DNA from: Alphaproteobacteria bacterium
GTDB lineage: Bacteria; Pseudomonadota; Alphaproteobacteria; RF32; CAG-239
Length of the DNA stretch: 64,000 nt
NCBI GenBank assembly: GCA_045116295.1
Contig: JBGULQ010000012.1
Span: forward strand, 25,678-89,677
Reading direction: 5' to 3'
The translations under genes and the position numbers were made by a program. Shown piece by piece: positions 1-64,000 of the stretch. How positions within the stretch are numbered: the stretch's first letter is position 1; each line of letters starts with the position of its first letter. The notes under the pieces were generated by a model. That model was not told where the DNA came from. It ran no database searches and saw nothing but the letters and a program-made list of their open reading frames with translations.

Positions 1-168
1 TGTCAAAGTCCTTAAAGCAGTCTACTCATAGCATTATCATAGCACATTTTTAGCCCAAAAAAAAGCCCTATCGTGTCAAAACCGCTAAATTTAACATATT
101 TGTAACATTTTATTTTTACTGTATTTTCAATAAGATAGCATCAAAATAAATCAATTTGCAATCATAAC

Positions 169-199
169 AAAAAAAGAGCCTTGAAATACTCAAGGCTCT
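169..199 (-). terminator. Intrinsic terminator after ORF 218-1027
   Basis: AGAGCCTTGA-aatac-TCAAGGCTCT hairpin; the A-run at 169-175 gives a U-tract on the minus strand. Confidence 0.75.
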
Positions 200-217
200 A
201 AAAACTATAGTACAAAA

Positions 218-1027
218 CTATCGCCATACTTCATAGTCATCATCTGACAATTCAGCAGGTCCACCTGCCGATGCACTGGTACCAAAATTGGTCAAATAAA
301 TCAGACAATGCTTATCACGACGACAAGACCCATCTTGATCAGGAGACGGGTCCAAATCTTCCGCCATTATCCATGTTGGCATCGACACAAAATTATTTTT
401 TCCATGGGTAATAATCCCCATGCGAGAATATATTGGGATTTCTTTTCTCAAACGCTCAATATCATTTGGAAGATCTTTAGCTAAATCAATCATATAACCC
501 AATCCGTCAATATATCCGCGACTCGTCTTCATTGCGTCCAACAATTCTGCTCGAGGCTTTCCGGTCACCGGATTACGCCACTTGGACGGAATATCACCAT
601 AAGTCACCAAAAACATAGTCGCATCAGGTTCATCACAACAGTTACTGACTGCATGGTACGGATCGCTACCATTCGTACACCCTACCGGCAACTTAGAATA
701 TGTCCGCGTAGCTACTCCATTTTCTTTTGATGCCAAACAATAAATTTTTGACGTAAAATTAGCCACGCCACCATCTGCATCAAAACCATACGGAGCATAA
801 GACGTATTGCTTCCTTCCGGCTTCCACTCCCCGGGCTCTACACTCCCTGGTCCTTTACGCCAGTTTGTAGCCACATAATTCCTCATTGCCTGATGTTGCA
901 GATACATCTTAGCAATAACTGCTTCTGCCTTTGGCTCAACTACAACCTTTTTTACATCTGGCCTGTATGACGTGCTAAACACTGCCAACGATGCCAGAAA
1001 AGTAGCAATAATCACCCATAAATACAT
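218..1027 (-). CDS. Hypothetical exported/membrane-anchored protein, Cys-containing (possibly pilus-associated)
   Basis: 269-aa ORF, hydrophobic N-terminus MYLWVIIATFLASLAVF, GGGGGTG upstream of ATG, own terminator. Confidence 0.6.
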   Translation of the reverse strand: MYLWVIIATFLASLAVFSTSYRPDVKKVVVEPKAEAVIAKMYLQHQAMRNYVATNWRKGPGSVEPGEWKPEGSNTSYAPYGFDADGGVANFTSKIYCLASKENGVATRTYSKLPVGCTNGSDPYHAVSNCCDEPDATMFLVTYGDIPSKWRNPVTGKPRAELLDAMKTSRGYIDGLGYMIDLAKDLPNDIERLRKEIPIYSRMGIITHGKNNFVSMPTWIMAEDLDPSPDQDGSCRRDKHCLIYLTNFGTSASAGGPAELSDDDYEVWR

Positions 1028-1173
1028 AGCACACCCCCAAATCTCACATCCACTACTTGTTATGATATCACATTTTCATAAAAAAGAAAAGAAAAAACGC
1101 CATAACTATACTGTTTTTAGCATCAAAAAAAAGTATTGTTATAACTAAAAATATTTGTTAAATTTCCCTATGT

Positions 1174-1854
1174 TTGGAAAAAATTGACATGAACACATTG
1201 AACAGCTTTTTATTTTCTATACCCGACGGTAGCACCATTGCTACCGCCTTCAAACAGTCTTTACTCAAAAAATACTTTTTTGATGCCGACATATCTTTTT
1301 GCACATCATCGACATCACCTCTCGTATATGCCAAGCTGTCCGCTGTCAACAATCATGGTTGCATTGCTTTCTCTTCAACAGCCGTAAATGAACTGATATG
1401 TATGTCTTTAGGTCCATCAGATAACAGCTCACAGGACATTTTTCCATCGTCTACAGCACTGAAAATATTACACAATATTGCACAAACAATGTGTTCCGAA
1501 CTGGGGGATATTTTGTGTGGCGAATTTTCTACAGAAAAGCCCGATGATTTTGACATTTATTCGGCTTTCCAGTTTTCCGTCAATAATAACGGCTCTTTCT
1601 GGTTGCAAATTCCGGGGATAAAACCGCTGGATATTGCTAACAATATTCCTTGCGAGCTGACCGCGGTTATGCAACAATCATCATTGCCTCTCAGTAAAAT
1701 TTCTGAATGGAAAGTTGGTAGTTTTCTGCCATTAGGTATTGAAAAAGATGCCGAAATATCTATACTACAAGGTAAAGCTCCGAAATTTAAGGGAATTTTG
1801 GGGCAAAAATCACACCACATTGCTATCAAAATAACCCAAAAGGTGCCACAATGA
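1174..1854 (+). CDS. Shortened FliM/FliN-family (SpoA C-terminal domain) protein
   Basis: C-terminus IPCELTAVMQQSSLPLSKISEWKVGSFLPL...FKGILGQKSHHIAIKI resembles the SpoA/FliM_C pattern. Confidence 0.6.
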   Translation: MEKIDMNTLNSFLFSIPDGSTIATAFKQSLLKKYFFDADISFCTSSTSPLVYAKLSAVNNHGCIAFSSTAVNELICMSLGPSDNSSQDIFPSSTALKILHNIAQTMCSELGDILCGEFSTEKPDDFDIYSAFQFSVNNNGSFWLQIPGIKPLDIANNIPCELTAVMQQSSLPLSKISEWKVGSFLPLGIEKDAEISILQGKAPKFKGILGQKSHHIAIKITQKVPQ

Positions 1855-2186
1855 GCAATTTTGAACTGATTATAAACATTATCGTAATTTGTTTGCTGCT
1901 ATTGACCATAGCATACATTTGGCGGCTTAATCGCAACATAACCATACTGCGCAACAACCACGACAGTCTTTCCACTCTCGCCCAATCATTGAACGAAGCC
2001 GCTTCAAAGGCTGAAAATGCCGTCATAAACCTTAAGGCTGCTGCCCACGAAACATCACGCAATCTGCATAACTTGGTCGCCGAGAGCAACCGCTCCGAAA
2101 ACCATTTTTCTGACACAGACGAAGACGACGATCCGAAATCAGAAGCCGAACTTGAACTTATAAAGGCTCTGCGAGCACTTAGGTAG
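1851..2186 (+). CDS. DUF6468-like membrane protein (normally follows fliM in alphaproteobacteria)
   Basis: N-terminal TM helix, WRLNRNITILR, coiled coil, C-terminal SEAELELIKAL; overlaps the upstream stop. Confidence 0.55.
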   Translation: MSNFELIINIIVICLLLLTIAYIWRLNRNITILRNNHDSLSTLAQSLNEAASKAENAVINLKAAAHETSRNLHNLVAESNRSENHFSDTDEDDDPKSEAELELIKALRALR

Positions 2187-2196
2187 GAGGACACAG

Positions 2197-2523
2197 GTGT
2201 TGTCGCACTATAAATCATGGCTGTTTATCTCGCTGGTTATATGCTCTATCATGTTGATAGCGATAAAAACTGCAAAAATCTACCATTCGCAAACTCAGTT
2301 GACAACATCTCAACACGCTACTGATTTAACTCCTTCCTCACCGGATATTGACAGCCTGATTATTGCTAACAAGTCAAGTTATAATGAACAAATGCGTAAA
2401 ATTGAGCGCGAAAAAGCAAAATTAGAGGCTCTTGACGCATCCATTAATGACAAAATACAAGCTTTAAAGGCTGCCGAAAATGATGTCTTAGAGCTTCTGG
2501 AGAGTACCGATATAGATGAGTGA
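2197..2523 (+). CDS. Small membrane-anchored coiled-coil protein (possible truncated MotE-like)
   Basis: AGGAGG RBS, TM helix, [22 protein letters not shown] coil; position after fliM-DUF6468. Confidence 0.4.
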
Positions 2524-4525
2524 TAATTTTGAAATTGTCAGCCCATTTGAACCGGCCGGTGACCAACCGCAGGCCATTTCTGAACTCTGCACCGGCATAG
2601 AACAAGGCCTGCGAGATCAAGTCTTGCTTGGTGTAACCGGATCCGGCAAAACTTTTACTATGGCAAAAATCATCGAACATTGCAGGCGTCCGACACTGAT
2701 TATGGCTCCAAACAAAATTCTGGCCGCCCAGTTATACAGTGAAATGAAAGAGTTTTTCCCTCATAATCACGTCGAATATTTTGTATCATATTATGACTAC
2801 TATCAACCCGAGGCTTATGTTCCGAAAACCGACACCTATATCGAAAAAGACTCTGCCATTAACGAACAAATCGACCGCATGCGCAACTCTGCCACTCGCA
2901 GCATTTTGGAAAACCGCGATGTCATCATTGTTGCTTCCGTCTCCTGCATTTATGGTTTGGGAGATGTAGCCTCATACTCTGCCATGACCTGCGAGCTCAA
3001 TGTTGGTGACAATATTGAAATGCCCGATGTTTGCCGCCGCCTATCCGAACTTCAATACGAACGCAACCAGCAAAACTTTGTCCGCACCACTTTTCGTGTT
3101 CAAGGGGACACTTTGGATATTTTTCCTGCCCACCTTGAAGATCGGGCATGGCGCATATCTTTTTTTGGCGATGAAATCGAGAGCATTTATGAATTCGATG
3201 CCTTAACCGGAAAACGTATCACCGATCTACCCAAAGTCGTAGTTTATCCGGCGAGCCACTATGTAACCCCTCGTCCCACATTATCACAAGCAATTGTAAA
3301 CATCAAAAAAGAATCACAACAGCAACTGCAATTATACCGTGAAAATAATCAGTTATTAGAAGCTCAACGCTTGGAACAACGTACCCGATTCGACCTTGAA
3401 ATGCTTGAAACTACCGGACACTGTAAAGGCATTGAAAACTATTCGCGCTACCTAACCGGACGCGCAGCCGGAGATCCACCGCCGACATTGTTTGAATATT
3501 TACCTGATGATGCACTGCTTTTTATTGACGAGAGCCATATTTCCATTCCTCAAATCGGCGGTATGTTTCGCGGTGACCGCAACCGCAAATCGACATTGGC
3601 TCAGTATGGGTTTCGGCTTCCATCATGCCTAGACAACCGCCCCTTAAAATTTGAAGAATGGAACAAAATGCGCCCACAGACCATTTTTGTTTCGGCCACT
3701 CCCGGAGATTGGGAGCTTGAACAGAGTCAAGGTTGCTTTGCCGAACAAGTTATTCGTCCGACCGGACTGGCGGACCCGATTTGCCTGATAAGACCGGTTG
3801 AAAACCAAGTTGATGACCTCATGGAAGAATGCCGCAAAACCATACTCAAAAAAGAACGCGTTCTTGTCACCACTCTCACCAAAAAAATGGCTGAAGACCT
3901 GACTGAATATCTCAATGAAAACGGCATAAAAGTCCGCTATATGCACTCTGATATTGATACATTGGAACGCATTGAAATTATTCGTGATCTACGCCTTGGA
4001 GTTTTTGATGTTCTGGTCGGAATTAACCTTTTGCGTGAGGGGCTGGATATTCCTGAATGCTCTCTTGTAGCCATACTTGATGCTGATAAAGAGGGTTTTC
4101 TGCGTTCTACCCGTTCGCTAATTCAGACCATCGGTCGTGCCGCACGCAACGCCCAAAGTCGCGTGATTCTTTATGCCGACAAAATAACCGGTTCCATTAA
4201 AGAAGCCATGGAAGAAACATCTCGTCGCCGTGAAAAGCAGCTAAAATTCAACATTGAACATGGTATAACCCCGCAAACAATCAAAAAGAGCATATCTTCA
4301 ACCCTGCGTGAAATGAGCGAAACCGATTTTGCCAAAGAAGAGCCGGTCAGTGCCGGAGACGCTAAAGACATTGAAAAACAAATCAAAGAATACACAAAGC
4401 TTATGAAAGAAGCTGCCGCTAATCTTGAATTTGAACAAGCTGTTATCTATCGTGACAAAATAAAATCTCTTGAATTATTAGCTATGCGTGTTTATGACAA
4501 CACCATGTATATAAATGGTGACTAA
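2516..4525 (+). CDS. uvrB: Excinuclease ABC subunit B
   Basis: [19 protein letters not shown] Walker [16 protein letters not shown]-terminal UVR domain. Confidence 0.98.
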
Positions 4526-5004
4526 TATCTTGCCATCACTCTGGCTTTTTCACGATTCCAATCACGTGTTTTTTCTGTTTCACGTTTATCATAAAGTTTT
4601 TTACCAACGCCAAGCCCAACCTCTAATTTTGCTCGTCCTTTATCGTTAAAAAACAATCTGATAGCCACTAATGTCGTACCTTTTTTAGCAATTGAGCCGA
4701 TAATATCGTTTATTTCTTTCTTTTTTAAGAGTAATTTTCGATCTCTTTTTTCGGCATGGCTTGCATATCCCTTATTAGCATATTCGGCGATAAACATATT
4801 TGAAATATAAAGTTCTCCGCCTTTTTCGACACCAAAAGCATCATTAATATTGGCATGTCCTTGCCTCAAAGACTTAACCTCTGTCCCCGTAAGTTCAAGT
4901 CCTGCTACAAAACGTTCGGTTATATAATAATCAAACGTGGCACGGCGATTCTGTGCCACGTTTCCGGTTGAAATAAAATCTGATTTTGTCTTTTTACCCG
5001 GCAT
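4522..5004 (-). CDS. smpB: SsrA-binding protein
   Basis: [31 protein letters not shown]. Confidence 0.97.
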
Positions 5005-5005
5005 A

Positions 5006-5440
5006 TTACTCTGCTGCTCTTAATTTTTTATTCTGAATTTTTCCCTCAACAACAGTAAGAACCGGTTTATTTTTAATGCAACGTCCCTCGATATAAGCTC
5101 CCGGTTCTATAGCAATACTGTTATGATTAATATCACCGATCAAATGAGCTGTTTGCGCAATAAACAAACTATCTGCAGAAACTTCACCATTTAGTGTACC
5201 ATATAAATATATACTTTGAGCCTTTACTGCACCATTAATGGTCCCCTTAAGCCCGACGATCAATTCATCACAATTAACATCACCATCAATGGTACCATCT
5301 ACATGCAGTGTACCTGCCGAAACAACATCTCCTTTTACGGAGCTGTTCTCGGCAACAATTGTCGGCACCACATTGCCGTTTTTACCACGTCCCATAAGGC
5401 GAGCAATTTTCAAATAAATAATCCTTCTAAGCTTTTTCAT
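5006..5440 (-). CDS. Bactofilin (polymer-forming cytoskeletal protein)
   Basis: Beta-helix repeats LHVDGTIDGDV, GDINHNSIAIEPGAYIEG; follows an M23 gene. Confidence 0.9.
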   Translation of the reverse strand: MKKLRRIIYLKIARLMGRGKNGNVVPTIVAENSSVKGDVVSAGTLHVDGTIDGDVNCDELIVGLKGTINGAVKAQSIYLYGTLNGEVSADSLFIAQTAHLIGDINHNSIAIEPGAYIEGRCIKNKPVLTVVEGKIQNKKLRAAE

Positions 5441-5451
5441 TTTAATCTCCC

Positions 5452-6687
5452 TTAAGATGATTTTGCCCTAATAAACGGCATTGGATCAACATCTTTTCCC
5501 TTATATAATACTTCATAATGCAAATGCGGACCGGTTGAACGTCCTGTAGACCCCATTTCGCCTATTGCATCACCGATTTCCAAACGTTGTCCTTTTTTCA
5601 CGTACGATTTGCTTAAATGTGCATATTTAGTAACAAAGCCGTTCCCATGATCGACCTCAACCAAATTGCCATATCCGGAATTATATTCTGACTTAATCAC
5701 TTTTCCTTTAGCCGCAACCTTAATTTTATTTCCGGTTCTTCCGGCCAAATCAACACCTTTATGATAAGCTTTTGTCTTCTTAAATGGATCGCTGCGAGCA
5801 CCATATTGAGATGAAATCAGTGTCCATGACACCGGCTTGCCCAACGGGACGTAATTCAACACCTCACGCAAATAAGCAACATCATCAACAGTCTTGTATA
5901 AATTACTAACCTTATCATTTACTTTTTTTTCCTGCAAAAAACTGTTTTCTGCGGGGATATAAGGTCCCCCGCTTCCGTGTTGTTTTTTGTTATTTGCCAA
6001 GGCATTAAAATACATACCGCGTTTTTTAAGCGAAGAGTTTATTGAATTTATAGCACTCTTAATTTTGTTCATTTCATTGCCGGCAATTTGAGAAACTTTA
6101 TCCAAAACATCCATCTCGGCAGCCCTCATATCCTCAACCATTTTTTGCAATTCAACCAGCTTTTTACGCAACTCATTACGCTCTGAAACCGCAATATCTC
6201 TCTGCAATGAAACCTCATTAAGGCTGGTTTTTTCTTCCAATTTTCCGGCATCAATCAACTCCGGATGACTTGTAATCTGCTTAACCCGTTCTTCCACCAT
6301 AGTCGCCTGTTGTTTATATTCTTCAACATTCATTTTTTTGCTGTCTGCTTCGTCAAGATTTTGAATCATCATCGCAATATTACTTTGCAGCGCCACAAAA
6401 TCTCCCATCAAATCCATATAAGCATCGCGGGTTGCAGTAAGTTCATTATTTTTTCGGTTAAGGATACGTCCGGAACGATGGTACATATGAGAAGAATGCA
6501 CTCCCCAAAAGGCAGTCAATACAATCAACACCAATGCCACTATTTGCATTTTGGATGATATATGCCAAACTCTGGCTCGCCCGCTACTTCTGAAAATAAT
6601 CTCTTTACTCGAAAAGAGTGGTTTCTTTTCAGAGTATCGCATTGGTTCACGAGTTATTTTCTTGGGCAACTTCTTCATATTACACAA
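5452..6687 (-). CDS. M23 family peptidase with TM and coiled coil
   Basis: HKGVD, YAHL, GSTGRSTGPHLHYEV motifs. Confidence 0.92.
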   Translation of the reverse strand: MCNMKKLPKKITREPMRYSEKKPLFSSKEIIFRSSGRARVWHISSKMQIVALVLIVLTAFWGVHSSHMYHRSGRILNRKNNELTATRDAYMDLMGDFVALQSNIAMMIQNLDEADSKKMNVEEYKQQATMVEERVKQITSHPELIDAGKLEEKTSLNEVSLQRDIAVSERNELRKKLVELQKMVEDMRAAEMDVLDKVSQIAGNEMNKIKSAINSINSSLKKRGMYFNALANNKKQHGSGGPYIPAENSFLQEKKVNDKVSNLYKTVDDVAYLREVLNYVPLGKPVSWTLISSQYGARSDPFKKTKAYHKGVDLAGRTGNKIKVAAKGKVIKSEYNSGYGNLVEVDHGNGFVTKYAHLSKSYVKKGQRLEIGDAIGEMGSTGRSTGPHLHYEVLYKGKDVDPMPFIRAKSS

Positions 6688-6774
6688 TTCCTCATCAGGG
6701 AATCATATATAACAAGAAAAAAACAAAAAATACAGTCTTTTTTTTACGCTATCTACAATTTGCAGCCGATAAAA

Positions 6775-7086
6775 CTACTCATCTAACAAAATCAACTCGC
6801 CGGAACCAACCATATTCAGCACCTCTCGAGCCCGTTCATCAAGCATATCGAGATCTAAACTCCCCGGCGACAGCAACCGGACTTTTTCATTTAGTTCCTC
6901 TTTTTGACGATGATATTTGTCAGCAATTTCATGTGCATATGCGACTTCTTTCTTCAAATACATGTACTTTTGGAATCCGCGGTCACCATAAAAACCGTTG
7001 AAACAAAAATAAAAAAACAGCATCATAAGAAATATCAGCAACCCTGATTTTCTTAAACGATACTTTATATCTTGCAACAGTCCCAT
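6775..7086 (-). CDS. ftsB: Septum formation initiator FtsB/DivIC family
   Basis: TM helix, GDRGF, SLDLDMLDERAREVL. Confidence 0.85.
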   Translation of the reverse strand: MGLLQDIKYRLRKSGLLIFLMMLFFYFCFNGFYGDRGFQKYMYLKKEVAYAHEIADKYHRQKEELNEKVRLLSPGSLDLDMLDERAREVLNMVGSGELILLDE

Positions 7087-7158
7087 AGCCTCATAATCTC
7101 CATAAACAGGAATTATAAGACCTTTTTTATTAATATTTGGTAACTTATCAATTATTTT

Positions 7159-7644
7159 TTATCGCCCTTTATATTTTCTCATATTTGCAGGAGGACGTTT
7201 AATCGGAACCCATCTTCCTTTGAGTTTTCCCTCTCTTATTGCAATAATTCTTCCGGCATCAACAATCTTAAACTGAGGAATGTATATTTCTCTACTTTCC
7301 CCATCCATTAAATCTTTCAGCTGTGGTTCAAAAATTTTTCTGTTAATATGTATATGCGTTGACTTATGTAAAATTGTCAAATTTGTAAATGCATTGACAT
7401 CTGTACTCATTGAACCGGACAAAGGCACTATGTGATGAATATCCAAATCCGGAGGCAAAATACCATCTTTTGCATCTTCAACTTCTTGCTCAGTAAGTAC
7501 CCCGTCAAACAACCCTACATAAGCAACATATTGAACAAATGCCCTACGTACATGATTATCAAAAAAACGACGACTTGCCCTACTGACGCTTGGCGAAACT
7601 TTAGTAAAGTTAATCTTTCTATAGTCCATATCACCCCTCAGCAA
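7159..7644 (-). CDS. Stand-alone HNH endonuclease-domain protein
   Basis: DIHHIVPLSGS...N..TNLTILHKSTHIHIN motif. Confidence 0.7.
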   Translation of the reverse strand: MLRGDMDYRKINFTKVSPSVSRASRRFFDNHVRRAFVQYVAYVGLFDGVLTEQEVEDAKDGILPPDLDIHHIVPLSGSMSTDVNAFTNLTILHKSTHIHINRKIFEPQLKDLMDGESREIYIPQFKIVDAGRIIAIREGKLKGRWVPIKRPPANMRKYKGR

Positions 7645-7690
7645 AAAACTGCTTTTATGCTAACGTATACATTTTTTTGATACTACCTTT

Positions 7691-8158
7691 TTATTTGTTT
7701 TTTCTACACCTTTTTGCCTTAAAAAAATCCTTCAAAATCTGTGAACATTCTTTTTCCATAATACCGCTTTCAACCTGCGGACGATGATGACACGTTGCCG
7801 CCTCAAAAAAACGAACACCGCTGATGACGGCTCCGCCTTTTTCATCTCTAGCTCCAAAACAAAGCCTTGATATTCTCATCATTGAAATTGCCGCCGCACA
7901 CATAGTGCACGGTTCCAAAGTAACATAAAGCTCCATACCGTATAACCGGTTCGTTCCCAGTTTTTTGCACGCTTTTCTCATGGCCTCTATTTCTGCATGA
8001 GCAAATGCTTCTTTACCATGTTCTCCGCAGTTTCCGGCCTTTGCCACCACTTTTCCTGAAACAGGATCAACCACAACTGCACCGACCGGCACTTCATCTT
8101 TTGCAAATGCCATTTCTGCCTGCTTTAAAGCAATTTTCATATAATCATGACAATTCAT
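7691..8158 (-). CDS. tadA: tRNA adenosine deaminase
   Basis: EVPVGAV, HAE, TLEPCTMC. Confidence 0.93.
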   Translation of the reverse strand: MNCHDYMKIALKQAEMAFAKDEVPVGAVVVDPVSGKVVAKAGNCGEHGKEAFAHAEIEAMRKACKKLGTNRLYGMELYVTLEPCTMCAAAISMMRISRLCFGARDEKGGAVISGVRFFEAATCHHRPQVESGIMEKECSQILKDFFKAKRCRKNK

Positions 8159-8217
8159 CTTTATTTTTTCCTTTGCTTAATATATGATAGGCACAAATTT
8201 ATTGAGGATTGCTTAAA

Positions 8218-8937
8218 ATGAGTGAAAGAATAGCCAAATTTATTGCCCGTTCCGGCGTCTGCTCGCGCCGAGCCGCCGAAGAACTAATCTTACAACAGCG
8301 CGTTACCCTCAACGGAGAAATTATAAATTCTCCGGCCATCAACGTTGAACCATCTGATAAAATTCTCATTGATGGTGAAAAACTTCCGGCAATTGAACAA
8401 ACCAGACTTTGGCTTTATTACAAACCGACTGGTCTCATTACCTCCCATAAAGACTCTTCGCGTCCAACAGTCTTTGACAATCTTCCCGCCGGTATGCCTC
8501 GCGTTATTTCTGTCGGGCGACTTGACCTTAATTCTGAGGGATTGCTACTGCTCACCAACAACGGAGAGCTTTCCCGTCTGCTCGAACTCCCACAAAATGG
8601 ATGGAGTCGCCGCTATAAAGTAAAAGTCCACGGTCAAGTCACACAACAAAAACTCGATTCTGTATCTAACGGCGTTACAATCGACGGAGTAAACTACGGA
8701 CCGGTAAAAATTGCTATTGATAGTACCCAAGGAACAAATACATGGCTGACCATCACCTTATCTGAAGGAAAAAATCGTGAAATCCGCCGTCTTATGCAAT
8801 ATATCGGGCTTGACGTTGCTCGTTTAATCCGCTTATCTTACGGCCCGTTTCAACTTGGTAGCCTCAAAAAAGGTGAAGTCAAAGAAGTTCCTCACAAAGT
8901 CCTAAAAGAACAACTTGGCGGAAAATTTGAATTATGA
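8218..8937 (+). CDS. rluB: rRNA pseudouridine synthase (RluB/RsuA family)
   Basis: S4 domain ERIAKFIARSGVCSRR, GRLD catalytic motif, EGKNREIRR. Confidence 0.88.
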   Translation: MSERIAKFIARSGVCSRRAAEELILQQRVTLNGEIINSPAINVEPSDKILIDGEKLPAIEQTRLWLYYKPTGLITSHKDSSRPTVFDNLPAGMPRVISVGRLDLNSEGLLLLTNNGELSRLLELPQNGWSRRYKVKVHGQVTQQKLDSVSNGVTIDGVNYGPVKIAIDSTQGTNTWLTITLSEGKNREIRRLMQYIGLDVARLIRLSYGPFQLGSLKKGEVKEVPHKVLKEQLGGKFEL

Positions 8938-9479
8938 GAATTATCGGCGGATTATATCGTGGTAAAAACCTTTTATCACCCAAAACCGGAAACGTTCGCC
9001 CAACTTCGGATAAGGCTCGTGAATCCATATTTAATATTTTATATTCAAAGCTAACCAAACCTTGGGATCAAATCAACTTGGCAGATATTTTTGCCGGTAG
9101 CGGAGCTTTCGGACTTGAGGCCATATCTCGTGGTGCCAAAAATGTAACCTTGATTGATATAGATACCGCTTCTGCCGCAAAAAATGCAGCTCTTTTTCCT
9201 AACGAAAAAAACAAAATAACATTGATTCGTGCCGATGCCTCATCACTACCTCACTCCCAACAAGAGTTTGACATCATTTTCATGGACGCACCATACCACA
9301 AAGGTCTGAGCGAACAAGCATTGGCATCAATACTCAAAAACAACTGGCTATCCTCGGACGGCATATGCGTAGTCGAAACTGCCACCGACGAAAAACTCTC
9401 AATTCCTCAGCAGTTAGAACTGATTGACGAACGACGCTATGGTATTGCCAAATTTTGGTTTTTGACGTTCAAAAACTAG
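8934..9479 (+). CDS. rsmD: 16S rRNA m2G966 methyltransferase
   Basis: MRIIGG, RPTSDKARESIFN, DIFAGSG, DAPY. Confidence 0.93.
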   Translation: MRIIGGLYRGKNLLSPKTGNVRPTSDKARESIFNILYSKLTKPWDQINLADIFAGSGAFGLEAISRGAKNVTLIDIDTASAAKNAALFPNEKNKITLIRADASSLPHSQQEFDIIFMDAPYHKGLSEQALASILKNNWLSSDGICVVETATDEKLSIPQQLELIDERRYGIAKFWFLTFKN

Positions 9480-10234
9480 TCTTTTCCGAAATAATTAACC
9501 TTACATGCAGGATAATCACGCATTGCCTCATGATTCAGTTCATAGCATTTATCTTCAATGCACTTTTGAATCTTTTCAATACTCTCATTTTTATCACCGC
9601 TGACATCAATCGGTGGCATAAATTCAACAATAATCTTCCCCGGCAAATGCTTGAACGAACTTCGTGGCCAAAACATACCGCTGTTTAATGCTACAGGTAC
9701 CACCGGCAACTTAAGATTTTGCGCCAAAAATAAAAACCCCGGTTTATATTTTATATTTGTGCCTGCCGGAACTCTGTGCCCTTCGGGAAAAATAATCAGC
9801 GAACGTCCGGTACTCATCATTTTTTTAGCTCCGATCAGCATTTTTTTCATGGCACTTGCACCTGCCGAACGATCAACTGGAATAAGCCCATACATTGCCT
9901 GTGCCCAACCGAAAAACGGAATATACGTAAGTTCTTTTTTCAACACCATCGTTGCTTTATCCACGATTGCTGCCAAAAAATACGTCTCAGCAGCAGATTC
10001 ATGCTTGCATGCATAAATCACTTTTCCCCCGAGATACTGCTTACCACGTACTTCTATACTCAAACCTCCAAAAACTTTCATACCCCACATAACGGCAGGA
10101 CACATCATTCTGCCCCACCAAAATATATGCCATTTACGAGGCAAAAACCACCCGAATATACTGCAAAAAACAACTCCGAAACCAATAACTCCGTATATCC
10201 AGATATTGCTTATTAATGAACGTATAAACAACAT
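9476..10234 (-). CDS. plsC: 1-acyl-sn-glycerol-3-phosphate acyltransferase
   Basis: KHESAAET, FPEGHR, PVVPVALNSG. Confidence 0.85.
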   Translation of the reverse strand: MLFIRSLISNIWIYGVIGFGVVFCSIFGWFLPRKWHIFWWGRMMCPAVMWGMKVFGGLSIEVRGKQYLGGKVIYACKHESAAETYFLAAIVDKATMVLKKELTYIPFFGWAQAMYGLIPVDRSAGASAMKKMLIGAKKMMSTGRSLIIFPEGHRVPAGTNIKYKPGFLFLAQNLKLPVVPVALNSGMFWPRSSFKHLPGKIIVEFMPPIDVSGDKNESIEKIQKCIEDKCYELNHEAMRDYPACKVNYFGKD

Positions 10235-10235
10235 G

Positions 10236-10817
10236 TTAGTCTCCTTTTCTCACTACAATCCCTTTTACCAGCAACACGTACAAAAACTTATTATATTCGC
10301 TTGCCAACAAAGAGAAACTGTGCCAATTTTTCCACCACTCACGAGCAACTCTATCCGAATAGACCGGATACGGAATAATCTCCAACTCTGAGTTATAACG
10401 CTTAAACTCGGCCACACTTCTCGGCATATGATAATTTGAAGTAACCAAATAAATTTTGCTGATTTTTTGTTTTTTTATCCATTCTGCTGTTTCTTTTGCA
10501 TTTTCAACCGTATTTGTAGATTTTTTATCCAGAGTTACTTGCTCAAAATCAAATATCTCCACATCCTCACGATTCTGCAATTCCTTAAGGGATGTATCCT
10601 TAAACACTCCGGACACAAACAACTTATCGGCTTTTTTGGCATTTAGCAGTTTTACTGCTTCTTTCAAACGATTACGTCCGCCTGTCAGCACCACAATTGC
10701 ATCGGCCTCTGCATCACCGACATTAGCGAAGTGATTTATTTTGTAGTTAAAAGCCTCAAAGCCGGCACCCCACATCAACAACAAAACCAACAAAAATAAG
10801 ATTTGTTTTCCTGTCAT
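10236..10817 (-). CDS. YdcF/DUF218 family protein
   Basis: DAIVVLTGG, STNTVENA, LVTSNYHMPRS. Confidence 0.9.
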   Translation of the reverse strand: MTGKQILFLLVLLLMWGAGFEAFNYKINHFANVGDAEADAIVVLTGGRNRLKEAVKLLNAKKADKLFVSGVFKDTSLKELQNREDVEIFDFEQVTLDKKSTNTVENAKETAEWIKKQKISKIYLVTSNYHMPRSVAEFKRYNSELEIIPYPVYSDRVAREWWKNWHSFSLLASEYNKFLYVLLVKGIVVRKGD

Positions 10818-10820
10818 TTG

Positions 10821-11735
10821 TTACATCATTCTCTCTAGTGTACGTTTTACAGTATAATAGGCCGTTTGCATTGCAACCAATGATGAGAACAAAGGCAGGC
10901 TCAATATTGTCAGCCAAGAACCCACCGACAGTCTTGCCTCATCAATAATACCGCCCTCGATTTGTCCTGCCAGATGTGCAATCAAAAATATAACCGGCAC
11001 GGCAACCGCTACGCCTATAATTCCGCCGATGACGCCTAGCCATGCAGTTCTTCCGGCGTATTGCTGAGCAATGTATGTATCCTTTGCGCCCATAAGATGC
11101 AAAATCTCTATCACATCTTTATGCAATCCTAGACTGGTCTGTGTTGTATAAAAAATTGCTCCTGACGTAACCCCTATAACCAGTAGCAAAACCGCCAATG
11201 CTAGCACTTTTAAGCCCGCCGCAAAGTTTATCAACTTATTCAGCCACAATTTATGGTTATCAAGCGATGCCTGAGGAGCAACAGAAGCTAGTTTTTCCGC
11301 CAATTGCTTAAAATTAATTTCCGCACCTGACTTCAGTTTAACATCAATCAATCTTGGCATTGGCAACTCATTTATATCAATATCATCACCCAACCATGGC
11401 CGCAACAATCTATGCAACTGATCATCTCTCAGCGGTGTCACTCTCTTGGCTTCCGGCATAGCAGACAACATGGCAACCGCTCGTTGTTCCTGCTCAATTA
11501 TCTCATCACGAGCCTTCTGCCTATCGGCATTGCTGATAGGAACAATCTGAACCGTTAATGACCCCAGAATACTGGCATTCCAATTAACTAGCATTGAGTT
11601 TATTGCTAAAACACCTGCCAACGTAACCGCAAACAGAAACACCGATATTGAAATCATAATTTTCAAAAACAAATTTGAACTATCCTTTGATAGAGGCAGT
11701 TCCTGGTGACGAGAACTCTTAAATTTCCATATCAT
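10821..11735 (-). CDS. ftsX: Cell division permease FtsX
   Basis: Four TM helices, LPMPRLIDV, IEILHLMGA; follows ftsE. Confidence 0.9.
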   Translation of the reverse strand: MIWKFKSSRHQELPLSKDSSNLFLKIMISISVFLFAVTLAGVLAINSMLVNWNASILGSLTVQIVPISNADRQKARDEIIEQEQRAVAMLSAMPEAKRVTPLRDDQLHRLLRPWLGDDIDINELPMPRLIDVKLKSGAEINFKQLAEKLASVAPQASLDNHKLWLNKLINFAAGLKVLALAVLLLVIGVTSGAIFYTTQTSLGLHKDVIEILHLMGAKDTYIAQQYAGRTAWLGVIGGIIGVAVAVPVIFLIAHLAGQIEGGIIDEARLSVGSWLTILSLPLFSSLVAMQTAYYTVKRTLERMM

Positions 11736-12438
11736 TATTTCTCTCTCCTGCTGACACCACCTTCAAATTATGATTTTTCAGGCAAATACATGGGTACTTA
11801 AACTCATTAATTAAATTTTCATTATGAGTTGCAATAACCACGGTCGTTCCTAACTTATTAAGCTCTATAAACAACTTCATCAATTTTGTTGCAATATCAT
11901 TATCCACGTTACCGGTAGGTTCATCCGCTAACAAAATATCCGGCCTGTTTATCACGGCTCGTGCAATAGCTACACGCTGTTTTTCACCACCTGACAGAGT
12001 CGATGTTATTGCTGATGTACTGCGATCTATTTCAACCCATTTCAACAATTCATTAACCCGCTTACGGATCTCCTTTTCGCTCATACCGCTCACACGCAAG
12101 GGCAAAGCCACATTATCAAATGCAGACACATGTTCCAACAAACGGAAATCCTGAAAGACAACTCCGATTCTGCGTCTAAACAAAGATAAGGAATTACGAT
12201 TGGCAAAATTAACATTATTACCAAAAATACTCAAACGCCCGCGACTTGGCTTTTGCCACAGATACATCATACTCAAAAGAGATGTTTTACCCGCACCACT
12301 TTTTCCGGTCAAAAAATGAAAAGAACCGCGCTGCAACGACAAATCTATATTGCTTAAAACTTCCGGTCCCCGTCCGTACCGAATACCAACCTTTTCCAGC
12401 TCGATAATCGGCCCTGTTTCCTGTGTTTCGAACATCAT
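11719..12438 (-). CDS. ftsE: Cell division ATP-binding protein FtsE
   Basis: GKSGAGKT, VVFQDFRLL, LSGGEKQRVAIARA, ADEPTGN. Confidence 0.93.
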   Translation of the reverse strand: MMFETQETGPIIELEKVGIRYGRGPEVLSNIDLSLQRGSFHFLTGKSGAGKTSLLSMMYLWQKPSRGRLSIFGNNVNFANRNSLSLFRRRIGVVFQDFRLLEHVSAFDNVALPLRVSGMSEKEIRKRVNELLKWVEIDRSTSAITSTLSGGEKQRVAIARAVINRPDILLADEPTGNVDNDIATKLMKLFIELNKLGTTVVIATHNENLINEFKYPCICLKNHNLKVVSAGERNNDMEI

Positions 12439-12497
12439 ATCTCCTCAACAATACCAGACCATAGTAATATAATATCCGGTTTAATAAAATATTTTTC

Positions 12498-14228
12498 CTA
12501 TGCCTTGGGCATAACTTCCGGTGCTTCAATCCCCAAAAGATATAAAAGCTTTACCAATACATCCCGTGTCAATTTTGCCAATGCCATTCGCGATCCGGCT
12601 ATCAGTTCATTTTCAGCACCTTTAATCGGCGATGCGTTATAAAAACTGCTGAAAGCCTGCGCCAAATTATATACATAATCAGAAATAATACTCGGCTCCT
12701 TTTCTGCCTCGCAACGCATTATAACGTTGCTCAATTGCGCAATTTTCAATGCCAGATTTCTTTCTTCTGCATTAGTAATCATAATTTTTTGGAGTTTTAT
12801 CTCACTGTTTTTACGCATAACCGAATTTATTCTGGCAATTGCATACTGAATATAAGGACCGGTTTTCCCCTCAAAGTTAGCAAAATCATCCAGCTCAAAA
12901 ATATATCCCGAAGCAATATTGTTCTTCAAATCTTGGAACTTAATTGCTCCTACTGCCACCTGTGAAATCAGTTTATCAAGTTCAGCTTTACTCAAACCAC
13001 TTTCAGCACCGGCCTTGGGCATAGATTCCGCCACTTTTTCTTTTGACAGCTTAATCATATCCGCCAGATTCATCACACCGCCGTCACGGGTCTTAAACGG
13101 TTTTCCATCCGCGCCGTTAACTGTGCCGAAACCGATATGCAACAATTTAACATTTGGCGCAATGCCAAGTTTTTCCACCGTTTCAAAAACTTGCTCAAAG
13201 TGTAAAGATTGACGCTTATCAACAAAATAAACTATTTCATCAGCTTTCAAATCATCAACTCTCATCTTAATTGTTGCAATATCCGTCGCCTGATATGTAA
13301 AACCTCCGTCCGACTTTTCGATAATTACCGGTGGTTTTGGCTTATTTTCCTCATCAAGACGAATAATATAAGCTCCGTCATCATACTCCAACAATCCTTT
13401 ATCTTCTGCAAGTTTTTTAACCTCAAAGCACGTTTTATGCGCATCAGATTCTCCCAACCACAGGTCAAAATGCACACCAAGTTCCTTATAGTTTTCTTTG
13501 ACCGCATCTACCGACACTTTTCTGATATGTTTCCACGCTTTTGTATATTCGGCATCTCCGTCCTGAAATTTTGCGGTAATTATTCTGGCTGTTTCTTTGG
13601 CTTTTTCATCTTCTTTACAGCGAATATTAGCCTTTTTATAAAATGCGGTAATCTCCGCAATATTATAACTTTCCATTTTATCAAGATTGCCGTCATGTTC
13701 GATAACCTCGGCCAAAATCATACCTATAGGTGTACCCCAGTCGCCGAAATGTACATCCGAAATCGGTTTATTCCCGACAAATTCCTCGATTCTACGCATT
13801 GCCTCACCGATAACGCCGGAGCGCAAATGTCCCACATGCATTTCTTTTGCCACATTCGGTCCGCCATAATCCATAACTACGGTTTTTGGCTCTTTAACTT
13901 TTGCACAGCCAAAACGCTCATCACCTGCCATCTCATCCATTACTTTGGCAATGGTTTCATCTTTAAGCGTCAAATTCAAAAACCCCGGCCCGTCAACCGA
14001 GACTTTGGCAAAATCATTGTCTTCGGTCAACTTAGCCGCAATCATTTCACCAATTTGGCGCGGATTCTTTTTTTCAATTTTAGCCAGTGCCAATGCCCCA
14101 TTACACTGAAAATCGCTCAAATCGGGCCGATCAGAATTCTTTACCGTTGCATACTTAGTGTCAAATCCCAAATCTTCAAATATCTTTTCCAGTTTCTTAT
14201 TTATTTTTTCATCTATAATACAAGTCAT
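12498..14228 (-). CDS. argS: Arginine--tRNA ligase
   Basis: PNVAKEMHVGHLRS (HIGH), KPFKTRDG, GPYIQYA. Confidence 0.96.
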   Translation of the reverse strand: MTCIIDEKINKKLEKIFEDLGFDTKYATVKNSDRPDLSDFQCNGALALAKIEKKNPRQIGEMIAAKLTEDNDFAKVSVDGPGFLNLTLKDETIAKVMDEMAGDERFGCAKVKEPKTVVMDYGGPNVAKEMHVGHLRSGVIGEAMRRIEEFVGNKPISDVHFGDWGTPIGMILAEVIEHDGNLDKMESYNIAEITAFYKKANIRCKEDEKAKETARIITAKFQDGDAEYTKAWKHIRKVSVDAVKENYKELGVHFDLWLGESDAHKTCFEVKKLAEDKGLLEYDDGAYIIRLDEENKPKPPVIIEKSDGGFTYQATDIATIKMRVDDLKADEIVYFVDKRQSLHFEQVFETVEKLGIAPNVKLLHIGFGTVNGADGKPFKTRDGGVMNLADMIKLSKEKVAESMPKAGAESGLSKAELDKLISQVAVGAIKFQDLKNNIASGYIFELDDFANFEGKTGPYIQYAIARINSVMRKNSEIKLQKIMITNAEERNLALKIAQLSNVIMRCEAEKEPSIISDYVYNLAQAFSSFYNASPIKGAENELIAGSRMALAKLTRDVLVKLLYLLGIEAPEVMPKA

Positions 14229-14240
14229 TATCTTTTCTCT

Positions 14241-14570
14241 TTATCTTACACATTGAAATTTAGCTTTTGTCGGAGTCATAATTCGGCATGAAAACACCTC
14301 TTCCCCATCAAGTTTTGCAGCCACACCGGTATCATTTTTAACACATTCATCATCAGCCATTTTTTGAATCTCATCAAAACTTGTTTTCCACCCGTTATAG
14401 CACACTACCGGTGCGTCCGGTTTTGAACTTCCGACATACAAATTATCTTTAGGTCTTCCGGCTTCTCGTCGTCGATCAACAAAAGGCTCTGTCAACGAAC
14501 AAGCTCCCACAGCAAACAATAGCATACACAAAACGCCAAATTTTACCCTAGACAATTTTAAAATCTCCAT
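14241..14570 (-). CDS. Hypothetical lipoprotein
   Basis: Lipobox AVGAC followed by a Cys-containing domain; start placed at the internal Met (MEILK). Confidence 0.65.
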   Translation of the reverse strand: MEILKLSRVKFGVLCMLLFAVGACSLTEPFVDRRREAGRPKDNLYVGSSKPDAPVVCYNGWKTSFDEIQKMADDECVKNDTGVAAKLDGEEVFSCRIMTPTKAKFQCVR

Positions 14571-14615
14571 TACATTAAAAACACTGCCTAACAATTTAAT
14601 ATGAAGAAGTAAAAA

Positions 14616-15221
14616 ATGCAAAGCCAAAATAAATATATTGGTGATGATAAATTCACAAAACTGCTTGAACACTACCAGTGCCCAGCAAAATTGCCATTAA
14701 TAAAACTTCGTTTTGCCGGAGCTATCTGTAGCCCCAATCTCGATTTACGCCCCACTGATGTTATATCGTCTCTTTGGCCGCAAAATCAACAACCGCGCTT
14801 ACAAACAAAAGAAGAGGCCGAACTGTTTTTCAAATTTTTTATGGGACTATGGAACGACATATTTGAACAGGTCAAACTCAACAAAATTGAACTTCCGCTG
14901 TTCAAAATAAAAACCGATAATGACATTATCTCGACTTGCATTGAGCGTCATGAACTGGTAGAAAACGGCTGGCTTGAAGGTTTTTGGGGCGGATGTAAAA
15001 ATATACAATGTCCAAATTACATCGCCCAAATTCTCGATTCTCTTTCCGACTTAGCCACTCTTTATGAACAACTTGCAACTCGACAACTCAAAAATTCTGA
15101 ATTTGATAATCTGGTCAAAACAATTAACCATACAGATAAAATGGTCAATCGTTCTATTGCCTTCATCATTGAAAATTACGTCTTACCGCGCTTTGAACAA
15201 ATTCAATCAAAAATAAATTAG
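14616..15221 (+). CDS. UPF0149/YecA-like protein
   Basis: 201-aa ORF, RFAGAICSP...EEAELFFKFFMGLWN pattern. Confidence 0.55.
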   Translation: MQSQNKYIGDDKFTKLLEHYQCPAKLPLIKLRFAGAICSPNLDLRPTDVISSLWPQNQQPRLQTKEEAELFFKFFMGLWNDIFEQVKLNKIELPLFKIKTDNDIISTCIERHELVENGWLEGFWGGCKNIQCPNYIAQILDSLSDLATLYEQLATRQLKNSEFDNLVKTINHTDKMVNRSIAFIIENYVLPRFEQIQSKIN

Positions 15222-15230
15222 GAGTAAAAT

Positions 15231-15764
15231 ATGGAATTATATCAAGGACTTTTAACCAGACGTTCTATTCGTAAATATAAAAACCAAAAAATTTCTAGAC
15301 AAGATCTTGAGGACATAATCAAGGCTGCTCAACACGCTCCTTCTGCCCATAACAAGCAACCGTGGGAATTTTTGGTTATTGAAGATCAACCGACACTGAG
15401 TTCGCTTCGCTCTGTTCAGCGTTGGACATCCTTTGCTAAAGAAGCCCCCTGTGCAATTATTGTTTGCGGTAACATCGAACAAACATTCAGCCGTGATAAA
15501 GATGATGAAAAATGGGATTACGCAGACATTGATTGCTCTCTTGCCGCAGAAAATCTCATGCTTGCCGCTCATGCCAAAGGCATAGGCACTTGTTTCTGCG
15601 GAGCCTCACCGATGCCCCTTGTTGTAGATGGACTGCGAGAACTTTTAGGATTGCCCCAAAACATCCGTCCGGTAGCAATCATAATTATGGGATATCCTGA
15701 TGAAACTCCGCCTCAACCCGAAAATCGCTATAACCCCAACAAAATTCATTGGGGAAAATGGTAA
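15231..15764 (+). CDS. Nitroreductase family protein
   Basis: RRSIRKY, APSAHNKQPWEF, ENLMLAAHAKGIGTC. Confidence 0.92.
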   Translation: MELYQGLLTRRSIRKYKNQKISRQDLEDIIKAAQHAPSAHNKQPWEFLVIEDQPTLSSLRSVQRWTSFAKEAPCAIIVCGNIEQTFSRDKDDEKWDYADIDCSLAAENLMLAAHAKGIGTCFCGASPMPLVVDGLRELLGLPQNIRPVAIIIMGYPDETPPQPENRYNPNKIHWGKW

Positions 15765-16385
15765 TCAGATAATTCCCATTTTTTGTGCCGTTATAACCGC
15801 CTGAGTGCGGTTATTGGCACCGACAGAACGTAATAAGGCATTTATATGCAATTTTACCGTTGCCTCCGAAACACCGATTTCGTAGGCAATTTGCTTGTTT
15901 GATAATCCCTGCGCCACCAAATTCAAAACTTGATTTTGCCTGTTAGTCAACACTTTAGAAGTACGTCCTTCAAAAGCAGATGAATTTTTACTGAGCAAGA
16001 CCGGCGGAATATATGTACCACCCTCAACAATTAACTTCAGCGCATTCAACAAAATTTTACTATCCGAACGCTTGCTGATATATCCACGCACTCCTTTCTC
16101 AAGAGCATTTCTTATATTTCTTGGATTCTCAACTGCTGATACAACCACCAGATTTGCATTGCCCGACAGCTTTTTCAATTCGTCGATTCCTTGTTCCCAT
16201 GATGGCAAATCGTGCATTTCCAAATCCACAATAACCATATCAAAATGTGGCTCAGAAGCCAGAATCTTTAGTGTTTGAAGATAGTTTGCCGCCTGCACAA
16301 CCGTAGCCGAATTATCAAGGCTCTCAATCAACTTTCCCAATGCATCGCGAAAAAGTGCATGGTCATCAGCAATTAAAACTTTCAT
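15765..16385 (-). CDS. NarL/LuxR-family response regulator (no adjacent kinase)
   Basis: IADDH receiver domain; LTNRQ...GLSNKQIA...TVKLH HTH. Confidence 0.93.
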   Translation of the reverse strand: MKVLIADDHALFRDALGKLIESLDNSATVVQAANYLQTLKILASEPHFDMVIVDLEMHDLPSWEQGIDELKKLSGNANLVVVSAVENPRNIRNALEKGVRGYISKRSDSKILLNALKLIVEGGTYIPPVLLSKNSSAFEGRTSKVLTNRQNQVLNLVAQGLSNKQIAYEIGVSEATVKLHINALLRSVGANNRTQAVITAQKMGII

Positions 16386-16472
16386 AAAACCTCCTCAAAA
16401 CTCAATTATCTGCTATAAAAACTTCAACAAATGTAATCACTTAACATACATGTTTAAAGAGGCTTAAGAAGT

Positions 16473-16928
16473 TTATTTTAAGATTTTATACTCCACTCCG
16501 GCTTCCTGAAACATTTGCTCAGAATAGCCGAGTTTATCGCGCCAAGTTCCGGTTGGTGTATTGCCATCAATCTTCATCTCATTGGTAACCACCATCTTAA
16601 TTCCGGCCTGAATAATTGCCCGCGCACAGTCTGTACAAGGAGGATGTGTCGCATAGAGTACACATCCTTTCAAACTCGTACCCGTCAAACAAGCATTATA
16701 TATTGCATTGCGCTCTGCATGCTCAAAAAAATCATACTTAGTCGGACGCTCTAACCTTTCGGGAATATTGTCATCGACCCCGCGAACCAGACCGTTATAA
16801 CCGGTTGCCCTTATTTCTCTATCAGGTCCGACAACAACAGCACCGGTTTTGGTGCTTGTATCTTTTGACCAGCTGGCAATCATTTTTGCCAGTTCCATAA
16901 AACGATAATGCCATTTTTCCGAGAACAT
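16473..16928 (-). CDS. dCMP deaminase family protein
   Basis: WSKD, TGYNG, HAERNAI, PCTDCARAIIQAGI. Confidence 0.9.
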   Translation of the reverse strand: MFSEKWHYRFMELAKMIASWSKDTSTKTGAVVVGPDREIRATGYNGLVRGVDDNIPERLERPTKYDFFEHAERNAIYNACLTGTSLKGCVLYATHPPCTDCARAIIQAGIKMVVTNEMKIDGNTPTGTWRDKLGYSEQMFQEAGVEYKILK

Positions 16929-17074
16929 ATTTTTGCTCCTTTCGGTTTGTTATAACAAAAATTCTAGATACTTCTTATAGTTAGAGCAAATATTTTTTGC
17001 AAAGTTTTAACAAAAACTAAAGCCGACTATTGACAAATGCCTTAAAATAGCCGACTACTATTCTAGTTTTATAA

Positions 17075-18370
<1,296 letters not shown>

Positions 18371-18388
18371 TCTTTCAAGATTCGCATC

Positions 18389-18422
18389 AAAAAAAGCACC
18401 GTCCAAACCCGGTGCTTTTTTT
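18389..18422 (+). terminator. eno terminator
   Basis: AAAAAAAGCACCG-loop-CGGTGCTTTTTTT. Confidence 0.85.
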
Positions 18423-18450
18423 AATGCAATTTTTGCAACATTAATAAATA

Positions 18451-18479
18451 TTGACATTATCCAAACATCTAAATAGTAT
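18451..18479 (+). promoter_or_regulatory. Sigma70-type promoter
   Basis: TTGACA-17 nt-TAGTAT. Confidence 0.75.
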
Positions 18480-18485
18480 CAAATC

Positions 18486-18675
18486 AGACAGGGTGATGAA
18501 CCTGTTCGAGGTGTGGAAACCTCCTACCTAGCGTCCTGTGTAAAGACGTAAAATTGCACGCCTTCTGGTCATTCGACTGGAAGGCGGCAAAATAAGCTGT
18601 TTTCAGCCAATATGTCGCACTATCTAGGTATAGTTTCCAACTTCCAGTCGCTTCTCATCAAAGCGACTTTTTTTA
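18486..18675 (+). ncRNA. Structured RNA resembling phage C4 antisense RNA with upstream a1/b1-like targets
   Basis: Several perfect or near-perfect helices (CGACTGGAAG/CTTCCAGTCG; ACTAT-CTAGGT-ATAGT; TTTCCA complementary to upstream TGGAAA), lying between a promoter and a terminator. Confidence 0.55.
18646..18675 (+). terminator. Intrinsic terminator upstream of the lipoprotein gene
   Basis: AGTCGCTT-ctcatca-AAGCGACT then a T-run. Confidence 0.7.
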
Positions 18676-18698
18676 TAACATTATAAGGAAGTAAAACT

Positions 18699-19292
18699 AT
18701 GAGAAAAATTTATTTAACCAGTATCGTTTTAGCACTCGCTGCTTGTGGCACAGTTTTCAGCGGTACTACCCAAGATATCAGCTTTGATTCAAACATCAAA
18801 GAAGTATCGGTCTATATCGATGGTGCTTTCGCTTGTAAAACTCCTTGTGTTTATCCTGCAGAGCGAGCATCCGGCAGCATATCCATTGTTGGCAAAAAGG
18901 AAGGATATGAAGATGTCGGAATGTCTATTAAATCAAAACTAAATCCGGCGGCAATCGGCAATATTACCTTTATCTACAGTTGGACTACTGACCTCGTTGA
19001 CGGGGCTATGTGGAAATATCGCCAAGATGGCGTTTACCTCAATATGGAAAAGAAAAATATGACCAAAGCCGAAAAAGAAGAATTTCACCGTAGCTCCCAA
19101 ATTAAAAGATTCGTTCTGTTTAATTACCCAGATTTAAAAAACGAGGCTTTTTCAGATGACTTTAACGGACAATATTTACAAAGTCTATCAGAGCTAAGCA
19201 GAAAAACTCCTCAAAACTTAAGCACTCAAATAAAACTTTCACAAAACGAGATTGACTGTGCTAATATTTTAAGCTCAAAACTCGGAGAATGA
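18699..19292 (+). CDS. Hypothetical lipoprotein (PEGA-like N-terminal domain)
   Basis: Lipobox LAAC, GTTQDISFDSN..VYIDG..CKTPC..KEGY pattern. Confidence 0.75.
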   Translation: MRKIYLTSIVLALAACGTVFSGTTQDISFDSNIKEVSVYIDGAFACKTPCVYPAERASGSISIVGKKEGYEDVGMSIKSKLNPAAIGNITFIYSWTTDLVDGAMWKYRQDGVYLNMEKKNMTKAEKEEFHRSSQIKRFVLFNYPDLKNEAFSDDFNGQYLQSLSELSRKTPQNLSTQIKLSQNEIDCANILSSKLGE

Positions 19293-19545
19293 CCTAAATA
19301 ATAAGAAACGCTTTACCTTTAAACGCGAAGAACCGTTTAGATAAAGTCAAAATAAAAAGAGGAAAAATTTTAGTGTACCCAGTAGTACATGAATTTTTCC
19401 TCTTGTCTAATGCTTAAAAAACTCGGAGAACGAGTCAAATAATAAGAAACGCTTTACCTTAAAACGCGAAGAACCGTTTAGATAAAGTCAAAATAAAAAG
19501 AGGAAAAATTTTAGTGTACCCAGTAGTACATGAATTTTTCCTCTT
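19277..19545. repeat. Tandem direct duplication, period 141 bp
   Basis: 19277-19404 is nearly identical to 19418-19545. Confidence 0.92.
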
Positions 19546-19572
19546 TGAAATTTTGGCTTTAGATGAGCGGTT
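19472..19572. repeat. ~100-bp palindromic element (RPE/MITE-like)
   Basis: AACCG...AAAGTCAAAAT..AAAGAGGAAAAATT..TGTAC-loop-GTACA..AATTTTTCCTCTTT..ATTTTGGCTTT...CGGTT. Confidence 0.7.
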
Positions 19573-20782
19573 ATGCGCGTTTTAATACGGCAACTCCGGG
19601 CAACTCCTTCCCTTCCATCCACTCCAAAAACGCACCGCCGGCAGTAGAAATATAGGTAAATTTCTTGGCCACACCGGCATTTTCCAAAGCTGAAACCGTA
19701 TCACCACCACCGGCAACTGACATCAACTTTCCGGCAGATGTCAACTCAGCAGCATGCTGTGCAACTTTGTTTGTAGCATTGTCAAACGGCTTCATTTCAA
19801 ATACGCCGAGAGGTCCGTTCCATACAAGAGTTTTGCACTCATCAAGTTTAGCATTGATTGCAGCAATTGTTTTTTCACCAACATCGAGCAGGCTCCATCC
19901 CTCTGCCGGAATTTCGCCTAAATCAACGGTCTTGTGCTCAGCGTTTGGCTTAAATTCTTTAGAAACTACGACATCAGCAGGCAGGATAATTTCACAATTA
20001 TTTGCCTTTGCAACTTTCATAATTTCCTTAGCCGTATCAATCATATCCATTTGCACCAGAGAATTAGCTTCATTCACGGTATCAATTCCGCTGGCTTTCA
20101 TAAATGTGTGTGCCATACCGCCGGAAATTACCAATTTATCAACTTTTTTGACCAGATTATTCAGCAAGTCGAGTTTTGTTGAAACCTTAGAACCGCCTAC
20201 AACGGCAATCAACGGTCTTGTCGGATTAGATAATGCACTTTCAAGAGCCTTAACTTCCTCTTCCATCAAACGACCCATTGCGGACGGACGCTCTTTGACT
20301 GCTGCAACCATAGATGCATGAGCGCGATGTGCCGTTGAAAAAGCGTCAGAGACATAGACATCGGCAGGTTTAACCAATTCCTTGGCAAAATTCTCATCAC
20401 CTTTCTTTTCTTCATCATAAAAACGCAGATTTTCGAGCAACAAAACTTCATCATTACTCATTTTAGCAACTGCATTACTAACTTTTTCGCCAATACAATC
20501 ATCAACAAAAACGACTTTTTTGCCCAAAGCCTTTTCCAACTCTTTAACAATATGCTGCAAAGAGTTTTTGGTATCGCCCTTGCCTTCCGGACGTCCAAAG
20601 TGAGATATAACCACAACCTTTGCACCTTTGCTCATCAATTCCTTGATTGTTGGTACAGTGCGTACAATACGTGCATTATTTGTAACCTCAAAATTTTCAT
20701 TCATCGGCACATTGAGGTCGGCGCGCAACATTGCAACTTTACCCTGCAAATTGCCTAAATCTTCAATTGTTCTATAATTCAT
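19571..20782 (-). CDS. pgk: Phosphoglycerate kinase
   Basis: RADLNVP, SHFGRP, LLENLRF, STAGGAFLEWMEG. Confidence 0.98.
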   Translation of the reverse strand: MNYRTIEDLGNLQGKVAMLRADLNVPMNENFEVTNNARIVRTVPTIKELMSKGAKVVVISHFGRPEGKGDTKNSLQHIVKELEKALGKKVVFVDDCIGEKVSNAVAKMSNDEVLLLENLRFYDEEKKGDENFAKELVKPADVYVSDAFSTAHRAHASMVAAVKERPSAMGRLMEEEVKALESALSNPTRPLIAVVGGSKVSTKLDLLNNLVKKVDKLVISGGMAHTFMKASGIDTVNEANSLVQMDMIDTAKEIMKVAKANNCEIILPADVVVSKEFKPNAEHKTVDLGEIPAEGWSLLDVGEKTIAAINAKLDECKTLVWNGPLGVFEMKPFDNATNKVAQHAAELTSAGKLMSVAGGGDTVSALENAGVAKKFTYISTAGGAFLEWMEGKELPGVAVLKRA

Positions 20783-20856
20783 TTACATATCCTCTAAATT
20801 TTAAACATAGACCGGCAGGTTTATTCTGCCGGCCATGTTTTGCATAAAAATTAAAA

Positions 20857-21912
<1,056 letters not shown>

Positions 21913-22185
21913 TTAAAAATTTTTCGCCCTCAATTTAACACGAATTGATTCATTTTCAAGCGATTTTTATACATCAAATAACAGACTTTTACACAAAAAC
22001 ACTTTACACCCCTTAAATTCTTGTCTATATTGCACACACAAAATCATTATTAACTTTAACTTATCAATATTATTATGAAAGCAGGAGAGACCCTCTTCTC
22101 GTTAAAGCCGAGAAATATGCATTATGTTAGCGATTAAAATTACATAGATGATATTTTTAACATAACTAATGATGAGTGATAATTT

Positions 22186-22335
22186 ATGACACCCTATTAT
22201 GTTCAAGGAGTGGGTTACTGCGTAACCTGTTCCCAGTGCGGCGAATTAGCCGAGCAAACCGGACATGACACGTTCTTTTGTAAAAATTGTGAATTAACAT
22301 ACCACTGTTCACGAACTACACAAAGGAAACACTGA
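22186..22335 (+). CDS. Small zinc-ribbon protein (49 aa), absent from the ORF track
   Basis: MTPYYVQGVGYCVTCSQCGELAEQTGHDTFFCKNCELTYHCSRTTQRKH; two CxxC motifs; a terminator follows. Confidence 0.55.
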   Translation: MTPYYVQGVGYCVTCSQCGELAEQTGHDTFFCKNCELTYHCSRTTQRKH

Positions 22336-22340
22336 TTTCT

Positions 22341-22378
22341 CAAAAATCCGCCGAGGCTCCCCCCTCTGCGGATTTTTG
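22341..22378 (+). terminator. Terminator after the small zinc-ribbon ORF
   Basis: CAAAAATCCGC...GCGGATTTTTG. Confidence 0.65.
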
Positions 22379-22423
22379 ATTATTACAACTATTACTTACC
22401 TAAAAAACATGATTTAACTTTTA

Positions 22424-22467
22424 AAAACCGCAAGCGGTGGAAAATAATTCCACCGCTTGCCAGTTTT
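22424..22467 (-). terminator. Hairpin/terminator after ORF 22473-22880
   Basis: GCAAGCGGTGGAA-aataa-TTCCACCGCTTGC. Confidence 0.65.
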
Positions 22468-22472
22468 AAGCA

Positions 22473-22880
22473 TTACTTCTGCTCTTCGCTATGCTGTTCA
22501 TCGTTTTTATCAAGTTCACCATCGGCAATCACCTGTGCAATGAAATAGAGTGACATCGCACAAAGCTCACAAAGCAAGACTCCCTCGAGATCTTGAACCC
22601 ATTCCAATTGCTTGGCAAACGCATATGTCCACACTAATAAGCCACATATATTCACGCGCCGAGACGAACCTAGCGTATTTGTTGCCAAGTACATCGAGAA
22701 AACTCCTCCACAGAGCCAAAATGTTGCCATAAATGGCTCTCTAGCATAAGGCAACATAAGCACCGCTACCACAACTGCAACAATACTCACATACACAAGA
22801 ACAGCAATCCTGTTTTTCTTTCCTTCCTTCATAGCATAATAATTTATAATTAATATTCGTTTACTTTTATATTTTACCAC
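22473..22880 (-). CDS. Hypothetical membrane protein (~4 TM)
   Basis: Hydrophobic segments; the real start may be the later Met (MKEGKK). Confidence 0.55.
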   Translation of the reverse strand: MVKYKSKRILIINYYAMKEGKKNRIAVLVYVSIVAVVVAVLMLPYAREPFMATFWLCGGVFSMYLATNTLGSSRRVNICGLLVWTYAFAKQLEWVQDLEGVLLCELCAMSLYFIAQVIADGELDKNDEQHSEEQK

Positions 22881-23040
22881 AAACGTTGGTTTAAATCAAT
22901 CATTTTCGTGCATTCTCTCCAAGTATCAAAATCTAGCATTTTCAATCCATTATCTTGTGTGATCAGTTTTTAAGAAACTGCTTTTTTGCCCCAATCATAA
23001 ACCAACGTTTATGATAAGGATCAAGATTGCAACATTGCAC

Positions 23041-23074
23041 AAAAAAGGGTATGAAGATTTTCATACCCTTTTTT
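23041..23074 (-). terminator. Terminator closing the S10/spc cluster after rplO
   Basis: AAAAAAGGGTATGAA-gat-TTCATACCCTTTTTT. Confidence 0.85.
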
Positions 23075-23092
23075 GAAAACACATTGCAAATT

Positions 23093-23584
23093 TTATTTTT
23101 TAGCTTTTGTATTTTTTTCGGCAGCAATCACATTAACTTTACCGCCGGCCTTCTCAATTGCAGCAATTGCAGCTTTTGAAGCAGAATCAACTGAAACATT
23201 GACCGCAGTAGTAACTGCACCGCGAGCCAACAAACGAACGCCGTCATAAGTTCTGTTAACAATTCCGGCCTTTGTCAAAGCTTCTAAATCAACTTTATCT
23301 GCTTTCAACTTACCGGCATCGATTGCGTTTTGCAAAGTATCCAGATTTACAACAACAAACTGCTTAGCAAACGGATTTTTAAAACCACGTTTTGGAAGTC
23401 TGCGGTAAATCGGCATTTGTCCGCCTTCAAAACCATTGATAGCAACACCGCTGCGAGCTTTCTGTCCTTTTTGACCATGGCTGGAAGTTTTGCCTTTGCC
23501 ACTTCCGATACCACGACCAACTCTGATGCGGTTTTTGGTTGCTCCATAGTTGTCTTTTAATTCATTAAGTTTCATTTTCTTCAC
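23093..23584 (-). CDS. rplO: 50S ribosomal protein L15
   Basis: [21 protein letters not shown]. Confidence 0.98.
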
Positions 23585-23638
23585 CTAACATTTTCAGCGG
23601 GCTTGGTGGTCCTGAACTCAAGACCACCGCCCCGACTA

Positions 23639-23821
23639 TTAATCTACGATTTGAACCAAATGAGGAATTTTATTAACCATTCCTCTGATTGCCGCAGTAT
23701 CTTCCAACTCAACAACCTTGTTCATCTTGTTCAAGCCAAGTCCGATAAGAATGGCTTTTTGCTTTGCCGGACGACCGATTGGGCTGGCGATTTGCTTAAC
23801 TTTTATAGTTTTCTTTGCCAT
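23639..23821 (-). CDS. rpmD: 50S ribosomal protein L30
   Basis: [22 protein letters not shown]. Confidence 0.96.
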
Positions 23822-23824
23822 TGA

Positions 23825-24388
23825 TTAAGCCTCCTCTTTTTCCAATTTTGCACCGGCTGCGCCTTCTCTACGGCTTACAATATCACCGACTTTTTTACCG
23901 CGTTTTGCAGCTACCATTCTCGGAGAATGAATAGACAACAAAGCATCAAAAGTAGCCTTAATCATATTGTAAGGGTTGTTAGAACCCAGCGATTTTGCAA
24001 CCACGTCCTGTACACCCAAAACTTCAAAAATTGCACGCATCGGACCACCGGCAATAACACCGGTACCGGCAGGAGCAGTTCTCAAAACTACCTTACCTGC
24101 GCCATAGCGACCATGTGCATCATGGTGCAATGTTCTGCCTTCGCGCAAAGGAATGCGAACGAGGTTTTTCTTAGCTTCATTAGTAGCTTTAGTAATAGCT
24201 TCCGGAACTTCGGCAGCTTTACCAGAACCAAAACCGACGCGACCTTTCTGATCCCCTACTACTACAACAGCAGCAAAAGACATTGTACGTCCGCCTTTAA
24301 CGGTCTTAGCTACACGGTTAATATGAACCAGTCTCTCGACCAATTCTTCTTTCTTTTCTGTTTTACGACGATCTACAGCTTGTGTCAT
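23825..24388 (-). CDS. rpsE: 30S ribosomal protein S5
   Basis: [20 protein letters not shown]. Confidence 0.98.
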
Positions 24389-24398
24389 ACTAACCTCC

Positions 24399-24761
24399 TT
24401 AGAATTTCAAACCAGCTTCACGAGCAGCATCAGCCAAAGCCTTAACACGGCCATGATAAATGTAACCGCCGCGGTCAAAAACCACTTCGCTTACACCGGC
24501 TTTCAATGCTCTTTCAGCAACAGTTTTACCAATAACACCGGCTGCGGCAACAGTAGAAGTCTTCTGAACATTTGTTCTTACTTCCTTATCCAAAGTAGAA
24601 GCAGAAGCTACGGTTGCGCCTTTAATGTCGTCAATGATTTGTGCGTAGATATGCTTACCACTGCGAAAAACTGACAATCTCATCTTGCCGTTTGCAGAGT
24701 TTCTCAAAGCTGTTCTAACGCGAGCTTGTCTTTTCTTAAACAATTTTCTTGGCGTACTCAT
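24399..24761 (-). CDS. rplR: 50S ribosomal protein L18
   Basis: [19 protein letters not shown]. Confidence 0.98.
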
Positions 24762-24772
24762 TAAATTATTCC

Positions 24773-25312
24773 TTACTTCTTCTTGCCTTCTTTACGACGA
24801 ACATATTCGTTTGTATATCTTACACCCTTACCTTTATACGGCTCTGGTTTTCTGTACTCACGAATTTTATCGGCGACTTGACCGACAAGCTGCTTATTTG
24901 CACCGAAAACAGTCAACTGTGTCGGTGAAACGCATGTAATTTTAATACCTTCAGGAGCCTCATAAATTACATCATGAGAAAATCCCAAAGACAATACTAA
25001 CTTTTTAGAGCCTTCCATTCTGGCTTTATAACCTACGCCTATCAAATCCAACTGTTTGGTAAAGCCTTCACTTACACCTTTAACAATTGAATTAATCTGA
25101 GCACGGGTTGTTCCCCACAAAGCTCTTGCTTGTTGTGATTGACTTAACGGAGTAACCACAACTTTGTTTTCTTCCAATTTGGTGCTGACGTGACTATCAT
25201 CAAAAGTAAAAGACAGTTCTCCGTTTTTACCCTTGGCAATAACCTTGTTGTTTTCAATTTTGACTTCAACACCGGCAGGGATAACAACTGGATATTTTCC
25301 AACTCTAGACAT
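24773..25312 (-). CDS. rplF: 50S ribosomal protein L6
   Basis: [15 protein letters not shown]. Confidence 0.98.
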
Positions 25313-25324
25313 ACCAATTCTCCC

Positions 25325-25723
25325 TTAAAATACCTGACAAAGAATTTCACCGCCGACATTAGCCTTGCGAGCATCACTGTCGCTCATAACTCCTTGTGGA
25401 GTAGAGACGATTGAAATTCCCAAACCGTTATAAACTCTCGGAAGGTCTTTAACGCTTGAATATACGCGACGACCCGGAGTAGATACACGATAAATTTCTT
25501 TAATCACTGAAGCACCTTCAAAGTACTTCAACTGAATGCGAAGTTCGTCAATACCGGCCTTTACATTATATCTTTCATAACCCAAGATATAGCCTTCTTT
25601 TTTCAAAACTTCTAATACGCTTTCACGCAGGCGAGAAGCAGGAGAGGTAACTTCCTTTTTCTTCGCGCTTTGTGCGTTTCTAATGCGTGTGAGCATATCG
25701 CCCAAAGGATCAGACATAGACAT
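25325..25723 (-). CDS. rpsH: 30S ribosomal protein S8
   Basis: [21 protein letters not shown]. Confidence 0.98.
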
Positions 25724-25740
25724 ATCTAACTAACCTCCTA

Positions 25741-26046
25741 CTACCAGCTTGATTTAACCAAACCGGGGATTTCGCCAAAGCTTGCCATTCTTCTCAACTC
25801 ATTGCGGCAAAGCTTAAATTTGCGATATACCCCGCGTGAACGACCGGTATTCTCACAACGGTTCTTAATGCGAACACGAGAAGAACTACGCGGCAATTCT
25901 GCTAACTTTAATACTTTCTTGAAGCGTTCTTCAGGAGAAGTATTTTTATCTTTAATCTCCGCGACCAACTTGTTGCGACGAGCAGCAAATTTCTGGGCCT
26001 TGGCGACTCTTTTTAAGTTTCTGTAAACTGAACTTGTTTTTGCCAT
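25741..26046 (-). CDS. rpsN: 30S ribosomal protein S14
   Basis: [19 protein letters not shown]. Confidence 0.97.
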
Positions 26047-26059
26047 ATTTTATCTCCGC

Positions 26060-26599
26060 TTAGTTCTTAATCGGTAAGTTAAAACTGGTCAGAAGCTCTT
26101 TTGCTTCTTCATTAGTCTTAGCCGTTGTACAGATAACGATATCCATACCGCGAACGGCATCAACCTTTTCATAGTTGATTTCCGGAAAGATAATCTGTTC
26201 TTTAATGCCGAAAGCAAAGTTGCCACGACCATCAAAGTTCTTTCCTTGAATGCCGTGAAAGTCTCTGATTCGAGGAAGAGCCATATTAACCAATCTCTCC
26301 AAGAATTCATACATCTTATCGCGTCTCAAAGTAACTTTGCAGCCCAAAGGCATACCTTCTCTTACTTTGAAAGTTGCAATAGATTTACGAGCATGAGTAA
26401 TGATAGCCTTTTGTCCGGCAATCTGGCTCATTTCATCAGCAGCATTGTTCAATTTTTTCTTGTCTGTAACTGCGTCACTAACGCCCATGTTCAAGACAAT
26501 CTTGGTCAGCTTTGGAACTTCATGTGGATTCTTGTAACCGAATTTTTCCACAAGAGCTTTCTTAATGACCTCGTTATATAACTTTTCAAAATTTGTCAT
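26060..26599 (-). CDS. rplE: 50S ribosomal protein L5
   Basis: [19 protein letters not shown]. Confidence 0.98.
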
Positions 26600-26612
26600 C
26601 TTTCAAAATCCC

Positions 26613-26933
26613 TTATTTGTCGATTACTTCACCGGATTTGCGAGCAAAACGAACTTTGCGCCCGCTAACTTCCTTATATCCAACTTTGGTTCCTTTGCCG
26701 CTCTTTGAATCAACCAAAGCAACATTAGAAACATGTATCGGTGCTTCTTTAGTAATGATACCGCCGGCCGAATTTTGGCTCGGTTTTGTATGACGCTTAA
26801 CAAGGTTAATACCTTGAACGACAACTTTACCCTCTTTCGGCATAGCTCTTACTACTTCACCGGTCTTGCCTTTGTCATCACCTGACAAAACAATAACCTG
26901 ATCACCTTTTTTAATTTTCAATTTAAGGTTCAT
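26613..26933 (-). CDS. rplX: 50S ribosomal protein L24
   Basis: [21 protein letters not shown]. Confidence 0.98.
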
Positions 26934-27301
26934 TATAATACCTCCGGTGCTAATGAAATTATCTTCATAAATTTCTTTGCACGCAACTCTCTGGTAACAG
27001 GGCCAAAAATACGAGTACCGATTGGTTCTCCATCCTTGTTAATCAGAACGGCGGCATTAGAATCAAAGCGGATTACAGAACCATCTTTGCGTCTTATGTC
27101 GCTTGCGGTGCGAACGATAACTGCTTTATGGACGTCACCTTTCTTAACACGTCCTTTCGGCAATGCATCTTTAATCGAGACTACGATTACGTCACCGACG
27201 GTTGCATGCATTCTCTTAGAACCGCCCAGAACCTTTATGCACTGCACCTGACGTGCTCCTGAGTTATCTGCAACATCCAGGTTGGTTTGCATTTGTATCA
27301 T
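26933..27301 (-). CDS. rplN: 50S ribosomal protein L14
   Basis: [15 protein letters not shown]. Confidence 0.98.
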
Positions 27302-27316
27302 TTTCTTATTCCTTCT

Positions 27317-27556
27317 CTATTCGGCGTTATCTACTAACACTGTCCAAGCCTTGGTCTTTGAATATGGTTTAGATTCAATAATCTTAACTTCATCACCAAT
27401 CTTGAACTGGTTGTTTTCATCATGAGCAGCATATTTTTTGCTCTTCTTAATGAATTTACGATAAACAGGGTGCATAACCTGACGTTCAACTTTAACGACA
27501 ACAGTCTTGTCCTGCTTATCACTAACTACAACACCTTGAAGAATTCTTTTAGGCAT
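27317..27556 (-). CDS. rpsQ: 30S ribosomal protein S17
   Basis: [15 protein letters not shown]. Confidence 0.98.
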
Positions 27557-27567
27557 ATCTTTTTCTC

Positions 27568-27765
27568 CTAACTATTCTTCTTACGCTCAGCTAAAAGCGT
27601 ATTGATTTTTGCAATATCGCGACGGACTTTGCGCATACCAGCGGTATTTTGCAATTGTCCGGTTGAGTGCTGAACTCTCAGGTTAAATTGCTCTTTCTTA
27701 GCCTCAAGCAACTTAGCTTCCAATTCATCAACACTCAAAGAGCGAAGTTCTTTAATTTTTGCCAT
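27568..27765 (-). CDS. rpmC: 50S ribosomal protein L29
   Basis: [16 protein letters not shown]. Confidence 0.97.
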
Positions 27766-27766
27766 C

Positions 27767-28195
27767 TTATGCTACTCCTTGGTCAGAATTGAGGCGTTTT
27801 ACAAACTTTGTCTTAATCGGGAGTTTGGCAGCGCCCAACGCAAATGCGGAACGAGCCAATTCTTCAGGAATTCCATCGATTTCAAACATAATTCTGCCTG
27901 GTTTCACTCTGGCGCACCAATACTCAATTGAGCCTTTACCTTTACCCATACGAACTTCGGCTGGCTTATCAGATACTGGTACATCTGGGAAAATTCGGAT
28001 CCATACTCTTCCGGCTCTTTTCATCTCACGTGTAATCGCACGACGAGCTGCCTCAATTTGACGAGCTGTAATACGATCAGGTGTCAAAGCCTTCAATCCA
28101 TACATTCCGAAACTTAATTCCGAGCCGCCCTTAGCCAAGCCGTGAATACGGCCTTTGTGCTGCTTGCGGAATTTTAATCTTTTTGGACTTAACAT
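27767..28195 (-). CDS. rplP: 50S ribosomal protein L16
   Basis: [15 protein letters not shown]. Confidence 0.98.
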
Positions 28196-28214
28196 TTTCT
28201 TATAACCTCAAAGT

Positions 28215-28883
28215 TTACTTGTTGTCAGCCAACTTTTTGTCTTGAGCCATCGGATCATGAGCCATAATTTCGCCCTTATAAATCCAAACTTTAACGCCAC
28301 AAGCACCATAAGTTGTATGAGCTGTTGAAGTTGCATAATCAATGTCAGCACGCAGTGTGTGCAAAGGAACACGACCTTCACGGTACTGTTCTGTTCTTGC
28401 AATTTCAGCGCCGCCTAAACGACCACTGCAGCTAACCTTAATACCTTCAGCGCCAAGACGCAAAGCAGATTGCATAACACGCTTCATTGCACGACGGAAA
28501 GCAACACGTCTTTCCAATTGTTGTGCAACACTGTCAGCAACAAGCTGAGCATCCAACTCAGGTTTTCTTACTTCCAAAATGTTCAATTGAACCTCTGAAG
28601 AAGTCAAAGCCTGAATCTCTTTTCTCAAAGCTTCAATGTCTTGACCCTTCTTACCAATAACAATACCAGGTCTTGCCGAATGAATGGTAACTCTGGCTTT
28701 CTTGGCAGGACGTTCAATCACTATCTTGCTGATACCGGCTTGAGCCAGTTTCTCTTTCAAGAATTCTTTAATTTTAACATCTTCGTGCAGATATTCGGCA
28801 TAGTTATCATCCGCATACCAACGAGAGTCCCAAGTACGGTTAACCCCTAAACGAAGACTTGTAGGATTTGCTTTCTGTCCCAT
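28215..28883 (-). CDS. rpsC: 30S ribosomal protein S3
   Basis: MGQK start, [14 protein letters not shown]. Confidence 0.98.
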
Positions 28884-28887
28884 AAAC

Positions 28888-29262
28888 TTACTCCCCACGC
28901 TCGGTTACAACGATAGTAATGTTGGAGAACGGTTTCAAAACACGAGCTCCTCTTCCGCGACCGCGTGCGTGCATGCGTTTCATTACCAAACCTTTTCCGC
29001 AATAAGCTTCACTAACATAAAGCTTATCAATGTTTAACTGATGATTGTTTTCAGCATTTGCAATTGCAGATTGCAAAACTTTCAAAACCGACTTTGCAAT
29101 TCTCTTCTTTGAGAAAGTGAGCTCTGCAACAGCCTTTTCAACGCTTAAACCGCGAATAGTTTGAGCAACTAGGTTAAGTTTTTGCGGGCTAGTACGCAAT
29201 GCGTTGCAAACGGCTTGAGCCTGATTTGCAGCGAGACTTCTAGTATTCTTAGACTTTCCCAT
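28888..29262 (-). CDS. rplV: 50S ribosomal protein L22
   Basis: [18 protein letters not shown]. Confidence 0.98.
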
Positions 29263-29264
29263 TA

Positions 29265-29543
29265 CTAACTCCTATTTGCTTTTTTATCAGCGGCGTGGCC
29301 ATAGAAAGTACGAGTAGGAGCAAATTCACCGAATTTGTGACCAATCATATCCTCTGTAACCAATACCGGGATAAACTTATGACCATTGTGAACACCAAAT
29401 GTCAAACCGACAAACTGCGGCAACATTGTGGATCTGCGAGACCAAATCTTAATAACTTCATTACGAGTCGAAGTTCTGGCCGCATCAGCTTTCTTCAGAA
29501 GATATCCATCAACAAACGGTCCTTTCCATACTGAACGTGTCAT
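29265..29543 (-). CDS. rpsS: 30S ribosomal protein S19
   Basis: [21 protein letters not shown]. Confidence 0.98.
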
Positions 29544-29557
29544 TAGCTTATCTCCTT

Positions 29558-30391
29558 TTATTTCTTATTATCATGACGCGAACGCATAATAAAGCGATCG
29601 GTCTTCTTGTTAGAACGAGTTCTTCCGCCCTTGGTAGGTTTACCCCACGGAGTAGTCGGGTTACGACCACCTGATGTACGGCCTTCACCACCACCCATCG
29701 GGTGATCAACCGGGTTCATAGCAACACCGCGAGAAACCGGACGCATACCCAACCAGCGAGCACGACCGGCCTTACCCAAGGACTTGTTTTGATTGTCCGG
29801 ATTAGAAACAGCACCGACAGTAGCCAAGCACTCTTCACGAACAATTCTCAATTCTCCGGAGCTCAGTTTCAATTGAGCATAGCCGGCATCTTTACCAACA
29901 ACTTGAGCATAGCAACCGGCAGAACGAACCAACTGTCCGCCTTTGCCAGAACGCAACTCAACGTTGTGAATAATTGTACCAACCGGCATATTCTTCAAAG
30001 GCATAGCATTACCCGGTTTAATATCAGCCTTTTGAGCTGAAATAACTTTGTCGCCGGCCTTCAATCTTTGAGGAGCCAAGATATAAGCTTTCTCGCCGTC
30101 TTCATAGCTAATCAAAGCAATGAAAGAAGAACGATTCGGATCATACTCGATTCTCTCAACTGTAGCTTCCATATCAAACTTATTACGCTTAAAGTCGATA
30201 ATTCTGAGCTTGCGTTTATGTCCGCCGCCCTTTCTCCGACTTGTAACATGTCCGAAATTATCACGCCCACCGGTCTTAGTAAGACCAATTGTCAAAGACT
30301 TCTCAGGAGCGCCTTTATAAAGCTCGCTTCTGTCAACAATAACCAATTGACGAAGTCCAGGAGACGAGGGCTTAAATGTTTTCAATACCAT
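29558..30391 (-). CDS. rplB: 50S ribosomal protein L2
   Basis: [19 protein letters not shown]. Confidence 0.99.
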
Positions 30392-30394
30392 CTT

Positions 30395-30712
30395 TTAAAT
30401 TCCTGTTGTAACATCAATATTTTGACCTTCGGCAAGAGTAACCAAAGCTTTTTTATAATCAGAACGTTGTCCGACATAGCCTCTGAATCTTTTAACCTTG
30501 CCAAACTGACGAATAGTATTCACTTTAACGACCTTTACGCTAAAAATAGCCTCTACGGCAGCTTTAATAGCTTCTTTGCTGGCCTCTGTCGGAACTTTGA
30601 AAACAACTTTTCCGTTCTCAGATGCAAGCATAGACTTCTCAGTGATTACCGGACGAACCAATGTGTCGTACATCGACGCAACTACATTGTTGGCTTTTAC
30701 ACTCTTTTTCAT
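30395..30712 (-). CDS. rplW: 50S ribosomal protein L23
   Basis: [15 protein letters not shown]. Confidence 0.97.
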
Positions 30713-31338
30713 TTCAGTCTTTCCTCCAAGCAGTTAACGGCGTCTTTGGTCAACACCAGTTTGTCTCTTCTTAAGATGTCATATACATTGGCACCCATTG
30801 TCGGCAAAACATCTACACCGGCAATATTGCGTGATGCCAAAGCAAAATTGATATCTACTTCGTTACCGGCAATAAACAAACAATTGTTCCATCCCAAATT
30901 GTTCAATTTGCTTTGCAAATCTTTTGTCTTTGGAGAAGACAATTTTGCCTCGTCGATAACTGCCAAGTTGCCTTCCTTAACTTTTGAAGAAAGAGCAATC
31001 TTCAGACCCAATTGTCTGAATTTCTTGGTCAACTCATGTGATTGATCACGAACAACTGGACCAAACACGATTCCACCCTTTCTAAACTGAGTACCCTTGC
31101 GGCTACCTTGACGAGCATTACCAGAACCTTTTTGCTTGAAAGGTTTTGAAGGTGTCAAAGCAACTTCAGAGCGCCCTTTAGTTTTGTGGGTGCCGGCTTG
31201 CATTTTGGCTAACTGCCATCTTACAACCCTTTGCAAAACATCAGCTCTTACTTCCAAACCGAAAATCGATTCATTAAGTTCAATTGAGCCAACATTTTTA
31301 TTATCTAAACTTAAGATGTCCTGTTTCATAACTTTCAT
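30709..31338 (-). CDS. rplD: 50S ribosomal protein L4
   Basis: [22 protein letters not shown]. Confidence 0.97.
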
Positions 31339-31346
31339 CCTTTATC

Positions 31347-32066
31347 TTATGCATTATCAGCTGTTTCAGCTTTAACTGCGACAGGTGCATCAACTTTTTT
31401 CAAACCAGCAGGCAACGGAAGCTCTACATTGGCTGTTTTTTTAACGGCATCGGTAATACGAACCCAAGCGTTTTCTCCGCCCGGAACACCACCTTTAACC
31501 ATAATCAAACCTTTGTCAGCATCAACAGCCACAACTTTCAGGTTTTGAACAGTTACACGTTCACTACCCATATGTCCGGCCATTTTCTTGCCCTTGAATA
31601 CTTTACCCGGGTCCTGTCTTTGACCTGTAGAACCATGTGAACGGTGAGAAATAGAAACACCGTGGCTGGCTTCCAAACCGGCAAAGTTGTGACGTTTCAT
31701 AACGCCGGCAAAACCTTTACCAATTGAGGTAGCACAAACATCTACATATTGTCCGCAGACAAAATGTTCTACAGATAACTCAGAACCAACAGAAAGCAGG
31801 CAGTCTTCAGAAACTCTGAACTCACCCAATTTCTTTTTAGGCTCAACATTAGCCTTTGCAAAATGTCCTTTCAATGCTTTTGAAACATTTTTCGCTTTAA
31901 CAGCACCTGTACCGAGTTGAACAGCTGTATAGCCATCTTTCTCTTGTGTTTTAACGGCAACAACCTGAAGATTGTCAACGCTCAAAACAGTAACCGGTAC
32001 ATGAGTTCCGTTTGCTTCAAAAATGCGGGACATTCCCAATTTTTTTGCGATCAAACCAGTACGCAT
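31347..32066 (-). CDS. rplC: 50S ribosomal protein L3
   Basis: [23 protein letters not shown]. Confidence 0.98.
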
Positions 32067-32157
32067 TTTTTATTTTTCCTTTTCAATAGGTTGACTAACT
32101 TTATTTCACGAAAGCCAACATTGCTTTTTATTACGGGTAATTATTTATAACAAACAA

Positions 32158-32469
32158 TTACAGTTTAATTTCGACATTAACACCGGCGGCCAAATCGAGC
32201 TTCATCAAAGCATCTACGGTTTGCGGTGTTGGGTCAACGATGTCAAGAAGTCTCTTGTGAGTTCTGATTTCGAACTGCTCACGAGATTTTTTATCTACGT
32301 GCGGAGAACGGTTAACCGTAAACTTCTCGATTCGTGTCGGCAGAGGTATCGGACCTCTTACATTTGCCCCTGTTCTTTTGGCTGTGTGTACGATCTCTGT
32401 TGTAGATAAATCGAGCAAACGATGATCAAAAGCCTTGAGGCGAATTCTTATATTTTGTGTATCCATCAT
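32158..32469 (-). CDS. rpsJ: 30S ribosomal protein S10
   Basis: [23 protein letters not shown]. Confidence 0.99.
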
Positions 32470-32640
32470 TTCAAATACTTTTCCTATAACTAGACGGCAC
32501 GATTCGCACGCAGCGAACTGGCCGACTAAACAATTAACCTATGCAAAATACCTTTAAAATTCAAGGATTTGCGGGATATTTTTTATTACAACCGAATAGA
32601 CAGATTCATCCCATCCAATCGGTTAATGTGTCGGCTTTGT
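32470..32640 (-). promoter_or_regulatory. Candidate structured S10-operon leader
   Basis: GCCGAC/GTCGGC and ATTAACC/GGTTAAT long-range pairing with internal hairpins. Confidence 0.45.
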
Positions 32641-32696
32641 AACATATTCAATATTATATTGCAAGCAAAAAAATCACATTTTTTCTATTTTTTAAC

Positions 32697-32725
32697 AAAA
32701 CAGGAATCGCTTGCTGCGATTCCTG
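32697..32725 (-). terminator. Terminator after ORF 32780-34033
   Basis: CAGGAATCGC-ttgct-GCGATTCCTG with an adjacent A-run. Confidence 0.7.
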
Positions 32726-32779
32726 TTGAGTCAATTTTCCGATTCGTATTTTTTATCTTTTGGACAAAATTATGATTAA

Positions 32780-34033
32780 CTAAGCCCTTTCTCTTGCTTG
32801 CCGCATCTTCCATAGATTAAAGCCGTTATTCAAAAGATCATTACTTTTTTCTTCTCTGTCTGCAATCATTTCAAAAACATTTTCACGGTTTGCCATATCA
32901 CCATTTCTATCATGCATTCTTGCCCGCAAATCATTAATCCGCGCTTGCATTTCCTGATGCCCAGACTGAACATTTTCCACAAAACTATGTAACCTCTGCG
33001 GCATATTATTTGGCAAGTCTTCTAATTTTACAGATCTAGACTCTCTTATCTTTTCATAATCAGAATTTCTCTTTTGAGTTTTGCGTTCATCTTCATGAGA
33101 TGATGGTGCATTTTGCTGTTTTTCCAACTCAGCAGACTGCCCACCATCACGTGTATGATAATCTTGTTCTTTCTGAATTTTATGCAATTCAATTTTATTT
33201 TTCTCAGCCATTTTTAGTAAATCTTTGTCATTCATATTATTTAACTGATACTCAAAACAATCTTTTGCATATTCACTAGTATGGAAAACAGCCACCGGTT
33301 TATTATAATAATAGCTACTGAACGGTGCATTTACACGCTCATTATTACCCCCCGTATAAGTAACTTTTCCTTCAGCATCAACATTTACGCGTACACAGTG
33401 CAAACCAGTTGATGTATTACTAGCTTTGCCAACTTCTATATACATAAGATCTCCATCTTTTAACTTTGGCTTACCCGATGCATCTTTTTTCACATGCCCA
33501 CTGGCATCAACAAATGATGAAACTTTTATGCTTTTGTCCTTTATTCTTTGGTCATACGAAATATTTTTGCCATTGTTATTACATGTAGAATTTTCCACAT
33601 ACCCGCCACTGGCATAATACGCCATTGAACACTTTGTACTAACACTGGCAGAACATCCAACCGAATCAACTTTGCACATAGGGCTCTTTTTGCGATTATC
33701 TACTGTTTTAAGACACAATGGATTATCATTACCTGGAATACAATCCTTTCCTGCTTTATATAAACTTGAAAATTGAATAGCAACACAGTAATTATCACCG
33801 GTAAGTCCGGTTTCTTGACAGTGAACTCTACACGCGTATCTCTTACGTTCTATTGACGACTTTCCTTTTGTATGTTGCTGAATATCTTTAACCGCATGTG
33901 TCAGTACCGCACGTTGTCTTTCAATGCAACTTGCTGTCTCACAATTAGCAATCTCTTCTACCAAACGTTTACGTTCTTCTGCCGTCAAAGAAGATTGCCC
34001 ACCTTTATCTACAACGCCCATTTTTGCCTCCAT
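32780..34033 (-). CDS. Hypothetical Cys-rich protein, possible CHAP/NlpC-P60-like domain
   Basis: NYCVAIQ ... KDGDLMY ... GLHCVRV ... YTGGNN pattern; GGAGG RBS; own terminator. Confidence 0.5.
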   Translation of the reverse strand: MEAKMGVVDKGGQSSLTAEERKRLVEEIANCETASCIERQRAVLTHAVKDIQQHTKGKSSIERKRYACRVHCQETGLTGDNYCVAIQFSSLYKAGKDCIPGNDNPLCLKTVDNRKKSPMCKVDSVGCSASVSTKCSMAYYASGGYVENSTCNNNGKNISYDQRIKDKSIKVSSFVDASGHVKKDASGKPKLKDGDLMYIEVGKASNTSTGLHCVRVNVDAEGKVTYTGGNNERVNAPFSSYYYNKPVAVFHTSEYAKDCFEYQLNNMNDKDLLKMAEKNKIELHKIQKEQDYHTRDGGQSAELEKQQNAPSSHEDERKTQKRNSDYEKIRESRSVKLEDLPNNMPQRLHSFVENVQSGHQEMQARINDLRARMHDRNGDMANRENVFEMIADREEKSNDLLNNGFNLWKMRQARERA

Positions 34034-34111
34034 ACCGACCTTATGCTATCAGTATACCATAAAAACAAATTGCCAACAAGCATCAAGACGTTAAATTTTT
34101 GTAAAATATAT

Positions 34112-34146
34112 AAAAAAACAGCCACTTCAATATCAAAGTGGCTGTT
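34112..34146 (-). terminator. rplS terminator
   Basis: AACAGCCACTT-loop-AAGTGGCTGTT with A-run. Confidence 0.75.
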
Positions 34147-34164
34147 CTATAATATTGCTAAAAA

Positions 34165-34551
34165 CTACTCTGCATCTTTAGCTTTTGCGGATGCTGACAA
34201 ATCGTCGGCAATACGAGCCGAACGACCGCGCAAAGCACGCAAGAAATATAACTTAGCACGACGTACTTTACCGATACGAGAAACCTCAATCTTCGCAATA
34301 TTTGGAGAATACAACGGAAATACACGCTCTACACCCTCGCCAAAAGAGATCTTACGAACGGTAAATGAAGAATTCAAACCGTCATTTTTGCGAGCAATAC
34401 AAACGCCTTCATAAACCTGAATACGTTCTCTATCACCTTCCTTAACTTTGGTGTGAACTTTCAGAGTATCGCCTGCCTTAAACTCAGGAAAATTCTTTCC
34501 TTCGCTGAGCTTTGCAATTTGCTCTTTTTCAACTTCTTTCAAAATGTTCAT
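34165..34551 (-). CDS. rplS: 50S ribosomal protein L19
   Basis: [21 protein letters not shown]. Confidence 0.98.
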
Positions 34552-34591
34552 AACTGTTACCTTTTCTTAAAATGTTTGTTATCTTTTATGC

Positions 34592-35308
34592 TTAAACCCT
34601 TTTAGAGTCAAGATATTTTTTCCACAAGTCCGGTCTTCTATCCTGAGTGGTTTTTATTGCTTGTTCTCTGCGCCAGTCATCAATTTTTTTATGATGTCCT
34701 CCGAGCAGTACTTCAGGAACTTTGCGTCCTTCCCATTCGGTCGGTCTTGTATATTGCGGATACTCCAACAGGTTGTCTTCAAAACTTTCTGACAACGTTG
34801 ATTCCGAATTTCCCAACACTCCGGGCAACAAACGTACAACCGCATCAAGCAAAATCTGCGCTGCCTGCTCGCCTCCGGTCAAAACGTAGTCACCGATGCT
34901 CACTTCTTCTATATTATAAGCTTCAATAACTCTCTCGTCTATTCCCTCAAAGCGACCGCAAACAATTGCGATTTCTTCTTCTTGCGCCAGCTGTTTTACC
35001 ATATCTTGAGTAAGCGGTTTTCCTTTCGGGCTCATAGCCAAAATTCTCCCTTTGGAATAATTGGCTTTGATAGCCGCCCCCAAAATATCCGGTCGCATAA
35101 CCATTCCGGCTCCGCCACCACAAGGAGTGTCATCAACCGAACCGTGCTTATCTGTTGCATAGTCCCTGATATTTACTGTCTCAATTGTCCAAACTCCCTC
35201 ATCAAGAGCCTTTCCGGTCAACGAATACCCTAAAAAGCCCGGAAAAATCTCCGGAAAGATGGTAAAGATCTTAGCCTTCAGCACCTTCTTCTCCATCATC
35301 GGGTTCAA
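34592..35308 (-). CDS. trmD: tRNA (guanine-N1)-methyltransferase
   Basis: VDDTPCGGGAGM, CGRFEGIDER, SIGDYVLTGGE. Confidence 0.97.
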   Translation of the reverse strand: MNPMMEKKVLKAKIFTIFPEIFPGFLGYSLTGKALDEGVWTIETVNIRDYATDKHGSVDDTPCGGGAGMVMRPDILGAAIKANYSKGRILAMSPKGKPLTQDMVKQLAQEEEIAIVCGRFEGIDERVIEAYNIEEVSIGDYVLTGGEQAAQILLDAVVRLLPGVLGNSESTLSESFEDNLLEYPQYTRPTEWEGRKVPEVLLGGHHKKIDDWRREQAIKTTQDRRPDLWKKYLDSKRV

Positions 35309-35816
35309 ACTGCATTGAAACAGAATTTACAATAATATAACCATCTTTGATATTGACCGTCGGCACATATGCATGGTTAAACGGAATCATTTCGAGCTTT
35401 CCGCTCTGTTTAACTTTGATTTCCAGAATATCGCCCGCACCAAAGTTATAAATTCCGACAATCTTGCCTGCCACATTACCCGAAGCAGCTTCGCGAACGT
35501 CTAGACCGATTAAATCTGCCTGGTAAAACTCTTCGCTATTGGTAAGAGGTGGAAGCACGTCACGATCAGCAAACAATTGAGTACCGATAAACGTCTGTGC
35601 AAGATTTCTGTCATCAACTCCCTTAATTTTAACCCGCAGCAATTCTTTCGAATGGCCGACTACTTTTATTTCCAGAGATCGTCCGTTTTGGTCAGTCAGC
35701 ACACCGTATTTGTCGATATTTTTATCTTGTTCGGTAAAACTCTTTACTTTTACCTCACCTCTGATTCCGTGAACACCGACAATGGCACCCAGACAAATTT
35801 TAGAACGATCCTGCAT
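35271..35816 (-). CDS. rimM: Ribosome maturation factor RimM
   Basis: HGIRGEVKV, NFGAGDILEI; between rpsP and trmD. Confidence 0.96.
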   Translation of the reverse strand: MQDRSKICLGAIVGVHGIRGEVKVKSFTEQDKNIDKYGVLTDQNGRSLEIKVVGHSKELLRVKIKGVDDRNLAQTFIGTQLFADRDVLPPLTNSEEFYQADLIGLDVREAASGNVAGKIVGIYNFGAGDILEIKVKQSGKLEMIPFNHAYVPTVNIKDGYIIVNSVSMQFEPDDGEEGAEG

Positions 35817-35837
35817 CTGAAAAACCTTTCAGTTTAA

Positions 35838-36224
35838 TTATTCTGCACTACCTTCACTGGCTGCAGATGCGGCCTCGGCAGCAGCCTTAGCAGCTTCTTC
35901 TTTAGCTTTCATTCTCTCAACAGCTTTAGCTTTAGGAGCAGACTTTTTCGGCTGTTCACGCATAGCCGGAGCTTTGGTCAAACCGAGGTTAGAGAACAAC
36001 TTAGCCAATCTTTCTGTTGGCAAAGCACCGATACCCAACCAATATTTAACTCTCTCGGCATTAACAACCAATCTTTGCTCATGATCTTGAGGCAACAACG
36101 GATTGTATGTTCCAAGTTTTTCAATAAATCTACCATCGCGAGGAGCCCTTGAATCAGCTGCCACAATACGATAGAACGGGCGTTTTTTAGAACCACCGCG
36201 AGATAATCTGATACGAACTGCCAT
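35838..36224 (-). CDS. rpsP: 30S ribosomal protein S16
   Basis: [21 protein letters not shown]. Confidence 0.98.
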
Positions 36225-36275
36225 TTTATATTCCTTTCTAAATTAAATTAAAAAAACGACTTCCGCCCTAATGGC

Positions 36276-37652
36276 TTAAAACGGAAACCTGTTACCCATT
36301 CCGCCGGATAATTTATCCATTGGAAATTTTTTCATCATCGACATCATGCTGCCCAAGCCGCCTTTGCCGAATTTTTTCATCATATCGGCCATCTGCTCAT
36401 ATTGTTTTAAGAGCTTATTGACCTCATGAACTTCCACACCTGCACCGGCTGCGATTCTCTTTTTACGTGAGGCTTTTATCATATCCGGTGATTTTCTTTC
36501 CAGCTTTGTCATTGAAAGAATAATTGCCTCTTGCTTTTTGATAAGATTATCGCCGATACCGGCACTTTCTATTTGATTCTTAAACTTAGACAACCCCGGG
36601 ATCATCGACATTATTCCCCCCAAACTGCCCAGTTTTTGAATTTGCCTCAACTGGCTCAACAAATCATCAAGATCAAACTTGCCTTTCATCATTTGTTGTG
36701 CAACTTTATCGGCTTCTTCACGATCAATTTTTTCAATTGCATTTTCAACCAAACTGACTACGTCGCCCTGCCCGAGAATACGTCCGGCAATACGATCGGG
36801 ATGGAACTCTTCGAACTCATCAATTTTTTCGCCTGTTCCCAAAAACTTGACCGGAACTTGTGCCACCATACGCATCGACAACGCCGCACCCGCACGGGAA
36901 GAACCGTCAATTCTGGTCAGAACGATACCCGTAACTCCGAGTTTTTCATTAAACTCCTTCGCCACATTGCAAGCATCTTGCCCCATCATGGCATCAGCTA
37001 CCAGCAAAATTTCAGCCGGATTGGCAATTTTTTTAACCTCAACCAGTTCATTCATCAGCTCATCATCAATATGCAAACGCCCAGCTGAGTCCAAAATCAG
37101 CACATCATATCCGCCTTTTTTGGCAACATCTAATGCACGTTTGGTGATATCGCAAGGTTTCTGTCCTTCGACAATCGGCAAAGAACTTCCGCCGATTTGC
37201 TCTGCCAACTGAGCCAACTGTTCCTGCGCAGCCGGACGATAAACGTCTAACGACGCCAAAAGAACTTTGCGCTTTTTACCCAGCATCTTAGCTAGTTTTG
37301 CTGAAGTAGTGGTTTTTCCCGAACCTTGTAAACCGGCCATCAGAATAACTGCCGGCGGCACCACATTAAAGTTCAGCGCGCTTTCATCAGAGCCCAAAAC
37401 TTTGACCAACTCATCATGAACAATTTTAACCACCATTTGTCCCGGCTGAATTGAGCGAATAACTTTTTCACCCAATGCCTGTTCTTTAACTTTGGCAATA
37501 AAATCCTTGACCACCGGAAGCGCGACATCTGCTTCCAGCAAAGCAATGCGAATTTCACGCATAGCCTCATCGATGTCCTTTTCATTCAAGACACCTCTTG
37601 AGGTTATTTTGGCAAACACGCTACCCAGTTTATCTGTCAAATTTTCGAACAT
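36276..37652 (-). CDS. ffh: Signal recognition particle protein
   Basis: GLQGSGKTT, DVYRPAA, DSAGR, Met-rich M domain. Confidence 0.98.
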   Translation of the reverse strand: MFENLTDKLGSVFAKITSRGVLNEKDIDEAMREIRIALLEADVALPVVKDFIAKVKEQALGEKVIRSIQPGQMVVKIVHDELVKVLGSDESALNFNVVPPAVILMAGLQGSGKTTTSAKLAKMLGKKRKVLLASLDVYRPAAQEQLAQLAEQIGGSSLPIVEGQKPCDITKRALDVAKKGGYDVLILDSAGRLHIDDELMNELVEVKKIANPAEILLVADAMMGQDACNVAKEFNEKLGVTGIVLTRIDGSSRAGAALSMRMVAQVPVKFLGTGEKIDEFEEFHPDRIAGRILGQGDVVSLVENAIEKIDREEADKVAQQMMKGKFDLDDLLSQLRQIQKLGSLGGIMSMIPGLSKFKNQIESAGIGDNLIKKQEAIILSMTKLERKSPDMIKASRKKRIAAGAGVEVHEVNKLLKQYEQMADMMKKFGKGGLGSMMSMMKKFPMDKLSGGMGNRFPF

Positions 37653-37670
37653 ACAAACCTATACAAATTA

Positions 37671-37712
37671 TTGCACGCCAGTGTGCGAACCCTCGCTGAC
37701 TGGCGGCACTCC
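37671..37712 (-). promoter_or_regulatory. Alphaproteobacterial ffh leader RNA motif
   Basis: Minus strand GCCGCCAGTCAGCGAGGGTTCGCACACTGGCGTGCAA directly upstream of ffh; resembles the Rfam ffh motif as I recall it. Confidence 0.65.
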
Positions 37713-37838
37713 GTAGAGTGGTTAAAAACAAAAACTCACAATGAAAAATCATTGAAACTGCGCTCAACATAACAGATTAATCACCAGAGTCAAGTAAAAA
37801 AACAAATAAAAAAGCCGCCCTAATGGACGGCTTTAACA

Positions 37839-40571
37839 TTAAACGGCAATTTTTCCGTGACAATGCTTATACTTCTGACCACTTCCGCATGGGCACGGAT
37901 CGTTGCGCGAAACCTTGCCCCAAGTAGTCGGATCATTCGGGTCAATTTCAGTCTTAACATACTTAAACGGCACTGCTTTTTCCGGCTGTGATTCCGGACG
38001 ATTGCCACCCAACAGATTCTGCGGTGTTTCATGTACTTCCTGCATTCTGGTCGGAGCACTGCGCAACTGCAAATCATCAGCATTTTGCGGCTGAATTTGG
38101 ACACGATATGTAATGAAAGTTACACGCTCTCTTAACATATCCAACATATCCGAGAACATATTGAAAGCTTCTTTCTTATACTCGTTCAACGGATCTTTTT
38201 GCCCGTATGCACGCAAAACAATTGTGTAGCGCATATAATCCAAACTTGCGATATGCTCTTTCCATAATTGGTCCAACACCTGTAACAAAATGTTTTTCTC
38301 AACCATGCGTACAACATCTTCCGGCAAACCGGCATTCTTTTCTTGAAGCATTTTTTCGGTTGCATCAACGATTCGTTGCTCTATAACATCACTATCAATC
38401 TCAGCTTCTTTGCTCCATTCATCAATCGGCAACATAAAACCGGTAATACGTGCAACTTCTTGTTGCAACTCTGCAACACGCCATTCGGTAGCAGCAGTCC
38501 CCGGTATAACATATGTCGATATAACGTCACCCAAATATTCAGCACGCATATCACGAACCGTATCGCTTACATCATCTGCCAACATCAGCTCGCGACGTTG
38601 TTCATAAATAACCTTACGTTGGTCGTTCATCACATTATCATACTTAAGCAAGTTTTTACGAATATCGAAGTTCCGCTCTTCTACTTTTTGTTGAGCTTTT
38701 TCAAGAGCTTTACTTATCCATGGGTGAACCAAAGGCTCTCCCTTCGGCATTCCCATTTTTGTAAGCATGGCCGACATTCTTTCCGAGCCGAAAATGCGCA
38801 TCAAATCATCTTCCATCGACAAGAAGAATTTTGAAGTTCCAGGATCACCCTGACGTCCCGAACGACCGCGCAATTGGTTATCAATACGGCGGCTTTCGTG
38901 GCGCTCTGTTCCCAAAATAAACAAACCGCCTGCTGCAATAACTTTTGCCTTATCTTCTTCAATTTCTTTTTTGAGTTTTGCTTTCAGCTCATCAATCTGT
39001 TCTTTGGTTTCATCACCCTTAAGCATATTTTTCAGGCGCATATCCAAGTTACCGCCGAGCTGAATATCCGTACCGCGACCGGCCATATTGGTTGCAATTG
39101 TAATTGCTCCCGAAACGCCGGCCTGAGCGACGATTGCCGCTTCACGCTCATGGTGACGTGCATTCAAAACCTCAAACTTAACCTTGCTTTGTTTGCTCAA
39201 CAAGTCAGCAACCAACTCTGATTTTTCGATTGAAGTTGTACCGACCAAAACCGGTTGTCCTTTTTCATGGCACTCTAAAATTGTTTTAATGATTGCATCA
39301 TATTTTTCAGCCGCAGTCATATAAATTTCATCATGCAAGTCTTCACGCTTAACCGGACGATTCGTCGGAATTTCAATGCATGACAATCCATAAATATCAA
39401 CAAACTCCGCTTCTTCGGTCATAGCCGTACCGGTCATACCCGACAACTTCGGATACAAACGGAAATAATTTTGGAATGTAATTGAGGCCAAAGTCTGGTT
39501 TTCTGACTGAATTTTAACGCCCTCTTTTGCCTCAATAGCTTGGTGTAAACCGTCAGAATAACGGCGTCCTTCCATCATACGACCGGTAAATTCGTCAATA
39601 ATCACAACTTTGCCGTCTTTTACAATATAGTCGACATCACGTGTCTGCATTTTGTGTGCACGCAGTGCATTGTTAACATGTTGAACCAATGACACGTTCC
39701 CAACGTCATATAACCCGCCTTCTTTAATCAAGCCGTTTTCCTTGAGCAATTTTTCCACATGCTCCATGCCACTCTCGGTCAAAACCACGCTTTTGGCTTT
39801 TTCATCTTTTTCATAATCACTCTCGACCAAACTCGGAATAATACTGTTAACAGCCACATATTTTTCTGACGAATCCTCAGCCGCACCCGAAATAATCAAA
39901 GGAGTTCTGGCTTCATCAATCAAAATCGAATCCACCTCATCGACGATTGCAAAATTAAACGGTCTTTGTACCATTTCATTAAGACTGAATTTCATATTGT
40001 CGCGCAAATAATCGAATCCGAGTTCATTATTAGTGCCGTATATAATATCGCAAGCATAGGCAGCACGACGTTCATCATCATTTTTTTCATGTACTATATA
40101 ATCGACCGTCAACCCCAAAAAGCGATAAACTTGCCCCATCCACTCAGCATCACGTTTTGCCAAATAGTCATTGACCGTAACAATATGAACACCGGTCCCC
40201 GGCAAAGCTTCCAAATAGGCAGCCAACGTTGCCACCAAGGTTTTACCCTCACCGGTTTTCATCTCTGCAATCATGCCTTTATGCAACACAAGACCGCCAA
40301 TCAATTGTACATCATAGTGCCTTTGTCCCAAAGTTCTTTTAGCAGCTTCGCGCACAACAGCAAAAGCCTCTGGCAGCAAATCGTCAAGTGTTTCGCCCAA
40401 CTTAAGCCTGTCGCGAAATTCTACGGTTTTGTTGCGCAATTCCTCATCGCTCAAAGCTTCCATAGATGGTTCCAATGAATTAATTTTATTTACTATCTTA
40501 TATTGTTTTTTTATAAAACGGTCATTGGCACTGCCAAAAAACGCCTTTGCAATCTTACCAATCATAGACAA
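37839..40571 (-). CDS. secA: Preprotein translocase subunit SecA
   Basis: [24 protein letters not shown]-terminal [10 protein letters not shown]. Confidence 0.99.
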
Positions 40572-40734
40572 ATTCCACCTTTGTAATATTTAAAGTCAAC
40601 CTTACATTTAATGTTTATAATATATAAAGTCAATAGTTTGCCCCAAGTTATAAACCTTAGGCAAATATTTTTCTTGGATTTTTTTAATTTTGGACTATAA
40701 ACTATCTTAGTTTTACTTTTTTGGAGGAATATTA

Positions 40735-41544
40735 ATGAAAACCAAATATGTTGCAGCTATTGCTCTGTCTTTAGCCCTTTTCAACCCGCTCAACGCACGT
40801 GCAGAAGGCAACAACGGCGTTGCCGGTGTCGTCAACGGCGAAAAAATTACCGTTGCTGAAATTAGAAAAATTTACGACAATACACCCAGAATTCATAATC
40901 AGGAAAAATGGGACGATTTTTATCAAAAAGCCTTGTTAGCTTGGGTTGGAAGCAAACTGGTACAACAATCAGCCGACAAATCTGGCGTCAGAAACACCGA
41001 AGAATACAAAACACAATTACAAGCCGCCGGGAACGATATCGCCGGAAAAATTTATTTGAAACAGGAACTTGATAAAGCCATTTCTGATAATGATCTTAAA
41101 AACTTGTATAACCAATACAAAACAAATTTCGTATCTGAAAAAGAAATGAAAGCTCGCCATATTTTGGTAGAAAATGAAACTATCGCCAACGACGTAATCG
41201 AACGCATCAAAAAAGGCGAAAAATTTGATGACTTGGCTCGCAAATACTCAAAAGAAAGGAAGATTGACCTCGGATATTTCACCAAAGACATGATGGTTCC
41301 TGACTTTGGAAATGCCGCATTTGCACTCAAAAAAGGCCAATTCTCTCAAAAACCGATTAAAACTCAGTTCGGTTACCATATCATTATGGTTGATGACGTT
41401 CGCGACAGCAAACCGCTATCTTATAAAGATGCCGAACCACAGCTTAAAGGTGCTTTGGCCGGAAACGCTCTCAAGAATGTTATGGCCAACCTTTCAAAAG
41501 ACGCTAAGATTGAAAAATATACTCTTGATGGCAAGAGCTTCTAA
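40735..41544 (+). CDS. Parvulin-type peptidylprolyl isomerase (PrsA/PpiC-like)
   Basis: Signal peptide, ARHILV, DLGYF, TQFGYHII; divergent from secA. Confidence 0.9.
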   Translation: MKTKYVAAIALSLALFNPLNARAEGNNGVAGVVNGEKITVAEIRKIYDNTPRIHNQEKWDDFYQKALLAWVGSKLVQQSADKSGVRNTEEYKTQLQAAGNDIAGKIYLKQELDKAISDNDLKNLYNQYKTNFVSEKEMKARHILVENETIANDVIERIKKGEKFDDLARKYSKERKIDLGYFTKDMMVPDFGNAAFALKKGQFSQKPIKTQFGYHIIMVDDVRDSKPLSYKDAEPQLKGALAGNALKNVMANLSKDAKIEKYTLDGKSF

Positions 41545-41559
41545 TTTTCAACAAATTGC

Positions 41560-41593
41560 AAAAAATCCTCTTTCTGTTGAAAGAGGATTTTTT
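41560..41593. terminator. Bidirectional terminator
   Basis: AAAAATCCTCTTTC-tgtt-GAAAGAGGATTTTT between convergent genes. Confidence 0.8.
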
Positions 41594-41952
41594 TACTTTA
41601 TTTCAGATATTTTTTTTGCAACATATTCTCGACGCGCCGGAACAACTTTTTCAGCATTTATGTATTCTGTCAGCAAATCAACAATTTCCCTCTTGTAGCG
41701 TGGAGAATTATTTGCAATTTTTACCAAATTATAAACAGCCACGCTAAAAACCTGCTCATACGGACTGTTCATCTGTTGCGCCACACCGATATAGGTCGGA
41801 GTGCAATCCCCGTTCTTTTTAGCAGTGCGCGCCTCAAAAATCATTCTTTGTAGCCGTTTGGCCGAGGTTTCATTCATCGTAATTTTACGATGCCTGAAAA
41901 CTCGTTTTGTTTTTGCAACAATTGATGATAATTTCTGCACTATTTTTGCCAT
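41593..41952 (-). CDS. Hypothetical basic protein
   Basis: 119-aa ORF with GGAGG RBS. Confidence 0.6.
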   Translation of the reverse strand: MAKIVQKLSSIVAKTKRVFRHRKITMNETSAKRLQRMIFEARTAKKNGDCTPTYIGVAQQMNSPYEQVFSVAVYNLVKIANNSPRYKREIVDLLTEYINAEKVVPARREYVAKKISEIK

Positions 41953-42060
41953 AATCAGCCTCCGATATAAAAAGTAAGCAAAAAAAATAAAAAATTAATT
42001 AAAAATTATCAAATTTTATTTAGTTTCACAGTTGTATATGCATATATTTTAGGAGCTTTC

Positions 42061-42420
42061 ATGAAAAAAATTGCCTACGCCTTTACTGCCTTAGTCTTTA
42101 TGCTTTGCGCATGTCATAAAGAACAAAATATGGAAATCGACAATGATATTATCATTTTCACACAACAAGGTTGTCCTCATTGTGAAAAAGCAGTTGACTT
42201 CATTAACAACAGCCTTTTACAAAAGAATCCGTCATTGCGCATAAAACAAATTGACGTCAGCCACAACGACCAAAATTTTGAGATTCTGCAATCTTATCTC
42301 AAAAAATATAATTTTCATGAAACCCGCATTGGTACACCTGTAATTATTTTCAACAATCAACTTGTTATGGGCTGGGATCTTACCAATAAATTTAAGCTTA
42401 AAAAAGCTTTTGATTTATAA
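42061..42420 (+). CDS. Glutaredoxin-like lipoprotein
   Basis: Lipobox LCAC, CPHC active site, GTPVII. Confidence 0.85.
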   Translation: MKKIAYAFTALVFMLCACHKEQNMEIDNDIIIFTQQGCPHCEKAVDFINNSLLQKNPSLRIKQIDVSHNDQNFEILQSYLKKYNFHETRIGTPVIIFNNQLVMGWDLTNKFKLKKAFDL

Positions 42421-44536
42421 CCAACTTTAAGGAATTTTGCCATGAAAAAACTATATTTATTTTCCTTGATTGCATTTTCGCTCGTTTCAATCAACGCTTT
42501 TGCTCAAGATGAGGATTTGCACGATGCCGCCGTTCTATCCGAACATTTCAAAAGTCCTCAACAATTCACCACATGGTACAAAGGACTCAACCAAGAAAAT
42601 AAAGATCTCGTTTTAGCAGGTACAATATACACCTGTAAGCCTGACTTGACCAAAACCGCCTTGGCAGAGGGGGGCAATATCAACACAAAAATATCGGTCA
42701 TAAATATTACCTCCGGCCACGATGATCATTCCTCAGCATACATTTACGCATACAGTTCTGGTGATATTGATGATTTCATGATGGAAGTAATAGCCGCCGG
42801 TATGGAAAAATCGGCGCAAGCCGTAAAAGAAGAAAGTTGCGGACACACATTTTCTCACATGTCAAGCGAAACTCCCGGATTGATGTCATTAATCTCTGCT
42901 AGCATAAAATTTTGCCCAACTACAGATACAAAAGCGAAAATGTTGCAACTTTTAAAATCAAATGGCTCAGATATAAACGAAACCAACTATTTACATGTTT
43001 CTCCCTTATCAGAAGCGATTGAGCAAAAAAATATCAAAATGATAGAACTTTTATTGCAAAATGGCGCGGATTTCAGCAAGACCTTTGCCCTTTCACGCAT
43101 GATAGATAAATACGATACATTTCACCCCAATGCCGAAACTGAAGCAATATGGGATTATGTTATAGCGTATCTGCAAAATCACAAACTCACACCTGAAGCC
43201 GAAACCGACGCCTATATAAAAGGTCGCTTAAGAATTAAGTATCTACATACACCTGAAGCCGATATTGACCTTTATACTGACGATTTTGATGCCGCTTGGA
43301 TAAAAGATCGCCTAGAAGAAGACAATCGACTTAACACCAAATTAGAACAACTAAATTTACACCCGGACTATAGTACAATAGCCGCAAAAGAAGGAATATT
43401 GGCCGCTGCTGAACAACATAAATATACTTTACTGCAAGAACTGGTAGATAATGGAGTTGACGTAAATTATCAAAACGAAGATGGACGCACTGCACTATTT
43501 CATGTAACAAACATTTATATTCATAATCTAAACGATGAAGATATTGAAGCAATAAAATATTTATTAAATCATGGTGCAGACATAAATCATCAAGACAAAT
43601 ATGGACGCACCGCATTATTTCATGTAACAAACACTCCTAAACCGAGCAATAAAGACATTGAAGCAATAAAATATTTATTAAATCACGGTGCAGACACAAG
43701 TATTAAAGATAAAGATGGTAAAACTGCCTTTGATGATTGTGCTTATAAAATTTGTAAACTTAGTCCATATGGTATGCGAAAATTCTCACCTGACGACAAA
43801 ACTACTATACCAACGTTAAGCCAAGCTATTGATGAAAATGATTGTGCTACCATCGTTGAGCTTATTAACAAAGGAATAGATCCTTACATAAATATCTACG
43901 GAGAAGCCTTATTTTTCCGTATGTATCACACAGATAATAGAAAATGTCTAAAAAATATTTTAGACCTTGGTATTGACCTAAATAAAGTTGTTATAATTAG
44001 AGATGATAACGGGGATATTGAGGACATTGATACCGCTCTAACTTACGCCGAACAATATTTTTGGTCACAAGATATAATTCCGCTATTAAAACAATACGGA
44101 GCCACTGAAACTGATGACGTACAACGAATACGAACATATAAGAAAATAATAAATGGCAGTCATGTAATATTCGGATACAACGCGCAAAAAGAGGCAAGTA
44201 TACGGCAAAAACTAAAAGAAAAAGATCTTAAAGATTGGGAAATTGAGGTATATCAACAACTACTCAAAAAACAAGAATACATGAAAATACATGAAAATGA
44301 TCCAGATCCAGTAGATTCTTTTCATAGATAACATTACCAACAAATTTAAACTCAAAAAAGCTTTTGATCTATAACTAAATTTAGGAGGCTCTACATGAAA
44401 AAACTATATTTATTTTTCTTGATCGCATTTTCAATCGTTTCAACCAACGTTTTTGCTCAAGATGAGGATTTGCACGATGCCGCCGTTCTATCCGAACATT
44501 TCAAAAATCCTCAACAATTCACCACATGGTACAAAG
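42380..44536 (+). repeat. Dispersed direct repeat (42380-42583 vs 44334-44536)
   Basis: Glutaredoxin 3' tail plus the start of the next gene is duplicated; the ~86-bp core has one mismatch. Confidence 0.85.
42442..44331 (+). CDS. Secreted ankyrin-repeat protein
   Basis: Signal peptide; repeats GRTALF..IKYLLNHGADIN, LLLQNGAD. Confidence 0.9.
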   Translation: MKKLYLFSLIAFSLVSINAFAQDEDLHDAAVLSEHFKSPQQFTTWYKGLNQENKDLVLAGTIYTCKPDLTKTALAEGGNINTKISVINITSGHDDHSSAYIYAYSSGDIDDFMMEVIAAGMEKSAQAVKEESCGHTFSHMSSETPGLMSLISASIKFCPTTDTKAKMLQLLKSNGSDINETNYLHVSPLSEAIEQKNIKMIELLLQNGADFSKTFALSRMIDKYDTFHPNAETEAIWDYVIAYLQNHKLTPEAETDAYIKGRLRIKYLHTPEADIDLYTDDFDAAWIKDRLEEDNRLNTKLEQLNLHPDYSTIAAKEGILAAAEQHKYTLLQELVDNGVDVNYQNEDGRTALFHVTNIYIHNLNDEDIEAIKYLLNHGADINHQDKYGRTALFHVTNTPKPSNKDIEAIKYLLNHGADTSIKDKDGKTAFDDCAYKICKLSPYGMRKFSPDDKTTIPTLSQAIDENDCATIVELINKGIDPYINIYGEALFFRMYHTDNRKCLKNILDLGIDLNKVVIIRDDNGDIEDIDTALTYAEQYFWSQDIIPLLKQYGATETDDVQRIRTYKKIINGSHVIFGYNAQKEASIRQKLKEKDLKDWEIEVYQQLLKKQEYMKIHENDPDPVDSFHR

Positions 44537-44922
44537 AACTGCCGACAAAAGATAAAAATCTCGTTCTTGCCGGCACAGTACATGCTTGCCGTTCCGAGCT
44601 TACACAAATTGCTCTTAATAACGGCGGAGATGTTAACACCAAACTTCTCGTTCTTACAGTAACTTCCGGTCACGACGAAGATGGCACAGATTACCTCTAT
44701 ACATATAATCGAAGCGACGGCGACCAAAACCTTGTTTCTGTACGAGCTATACAAGACGGCGTAAAAAGAAGCCAAAACGCCACCAAAAAAGAAGATTGCG
44801 GACACGATTTTTCGACCATGGGTGCAACCACACAAGGTTTTATCACCCTGAATGATGTTGCCACTCAATTCTGCAAACAACAAACTGATGCCGCAAAAAT
44901 GAATGAGATACTCAAACACTAA
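44395..44922 (+). CDS. Secreted protein, paralog of the N-terminal domain of the ankyrin protein
   Basis: AQDEDLHDAAVLSEHFK shared; conserved Cys and TSGHD. Confidence 0.8.
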   Translation: MKKLYLFFLIAFSIVSTNVFAQDEDLHDAAVLSEHFKNPQQFTTWYKELPTKDKNLVLAGTVHACRSELTQIALNNGGDVNTKLLVLTVTSGHDEDGTDYLYTYNRSDGDQNLVSVRAIQDGVKRSQNATKKEDCGHDFSTMGATTQGFITLNDVATQFCKQQTDAAKMNEILKH

Positions 44923-44944
44923 CACACCTAAGGATCTGTTAACC

Positions 44945-45415
44945 ATGCACTTGTTCGAAAACTATCGTAAAACTCCAGCTTATAAACTCTGCTGGAAAAT
45001 CACAGTATTATACATTCTTGTAACAGTGTGTTTAAGCGTCTTTCTCCAAACTGCAATTGTTTTTTTCTTCCTTATATCATGTGGTTCATTTTTCATCACT
45101 TTCACTTCCTTATCAATATTCAGTATATTTCAAAGCAAACAGTGCAAAAAAACGGAAATAAACAATAGCATCGCATCCGACATAATTATATATATTACCA
45201 TATTTACCATCACTTGGTTTTGTTATAGCTTAGCAGTTGGAAGTATAATGTGCACTATTATTTTTGCCATCATATCAATAATTGGCTTATTTTGCAAAAA
45301 ACAAAACAAAAAAACAGACTATAAAACCAGCATTATCGCTGATATTGGATACATTATAGGCTTATTGATCTGTTGTAATTGCATAGTATTTCTGCAACAA
45401 ATTTTTACAAATTAA
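44945..45415 (+). CDS. Hypothetical membrane protein with internal duplication
   Basis: Several TM segments; two similar CKK...SI(A/I)(S/A)DI units. Confidence 0.55.
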   Translation: MHLFENYRKTPAYKLCWKITVLYILVTVCLSVFLQTAIVFFFLISCGSFFITFTSLSIFSIFQSKQCKKTEINNSIASDIIIYITIFTITWFCYSLAVGSIMCTIIFAIISIIGLFCKKQNKKTDYKTSIIADIGYIIGLLICCNCIVFLQQIFTN

Positions 45416-45421
45416 TACATC

Positions 45422-45896
45422 AAACGGCAATTTGGCACTCTGCACAATAAAAAATCCGCCTTTCAGGCGGACTTTTTAATGGCGGGAGTGACGGTCGCTA
45501 AGTAAAAACAAGCCACTAAAGCTTGTTTTTGTCTGCAAGACCAACGGAACATCTTGTTGAGCAAGGCTCTGACAAGAGCCACAGCGAAATTAGATGCCGT
45601 TGTATAGCCTCGTTACAAATTGCCGCAAAAAACGGCAATTTGGCACTCCGAGCAACAAAAAATCCGCCTCTTCGGCGGATTTTTAATGGCGGGAGTGACG
45701 GTCGCTAAGTAAAAAACAAGCTACTAAAGCTTGTTTTTGTCTGCAAGACCAACGGAACATCTTGTTGAGCAAGGCTCTGAGAAGAGCCACCGCGAAACTA
45801 GATGCCATTGTATAGCCTCGTTACAAATTGCCGCTAAAAACGGCAATTTGGCACTCCGAACAATTAAAAAATCCGCCTTTCAGGCGGACTTTTTAA
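45422..45896 (-). repeat. tRNA-linked tandem repeats (two full units of 207 and 210 bp plus a partial unit)
   Basis: TGGCGGGAGTGACG at 45480, 45687 and 45897; near-identical units, each with a terminator. Confidence 0.92.
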
Positions 45897-45973
45897 TGGC
45901 GGGAGTGACGAGGCTCGAACTCGCGACCTCCTGCGTGACAGGCAGGCGCTCTAACCAACTGAGCTACACCCCC
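45897..45973 (-). tRNA. tRNA-Asp (GTC)
   Basis: GGGGGTGTAGCTCAGTTGGTTAGAGCGCCTGCCTGTCACGCAGGAGGTCGCGAGTTCGAGCCTCGTCACTCCCGCCA. Confidence 0.97.
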
Positions 45974-46141
45974 AGCGAATTCGTTATACCTTATAACTAA
46001 CATTTTTTTCATTTGCAAGCATTTTTTTCATAAAATATTAAAAAAATAAAAGTATAGGATATCATGAATTTTTATTTGGCATTTTTTTACTGTCATGCTA
46101 GAGTAGTGCTGAAATAATTTGTAAGTAGCAAAGGTATTGTT

Positions 46142-47545
46142 TTGTTTAAAGATTTTATACAACAAATTTATCCCTCGATTAAAACCAAGCAATGTTGGGT
46201 AACATTTTGCTCTACATTTGCTGTGGCTTTAGCTCTTATATTTGTAATTTCAAAAAACGGCTCAGTCAAAGCCTCTGTTCCGCACGATACCTCAATCACC
46301 GCGCTTCAAACCAGTGTTGAAGAAGATGGCTTTGAAGAAGAAACTATCATCGCTGAAGAAGAAGAAAGAACTCCTGTTCCTCATGATGGCAAATACACCA
46401 TTGACGTTAAATCCGGCGATACATTATTAAGCATTTTGACTGAAATGGGGGTTGAATATAAACACGCAAACGACGTATTTGTATCCATTCGTAAAGTATT
46501 TAACCCGCGTGACCTGCGTGTCGGGCAGAAAATTGAGATTGAAACCGCCACCATTGACGGATCTTATCTTATAAAATCCCTTACTTCAACATTGCGTACC
46601 GGACAACACCTGAATGTTGCCCGCAACGACAACGGTTCTTATTCAGCTCAGATTGATAAAGATGAACTGATTGAAGAAATCAAAACCGTCCACGGAACAA
46701 TTAACGGCATTTTATCAACATCGATGAATAAAGACGGTGTACCAAGCCGCATAATTGCCAATTTTATCCACATTTTCTCGCCTGGCGTTGATTTTCGTCG
46801 TGATATCAAAAAAGGTGACAGCTACGAGATTATGTATAAAAACTATCTCACACCTGATGGCATCATTGTCAAGAACGGCAACATCGTTTACGCCTCACTG
46901 ACTACCGGCAAAAACAAAAGGGAACTTTATCGTTTTAAAGATGCGAGTGGTATGGTAGATTACTACAACTCCAAAGGTGCAACAATTAAGAAAAATCTGC
47001 TTAGTCGCCGCCCAATGGCCCATCAATCGAGCCGAATTTCATCATATTTCGGTCGTCGCCGTCACCCGATATACAAGGATATTCGCACTCACTGGGGAGT
47101 TGACTACCCTGCACCCAAAGGCTCATTGGTCTACGCTGCCGGCAACGGCATCGTTGAGGTTGCACAATATCGCAATGGCTACGGTAACTACATCCGCATC
47201 AAACATAATGGTGAATATTCTACCGCATACGGCCACCTAAATGGCTATGCTCGAGGCATTCGCAATGGAGTTCGTGTCAAACAGGGACAAATTATAGGTT
47301 ATGTCGGCTCAACCGGACGCTCTACCGGTCCTCACTTGCACTATGAAGTAATTCGTAAAGGACAACGTGTCAATCCGCTAACCATCAAGGCTACTGCCAA
47401 TAACAACCTCTCAGGCAAAAATCTGGCTAACTTTAAGCATCAAGTCAACAAAATTAATGGTACACTCAAAAACATGATGGCTAATGCTAAAAAGTCTGAA
47501 AAATTGGCTCAAGAACAGACCAATCAGTCTGAACAAGTAAACTGA
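46142..47545 (+). CDS. M23 peptidoglycan DD-endopeptidase (MepM-like)
   Basis: TM anchor, GDTL LysM-like segment, HWGVDY, STGPHLHYEV. Confidence 0.92.
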   Translation: MFKDFIQQIYPSIKTKQCWVTFCSTFAVALALIFVISKNGSVKASVPHDTSITALQTSVEEDGFEEETIIAEEEERTPVPHDGKYTIDVKSGDTLLSILTEMGVEYKHANDVFVSIRKVFNPRDLRVGQKIEIETATIDGSYLIKSLTSTLRTGQHLNVARNDNGSYSAQIDKDELIEEIKTVHGTINGILSTSMNKDGVPSRIIANFIHIFSPGVDFRRDIKKGDSYEIMYKNYLTPDGIIVKNGNIVYASLTTGKNKRELYRFKDASGMVDYYNSKGATIKKNLLSRRPMAHQSSRISSYFGRRRHPIYKDIRTHWGVDYPAPKGSLVYAAGNGIVEVAQYRNGYGNYIRIKHNGEYSTAYGHLNGYARGIRNGVRVKQGQIIGYVGSTGRSTGPHLHYEVIRKGQRVNPLTIKATANNNLSGKNLANFKHQVNKINGTLKNMMANAKKSEKLAQEQTNQSEQVN

Positions 47546-47958
47546 TTTTTATCAACCCCGTTTATCGTTTTTATTGCCGGATTTCTCATAATTGCCGGTA
47601 ATTCGACGCTACGAAAAACGCTCCGCGGATCGGCGTGCTTAACAAATGCCGATATATTTCCGCTCGCTTGAGCAATAAAACGCTTTGAAGCCACAGCCCA
47701 AATTTCTGCAACTTTCAACTTATCCTGCTCATCAAATCCGTCACCATCGCCGAACAACTCATTCAACGCACTTCCACACGGAGTTTGGTCAATCATCATT
47801 GCTGACGGATTATTTTTTATATATTCAAATGCCGCATCTTTATTTTCTTTAGTCGGCAAAAAGCTGATTGAATACAACACGACACAATCAGCATTTGAAC
47901 TGACATCAAACGTCTCGGCAATTTTCATTGCCTTGTCATACAAATCTTTATCAATCAA
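47524..47958 (-). CDS. Putative ADP-ribosyl cyclase/NAD+ glycohydrolase (ARC, CD38-like) domain protein
   Basis: [15 protein letters not shown]...SVFRSVELP motif; TTG start overlapping the clpB stop. Confidence 0.6.
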
Positions 47959-50509
47959 CTTTTTCTATCTCCAGAGCATTATTTTTAACCACAATTTCAG
48001 CTGTATCATTATCGCCGATTTCATTGTTCAAAATCTTTAACGCCAATTTATTTTCGACTTGCGTCTTCAACAAACGCTTCAACGGACGAGCGCCGAAGTT
48101 CTCATCATAACCATTATTGCTGATCCACGTAATGGCTTCATTGCTGAAATGCAGTTTAATATTTTTCTCTTCCAATCGCTTCTCAATATTGTGCAACTGA
48201 ATTTTGGCAATTTGCTCAATATCATCTTTACTCAGCTTATCAAACATACTTATTTCATCAATACGGTTAATAAACTCCGGTCTGAAAGATGCCTTTACCA
48301 CTTCCATAACTTCATCTTTGGAGCCGCCACGCATTAAAATATCCGAACCCAAATTAGAAGTCATGATGATGATTGTATTCTTAAAATCTACCGTTCTACC
48401 CTTGCTGTCAGTCAAACGCCCGTCATCAAGGACTTGCAATAAAATATTGAACACATCGGGGTGTGCCTTTTCCACCTCATCAAACAAAATAACCTGATAT
48501 GGTCTGCGCCTTACAGATTCGGTCAACGCACCGCCTTCCTCATATCCGACATATCCCGGAGGAGAACCGATTAAACGAGCAACCGCATGCTTTTCCATAT
48601 ATTCTGACATATCAACACGAAACATTGCGTTTTCATCATTAAACAAAAACTCTGCCAAAGCTTTGCTCAACTCTGTCTTGCCCACACCCGTCGGCCCCAA
48701 AAACAAAAATGAACCAATCGGTTGCTTATGATCGCTGATACCTGCACGTGAACGGCGGACTGCATTAGCTACTGCACTAATGGCTTCTTTTTGCCCGACC
48801 ACTCTTTGAGCCAAAAATTCTTCCATCTTCAGCAGTTTATCTTTTTCGCCTTCCAGCATTTTATCAACCGGAATTCCCGTCCACTTTGAAACCACCTCGG
48901 CAATTGCCGCATCGGTAACCACGTGTTCACTATCTCCCTTTTGCTGTTTGGCCACTTCTTCCAATTCATGGAGTTTTTTCTCCAGCTGTGGAATTTCGCC
49001 ATATTGCAACTGTCCTGCCTTTTCAAATTGTCCGTTGCGTTGCGCAATAATTACTTCATTTCTGGCTCTATCCAGTTTCTCTTTAACCTCGGTCAAATCT
49101 GCCAACGCCTGCTTACCGGCATTCCATTTTGCCGAAAGCACATTTGCCTTTTCTTCTTCATCGGCAATCTCTTTTTCAATCTCAGTCAAACGTTTTTGAG
49201 AATTATCGTCTTTTTCTTTTTTCAACGCTTCACGCTCGATTTTGAGTTGCAAAATCTTACGATCAAGACCATCAAGTTCTTCCGGTTTTGAATCAATTGC
49301 CATACGTAGCGAGCTTGCCGCTTCATCCATCAAATCAATCGCTTTATCCGGCAAAAATCGATCGCTTATATATCTGTTTGAAAGCGTAACCGCCGCAATC
49401 AATGCACTATCAGAAATTCTCACCCCATGGTGTAGCTCAAACTTTTCCTTAATTCCACGTAAAATAGAGATACTCTCCTCAATCCCCGGCTCAGCCACAA
49501 ATACCGGTTGAAAACGTCTTGCCAAAGCGGCATCTTTTTCAACATATTTCTTATACTCTGCCAACGTCGTCGCACCCAGACAATGCAGCTCACCGCGTGC
49601 CAATGCCGGCTTTAATAAATTAGAGGCATCCATTGAGCCTTCATTAGCACCTGCTCCGACAATAGTGTGCATTTCATCAATGAATAATATTATATTTCCT
49701 TCGGCTGCTTCTACATCTTTCAACACCGCCTTCAAACGCTCTTCAAATTCGCCTCTGAATTTTGCTCCGGCAATCAGAGCTCCCATGTCCAAAGCCAACA
49801 GTCTTTTGCCTTTCAGACTTTCCGGCACATCGTTATTAACAATACGCATTGCCAATCCTTCAACAATAGCTGTTTTGCCGACGCCGGGCTCACCGATTAA
49901 AACCGGATTATTCTTGGTACGTCGTGACAACACTTGAATTGTTCTTCTGATCTCTGCATCACGTCCGATAACCGGATCAAGCTTTCCTTCTTTAGCCTTT
50001 GCCGTAATATCTATTGCATATTTTTTCAATGCTTCAAAATTGTCTTCTGCACTCTCGCTGTCAGCCAATCGCCCTTGGCGATAGTTAGCAATTGCCGTAT
50101 TTAATTTTTGCGCACTGACACCGCTCGATTTCAAAACTTCACAAGCCTTATTGCCGGCTGTCATTACCAGCGCCTGCAACAATCTTTCAACTGTAACAAA
50201 TTTATCGTTAGCCTTTGCGGCAATTTGCTCTGCCGCCACCATAACTTCATTAAAATCTTGCGACACAACCGTTTGCACATTGCCCGACACCTGTGCAATT
50301 TTAGCTATCTCACTTTCAACACCTTTACGCAAATTTTCAAGGTTGCCTCCGGCATCAACAATCAACTTATCAATTACACCATCATGCGTTGCCAAAATTG
50401 CCTGCAACACTTCCAACGCCGTAACATACTGACGTTTGCCGGCTACTGCTGTATCATAAGCTGATTTTATAATTTCTTGCGAACGAGTAGTAAATTTTTC
50501 TAAATTCAT
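47951..50509 (-). CDS. clpB: Chaperone ClpB
   Basis: Two AAA+ modules ([16 protein letters not shown]) and a coiled-coil middle domain. Confidence 0.97.
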
Positions 50510-50573
50510 GGTTATCATCTCCTATTATCTATATAGGAAGTCACAAACCGCAAAGTCAAGTTTCCATCGCAAT

Positions 50574-50604
50574 AAAAAACGGAGACTTTTAAGTCTCCGC
50601 TTTT
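50574..50604 (-). terminator. ychF terminator
   Basis: AAAAAACGGAGACTT-tt-AAGTCTCCG. Confidence 0.75.
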
Positions 50605-50606
50605 CA

Positions 50607-51716
50607 TTACACATTGAACAAGAAATTCATCAAATCTCCGTCCTGCACCACATAATCCTTGCCCTCGGAACGCATTTTTCCGGCCTCTTTACAAGCCTGT
50701 TCTCCGCCCAAGTTGACATAATCATCATAAGCAATGGTCTCGGCTCGAATAAAACCTCTTTCAAAATCCGAGTGTATAATTCCGGCACATTGCGGAGCCT
50801 TAGACCCTTTCACAAAAGTCCATGCTCTAACCTCTTTCGGACCAGCGGTAAAATACGTTTGTAAACCGAGCAACTCATAACCGGCTTTGATAATTCTTGC
50901 CAATCCGGTTTCTTTCAGCCCCAGAGTTTCCAAAAATTCTTGTTGTTCTTCCTTGTTATCCAACTGTGCAACTTCAGATTCGATTGCGGCAGAAATAATC
51001 ACTGCTTTAGCTCCTTCGCTTGCAGCTTTTTTCTCTACAGCTTCTGAAAATTTATTACCGGTTGCTGCCGAATTTTCATCAACATTGCAAACATACAAAA
51101 CCGGTTTAGATGTCAAAAGTTGCAACATTTTATACTCTTTGACTGCATCTTTATTGCTGTCATCGGGAGCAGCCGTTCTTGCCGGCTTACCTGATTTCAA
51201 CGCCTTGATAATCGGCTCCATAACTGCCTGACGAACAATTGATTCTTTATCTCCGCCGCGAGCTTTTTTAACCGTTTGGTCATAGCGTTTTTCCAACGAT
51301 TCCAAATCAGCAATCATCAACTCGGTTTCTACAATTTCGGCATCACGTATCGGATCAACACTGCCCTCAACATGAGTAATATTGTCATCTTCAAAACAGC
51401 GTAACACATGAATTATTGCATCAACCTCACGGATATTGGCCAAAAACTGATTGCCCAGCCCTTCGCCTCTTGAAGCCCCCTTTACCAAACCGGCAATATC
51501 AACAAATTCCAATTGTGTCGGCACAACGTTCTTGGGTTTTACCAACTCTACCAACTTGTCCAAGCGTTCATCTGGCACAGCAACACGACCGGTATTCGGC
51601 TCAATTGTGCAAAAAGGAAAATTCGCCGCCTGCGCTGCTATTGTTTGTGTCAACGCATTAAACAGAGTTGATTTTCCTACATTCGGCAACCCGACAATAC
51701 CGCAATTAAATCCCAT
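50607..51716 (-). CDS. ychF: Redox-regulated ATPase YchF
   Basis: GLPNVGKST, DIAGLV, IHSDFERGFI. Confidence 0.98.
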   Translation of the reverse strand: MGFNCGIVGLPNVGKSTLFNALTQTIAAQAANFPFCTIEPNTGRVAVPDERLDKLVELVKPKNVVPTQLEFVDIAGLVKGASRGEGLGNQFLANIREVDAIIHVLRCFEDDNITHVEGSVDPIRDAEIVETELMIADLESLEKRYDQTVKKARGGDKESIVRQAVMEPIIKALKSGKPARTAAPDDSNKDAVKEYKMLQLLTSKPVLYVCNVDENSAATGNKFSEAVEKKAASEGAKAVIISAAIESEVAQLDNKEEQQEFLETLGLKETGLARIIKAGYELLGLQTYFTAGPKEVRAWTFVKGSKAPQCAGIIHSDFERGFIRAETIAYDDYVNLGGEQACKEAGKMRSEGKDYVVQDGDLMNFLFNV

Positions 51717-51728
51717 AATTTTCTCCTC

Positions 51729-52298
51729 TTAAGCCTTCAGCATACCTATTTTATTACTAAACGCATTGATCCCGTCTTTAAGCAAAATACCGATATTATT
51801 CGTTACAATTTCAATATTTTGTTCCAGAGCAGTTGCTTCTGTTTTTGAAAACCTCGACAACACGTGGTTAACCACGTCTCCATTGTTACCTTGAGGGTGT
51901 CCGACACCGATTCGCACACGATTATACCCGTTTGTAATATGCGCATCTATGCTCTTAATCCCGTTATGTCCGCCTGAACCGCCACCGATCTTGGCCTTAA
52001 TTTTATTGATATCGAGATCCATATCGTCATGCACGACCACAATGTGATCAGGCAATATTTTATAGAACATTGCCGCTTTAACCACCGAATTTCCGGACAA
52101 ATTCATAAATGTCTGAGGTTTTAGCAAATAAACTTTTTCATCATCTATACGACCTTCGGCAATCAGTCCGTCAAACTTGTCGCGCCACGGTCCGAAACCA
52201 TATTTATCCGCGATAGCATCGACCGTCATAAAACCAACGTTATGACGAGTACCTGCATATTCAACTCCGGGATTACCTAAACCGACAATCAAAAACAT
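51729..52298 (-). CDS. pth: Peptidyl-tRNA hydrolase
   Basis: GLGNPG, TRHNVGF, GGHNG. Confidence 0.98.
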   Translation of the reverse strand: MFLIVGLGNPGVEYAGTRHNVGFMTVDAIADKYGFGPWRDKFDGLIAEGRIDDEKVYLLKPQTFMNLSGNSVVKAAMFYKILPDHIVVVHDDMDLDINKIKAKIGGGSGGHNGIKSIDAHITNGYNRVRIGVGHPQGNNGDVVNHVLSRFSKTEATALEQNIEIVTNNIGILLKDGINAFSNKIGMLKA

Positions 52299-52385
52299 TT
52301 CACCGCCCCGAATTTAAAAATTTTTCGGAGCGTGATGTCGAGACAACTGCTCAGAACCTCAACGCCCCGAAACATTTTCTACAGA

Positions 52386-52676
52386 CTATTTTCTAAGAAA
52401 GTCAACGTGAATTGGCATGTCAGAAACCGGATGGAATTGTACATCTTGGCAAGTAACTTTAACTTTTTTGCCATCGACAACAACTTCAATATCGGCATCA
52501 TAAAAACCAACCATATCCAAAGCCTTTTCGAGCTCAACCGGATGTAAGCTGATCATGACCGGATCCTGCTTGTTACCATAAATAACGGCAGGAACACGTC
52601 CCTCACGACGACATGCTCTAGCTGCCCCCTTACCTGCTTTTTCGCGCTTTTCAGCATTAAATGTAATATCTACCAT
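52386..52676 (-). CDS. rplY: 50S ribosomal protein L25 (short form)
   Basis: GKGAARACRREGRVPAVIYG, QFHPV..HVDF. Confidence 0.95.
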   Translation of the reverse strand: MVDITFNAEKREKAGKGAARACRREGRVPAVIYGNKQDPVMISLHPVELEKALDMVGFYDADIEVVVDGKKVKVTCQDVQFHPVSDMPIHVDFLRK

Positions 52677-52786
52677 TTGAATATTCCTTAAAAAATTAAT
52701 TTAAAAACTCCGGCAAACCTCCAGGGGTGTTCGCCGAACAAGACCCTTCTATACCCATATTTATTTTTTTTCAAGTACTTTTTGGT

Positions 52787-53680
52787 CTAAACTTCCATCG
52801 TCTCCAATAAATCACGACAATATGCCCGCAAATCCGGATTTTTCATCAGTGACAATTTCAAATTAGCCTTTGCCAATTCTGCATTAGTACCACAATCCAA
52901 GCGCATGGCATCACACAAAACACCGGTAAGTTTCATACCTCTTTGTGCGGCTAGTCCCATTGCATCAGCCAAATTAATTTCACCATTTGTACCTTTTTTA
53001 ACTTCCGGCAAAATATCCATGATCTCATTTGGCAAAATATATGGCCCCATGCTTGCGTAATTTGATGGCACATCTTCAAGTGCCGGCTTCTCAATTTTTC
53101 CTTTTGCACGCACAATGCGACCTTCTCTCACTGCGCCCACCAAAGCACCATAACGAACCATTTGTTCTCTCGGAAATTCCATAATATTTTCTACCATTCC
53201 ACCCTCTTGTTCGTATACATCAAGAAGTTGGCGCAGAATACCGGCCTCATTACGTGTTTTAATATAGACATCATCTGGCCACATAACCACAAAGTCACGA
53301 TCTCCGACAATATCTTTTGCCATCAAAACTGCATGACCATTGCCCTTGGGCTCACTCTGCTCGGCAAAACTAAATTTCATTCCTTCCGGAATAATTTCCT
53401 CAACAGTTTTCAATAAATCGTACTTTTTCTTCTCACGCAAGTGATTTTCAAGCCAAGGGTATGGCTTATAATACGCCTCAAACAAGTGTTTGCATGACTG
53501 ATCACTATAAATAAAAACAATTTCCTTTATTCCAATCTCCGCGCAGGCATTAACTGCATATTGTATAATCGGAACACTGTTTAAGGTCAAAAAACCTTTA
53601 TGCAATACTTTTGTTGCCGGCAGATTACGAGTTGACAACCCTGCCACAGGAAGAATACAAACTTCTGGTTTTCTATACAT
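52787..53680 (-). CDS. galU: UTP--glucose-1-phosphate uridylyltransferase-like protein
   Basis: PVAGLSTRNLPATK, QSEPKGNGHAV, IEKP. Confidence 0.8.
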   Translation of the reverse strand: MYRKPEVCILPVAGLSTRNLPATKVLHKGFLTLNSVPIIQYAVNACAEIGIKEIVFIYSDQSCKHLFEAYYKPYPWLENHLREKKKYDLLKTVEEIIPEGMKFSFAEQSEPKGNGHAVLMAKDIVGDRDFVVMWPDDVYIKTRNEAGILRQLLDVYEQEGGMVENIMEFPREQMVRYGALVGAVREGRIVRAKGKIEKPALEDVPSNYASMGPYILPNEIMDILPEVKKGTNGEINLADAMGLAAQRGMKLTGVLCDAMRLDCGTNAELAKANLKLSLMKNPDLRAYCRDLLETMEV

Positions 53681-53774
53681 AACATCACCCTCATAAAAAA
53701 TTCAATATTTTATGAGAAACAGCATAGCAAATAAAAAACTTTTTAACAGCTTATTTTTTTATTATCCCATATAT

Positions 53775-56700
53775 TTACTTATCATCGCTAAAGTCTAGGA
53801 CTCTGCGACCTTCTTTCTTAATCAGTTCTTCCATACGTTCAATATCCTCAAGATCGGGCTCAAATGTAACCGTTTTACCGCCTGCTGTCGCTATCTTTCC
53901 CGTATTTGCACTGATTTTTTGTTTTATTGCCTCTTCTTTTTGCTTTTTATAATATTTTGCTTCCTCAGATCTTATTTCGGCATCAATATGCGACTTATAT
54001 TCATCAATCAAGTCTTTCATCTCATCCATATCTTTATCAATCAACTCATATGCGCTTTTGAAATTAGAAGCATAATTTTCAAGTAAAGCCGCATCCTGTA
54101 TGCCTTGTGCTGTTATACTGTCACGTCTGACTTGAGTATAGTTCTTCTCCACCTCGAACATAAGTCTTTCTAATTTTTGCCTTATATTTTTGGCTTTCAC
54201 ATCTTTGTCGATAGCATACTGAGTAGTAATTTTCGACAACCTTTCCTCAAAGCCTAATTTAGCATCAGAATAATCTGATGACAAAACAGATTGTTGTTTA
54301 ACGCGATCAACAACTTTGCCGTAATAATCACTTACTCTCAAATTTACATCTTTTAAATGCAACTCCCGAAGATCGGCGGCAATAACTTTGAGCTTGTCCG
54401 CAATACCCTCATTTTGCTTTTGCAATTTTGCAATCAAATCATCAGTAACGACCGGTGTATTTTTCTGCGAAACAATATCCCTTATCTCTGAATTAACTCC
54501 CTTGATTTTTTCATTCAATTTTTCATATTCTTCCTTAATATCCTTATTTTCTGCCTTTTCACTGTTATCCCTATACTCAGGCATTATTTTTTCATACAGA
54601 CTGATACGTGATTTTTCTACAAATTCTTGTTGCAGTCCCATCAACGCACGATATTTTTCGACTTTCGCATTTTCGACAGCTTTTGCCTCCTCGGCAATTT
54701 TCTTTTCTCTTTGTACATATACCTCATTTAACTTGCTTACATCGACATCGAGCGACGGAGCATTAATTGTACCATCAAGGCTGAACCGCAACCCTTCAAG
54801 CGATGGATCATTCTTAAACGACACTAAAAATGACGCATTTCCCATCCATTCTCCTAAATTTCCCTTTGCCGTTGCCTCAACATCAACATTATCTGAGCTA
54901 AACAAGGCATTATTAACCACAAAATTTCCGCCGTTAAGCTCAAAATCACCACTCAGGCTGTCAAAAGCTGTTTCTCCTCGGCTCAGATTCTCCTGAAGCA
55001 TCACCTTCATTCCATCACCTGAAGTTCTACCTTCAAGATCGAGGTCAATGACATTCATATCCCAGCCTTTAACCAACGGTTTAACAATATTAAAAGTACC
55101 TTTACCGCTCAACTGCGTCAAGGCACTGTCAAATGATGACATATTTGTACTAAACTCAAAGTCCGAGTTCAAAACACCTCGTAACAATCCATAGCTCAGA
55201 CCACTCCACCGATCTTTGTTCATTGCCACATCATGCAAACTCAGTTTGCCGCTCAATCTACTATTCTCCGGAACATTAAACAAAAACTCGCCTGTCACCC
55301 TTCCGTCACCATCATCAGCAGAAAATTGCGTAACATTAAGCACACTGTCAGCGAGTTTCATTACCCATGACGCATTTTTCAAAGTCATATCGCCAATCAA
55401 TAAGCTATCAGATTTGACTGTTGCATCAATATACCAATCTTTCAACCATTCATAATCTATTTTTGCCTTGCTCAAAATCGGCTTACCTAAGAACGGCACT
55501 TTATCTGATCTTGGGCGAAACGCATCTTCCTCGGCATTTGTATTATAGAAAAACTTATCAAATTCTATGCTATTTGCATTAGCAACTGCCTTAACTGACT
55601 TCAGCTTTCCGATTTTTGAATATGTCATCTCACCTTTAAAATTATTGCTACCGACATTTGTATCAACATTTTTGCAAGACACATTATCAAAATTACCTTT
55701 GACATCAGCAACAAACCTAAATAACCCAAGTGGATAATTCGGATGATAATCAATTGAAAAATTATTCAGCATCCGCACAAAATCACTACTGTACAGTTCA
55801 ACTCGCCCGTCCCATACATAAGAATTTTCTCCGCGTGAAACTTCTCCGTTAAACTTATTATCAATATCGCCTAGCTTTGTTGCAAATTTTAGTCTTGCCC
55901 GATCAAAATCTCCGCTCACAATACCCTTCGAGGTCAAAGGCGACAAATTTTTCAAATTAATCGACGGAAAATCCATCTTCAGTTTTTTAGCAAATTTTTC
56001 ATTATCTTTAATCTCAATACCATACTTCATCTGCTTTACGGCAGGCTTTGCACCAAACCCGCTTATCTCACCTTTGAGGGCCACCTGTGCCGTTGCAATT
56101 TCATCAATTTCAAAATCATTTAATTTCATAATGCCGTTTTTCAAAACACCTTCGGCATAGGCTTTTTCAAACGGAACTTGCCCCCAAACTCCGGAATTAA
56201 GCGTCAGACGAAATTCAACATCTTTATCTTTCAACCCTCCGAGCTGTGAAAAACGATATTTTATTTTTTCTTCCCAATTTTTATCTGCAACATCTTCCGG
56301 CATATTCTCAACATAATTATCAAAATTAATCCTGTCGCTTTCCGCAATTACAAAATACTTATTTTTTTCACCACGCACCAAACCGAGTTTTCCTGTCACG
56401 CCGGTTTTATCAACATTAAACACAAACGGAGCAACTTTTATAGTCTGCTGATTACCTGAAATTGTAAATTTTGCTGATGCTTGCTTATATAACGCATTAG
56501 ACAACGGTTTAACATCATACCCCAGCCACTGTGCCGTTTTTGCAAATTCCGTCACTGCCGTATCAACATCAAAGTTAAATGTCATAACTTTTTCTGTACT
56601 GAATACTTCTCCCTTTGCCTTGACTATACCATCATATGGCAACTGCATGGTCATATTTTGCAAAGTCCAGACATTATCCACAAAATCCACACTAATATCA

Positions 56701-57839
56701 AGATCACGAATATCCTGATCCCTATAGTGTGTCTTCACTGCTTTAACATCTGCAATCACATCAAACTCGCTATTCGGCACATAGTCTTTTCCATCATATT
56801 TATTCCAAAAACGCTTGATAGCATCCAAAACCAAATCAGCATTAAGTTCTGTCATATTAAAAGCAACATCTACACGACGCCTCTCCGCTTCACCATCAAT
56901 TTTTTTCTTAACTCTCGGAATCAAAACATTACCGGCACCGACGCTGCCGTTATACTTAATCACTACATTAGACAACTCAACTTGGTTTTTATCACTCTTC
57001 ACTGCCAAAGACATTGCCAACGGATGTTCATATTCCTCTGACAAACGCACATCATTAAACGTAGAATTTGCAAAATTAATTGGATTTTTAGCCTCAATCG
57101 TAACATTTCCGTTTATCGCATCATTTCTCAGCAACAACGTTCCGTCAAAACGAGCATAACTCTCCGACTGCGGGTGGCTGATAACGACAGTAACCGGAGT
57201 AGCAAAACTCTCTGAGAACTTTCCTAAATCCAGTGCAAAACCGCCGGGAACATTTCTTTTTACGTAACTTCCCTCGATTCTATAAGGTCCGAAAATACTA
57301 TCCGCGACAATATCCGCCTTTACATTATCAAGAACGGAGTGAAAATCATATTTCTTGCTGATAAAATGCACTTTTGCCCCTTCAAGACGGACACTGCCGA
57401 AAGACATATCAATATTAGTAATTTCAAAATCCTGCTCCGGCTTATTAGATTCCCAGTTCAGTTGCCCGCTTTCCATCATCTCAACAAAAATCTCGGGTTT
57501 GATAATTTTCATTTTATCAACATTAAAGCGTCCTCTAAATAACGAATTTAGTGACAGATTAGCAACCAATTTAGATATTTTTGCTAATACAACCTTATTA
57601 CCATCGGCATCAATATTGTACATATTGACATCATCTGCCTCCAAATACGGAGATGGCAACAGACTGAAACTGACCGCTCCGTCAAACGAAACTTCCTTTC
57701 CTGTTGCCTCTGAAAACTGCCGGGATATTATGGTTTTATGCTTGTTCCAATCTATCATATTCAAATAAATTGTCAGCCCGACAACTGCAATTATAATTAA
57801 TGACAACAATCCGAGAACAATTTTCTTAAACATACCCAT
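53775..57839 (-). CDS. AsmA family protein with long C-terminal coiled coil
   Basis: N-terminal TM, IDWNKHK..ATGKEV..SLLPSP AsmA start, beta-rich body, GETAFDSL. Confidence 0.8.
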   Translation of the reverse strand: MGMFKKIVLGLLSLIIIAVVGLTIYLNMIDWNKHKTIISRQFSEATGKEVSFDGAVSFSLLPSPYLEADDVNMYNIDADGNKVVLAKISKLVANLSLNSLFRGRFNVDKMKIIKPEIFVEMMESGQLNWESNKPEQDFEITNIDMSFGSVRLEGAKVHFISKKYDFHSVLDNVKADIVADSIFGPYRIEGSYVKRNVPGGFALDLGKFSESFATPVTVVISHPQSESYARFDGTLLLRNDAINGNVTIEAKNPINFANSTFNDVRLSEEYEHPLAMSLAVKSDKNQVELSNVVIKYNGSVGAGNVLIPRVKKKIDGEAERRRVDVAFNMTELNADLVLDAIKRFWNKYDGKDYVPNSEFDVIADVKAVKTHYRDQDIRDLDISVDFVDNVWTLQNMTMQLPYDGIVKAKGEVFSTEKVMTFNFDVDTAVTEFAKTAQWLGYDVKPLSNALYKQASAKFTISGNQQTIKVAPFVFNVDKTGVTGKLGLVRGEKNKYFVIAESDRINFDNYVENMPEDVADKNWEEKIKYRFSQLGGLKDKDVEFRLTLNSGVWGQVPFEKAYAEGVLKNGIMKLNDFEIDEIATAQVALKGEISGFGAKPAVKQMKYGIEIKDNEKFAKKLKMDFPSINLKNLSPLTSKGIVSGDFDRARLKFATKLGDIDNKFNGEVSRGENSYVWDGRVELYSSDFVRMLNNFSIDYHPNYPLGLFRFVADVKGNFDNVSCKNVDTNVGSNNFKGEMTYSKIGKLKSVKAVANANSIEFDKFFYNTNAEEDAFRPRSDKVPFLGKPILSKAKIDYEWLKDWYIDATVKSDSLLIGDMTLKNASWVMKLADSVLNVTQFSADDGDGRVTGEFLFNVPENSRLSGKLSLHDVAMNKDRWSGLSYGLLRGVLNSDFEFSTNMSSFDSALTQLSGKGTFNIVKPLVKGWDMNVIDLDLEGRTSGDGMKVMLQENLSRGETAFDSLSGDFELNGGNFVVNNALFSSDNVDVEATAKGNLGEWMGNASFLVSFKNDPSLEGLRFSLDGTINAPSLDVDVSKLNEVYVQREKKIAEEAKAVENAKVEKYRALMGLQQEFVEKSRISLYEKIMPEYRDNSEKAENKDIKEEYEKLNEKIKGVNSEIRDIVSQKNTPVVTDDLIAKLQKQNEGIADKLKVIAADLRELHLKDVNLRVSDYYGKVVDRVKQQSVLSSDYSDAKLGFEERLSKITTQYAIDKDVKAKNIRQKLERLMFEVEKNYTQVRRDSITAQGIQDAALLENYASNFKSAYELIDKDMDEMKDLIDEYKSHIDAEIRSEEAKYYKKQKEEAIKQKISANTGKIATAGGKTVTFEPDLEDIERMEELIKKEGRRVLDFSDDK

Positions 57840-57948
57840 TACCCATTTTTGTTAGTTGTAAAATCAAAAAATATCTTTACTAAATATACAATTCAAGCAT
57901 ATTATAACAACATATTGATTAATAAAATACTTAAGGTCAAGTAATAAC

Positions 57949-58338
57949 ATGAAAAATATTCAACAACTTTTAAATCTTGCCCAAAAAGCCATGGAAAATG
58001 CCTATGCTCCGTACTCAAAACTCAGAGTTGGCGCAGCAATCATTGCTGACAACGGCAAGATATATTGTGGATGCAACACCGAGAACATTTCTTATCCGTG
58101 TGGAACTTGTGCCGAAACCGGTGCCATTGCCGCCATGGTCGCAGACGGAGGAAGATTAATTCAACAAATTGTTATCGTTTCCGACGGTGAAACAATGATT
58201 ACGCCCTGCGGAGCGTGCTTGCAAAGGATTAAAGAGTTTGCCGACACAAACACCGAGATTGTTTTGTTTGATACTGACCAAAACATACACTGCCACCACA
58301 TTGATGACCTGCTCCCCCACGCTTTTGAGGAATTTTAA
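57949..58338 (+). CDS. cdd: Cytidine deaminase
   Basis: AYAPYS, CAE, PCGAC. Confidence 0.95.
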   Translation: MKNIQQLLNLAQKAMENAYAPYSKLRVGAAIIADNGKIYCGCNTENISYPCGTCAETGAIAAMVADGGRLIQQIVIVSDGETMITPCGACLQRIKEFADTNTEIVLFDTDQNIHCHHIDDLLPHAFEEF

Positions 58339-58340
58339 CC

Positions 58341-59141
58341 ATGATTAACACCGACCAACTCAAACAACTTTTGCAAAACAGACATCCTGATACTGCCATC
58401 ATCCTTGGTTCGGGCCTAGGAGCAATTGCTGACAGCATACAAGATCAGCTTATAATAAAATATTCCGACATTGAAGGTTTTCCGACAAGCACAGTAACCG
58501 GACACAAAGGCCAAATGATTATCGGCAAAATCAACAAACAAGAAGTTTTGTGTATGCAAGGACGCTTTCACCTCTACGAAGGATATCAACCTTCAGTTAT
58601 AAAAGATGTAATCGGTGCCCTTAAGGCCGCAGGCATCACAAAACTCATAATCACTAACGCTGCAGGCTCGCTAAACTTTGATATTGCCCCCGGCAAAATA
58701 ATGCTCATAACTGATCACATCAACCTTTCGGGACGCAACCCCTTAATCGGTCCAAATGATGAAAATATTGGTCCTCGTTTTGTTGACATGACTGAAGCCT
58801 ATGACCACAAACTTACACAGCGTTTCAAAGAGCTTGCACGGCAACTAAAAATCTCTCTCCATACCGGTACATACCTTATGGTCACCGGTCCCAATTTTGA
58901 AACGCCTGCCGAAATCAAAGCATTTCGCACTCTCGGAGCCGATGCCGTTGGCATGTCCACCGTACCTGAAGTTATTTCTGCCGCATATTATGGTATAAAA
59001 ACAGTTGCCCTTTCTGTCATAACCAACTTTGGAGCCGGTATGCAAAACGAAAAGCTCAGCCACGAACAAACTTTAACCACCGCAGCACAAGGTCTTGAAG
59101 ATCTGACCTGCCTGATAAAAGCATATTTTACGGAGCAATAA
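58341..59141 (+). CDS. punA: Purine nucleoside phosphorylase (trimeric type)
   Basis: ILGSGLG, GRFHLYEG, GPNFETPAE, GMSTVPE. Confidence 0.95.
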   Translation: MINTDQLKQLLQNRHPDTAIILGSGLGAIADSIQDQLIIKYSDIEGFPTSTVTGHKGQMIIGKINKQEVLCMQGRFHLYEGYQPSVIKDVIGALKAAGITKLIITNAAGSLNFDIAPGKIMLITDHINLSGRNPLIGPNDENIGPRFVDMTEAYDHKLTQRFKELARQLKISLHTGTYLMVTGPNFETPAEIKAFRTLGADAVGMSTVPEVISAAYYGIKTVALSVITNFGAGMQNEKLSHEQTLTTAAQGLEDLTCLIKAYFTEQ

Positions 59142-59142
59142 A

Positions 59143-59880
59143 ATGCGTGACTTTGAATTGGCAAAACAACTAATCTCAAATCTCGACTTAACATCTTTGG
59201 GCAAAAATGACACTGACGATATTGTATCTGCCCTATGCTTGAAAGCACTCAATTCAACACCATCACCTGCCGCGGTATGCATATGGTCAAAATTTGTACC
59301 TCTTGCCACCAAAATCTTAAAAGACAGCAACATTTCCGTTGCAACCGTCGTCAATTTTCCGCGTGGCGGTACAGACATCAAAATGACCATCGCCGAGATA
59401 GTCAAAGCTTTATCCTTAGGGGCAGATGAAATTGATGCCGTATTTCCATATGAAGCTTTTCTGTCCGGCAACATTGACTTATGCCGCCAGTACCTTGAGG
59501 CTGTCACGCACGAAACAACCGGCTCAACTCTCAAAATTATTCTCGAGAGCGGTGCTTTTCCACATATTCGTCACTTGAAAGATGCTTGCCGACTTTGCCT
59601 TGAATACAACATTAGTTTTCTTAAGACTTCAACCGGAAAGACGGACATTTCTGCCACTCCCGAAGCAGCCAATGCCATACTTGAAACAATAAAAGAGAGC
59701 AAACACGAAGTCGGTTTCAAAGCCAGTGGAGGCATTAAAACTTTTGAACAGGCTCGCCAATATTTTTCACTTGCACAAAGCATTATGGGAACCAAATGGC
59801 CACTTGACACCGGACATTTTCGCATCGGTGCCAGCTCACTTCTTGATGACTTGAATGACACTATCAACAAAGGATTTTAA
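59143..59880 (+). CDS. deoC: Deoxyribose-phosphate aldolase
   Basis: LDLTSL, VVNFP, KTSTGK, FKASGG, RIGASSLL. Confidence 0.95.
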   Translation: MRDFELAKQLISNLDLTSLGKNDTDDIVSALCLKALNSTPSPAAVCIWSKFVPLATKILKDSNISVATVVNFPRGGTDIKMTIAEIVKALSLGADEIDAVFPYEAFLSGNIDLCRQYLEAVTHETTGSTLKIILESGAFPHIRHLKDACRLCLEYNISFLKTSTGKTDISATPEAANAILETIKESKHEVGFKASGGIKTFEQARQYFSLAQSIMGTKWPLDTGHFRIGASSLLDDLNDTINKGF

Positions 59881-59883
59881 AAT

Positions 59884-61194
59884 ATGTTGCCCCAAGAATT
59901 GATACGCAAAAAACGTGATCATCACTCCTTAAGCCCTGAAGAAATTAGTTTTTTTATTCAAGGCATTACTGCTGGCACAATCGCCGACAGCCAAATCGGA
60001 GCCATGACCATGGCAATGTTTCTGAATGGTATGAGCAAAAATGAAATTACCGCACTCACCCTCAATATGCGCGATTCCGGAGACACTCTTAAGTGGCACG
60101 GTCTCAATGGCCCGATAGTTGACAAACATTCTACCGGAGGTGTCGGTGATAAAATCAGCCTTATGTTAGCTCCAATGCTTGCTTCATGCGGTGCCTATGT
60201 TCCTATGATATCCGGACGTGGTCTTGGTCACACCGGTGGCACTCTTGATAAATTTGATTCCATTCCGGGTTACCAGACCTGTCCCGACAATTCTTTATTT
60301 GCAAAAACCGTCAAAAACGTCGGTTGCGCAATTATCGGTCAAACAGGCAACCTTGCACCTGCCGATAAAAAAATCTACGCCATTCGTGACGTCTGCGGCA
60401 CTGTTGAATCAATTCCTTTGATTACTGCCTCGATTCTCTCCAAAAAGCTTGCTGCCGGACTTGATTACCTTATTATGGACCTAAAATGTGGCAACGGCGC
60501 ATTTATGAATAATCGCAAAGATGCCCGCTCGTTAGCGCATTCCATAGTAGATGTTGCTAACAACGCCGGCACCGGCACCAAAGCAATTTTGACTGACATG
60601 AACCAAGTCTTAGGCTCTGCTGTTGGCAATGCTGTTGAAATGCAAGAAGCCGTTGACTATCTCAAAAATATAAACGTTGATTCGCGCCTGCACAAAATTA
60701 CTATGACGTTGTGTTCTGAACTTCTGGTTCAATCCAAATTGTTCAAATCTACCGATACAGCTGCAAAACAGTTACAAAAAAACATAGATTCCGGCTTAGC
60801 TCTCGAAATTTTTGCTCGTATGATTGCTTCTCTCGGAGGACCGAAAGATTTTGTTGAAAAAACTGAAAAATATTTACCTCAAAGCCATCTGAAGCTTCCG
60901 GTTTTTGCTGCACATTCCGGTTATATTTCCGCAATGGACACACGTAATATTGGTCTTGCTGTTATTGAGCTCAAAGGCGGGCGCACTCGCCCGGATCAAA
61001 AAATTGATCACGCCACCGGATTTACCGGTTTTTGCCAGATCGGAGACTTTGTTGACACACAAACACCTCTTGCTTATATCCATGCCGCCAATGACGCTGA
61101 TTATCAAAAAGCTGCCGATATTTTGCGTTCCAACATTATCATTTCCGAACAAAAGCCACGTAAAGGTAAAACCATTTTTGAGGTAATCGAATAA
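59884..61194 (+). CDS. deoA: Thymidine phosphorylase
   Basis: DKHSTGGVGD, SGRGLGHTGGTLDK. Confidence 0.96.
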   Translation: MLPQELIRKKRDHHSLSPEEISFFIQGITAGTIADSQIGAMTMAMFLNGMSKNEITALTLNMRDSGDTLKWHGLNGPIVDKHSTGGVGDKISLMLAPMLASCGAYVPMISGRGLGHTGGTLDKFDSIPGYQTCPDNSLFAKTVKNVGCAIIGQTGNLAPADKKIYAIRDVCGTVESIPLITASILSKKLAAGLDYLIMDLKCGNGAFMNNRKDARSLAHSIVDVANNAGTGTKAILTDMNQVLGSAVGNAVEMQEAVDYLKNINVDSRLHKITMTLCSELLVQSKLFKSTDTAAKQLQKNIDSGLALEIFARMIASLGGPKDFVEKTEKYLPQSHLKLPVFAAHSGYISAMDTRNIGLAVIELKGGRTRPDQKIDHATGFTGFCQIGDFVDTQTPLAYIHAANDADYQKAADILRSNIIISEQKPRKGKTIFEVIE

Positions 61195-61958
61195 TGCCGC
61201 ATATTTACAACGCTCCCAACCTTCCTGCAGTAAAACACGCTTTTTTCGGACGCACCGGCGGTTTTTCTAAAGGCATTCACCATAGCCTTAATTTTAACTA
61301 TCGTGGTTCGGACACCCCTGAAAACCTCAAGCGCAATCTCGATGTTGTCGGCACTTATTATGGGCTTTCCGGCAACAGAATTGTTCGCTTAAAACAATCT
61401 CATAGTTCAGTTGCCGTTTATCTCGATCATCCATCGCAATATCAAATTGAAGCTGATGGTGTTGTTACCGACAAAAAAAATATAGTTTTAGGCATTACTA
61501 CTGCCGACTGCATACCTGTTTTATTGGCCGACTACAAACATGGCATAATTGGGGCGGCCCATGCCGGTTGGCGCGGTGCCTTGGGCGGAGTTGTTGAAAA
61601 CACTGTTGCAATAATGCTCGAACATGGAGCTGAACTCAAAAACATTGCCGTCGCAACCGGCCCTTGTTTGCAAAAACAAAATTTTGAAACTCGTGACGAT
61701 ATGCGGGATTTGTTTATCGCTCAGTCACCTGAAAACGCACAATTTTTTACCCCAATTGATAACGGCAGGTATCTCTGTGATCTGGAACAATACGTCAGAC
61801 ATCGCCTTGAACAACTCGGAATAACCGATATTTCTCTTTCCGGCATTGATACATACTCTGACGACAAGCACTATTTCAGCTATCGCCGCTTTTGCCACCT
61901 CAACCTCATTAAACAACCCGGAGATTTTGGAATTGAACTATCCACCATTTGTTTGTAA
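61194..61958 (+). CDS. pgeF: YfiH/PgeF family protein
   Basis: TADCIP, AAHAGWRG, YFSYRR. Confidence 0.93.
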   Translation: MPHIYNAPNLPAVKHAFFGRTGGFSKGIHHSLNFNYRGSDTPENLKRNLDVVGTYYGLSGNRIVRLKQSHSSVAVYLDHPSQYQIEADGVVTDKKNIVLGITTADCIPVLLADYKHGIIGAAHAGWRGALGGVVENTVAIMLEHGAELKNIAVATGPCLQKQNFETRDDMRDLFIAQSPENAQFFTPIDNGRYLCDLEQYVRHRLEQLGITDISLSGIDTYSDDKHYFSYRRFCHLNLIKQPGDFGIELSTICL

Positions 61959-62667
61959 TGCTGCTCCGTTAAAACACTTTAACGAGCGCAAACACCCAAT
62001 TGAAATGCTTGTTATTCACTCCATGGCGCACAATGCTGTTGAAGGTATAGCCCGCCTTAATGAGCTTGAACTGAGCTCACACTATGTCATTGATTTTGAC
62101 GGCACGGTTTGGCAATGCGTTTCTGAAGACAAACGCGCATGGCATGCCGGCATAAGTTCATGGCGCGGACTTGACGACCTCAATTCACGCTCAATAGGTA
62201 TAGAGTTATGCCATCGAACACTTGGACAAAGTGCTTTTAACAAACGTCAAATACACTCCCTTATTCTGCTATGTCGTGAAATTATCGACCGCTGGCATAT
62301 TGCCCCCAACATGGTTGTCGGACATTCTGATATTGCACCAACCCGCAAGCCTGACCCCGGCAAAGCTTTTCCGTGGCAAGAACTTGCTGCCCACAATATT
62401 GGTATTTGGTATGGCAGCCGCTTTGCTGAAGAAAATGATGTCTCAAAAATGTTATCTTTCATCGGCTATGATATAACAAACCTTGAAGCCGCCGCTTATG
62501 CCTTTTGCCGTCGTTTTTTGCCCAACAAAGTTTCGACCATGCCGGTACGCGCACTTCTTGACCATCCATATCCTGAAAAATGCACTCAGATACTGCAAAA
62601 CGGTTCATTCATCAGCGCATTACAAAACATATATTCGCAATACAAACTTTTACGGCAGTTTGATTAA
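61927..62667 (+). CDS. N-acetylmuramoyl-L-alanine amidase (Amidase_2)
   Basis: LVIHSM, AWHAG, SIGIEL, GHSDIAPTRKPDPG; start placed at TTG 61927 after GGAG. Confidence 0.9.
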   Translation: MELNYPPFVCNAAPLKHFNERKHPIEMLVIHSMAHNAVEGIARLNELELSSHYVIDFDGTVWQCVSEDKRAWHAGISSWRGLDDLNSRSIGIELCHRTLGQSAFNKRQIHSLILLCREIIDRWHIAPNMVVGHSDIAPTRKPDPGKAFPWQELAAHNIGIWYGSRFAEENDVSKMLSFIGYDITNLEAAAYAFCRRFLPNKVSTMPVRALLDHPYPEKCTQILQNGSFISALQNIYSQYKLLRQFD

Positions 62668-62729
62668 TCATTTCTTAAATAAGTTGTGCTACTCTGCCCG
62701 CAAAATAAGAAAATGCGGAGATATAACCT

Positions 62730-64000
62730 ATGAAATCATTGTCAATTGCAACAATTCTCATGTCTGGTACGCTGTTAGCAGCATCTACTCATGCACTTGA
62801 GATCACCACAGACTATTTAGACAATTTGACTTCCCCAAACATCAGTTGGTCAGATTCTACCGGAACAGCAGTACAAATTGGAGATCAAACACTTTATTAC
62901 ACTTATACCAAACCGGCTGATTATACCGAAACTTCAGAAATATACTCTGAAAATACAGCTACTACAGACTATTATCACAAAGTTTTCACCGGTATTGAAG
63001 CCACAGACAGTAATGGCGTTGCAGTTCAATTTTACACCACTGCCGGTGATTTTTCACAAACGGATATCATCTCTGACTTTGTAAACAATACAACCACAAG
63101 CCCGTATACAGCTTATGGTCCCGCAATCGTAATAAGACGTGAACCGAGTAGCAACGAAAATCTTACTCTCGGTTCTATTGTTGGTGATTTTATCAACAAT
63201 AGTGTCACTGCCAACACAGCTGTTGGCGGAGCTATCTTCATTGCTCATGGAAACGGCGCAGCCGCAATCGTTAATGAAATTAACGGCAATTTTATTAATA
63301 ACTATACAAATTCGACCAGTTCAACACACGGTGGTGCAATAGACAACCATGGCACTATCAATAGCATAACCGGAAACTTTATATCTAACCGCGCCGAATC
63401 CCAGAACGGTTATGCAATCGGCGGTGCCTTAAGTAGTGAGAGCTTATCCGGTGACTATGAGAGCGGAATCGGCACCTTATCCGCCAACTTTATCGGCAAT
63501 GTTGTAAAATCCGGCAACAGTTACGCTCGCGGTGGCGGTTTATACACTACTGGGAACCTTGGCGAAATTATCAATTCAAGCTTTTTATATAACAGTGCAA
63601 TCGGTAATTCTGATTCAAGAGGTGGCGGTATTTACTCCTCCACAGATTTGCCGGTAACCGCAGACAATGGAACATCACTGTTTGAAGGCAACACCGTCAA
63701 TGGTCAATCAAATGCTATTTATATGGACGGCGGAAACACTGCAATCAATCTCAACCTCAAAGCTCTCAATAACGGTGTAATTACCTTCAATGATGACATT
63801 GACGGCAACAACTACAACATTAATATTCTAGGTTCGAATAATGGTGAAGTTGTATTCAACCAAAAAGTTGAGCACTTTAACAACTTAAACATTAGCGAAG
63901 AGGCAATTATGCATATAGGTCTGAACGCTAACGTTAGTGGTCAAAGCATGGTATTTACAAACACTTCTGGAAGCACTGAGGGGACAAAACCTATAATTAT
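62730..64000 (+). CDS. Pmp-like/autotransporter passenger-domain protein (runs off the window end)
   Basis: MKSLSIATILMSGTLLAASTHA signal peptide; repeated FxxN and GGA(I/L) motifs; GGAG RBS. Confidence 0.75.
   Translation, partial: MKSLSIATILMSGTLLAASTHALEITTDYLDNLTSPNISWSDSTGTAVQIGDQTLYYTYTKPADYTETSEIYSENTATTDYYHKVFTGIEATDSNGVAVQFYTTAGDFSQTDIISDFVNNTTTSPYTAYGPAIVIRREPSSNENLTLGSIVGDFINNSVTANTAVGGAIFIAHGNGAAAIVNEINGNFINNYTNSTSSTHGGAIDNHGTINSITGNFISNRAESQNGYAIGGALSSESLSGDYESGIGTLSANFIGNVVKSGNSYARGGGLYTTGNLGEIINSSFLYNSAIGNSDSRGGGIYSSTDLPVTADNGTSLFEGNTVNGQSNAIYMDGGNTAINLNLKALNNGVITFNDDIDGNNYNINILGSNNGEVVFNQKVEHFNNLNISEEAIMHIGLNANVSGQSMVFTNTSGSTEGTKPII

Follow-up and report, generated by a model that had tools for sequence, protein, structure and literature searches.

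What are the structured repeats that stand directly behind the tRNA-Asp gene of this alphaproteobacterial genome? An earlier note on this DNA had left two answers side by side, processed tRNA-like RNAs or a tiny element that enters at the tRNA 3' end. The array was analyzed within a stretch of 64,000 nt, referred to as the window, and all of its parts are read on the minus strand. The tRNA-Asp gene (45897..45973; anticodon GTC, CCA encoded) was identified by ARAGORN and by the Rfam tRNA model (70.1 bits). It is followed by terminator 1 (45866..45889; terminator-like site 45872-45888), a GTCCGCC-TGAA-AGGCGGA hairpin with a T6 run, which can act bidirectionally because an A-run lies upstream of the hairpin. 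Unit 1 (45687..45858, 172 nt) starts with CGGAGTGCC and ends with CGTCACTCCCGCCA, as delimited from its sequence, its fold and a local alignment to the tRNA. Within it, a 5' GGAGTG (45857-45852) and a variable hairpin (45849-45825) precede a stretch in which local alignment detects tRNA positions 59-69 in inverted form (45824-45814); then come a 109-nt core with a conserved, self-contained fold (45702..45810; covariance model 109.7 bits, alignments A1 and A2) and a 3' arm identical at 14/14 positions to the tRNA-Asp end including CCA (45687..45700). Terminator 2 (45657..45680), a TCCGCC-GAAGA-GGCGGA hairpin plus T6, is a variant of terminator 1. Unit 2 (45480..45650, 171 nt; sequence and fold) follows the same plan, with a core of 108 nt (45495..45602; 115.5 bits) and again the exact last 14 nt of tRNA-Asp (45480..45493). 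Terminator 3 (45449..45472; terminator-like site 45455-45471) is identical to terminator 1, and the array closes with a 21-nt stub of a third unit (45422..45442; weak nhmmer match), which holds the 5' arm variant CAGAGTGCC and the first half of the hairpin.

Along this order of tRNA, terminator, unit 1, terminator, unit 2, terminator and stub, the CCA ends are spaced by 210 and 207 nt. Tandem Repeats Finder agrees with the two full units and partial third that had been described (45422-45910, period 208, 2.3 copies, 92% matches, score 869). Both units share with the tRNA-Asp end 14 nt inside the tRNA and 7 nt of trailer, and a stretch of about 46 nt, from the tRNA end through terminator 1, recurs exactly after unit 2. 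Open reading frames of 61 and 89 aa cross the units on the plus strand; they were treated as mechanical and dropped as genes because indels in the family are not multiples of three.

An array of this kind could be a product of the assembler, which would have wrongly expanded a single unit. Contigs of an independent DNA run support the junction of the tRNA with unit 1 and the junction of the unit 2 end with the stub and its flank. These short-read contigs break inside the array and none bridges unit 1 and unit 2, so that both outer junctions stand, while a number of exactly two copies lacks independent confirmation. The units differ at about 8% of positions and terminator 2 is unlike terminators 1 and 3, which is not what a collapse or expansion error would produce. 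Tandem pairs and triplets of the core family also occur in many other assemblies. We therefore consider an artefact hardly credible.

The units fold stably. The minimum-free-energy structures reach -67.4 kcal/mol for unit 1 (z -6.5) and -64.5 kcal/mol for unit 2 (z -5.5), with 0/200 shuffles as good in either case. Both contain the predicted GGAGUG/CACUCC closing stem, a helix AAAUUGCCG/CGGCAAUUU, the long CAAYGGCAUCU/AGAUG..CCGUUG stem that encloses GGCUCU/AGAGCC, and the A5-stem-U5 hairpin. The hairpins first listed from the sequence were thus largely recovered; GTCT/AGAC is not kept in the family, and two of its bases covary instead with the two bases that end the core. The plus strand of a unit folds as well (-66.3, z -6.0), so folding energy cannot name the strand.

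In both units the 6-bp acceptor-like stem is followed by C-G-CCA, and same-orientation units elsewhere have a comparable stem, such as the one at tRNA-Ser(CGA) in genome G011. This resemblance is what speaks for a true tRNA mimic, a unit RNA that would pass for tRNA-Asp, whether as a substrate that AspRS charges or as a decoy for acceptor-binding enzymes or toxins. The likeness is limited to this stem and the last 14 nt. The stem has 6 bp instead of 7, with an extra unpaired C. Neither ARAGORN, which finds one tRNA in the whole window, nor the Rfam tRNA model, which hits the real gene only, scores a tRNA in the units, and an anticodon arm, a T-loop and a GUC in a hairpin loop are absent from their sequence. 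The anticodon is a main identity element for AspRS, and charging of the units with aspartate is not expected. In a closing-stem energy test the units had a median of -31.9 compared to -23.1 for mismatched flanks, where the downstream scores are inflated because duplicated self-complementary terminators sit in both flanks; hence, the result for upstream units alone was used. These have no closing stem (mean duplex energy -21.6, mismatched controls -23.9). In addition, about every second downstream unit carries the core in flipped orientation. As a general description, 'tRNA mimic' does not apply to the units, the earlier label was overstated, and a dedicated mimic is a very improbable explanation.

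The conserved part of a unit is its middle 108 nt, the core, which folds independently. Two covarying helices join its 5' and 3' ends, and an internal loop, UUGCAGAC / CUUAGC in the RNA (TTGCAGAC / CTTAGC in DNA), is invariant. Apart from the tRNA, all Rfam matches listed in 44500-46800 (search up to E 10) stayed below the gathering score of their family, and eight loci with non-tRNA core copies gave no gathering-level match. At nine loci of a second repeat family (E up to 0.01) RtT was not found; only tRNA was matched, besides two below-threshold plastid-family matches over tRNA genes. A covariance model of the core detects eight copies in the source genome and finds the family in 31/61 related genomes, among them 28/36 of the same family, and in only 2/150 other families of the class. 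Among the pattern loci listed, the model confirmed 73 of 80, and all 73 come from gut or rumen MAGs of Alphaproteobacteria type. Pattern matches on viral contigs were not confirmed (0/7). Genomes hold up to 15 copies, many of them at contig ends.

The covariation that had been proposed as a check is present. In alignments that were both fitted to the model, helix cells are paired in 94.9% of cases compared to 72.8 +/- 0.7 in shuffles (0/500 shuffles reach this value), and 29 of 30 core pairs show two-sided, compensatory changes. Controls with slid alignments gave 37-50% paired. The pairs 95:156 and 96:155, each 99% paired with four pair types, close the 3' domain and fix the 3' boundary of the core. 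Further support is provided by ten cores that occupy one and the same position ahead of tRNA-Thr(GGT) in different species, in which nine pairs are kept via two-sided changes. Hairpin variants are shared as whole modules by cores at different loci, so that module swapping may account for part of the apparent compensatory change. Cores cluster by tRNA locus across genera (29 label changes, 45.5 +/- 1.4 in shuffles), which suggests that most copies are old residents whose fold is still kept.

The earlier note had asked whether the same body occurs behind other tRNAs with their own acceptor ends. Indeed, the core adjoins no fewer than 20 different tRNA genes; it can point either way and is always framed there by partial copies of the local tRNA. 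The left side of the frame is a degenerate inverted copy of the T-stem and the acceptor 3' strand of the adjacent tRNA; on the right side the final 14 nt of the tRNA recur exactly and in direct orientation, with trailer and terminator. Read in tRNA sense, units with the core in the orientation of the tRNA have the inverted piece on the left in 22/25 cases and the direct 3'-end copy on the right in 25/25; units with a flipped core have them in 26/26 and 21/26, respectively. Downstream of tRNA genes the core lies in the same (26) and in the opposite orientation (26) equally often, and upstream it is always opposite (15/15). In the upstream cases it sits inside partial tRNA copies, and the frame is sometimes made by the 5' half. 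Repeated ends were also noticed at 15/45 tRNAs, in addition to one tRNA that adjoins a core. In 25 of 116 places no tRNA is nearby. The core also occurs in unrelated hairpin frames. Promoter-like boxes seen by eye upstream of such non-tRNA cores are not conserved in all copies and were dropped as evidence.

The tRNA-Asp sites of sister species are empty, single, double, truncated or differently filled. Across 20 such loci, 9 are empty, 3 loci besides the source window hold the core, 1 is truncated and 6 contain a different body inside the same kind of frame. The truncated unit is all that the nearest relative has at tRNA-Asp; together with the nine empty loci this means that any function is dispensable here, and on these comparisons the unit is not essential at the tRNA-Asp locus. 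A comparison of G008 with G006 reveals a 45-nt duplication of tRNA end and terminator at tRNA-Asp. At a repeat in locus L042 of another genome, one unit lacks exactly the core and the next three hold it, and between filled and empty units there is no target duplication beyond a shared AC (2 nt). The element-like side of the original proposal thus gains from the copies at other tRNAs, from the empty and filled tRNA-Asp sites with their 45-nt duplication and from the presence or absence of the core at L042.

Direct repeats that run from the T-arm to past the tRNA 3' end are typical of tRNA-targeting integrases. The units might accordingly be scars or miniature satellites of an island that integrated at the tRNA 3' end, the direct repeats being attL and attR. 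The repeats start in the T-loop or T-stem and extend past the tRNA 3' end (21-46 nt here, 45 nt in G008), which fits this proposal, as do the tandem accretion and the polymorphism at the site. Against it, one and the same core is framed by the ends, sometimes the 5' halves, of at least 20 tRNAs, a range of sites too wide for recognition by a single integrase. Integrase genes were not found in or beside any unit read, and the units span no more than about 170-210 bp. A pair of cores in G011, 26 kb apart, was considered as island ends and rejected, as the two belong to separate tRNA loci. The source genome contains two matches to tyrosine recombinases, of 307 and 342 aa, and two to serine recombinases. 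An origin as island scars is accordingly judged improbable.

Alternatively, the array might be a selfish or neutral DNA repeat. The core would then be a small non-autonomous mobile sequence that requires its fold, as single-stranded or cruciform DNA, for copying or recombination and that colonises the hairpin or palindromic frames at tRNA ends, with any RNA a by-product. That the core behaves as a discrete module, present or absent without target duplication beyond 2 nt, and lies in either orientation within a constant frame is in line with this, as are the up to 15 copies per genome with many at contig ends, the differences between sister species at one site, which may hold a different body, the 25/116 places without a nearby tRNA and the hairpin modules common to several loci. 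An enzyme that would move it was looked for. No integrase-type or transposase partner of the core was found. The source genome has no match of Y1, reverse transcriptase (RVT_1), IS110 or rve type, and a TnpB-like match stays below the cut-off. Y1 transposases occur in 15/41 genomes of the family and in none of seven core-rich ones (G000, G029, G031, G032, G033, G034, G036). The core has no terminal inverted repeats at its ends, and the failure of all seven viral-contig matches and the grouping of cores by tRNA locus across genera likewise stand against this reading. We consider it possible, on the unlikely side.

Is the array transcribed? A metatranscriptome contig of 184 nt, at a low depth of 3.4, extends from inside tRNA-Asp over terminator 1 and covers 115 nt at the start of unit 1. 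It may be carried-over DNA, and such contigs carry neither strand nor ends; the same run contained no contig over the neighbouring coding stretch. Two further runs (X15, X16) have contigs on the tRNA and the adjacent coding stretch only, which has no bearing on an absence of the units. A promoter scan found no sigma-70-like promoter inside the array on either strand, which fits read-through from the tRNA as the sole source of transcript. Helix counts of G-U versus A-C pairs (42 to 20 in alignment A3, 16 to 20 in A2) lean weakly to the core strand and are not decisive; G-U is not clearly favoured over A-C, which also suits a selfish repeat. Owing to the mixed orientation of the core, read-through from tRNA promoters would yield its complement at many loci. 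Such an outcome is difficult to reconcile with an RNA role that depends on sequence, and it suits a role at the DNA level or a selfish element.

The best reading of the units is a new repeat of the type known from E. coli as tRNA-linked repeats (TLRs), amplified by unequal recombination and probably co-transcribed with the tRNA by terminator read-through. A single unit would have arrived through a duplicative event in which tRNA end and terminator were copied, and the resulting 46-nt direct repeats may then have allowed unequal recombination up to 2.3 copies. Some RNA polymerases would pass terminator 1. Since the unit end equals the tRNA end in 14 nt, trailer and terminator, the enzymes of tRNA 3'-end maturation might trim the transcript to CCA and so liberate a stable RNA about 170 nt long, by analogy to E. 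coli rtT and RrA/B/F. The core with its UUGCAGAC / CUUAGC loop would be a protein-binding small RNA, the dose of which would track tRNA transcription. For the complete proposal, a TLR array of a new sequence family with this amplification, read-through, processing and RNA role, we see an even chance.

A bolder idea puts the core itself at the center, as an orientation-independent mobile structured module that copies into the middle of palindromic frames made of T-arm and acceptor sequence of the tRNA gene, without a known transposase; the process, which sets an inverted and a direct copy of the tRNA 3' part around a body, would also have made the E. coli TLRs. Positions in the D-loop or variable loop of partial tRNA copies would be alternative targets. 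We put this forward tentatively and regard it as rather doubtful. If it were true, TLRs would be a widespread, unrecognised class of tRNA-templated mobile sequences and not operon-specific small-RNA genes.

Whichever reading applies, this lineage offers what E. coli does not, namely dozens of species with one body at many tRNA loci, fold-defining covariation, a body that occurs both ways round, filled as well as empty sites and no fewer than two additional bodies in frames of this type. Two old questions thereby become testable: whether such repeats are an RNA with a job or selfish DNA, and how the inverted-plus-direct tRNA frame is made. For annotation, the arrays matter because assemblies break at them, because they resemble tRNA 3' ends and att sites and because they could pass for island borders.

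How does the array compare with known systems? REP/BIME sequences (REPINs) and the Rickettsia palindromic elements are short, hairpin-rich, multi-copy intergenic repeats found in small genomes, frequently close to terminators, and they persist although they encode no transposase. In contrast to these, the frame described here is built from the local tRNA and the core is a complex multi-helix fold with invariant internal loops. The Y1 (HUH)/RAYT enzyme expected for a REPIN or IS200/IS605 miniature is absent from the source genome, and the core differs from classical MITEs in having no terminal inverted repeats and, at L042, no duplication beyond AC. The repeats which islands and prophages leave at tRNA genes share with the array the direct repeat from T-arm to 3' end, polymorphic occupancy and tandem accretion; the insert here, however, is about 170 bp, gene-free and a single body framed by at least 20 tRNA ends as well as by 5' halves.

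A closer resemblance is seen to RrA, RrB and RrF of E. coli rrnA, rrnB and rrnD, members of the TLRs in which, as here, the unit lies between two terminators and copies the 3' end of the upstream stable RNA. They differ in that they follow 5S rRNA, carry GGA motifs that bind CsrA and bind Hfq in vitro, whereas expression of the array described here rests on one low-depth contig. E. coli TLRs have been known since 1978, and PMC8144298 describes their function and origin as being without agreement; it counts 22 of them in 10 loci (1-5 per locus), the last 18-19 bp of each repeating the tRNA or rRNA 3' end that lies upstream, and places those of rrn operons between two terminators as products of read-through.

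The 178-bp tyrT/tyrV repeats, the source of rtT/RttR RNA (RF00391), stand in same-strand tandem directly behind their tRNA, as the units do here. A local alignment of the tyrV unit revealed an inverted piece (19/22), part of the T-arm in direct orientation and an exact tRNA end of 19 nt; in both systems an inverted copy of T-arm and acceptor thus lies upstream of a structured body. The tyrT precedent to which the earlier note had pointed was therefore well chosen as to architecture, given this alignment and PMC8144298. By the same source, 1-5 copies per locus in E. coli compare with 2.3 at tRNA-Asp, and an exact tRNA-end copy of 18-19 nt with one of 14 nt. The RtT model gave no match in 44500-46800 (E up to 10), while it scored the four E. 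coli K-12 control units at 133-137 bits, and the core model reached at best 3.7 bits on the E. coli locus. By these models there is no detectable homology between the core family and E. coli RtT. On the evidence of sequence, then, the architecture at tRNA-Asp is that of the E. coli TLRs and the sequence is unrelated. Two features set the array apart: each unit has a terminator of its own, and the body is a separate module, found also in flipped orientation, ahead of tRNA genes and away from tRNAs. The TLR architecture was already known from E. coli; the core sequence family in uncultured gut bacteria is new.

The array lies on the minus strand of the window (45422-45973) and is laid out as the earlier note had described. 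It begins with tRNA-Asp(GTC) at 45973-45897, which was the sole tRNA identified in the window by ARAGORN. Directly after this gene follow a first terminator (GC-rich hairpin and T6 tail), unit 1 (172 nt, 45858-45687), a second terminator, unit 2 (171 nt, 45650-45480), a third terminator identical to the first and, as the last part, a 21-nt stub of a third unit, all on the minus strand. Tandem Repeats Finder returned a period of 208 for the array, with 2.3 copies and 92% matches. Each unit is closed by CGTCACTCCCGCCA, the last 14 nt of tRNA-Asp, and is then followed by the same 7-nt trailer. By local alignment an inverted tRNA piece, GTAACGAGGCT, was located in the window units (10/11 against tRNA positions 59-69); a variable hairpin separates it from GGAGTG, which lies farther upstream. 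The two units differ chiefly in loops. On the plus strand, ORFs of 61 and 89 aa (45523-45708 and 45731-46000) run antisense through the units, one of them overlapping tRNA-Asp; the recurrence of these ORFs follows from that of the units alone, and other family members have indels that break them. Elsewhere on the plus strand, an ORF of 629 aa (42442-44331) encodes ankyrin repeats and starts with what resembles a signal peptide. A 175-aa ORF (44395-44922) follows; over its first ~100 residues it nearly matches the longer one, and it looks to have arisen by partial duplication of that gene in its 5' part.

Units 1 and 2 folded far better than shuffled sequences (z -6.5 and -5.5, respectively), and the helices listed in the earlier note were present in both folds. 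The complementary strand folded equally well (z -6.0). The CAAT/CAAC stem difference is indeed a U-G wobble on the minus strand, which is a single data point. A whole-genome search with both units revealed that their central ~110 nt, the core, recurs beside tRNA-Ser(GCT), tRNA-Met and tRNA-Thr(GGT), and 11 base pairs with two-sided changes were obtained from the first five copies. With the resulting covariance models, 5 strong, 2 clear weaker and 2 marginal matches (E near 1) were found in the same genome with model R1, and 8 with the broader model R2. In a sample of relatives, R1 matched 31 of 61 genomes, this genome counted: 28/36 of the same family, 1/1 of its sister family within the order and 1/23 of the other families tried. 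A genome may hold up to 15 copies, and tandem pairs 170-240 nt apart are common. In a class-wide sample, core matches occurred in just 2 of 150 other families. A degenerate DNA pattern identified at least 117 stretches in a species-representative genome collection; among the 80 listed loci, 73 were confirmed by covariance model, all titled as uncultured Alphaproteobacteria-type MAGs, many of them from gut or rumen, and the 7 unconfirmed loci are those titled as other phyla. Core copies are frequently found at contig ends. An assembly error is an unlikely origin of the array. No Rfam family was found for the core in the region of the array or at eight loci with core copies away from tRNAs.

In an alignment of 45 distinct cores, two-sided changes occurred at 29 of the 30 pairs and standard pairs filled 94.9% of cells (column shuffles: 72.8 ± 0.7), and none of 500 shuffles attained the observed values; this alignment was fitted to the model and is biased toward its structure. 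Sliding the partner columns by 1-3 lowered pairing to 37-50%. A scan for covarying columns in a second alignment (79 distinct rows) yielded two pairs absent from the model: the core's final two bases are matched by the two directly 5' of the invariant TTGCAGAC (99% paired, four pair types each). This pairing replaces the GTCT/AGAC hairpin proposed in the earlier note and also supersedes a weak three-pair helix of the model. With it the core becomes a closed module, in which a single unpaired base lies between a long stem-loop domain at the 5' side and a 3' domain shut by the two new pairs. Within the 3' domain, TTGCAGAC and CTTAGC face each other as an invariant internal loop, and the A-tract/T-tract hairpin is variable. 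The core ends meet, a geometry to be expected if the core were inserted into a host structure, at a loop or helix. Nine pairs were kept through two-sided changes in ten cores at the same place before tRNA-Thr(GGT). Since whole terminal-hairpin variants recur among cores of different loci, exchange between copies may explain part of the pair conservation.

To define placement, 128 model matches were de-duplicated to 116 places involving 22 tRNA species. The core lies behind a tRNA on the same strand, as in the window, at 26 places and on the opposite strand at another 26; it lies in front of a tRNA at 15 places, on the opposite strand in every case. A further 25 places are at loci without a tRNA, and 24 were too close to the locus edge for assignment. 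Local alignment of the flanks to the respective tRNA revealed a single frame common to both downstream classes. In tRNA sense it reads: tRNA, terminator, a degenerate inverted copy of about positions 50-70, the core in either orientation and sometimes with an additional hairpin, the tRNA 3' end from position 57-64 onward as an exact direct copy, and the terminator again. The inverted piece was present in 22/25 same-strand and 26/26 opposite-strand units, the direct 3'-end copy in 25/25 and 21/26, respectively. The same body stands beside other tRNA genes framed by their own pieces, a question the earlier note had raised for a covariance search. In upstream units the core adjoins tRNA positions 1-20/25 in an exact copy (for one species, positions 1-40). 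In several tRNA-Thr cases positions 23/25-42 lie on its far side, so that the antisense core interrupts an incomplete tRNA copy at its D-loop or variable loop. A closing-stem energy test found no closing stem in upstream units. True tRNA mimicry, suggested by the CCA end of the window units, is unlikely. Copies without a tRNA are flanked by their own conserved, mutually complementary sequences.

A promoter scan detected no sigma-70-like promoter within the array. In one of three metatranscriptome runs (X17), a 184-nt contig of depth 3.4 covered the tRNA from about position 47, terminator 1 and the initial 115 nt of unit 1, and no contig covered the adjacent coding stretch. Its variants are those in a DNA run of another study. 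The contig is a weak hint of read-through past terminator 1; DNA carry-over is possible, and contigs give neither strand nor ends. By analogy to E. coli, RNA polymerase would read through from tRNA-Asp into the units, trimming of the unit transcript would leave a CCA end like that of a tRNA, and the stable small RNA so formed would bind some partner through its conserved core. We consider the case for this model about evenly balanced. The chief difficulty for it is orientation: all upstream cores and half of the downstream ones are flipped, an arrangement that suits a DNA-level module better; that the core is such a module is possible, though less likely.

The history of the tRNA-Asp site was compared across 20 loci of the genus, the window array included. 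Nine were empty, with tRNA and terminator followed by unrelated DNA. Besides the window, three loci had a core (one unit; one unit and a stub; two cores), the nearest relative had a unit ending ~22 nt into the core, and six carried a different body (~190 nt) within a frame of this kind. An empty and a filled genome (G006 and G008) have both flanks in common, and the filled site has a 45-nt duplication consisting of 12 nt of tRNA end and the entire terminator. At locus L042 of another genome, which has a 235-nt repeat without a tRNA, one unit lacks exactly the core and three contain it at the same point; the empty/filled boundaries agree with the covariation boundaries to within a common dinucleotide AC. 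This repeat (L042:1789-2700) and the similar L059, L063, L098 and L110 are ~235-nt tandem repeats, each with a hairpin of its own whose apical part is occupied by the core, and their upstream flanks have the motifs CTAGAGC/CTAATACAG and CATGTAC in common. A tree of 124 cores grouped mostly by tRNA locus, across genomes. After removal of tandem and duplicate rows it required 29 tRNA-label changes (possible minimum 21; mean of 200 shuffles 45.5 ± 1.4, lowest 41), with genome kinship adding to the grouping. On this grouping, most cores are probably old residents rather than recent jumpers.

Candidate mobility enzymes were searched in the genome carrying the window, which is 100% complete by marker genes. 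No Y1 transposase, reverse transcriptase, IS110-type or rve-type transposase was matched, and a TnpB-like match stayed below threshold. Two tyrosine recombinase matches (307 and 342 aa) and two serine recombinase matches, one of 567 aa near a tRNA-Met, were found. That the repeated tRNA ends are integrase scars, as duplicated 3' ends could suggest, is unlikely. The 567-aa open frame (Resolvase domain; contig C18:18336-18791, plus strand) lies ~1 kb from tRNA-Met C18:17231-17307, which has a 5'-end repeat, and may belong to an integrated element. Y1 transposases occurred in 15/41 genomes of the family and in 0/7 core-rich genomes. Viral contigs yielded no confirmed core copy.

Repeated tRNA ends are not confined to the core. 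For 15 of the 45 tRNA genes in the same genome, the first or last 12 nt recurred within 700 nt; one more gene, tRNA-Gln CTG (C8:91886-91959), adjoins a core match. At tRNA-Met (C18) and tRNA-Pro(GGG) (C25) the 5'-end copies lie 46 and 254 nt upstream. At nine loci with repeated ends a second body, conserved, ~110 nt long and differently folded, sits within the T-loop of a direct but incomplete tRNA copy (positions 48-57). The order is terminator, inverted copy of ~46-69, direct 48-57, body and exact last 19 nt. Loci L201-L208 are C14:7800-8250, C16:1-560, C2:23350-23800, C10:1800-2200, C18:14800-15250, C20:28250-28700, C26:27700-28100 and C3:59700-60100; the family stands behind tRNA-Gly(GCC), Pro(TGG) (two units), Gln(TTG), Leu(CAG), Asn, Ser(GGA), Pro(CGG) and Thr(GGT). 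It had no Rfam match besides tRNA at E up to 0.01; two plastid-family matches over its tRNA genes were below threshold. A third body (~190 nt), ending in TTTTATCCTCGAG on its own strand, lies reversed behind tRNA-Asp of six sister species (L167-L170, L172, L173); GAG..GAG flanks it, and its site is the T-loop of an incomplete tRNA copy. The 3' hairpin of this body resembles that of the core in reverse, and weakly scoring relatives occur in the genome carrying the window at C8:10-116 (contig start) and C3:49722-49980, behind tRNA-Thr(CGT). Given the 15 tRNAs with repeated ends and the nine second-body loci, frames of the tRNA-linked repeat (TLR) type are a general trait of the lineage, and the bodies they enclose are of at least three kinds.

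E. coli TLRs were first described in 1978 and, according to PMC8144298, number 22 in ten loci, one to five each. That paper gives no known function for them, an early claim for rtT having been withdrawn; three TLRs behind rrn operons sit between two terminators, are made by read-through and then processed, and bind Hfq and CsrA in vitro (PMC8144298). A bioRxiv preprint still terms the rttR mode of action unknown. The Rfam family RtT scored 133-137 bits on four E. coli units as positive control and had no match in the window at E up to 10, so RtT membership of the array is not supported; the core model reached at best 3.7 bits on the E. coli tyrV locus. Alignment of the fetched K-12 tyrV unit (178 nt), in line with the tyrT precedent cited in the earlier note, revealed the same frame as in the window units: an inverted copy of tRNA positions 56-77 (19/22), a partial direct T-arm, the body and then the exact last 19 nt of the tRNA. 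No homology is detectable between the window units and E. coli TLRs, but their architecture is alike, and on this architecture the assignment of the array to the TLR type is well supported.

Follow-up and report, generated by a model that had tools for sequence, protein, structure and literature searches.

In papers of 2012 (Zhang et al., on Tox-ARC polymorphic toxins) and 2025, bacterial enzymes with the CD38, or ADP-ribosyl cyclase (ARC), fold are described chiefly as the tips of toxins, lethal through NAD(P)+ depletion; non-toxic ones were also reported in 2025. In a 64,000-nucleotide stretch of alphaproteobacterial DNA (the window), a short gene behind clpB encodes such a fold with no toxin attached. 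The family to which this gene belongs raises the question of how a cell tolerates an enzyme of this kind internally, and its presence is all the more puzzling in a host genome that seems to lack NAD synthesis.

An ADP-ribosyl cyclase fold

From sequence profiles and a structure model, the ORF adjoining clpB is a true, stand-alone ARC/CD38 fold. A profile of the family (A1) matched, among PDB entries, the bacterial toxins ARCtox (9ro8, 4.5e-5) and Tac1 (9ouf, 2.3e-4), as well as pig CD38 (5bnf, 4.5e-4). With a bridged profile (A2), the values were 4.8e-13 for 9ro8, 4e-12 for 9ouf, 6.2e-10 for CD38, and 1.8e-9 for Aplysia cyclase; among the matches listed, 40 of 40 were ARC-family entries. Sequence identity between the ARC protein and its distant homologues or the metazoan enzymes is 15 to 19%. 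Its score against PF02267 (Rib_hydrolayse) is 13.3 bits (E, 0.052), below the gathering threshold of 25 bits. This Pfam family is matched at E values up to 1 by 37 of 52 family members (best E, 2e-4), and the threshold is passed by more distant relatives (P0120, 28.5 bits; P0170, 26.3 bits; P0224, 29.0 bits).

Structural comparison with CD38 and the ARC toxins, which an earlier note on this DNA had proposed, pointed to the same family. With the AF2 model of the ARC protein (pLDDT, 91.6; pTM, 0.85), Foldseek returned 9ro8 as the best match (1.7e-5) and CD38 chains next, at a probability of 1.00. In agreement with this, the best four of 48,161 chains compared by VIA-align were all ARC entries: 9ro8 (Z, 9.9), Aplysia cyclase (8.7), BST-1 (8.2), and CD38 (7.5). 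Collectively, the profile and structure matches uphold the stand-alone CD38-like identity put forward in the earlier note. Aligning HMMs to CD38, Aplysia cyclase, and the two bacterial ARC structures gave the same four motif matches that the note had drawn by eye against CD38.

The catalytic positions of the ARC protein are occupied by Y29, D57, W87, and E119, accompanied by S30, S91, and R93. In the profile alignment, the first four fall on residues 35, 61, 85, and 118 of the 9ro8 chain, which with an offset of 238 are W273, E299, W323, and E356; the available text of the ARCtox study reports that alanine mutants of these residues abolish toxicity (PMC12605009). E119, aligned with the catalytic glutamate (CD38 E226, ARCtox E356), is present in 52 of 52 sequences and W87 in 51 of 52, while S91 and R93 are nearly invariant in the family. 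The earlier choice of W87, S91, and E119 as active-site candidates held, these residues being aligned to CD38 W189, S193, and E226, and W87 and E119 also to ARCtox W323 and E356. Of the two-tryptophan site (CD38 W125 and W189), W87 is kept and the first position holds an aromatic Tyr instead of Trp: Y29 is found in 50 of 52 sequences (F in the other 2), and Y is also common at this position among toxin-tip relatives. Position 57 aligned with the second acidic residue (CD38 E146, Tac1 E516, ARCtox E299); of the 52 sequences, 31 have D there, the window protein among them, and the other 21 have E. In Tac1, according to the available part of its description, it is the acidic residue matching CD38 E146 that brings about hydrolysis of the cADPR intermediate (PMC12356396).

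Organization of the clpB-ARC unit

The features of the locus are collected in Table 1. The ARC ORF is regarded as genuine because it has 77 homologues (115 to 176 aa; mean column identity, 52%; 15 invariant columns) and a dN/dS of 0.15 against its nearest relative, L002, with 19 synonymous and 13 non-synonymous differences. Both the ORF coordinates and the sequence agree with the earlier description of a TTG start lying across the clpB stop, and the same start codon is used by the ARC gene of L002. With GGAGA followed by 9 nt and then TTG, the ORF carries a ribosome-binding site of its own within the 3' end of clpB. The overlap geometry, which is repeated in L002 to L005, L008, and L041 (tblastn coordinates), is compatible with translational coupling and bears out the view that ARC is co-cistronic with clpB. 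The earlier note had also described a protein lacking a signal peptide, a delivery domain, and an obvious immunity gene, and in each respect we agree: inspection of the N terminus, not a predictor, revealed a charged segment with no hydrophobic stretch; the ORF spans nothing beyond the ARC core and has no delivery domain; and, because ARC is flanked by clpB and a convergent M23 peptidase gene, there is no space for an adjacent immunity gene.

Table 1. Features of the clpB-ARC locus, in window coordinates
Feature	Position	Strand	Description	Evidence
ARC (CD38-like) gene	47524..47958	-	144 aa, TTG start	ORF list, profiles, model, residue conservation
Overlap of clpB stop and ARC TTG start (TTGATTGA)	47951..47958	-	8 nt	ORF coordinates and sequence
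Shine-Dalgarno GGAGA	47968..47972	-	9 nt 5' of ARC TTG, within clpB coding end	Read from sequence
clpB	47951..50518	-	855 aa as listed; first cistron	Pfam AAA_2, ClpB_D2-small, Clp_N
Sigma-32-like promoter motif CTTGA-N18-CCTATAT	50531..50560	-	Upstream of clpB	Sequence
Hairpin and T-run after ychF	50571..50599	-	Stem 50580-50599; resembles intrinsic terminator	Scan
Convergent M23 peptidase gene	46142..47545	+	Overlaps ARC 3' end by 22 nt; bounds unit	ORF list, Pfam

The true start of clpB is probably the ATG at 50509, which is preceded by GGAG at 10 nt; most relatives' ClpB proteins align from residue 4. The promoter motif upstream resembles the sigma-32 consensus. Of 50 relatives, 42 have a relaxed form of it 5' of clpB, and this form gives just 47 matches in total over both strands of 1.74 Mb of loci. 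The hairpin and T-run 3' of ychF look like a terminator that would insulate the clpB-ARC unit from ychF.

As to whether the linkage is conserved among relatives, a check proposed together with the original reading, the answer is divided: clpB lies directly 5' of ARC in 54 of 78 informative loci, and in the remaining 24 ARC is found elsewhere. The link could be inherited synteny, these kin being non-independent. A full-text literature search combining ADP-ribosyl cyclase, ClpB, and bacteria returned no paper on clpB-ARC linkage. RNA was inspected through Logan contigs of four metatranscriptome runs, the cover of which is sparse; the clpB/ARC junction is spanned by a single contig (269 nt, depth 2; 47856-48124), too weak a trace to indicate co-transcription and possibly due to DNA carry-over.

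Distribution and loci without clpB

Within one order of gut Alphaproteobacteria, 227 of the 283 genomes carry ARC; it is present in 178 of the 219 that are of high quality and in 18 of the 24 genera, and in one genus (g9) 24 of 56 genomes have it. Elsewhere in the class it is rare, with matches in just 5 of the 248 genomes sampled outside the family concerned (f1). It is a single-copy gene in the source genome (G000). We conclude that ARC has been passed down vertically and is near-core in a single family of Alphaproteobacteria with small genomes from gut and rumen. In two genera there are divergent second copies that have lost E119 or W87; both residues are intact in the clpB-linked copy. A search for longer fused forms gave only a 308-aa protein joining ARC to a partial ODP protein on a single 2.4-kb contig; the reach of this search was limited, as it did not recover the known HAD-ARC fusions described below. 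The 308-aa protein was given no weight, being possibly a gene-calling or frameshift artifact.

In 19 or 20 of the 24 loci where ARC does not follow clpB, it is the last gene of an rpoH-prmC-DUF4167 block, rpoH being called by TIGR02392 (325.9 bits against a cut-off of 323.1). None of these 24 loci has a sigma-32-like motif near ARC; two matches lie elsewhere, in L043 and L049. A HAD phosphatase gene is found directly 5' of ARC in 11 loci, and in 2 more the two are fused into a 369-aa HAD-ARC protein (13 in total). The best NCBIfam match of the linked HAD is TIGR01993, pyrimidine 5'-nucleotidase. Fused and adjacent HADs share just 23 to 24% identity, and HAD adjacency requires at least 5 changes on the ARC tree. 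In the source genome, a single-protein search revealed no ARC-linked HAD, and an HMM of the 13 HAD sequences reached at best 27 bits, against other HADs; a two-step ARC/HAD pathway thus cannot run in that form there. A metallophosphoesterase adjoining DUF4167 was considered as an ADPR pyrophosphatase step and set aside, its best matches being YaeI- or LpxG-like and below cut-off; it is not counted as part of the system, as it also occurs in the source genome, away from the ARC gene.

Proposed function and alternatives

By homology, the ARC protein would cleave the nicotinamide-ribose bond of NAD(P)+ or of a related pyridine nucleotide or nucleoside. In such a reaction, E119 may stabilize a ribosyl oxocarbenium intermediate, like E226 in CD38, with the substrate sandwiched between Y29 and W87, and the acidic residue at position 57 would favor attack by water, yielding ADP-ribose-type products instead of released cADPR. 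According to the available text of the respective papers, BST-1 can also hydrolyze nicotinamide riboside, and CD38 catalyzes base exchange on NMN (PMC8604996, PMC11903787); these side activities widen the range of plausible ARC substrates. The ARC protein has a comparatively long beta1-alpha2 loop (SFLPTKENK) that may gate the cleft. The clpB-ARC operon is predicted to be read from the sigma-32-like promoter with ARC as the second cistron and, given the shared operon and the start/stop overlap, the protein is expected to be made along with the disaggregase. In sister genera, the position of ARC behind a HAD phosphatase, or fused to one, leads us to read its role as turnover in a short pathway and not as interbacterial killing.

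Taken together, we favor, with a probability of about 0.5, a cytoplasmic, low-toxicity NAD(P)/pyridine-nucleotide glycohydrolase with a role in controlled pyridine-nucleotide turnover; what it acts on and releases, its low toxicity, its induction by heat, and its role in the cell are what we infer here. The complete catalytic set is kept without immunity, which would be dangerous if turnover resembled that of Tac1. The metabolic setting is unusual as well. In the source genome, searches revealed no NadA, PncA, PncB/NadV, PncC, or PnuC and no credible NadD/NadR/NadM or NadE, and among 91 family genomes sampled none had NadD above its cut-off, so that this appears to be a family of small-genome gut Alphaproteobacteria without recognizable NAD synthesis or recycling. 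The TLC NAD/ATP transporter family had no match in the genomes searched, and control genomes gave none either. NMN disposal was considered as a role for ARC and gained no support: PncC was found in just 5 of the 283 genomes, 4 with ARC and 1 without, and does not replace ARC where ARC is missing.

The same genomic setting could instead suit a stress second-messenger synthase, in which heat shock would lead to cADPR, ADPR, or a 2'-phospho form that is read by a receptor. ARC is co-cistronic with clpB behind a sigma-32-like motif, and an rpoH-headed block ends in ARC at most of the other loci; the neighboring phosphatase could degrade or mature a signal, and the authors of the Nac1 study, in its available text, report release of cADPR by that enzyme and propose a physiological role for the molecule (PMC12356396). 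However, the acidic residue that suppresses release of cADPR is retained in all 52 sequences, whereas Nac1 has alanine there. Furthermore, no receptor candidate adjoins ARC in any context, the loci without clpB have no sigma-32-like motif near the gene, and fusion to a nucleotidase-type HAD would be more typical of consecutive metabolic steps. Acidic position 57 and the repeated HAD link lean toward hydrolysis and metabolism over cADPR signaling, and we consider a messenger synthase unlikely. A native bacterial ADPR/cADPR-type pathway triggered by proteotoxic stress, acting as a messenger or as an NAD(P) brake with the HAD as its second step, seems quite improbable; if true, it would be the first physiological, non-conflict role of the CD38 fold in bacteria.

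All four residues required for ARCtox toxicity are present in the ARC protein, its more remote relatives form the tips of RHS, filamentous-haemagglutinin, WXG100-like, and PAAR-type proteins, and the genome encodes secreted ankyrin-repeat proteins that hint at contact with eukaryotic cells. These points would agree with a toxin or host-directed effector that leaves by an unrecognized export route, the producer being protected by unlinked immunity or tight repression. Against this, ARC has no delivery domain, signal peptide, or adjoining immunity gene, the HAD fusions are not delivery domains, and housekeeping genes make up the syntenic surroundings of this near-core, single-copy gene. In both published studies, as far as their available text extends, immunity genes adjoin the toxic ARCs (PMC12605009, PMC12356396). 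Imm74 (PF15603) was found in 0 of 29 genomes of the genus, a count that does not establish genome-wide absence, as control genomes were likewise unmatched. A toxin is very unlikely on these grounds, and ARC is best read as a non-toxic bacterial ARC. The phage defense role that the earlier note had raised, taken here as that of an abortive-infection NADase with an outcome like that of TIR or SIR2 effectors, fared worse. NAD depletion is a common defense output, and the fold distantly resembles TIR domains (VIA-align Z, about 5 to 6). However, PADLOC-DB 2.0 (2023 library) gave no match for ARC and only two weak, unrelated matches among 16 relatives and neighbors; there is no sensor partner and no defense-island context, and vertical, lineage-wide conservation of a single-copy, syntenic gene is unlike the patchy spread of defense genes, making this role extremely improbable. 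A catalytically silent ligand binder, such as an NAD/ADPR sensor that kept the fold and lost turnover, would explain tolerance without immunity, and the Y in place of W at the first aromatic position and the often shorter D at position 57 could be taken in its favor. Yet every sequence keeps the catalytic Glu and almost every one keeps W87, S91, and R93, Y at the first position is also found in many toxin-tip relatives, and it is the degenerate paralogues, not the main copy, that display relaxed selection at these residues. We regard such a silent binder as very unlikely.

Comparison with known systems

The best profile and structural matches of the ARC protein are two toxins, Tac1 (PDB 9ouf, T7SS) and the Pantoea ARCtox (PDB 9ro8, T6SS), with which it shares a compact core of ~140 residues and the four catalytic positions. 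Each toxin forms the C-terminal end of an LXG or PAAR protein, has its immunity protein alongside, and rapidly drains NAD(P)+; ARC has neither a delivery nor an immunity part. The first catalytic Trp of the toxins is Tyr in ARC, which is chromosomal, syntenic, and conserved. The metazoan enzymes CD38, BST-1/CD157, and Aplysia cyclase (PF02267) have the fold in common with ARC (Z, 7.5 to 8.7), along with the motifs W/Y-S, acidic-x-T, W..S.R, and the catalytic E, but they are ecto-enzymes of ~250 residues with disulfides and extra helices, against 144 aa in the ARC protein. TIR-domain and MARTX RDTND NADases carry out the same N-glycosidic cleavage of NAD+ on a distantly similar Rossmann-like core (Z, 5.5 to 6.2); they belong to other families, lack the ARC motifs, and score clearly below the four ARC entries.

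The closest precedent is Nac, the stand-alone, non-toxic bacterial ARCs published in 2025 by Colautti, Kim, and Whitney in J Biol Chem (PMC12356396). The free ARC enzyme envisaged in the earlier note stands as regards its stand-alone, non-toxin context, but its kind is not new. As described in the available text, Nac1 is an ARC fold outside a polymorphic-toxin cluster with no immunity gene, features found in the present family too, and it was purified from the E. coli cytoplasm without immunity (PMC12356396). It differs in having a Sec signal peptide, none being seen by inspection in the present family, and in carrying Ala at the second-glutamate position, with a cADPR:ADPR ratio of about 1:1, where our sequences have D or E in 52 of 52 (PMC12356396); this Ala is a feature of Nac1 and, in the same text, no stated requirement of the Nac class. 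One secreted example has been characterized, and its authors state there that Nac gene neighborhoods give no functional clue (PMC12356396). A literature search for follow-up on Nac1 returned only the original paper. Unlike those of Nac, the contexts of the present family are informative, comprising the clpB operon, the rpoH block, and HAD adjacency or fusion, and they set it apart from Nac1 as described: it is a cytoplasmic, heat-shock-operonic, HAD-linked variant of non-toxic bacterial ARC. Through its full catalytic set in an intracellular, immunity-free protein, its near-core status in a large gut and rumen lineage, its clpB geometry behind a heat-shock-type promoter, and its repeated joining, with one fusion, to nucleotidase-type HAD phosphatases, the family supplies functional clues, and its proteins of 144 to 369 aa are a tractable set for testing a housekeeping or stress role of ADPR or cADPR in bacteria.

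The window protein and the ADP-ribosyl cyclase fold

Taken alone, the window protein scored 13.3 bits (E 0.052) against the Pfam ADP-ribosyl cyclase (ARC) model PF02267, below the cut-off of 25, and a single-sequence search gave marginal matches to two PDB entries. Sub-threshold PF02267 matches were found in 37 of 52 family members. Profiles were then compared with solved ARC enzymes, one built from the close family (A1) and one that also included more distant relatives from a search of 1.84 billion proteins (A2; the search gave 308 matches at E <= 0.001). Matches were obtained to the Pantoea T6SS ARC toxin ARCtox (9ro8; A1 4.5e-5, A2 4.8e-13), Tac1 (9ouf; A1 2.3e-4, A2 4e-12), pig CD38 (5bnf; A1 4.5e-4, A2 6.2e-10) and Aplysia cyclase (A1 0.034, A2 1.8e-9), and all 40 of the A2 matches listed at E <= 0.01 were ARC-family entries. 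The earlier note's assignment to the CD38-like ADP-ribosyl cyclase family is borne out by these matches, and the structural comparison with CD38 that it proposed placed ARC entries first with two aligners. Using an AlphaFold2 model (pLDDT 91.6, pTM 0.85), Foldseek gave 9ro8 as the best match (E 1.7e-5), with dozens of CD38 chains next. A second aligner, independent of Foldseek and run over 48,161 chains, also ranked 9ro8 best (Z 9.9, rmsd 3.6, 118 aligned), followed by Aplysia cyclase (Z 8.7), BST-1/CD157 (8.2) and pig CD38 (7.5); beneath these four ARC entries lay a MARTX NADase domain (Z 6.2), TIR domains (~5.5) and nucleoside 2-deoxyribosyltransferases (~5). Collectively, the profiles and the model show that the window protein has the ARC/CD38 fold.

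In the A2 alignment, the family motifs VLYS, (M/T)I(D/E)xT, IWxxASKRF and FRSxELP align with those of the solved enzymes (FFWSG, VTLEST, KAWEDVS and NVELP in 9ro8; VFWS, FTLENT, FWNLLSKRF and GRVEV in pig CD38; MFWSG, ITLEDT, FWGMASSSY and KYELP in Aplysia cyclase). Residues Y29, D57, W87 and E119 of the window protein fall on 9ro8 chain residues 35, 61, 85 and 118, which with an offset of 238 correspond to W273, E299, W323 and E356; alanine mutants of ARCtox at these positions lose toxicity, according to the available text of Martinkus et al. (PMC12605009). The candidate active-site residues picked by eye, W87, S91 and E119, were well chosen, being conserved in 51, 51 and 52 of 52 family sequences; R93 is kept in 51, position 29 is Y in 50 and F in 2, and position 57 is always acidic (D in 31, E in 21). 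The first active-site tryptophan is thus replaced by tyrosine (Y29), as in many toxin-tip relatives. As described in the available text of Colautti et al. (PMC12356396), it is the second glutamate (Tac1 E516, CD38 E146) that pushes the cADPR intermediate towards hydrolysis, and its removal releases cADPR. Since the acidic position 57 is always kept in the family, the products of the window protein are predicted to be mainly linear.

The ARC gene and its genomic contexts

The 144-aa ORF is a real gene under purifying selection. Its homologues (n = 77, 115-176 aa) are all unannotated or 'hypothetical protein', and an alignment of 52 family sequences has a mean column identity of 52% and 15 invariant columns. 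Against the nearest relative, dN/dS was 0.15 for the ARC gene (19 synonymous and 13 non-synonymous differences) and 0.005 for clpB. With its own Shine-Dalgarno sequence and its overlap with clpB, the ARC gene has a geometry that would fit translational coupling. The overlaps with clpB and with the M23 peptidase gene leave no space for a small immunity-type gene on either side. A single low-depth RNA-library contig spans the clpB/ARC junction and carries no weight as expression evidence. At the listed clpB start (50518, MITMNLEK), GGAG lies 1 nt from that ATG and 10 nt from the ATG at 50509, and alignments with relatives begin at residue 4; translation therefore probably starts at 50509.

Coordinates of features in the window and of the HAD-ARC fusions at two other loci
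Feature	Position	Strand	Basis or remark
ARC gene, 144 aa, TTG start	47524..47958	-	ORF listing
clpB	47951..50518	-	ORF listing; 8 nt common to clpB and ARC gene
Shine-Dalgarno GGAGA, 9 nt, then TTG	inside clpB 3' end	-	Read from sequence
M23 peptidase gene	46142..47545	+	Pfam; convergent, 22-nt overlap with ARC 3' end
tRNA-Asp	45897-45973	-	
~2.5 tandem 208-nt units	45405-45973		Beside tRNA-Asp
629-aa ankyrin-repeat protein	42442-44331		Pfam Ank_2, Ank_4
175-aa ORF	44395-44922		After the 629-aa protein
Nucleoside-catabolism cluster	57949-61191		10 kb from ARC gene
HAD-ARC fusion	L043:5326-6435		MAG species; pyrimidine-5'-nucleotidase-like HAD domain
HAD-ARC fusion	L063:5311-6420		Second MAG species; same type of HAD domain

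Loci with ARC relatives were collected from GTDB species representatives (80 loci, 78 with enough upstream DNA to judge). The linkage to clpB recurs in 54 of the 78, where clpB ends -4 to +45 nt from the ARC gene on the same strand, and fails in the other 24. In the window, a hairpin and T-run after ychF are followed by CTTGA-N18-CCTATAT and then the clpB start. We take this motif to resemble the alphaproteobacterial RpoH consensus. Of 50 loci, 42 have a relaxed form upstream of clpB and the other 8 have near variants; the relaxed form has only 47 matches in the entire 1.74 Mb retrieved, counting both strands. No sigma-32-like motif was found near the ARC gene in the 24 non-clpB loci. Both halves of the midpoint-rooted ARC tree (137 columns, many forks unresolved) contain the clpB context. 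The clpB operon probably predates the other arrangements, and it probably confers heat-shock co-expression of ARC in the window's genome (G000), in a wiring not obligatory in the family.

Among the non-clpB loci, the ARC gene ends an rpoH-prmC-DUF4167 block (rpoH called by TIGR02392) in 17 or 18, with a partial block in two more (L054, L056). Directly upstream of the ARC gene is a HAD phosphatase gene in 11 loci and DUF4167 in 7 or 8. Two further loci carry an in-frame HAD-ARC fusion of 369 aa with the DxDxT motif and the ARC half intact; in genomes G083 and G086 the match falls in a 373-aa open frame that is probably the same fusion. For every linked HAD the best match is TIGR01993 (pyrimidine 5'-nucleotidase), below cut-off (fused HAD, 114.5 bits vs 142.9), and fused and adjacent HADs are only 23-24% identical. 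HAD adjacency changes at least 5 times on the ARC tree. The recurrent partner of ARC, Rosetta-stone-type fusion included, is a putative nucleotidase-type phosphatase. In G000, a separate contig holds rpoH-prmC-DUF4167-metallophosphoesterase, with neither ARC nor a HAD of the linked type. An aldose-1-epimerase gene lies near the ARC gene in 3 loci.

Several other features were observed. Each 208-nt unit beside tRNA-Asp holds a terminator-like hairpin as well as a copy of the tRNA 3' end (TGGCGGGAGTGACG...), and Rfam found tRNA alone in this region; the array looks like repeated partial duplication of the tRNA 3' end and possibly represents scars of integration at this tRNA. The 629-aa protein has a signal-peptide-like N-terminus and shares its first ~60 residues nearly identically with the 175-aa ORF, the pair being a predicted secreted ankyrin protein and its truncated paralogue, a possible sign that the organism contacts eukaryotic cells. 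Records of L003, L048, L050, L064, L072 and L075 are titled Bacteroidaceae, Lachnospiraceae, Eubacteriales or [Ruminococcus] gnavus and show alphaproteobacterial synteny, with proteins near-identical to those of Alphaproteobacteria MAGs; these bins are probably mislabelled or mixed.

Distribution of the ARC gene

The ARC gene shows near-core vertical inheritance in one lineage. It is single-copy in G000 (1.37 Mb, 100% complete) and present in 178 of 219 high-quality genomes of the order, in 18 of 24 genera and overall in 227 of 283 genomes, a count that, like the 54/78 for clpB context, mirrors few evolutionary events among kin that are not independent. The relatives are metagenome-assembled genomes throughout. 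Every carrier in the order belongs to one family (f1); outside it, 5 of 248 evenly sampled genomes of the class matched, with a sole strong match on a 70%-GC contig at 44% identity. Two genera have a second, divergent copy away from clpB (L089 and L090 in g19; L091 and L092 in g22), in which Cys or Asp replaces E119, or Phe replaces W87; both residues are retained in the clpB-linked copy, and the degenerate copies show apparent relaxed selection on the active site. The L091 paralogue lies one gene away from a NadE-type NAD synthase, and its other neighbours are small ORFs without a Pfam family.

Proposed function and alternatives

We favour, with a probability of about one half, a metabolic, non-toxic enzyme co-expressed with clpB in G000. 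The window protein would split nicotinamide from ribose in NAD(P)+, or in some smaller pyridine nucleotide or nucleoside, acidic position 57 would direct it to linear products, and a HAD phosphatase would either accept or provide a phosphorylated partner (e.g. ADPR-2'-phosphate, NMN or ribose-5-phosphate). BST-1 acts as a hydrolase on nicotinamide riboside, and CD38 performs base exchange on NMN, as stated in the available parts of PMC8604996 and PMC11903787; yeast Sdt1 (TIGR01993-type) is discussed as an NMN nucleotidase in those of PMC13191266. Tolerance of such an enzyme without immunity suggests low turnover, high Km, another preferred substrate or regulation. A stress-signal role, to which the heat-shock-type promoter motif would be suited, appears rather unlikely.

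The probability left over is shared by an exported toxin, a silent binder and phage defence. The more distant relatives are polymorphic-toxin tips, with RHS, haemagglutinin repeats, a WXG100-like domain, DUF6861 and a PAAR-like tail (PT-TG below cut-off), and immunity genes adjoin toxic ARCs in the available text of three reports (PMC12605009; PMC12356396; Zhang et al. 2012, PMC3482391). In contrast to these, the window protein is a bare ARC core among housekeeping genes. Imm74 matched in 0 of 29 genomes of the genus, in a search without a positive control. The earlier note's description of a stand-alone protein stands as to the lack of a delivery domain, an adjacent immunity gene and, by eye, a signal peptide (the N-terminus is charged, with no hydrophobic stretch). 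Its phage-defence idea is disfavoured by the near-core, single-copy distribution and by a PADLOC search with the window protein that gave no relevant match.

Profile searches recognised no NadA, NadD/NadR/NadM, NadE, PncA, PncB/NadV, PncC or PnuC in G000. Controls matched in 10 of 14 for PncC (PF02464), 11 of 14 for PncA-type isochorismatase (PF00857), 8 of 14 for NAPRTase/NAMPT (PF04095), 12 of 14 for NadA (PF02445) and 4 of 14 for PnuC (PF04973); a TLC-type transporter matched neither G000 nor any control. The sole cytidylyltransferase-like match is a TagD-like domain in a fusion with an oxidoreductase, beside a teichoic-type transferase, the sole 'NAD synthase' match is MnmA, and NAD kinase gave a 21-bit match only. 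NadD (TIGR00482) was above cut-off in 0 of 91 sampled family genomes, with matches of <=29 bits only. NAD-dependent DNA ligase is present (LigA, 2.3e-94), so NAD is consumed and NMN made. The organism seems to depend on outside NAD (e.g. import) or on enzymes that the profiles do not recognise, and against such a background the presence of an internal enzyme that cleaves NAD is harder to explain. One consequence of an NMN-disposal role, complementarity with PncC, was not borne out: of 283 genomes, 5 have PncC, and 4 of these also carry ARC. The nucleoside-catabolism cluster in the window encodes a cytidine deaminase, a purine/uridine phosphorylase-family protein, a DeoC aldolase and a pyrimidine-nucleoside phosphorylase; we note its distance from the ARC gene alone and draw no link.

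Comparison with known bacterial ARCs

Zhang et al. predicted ARC toxin tips in 2012 (PMC3482391), and two reports of 2025 characterised them (PMC12605009; PMC12356396), as far as the available text of these papers goes. There, Martinkus et al. describe ARC domains as 'exclusively' linked to secretion-targeting domains (PMC12605009), while non-toxic ARCs are named 'Nac' in PMC12356396, with one secreted example characterised, carrying Ala at the second-Glu position, and with gene neighbourhoods that offered no clue to function. Full-text searches found no literature on ARC-ClpB linkage or follow-up of Nac1; the supplementary tables of the 2025 papers may list family members. Unlike Nac1, the window family is cytoplasmic by inspection and has the full catalytic tetrad. 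It is also a near-core gene of a single lineage, is co-cistronic with clpB downstream of a heat-shock-type promoter motif and is repeatedly joined or fused to a nucleotidase-type HAD. The bacterial ARC is thus an already known kind, within which the cytoplasmic clpB-linked, HAD-linked family is new.
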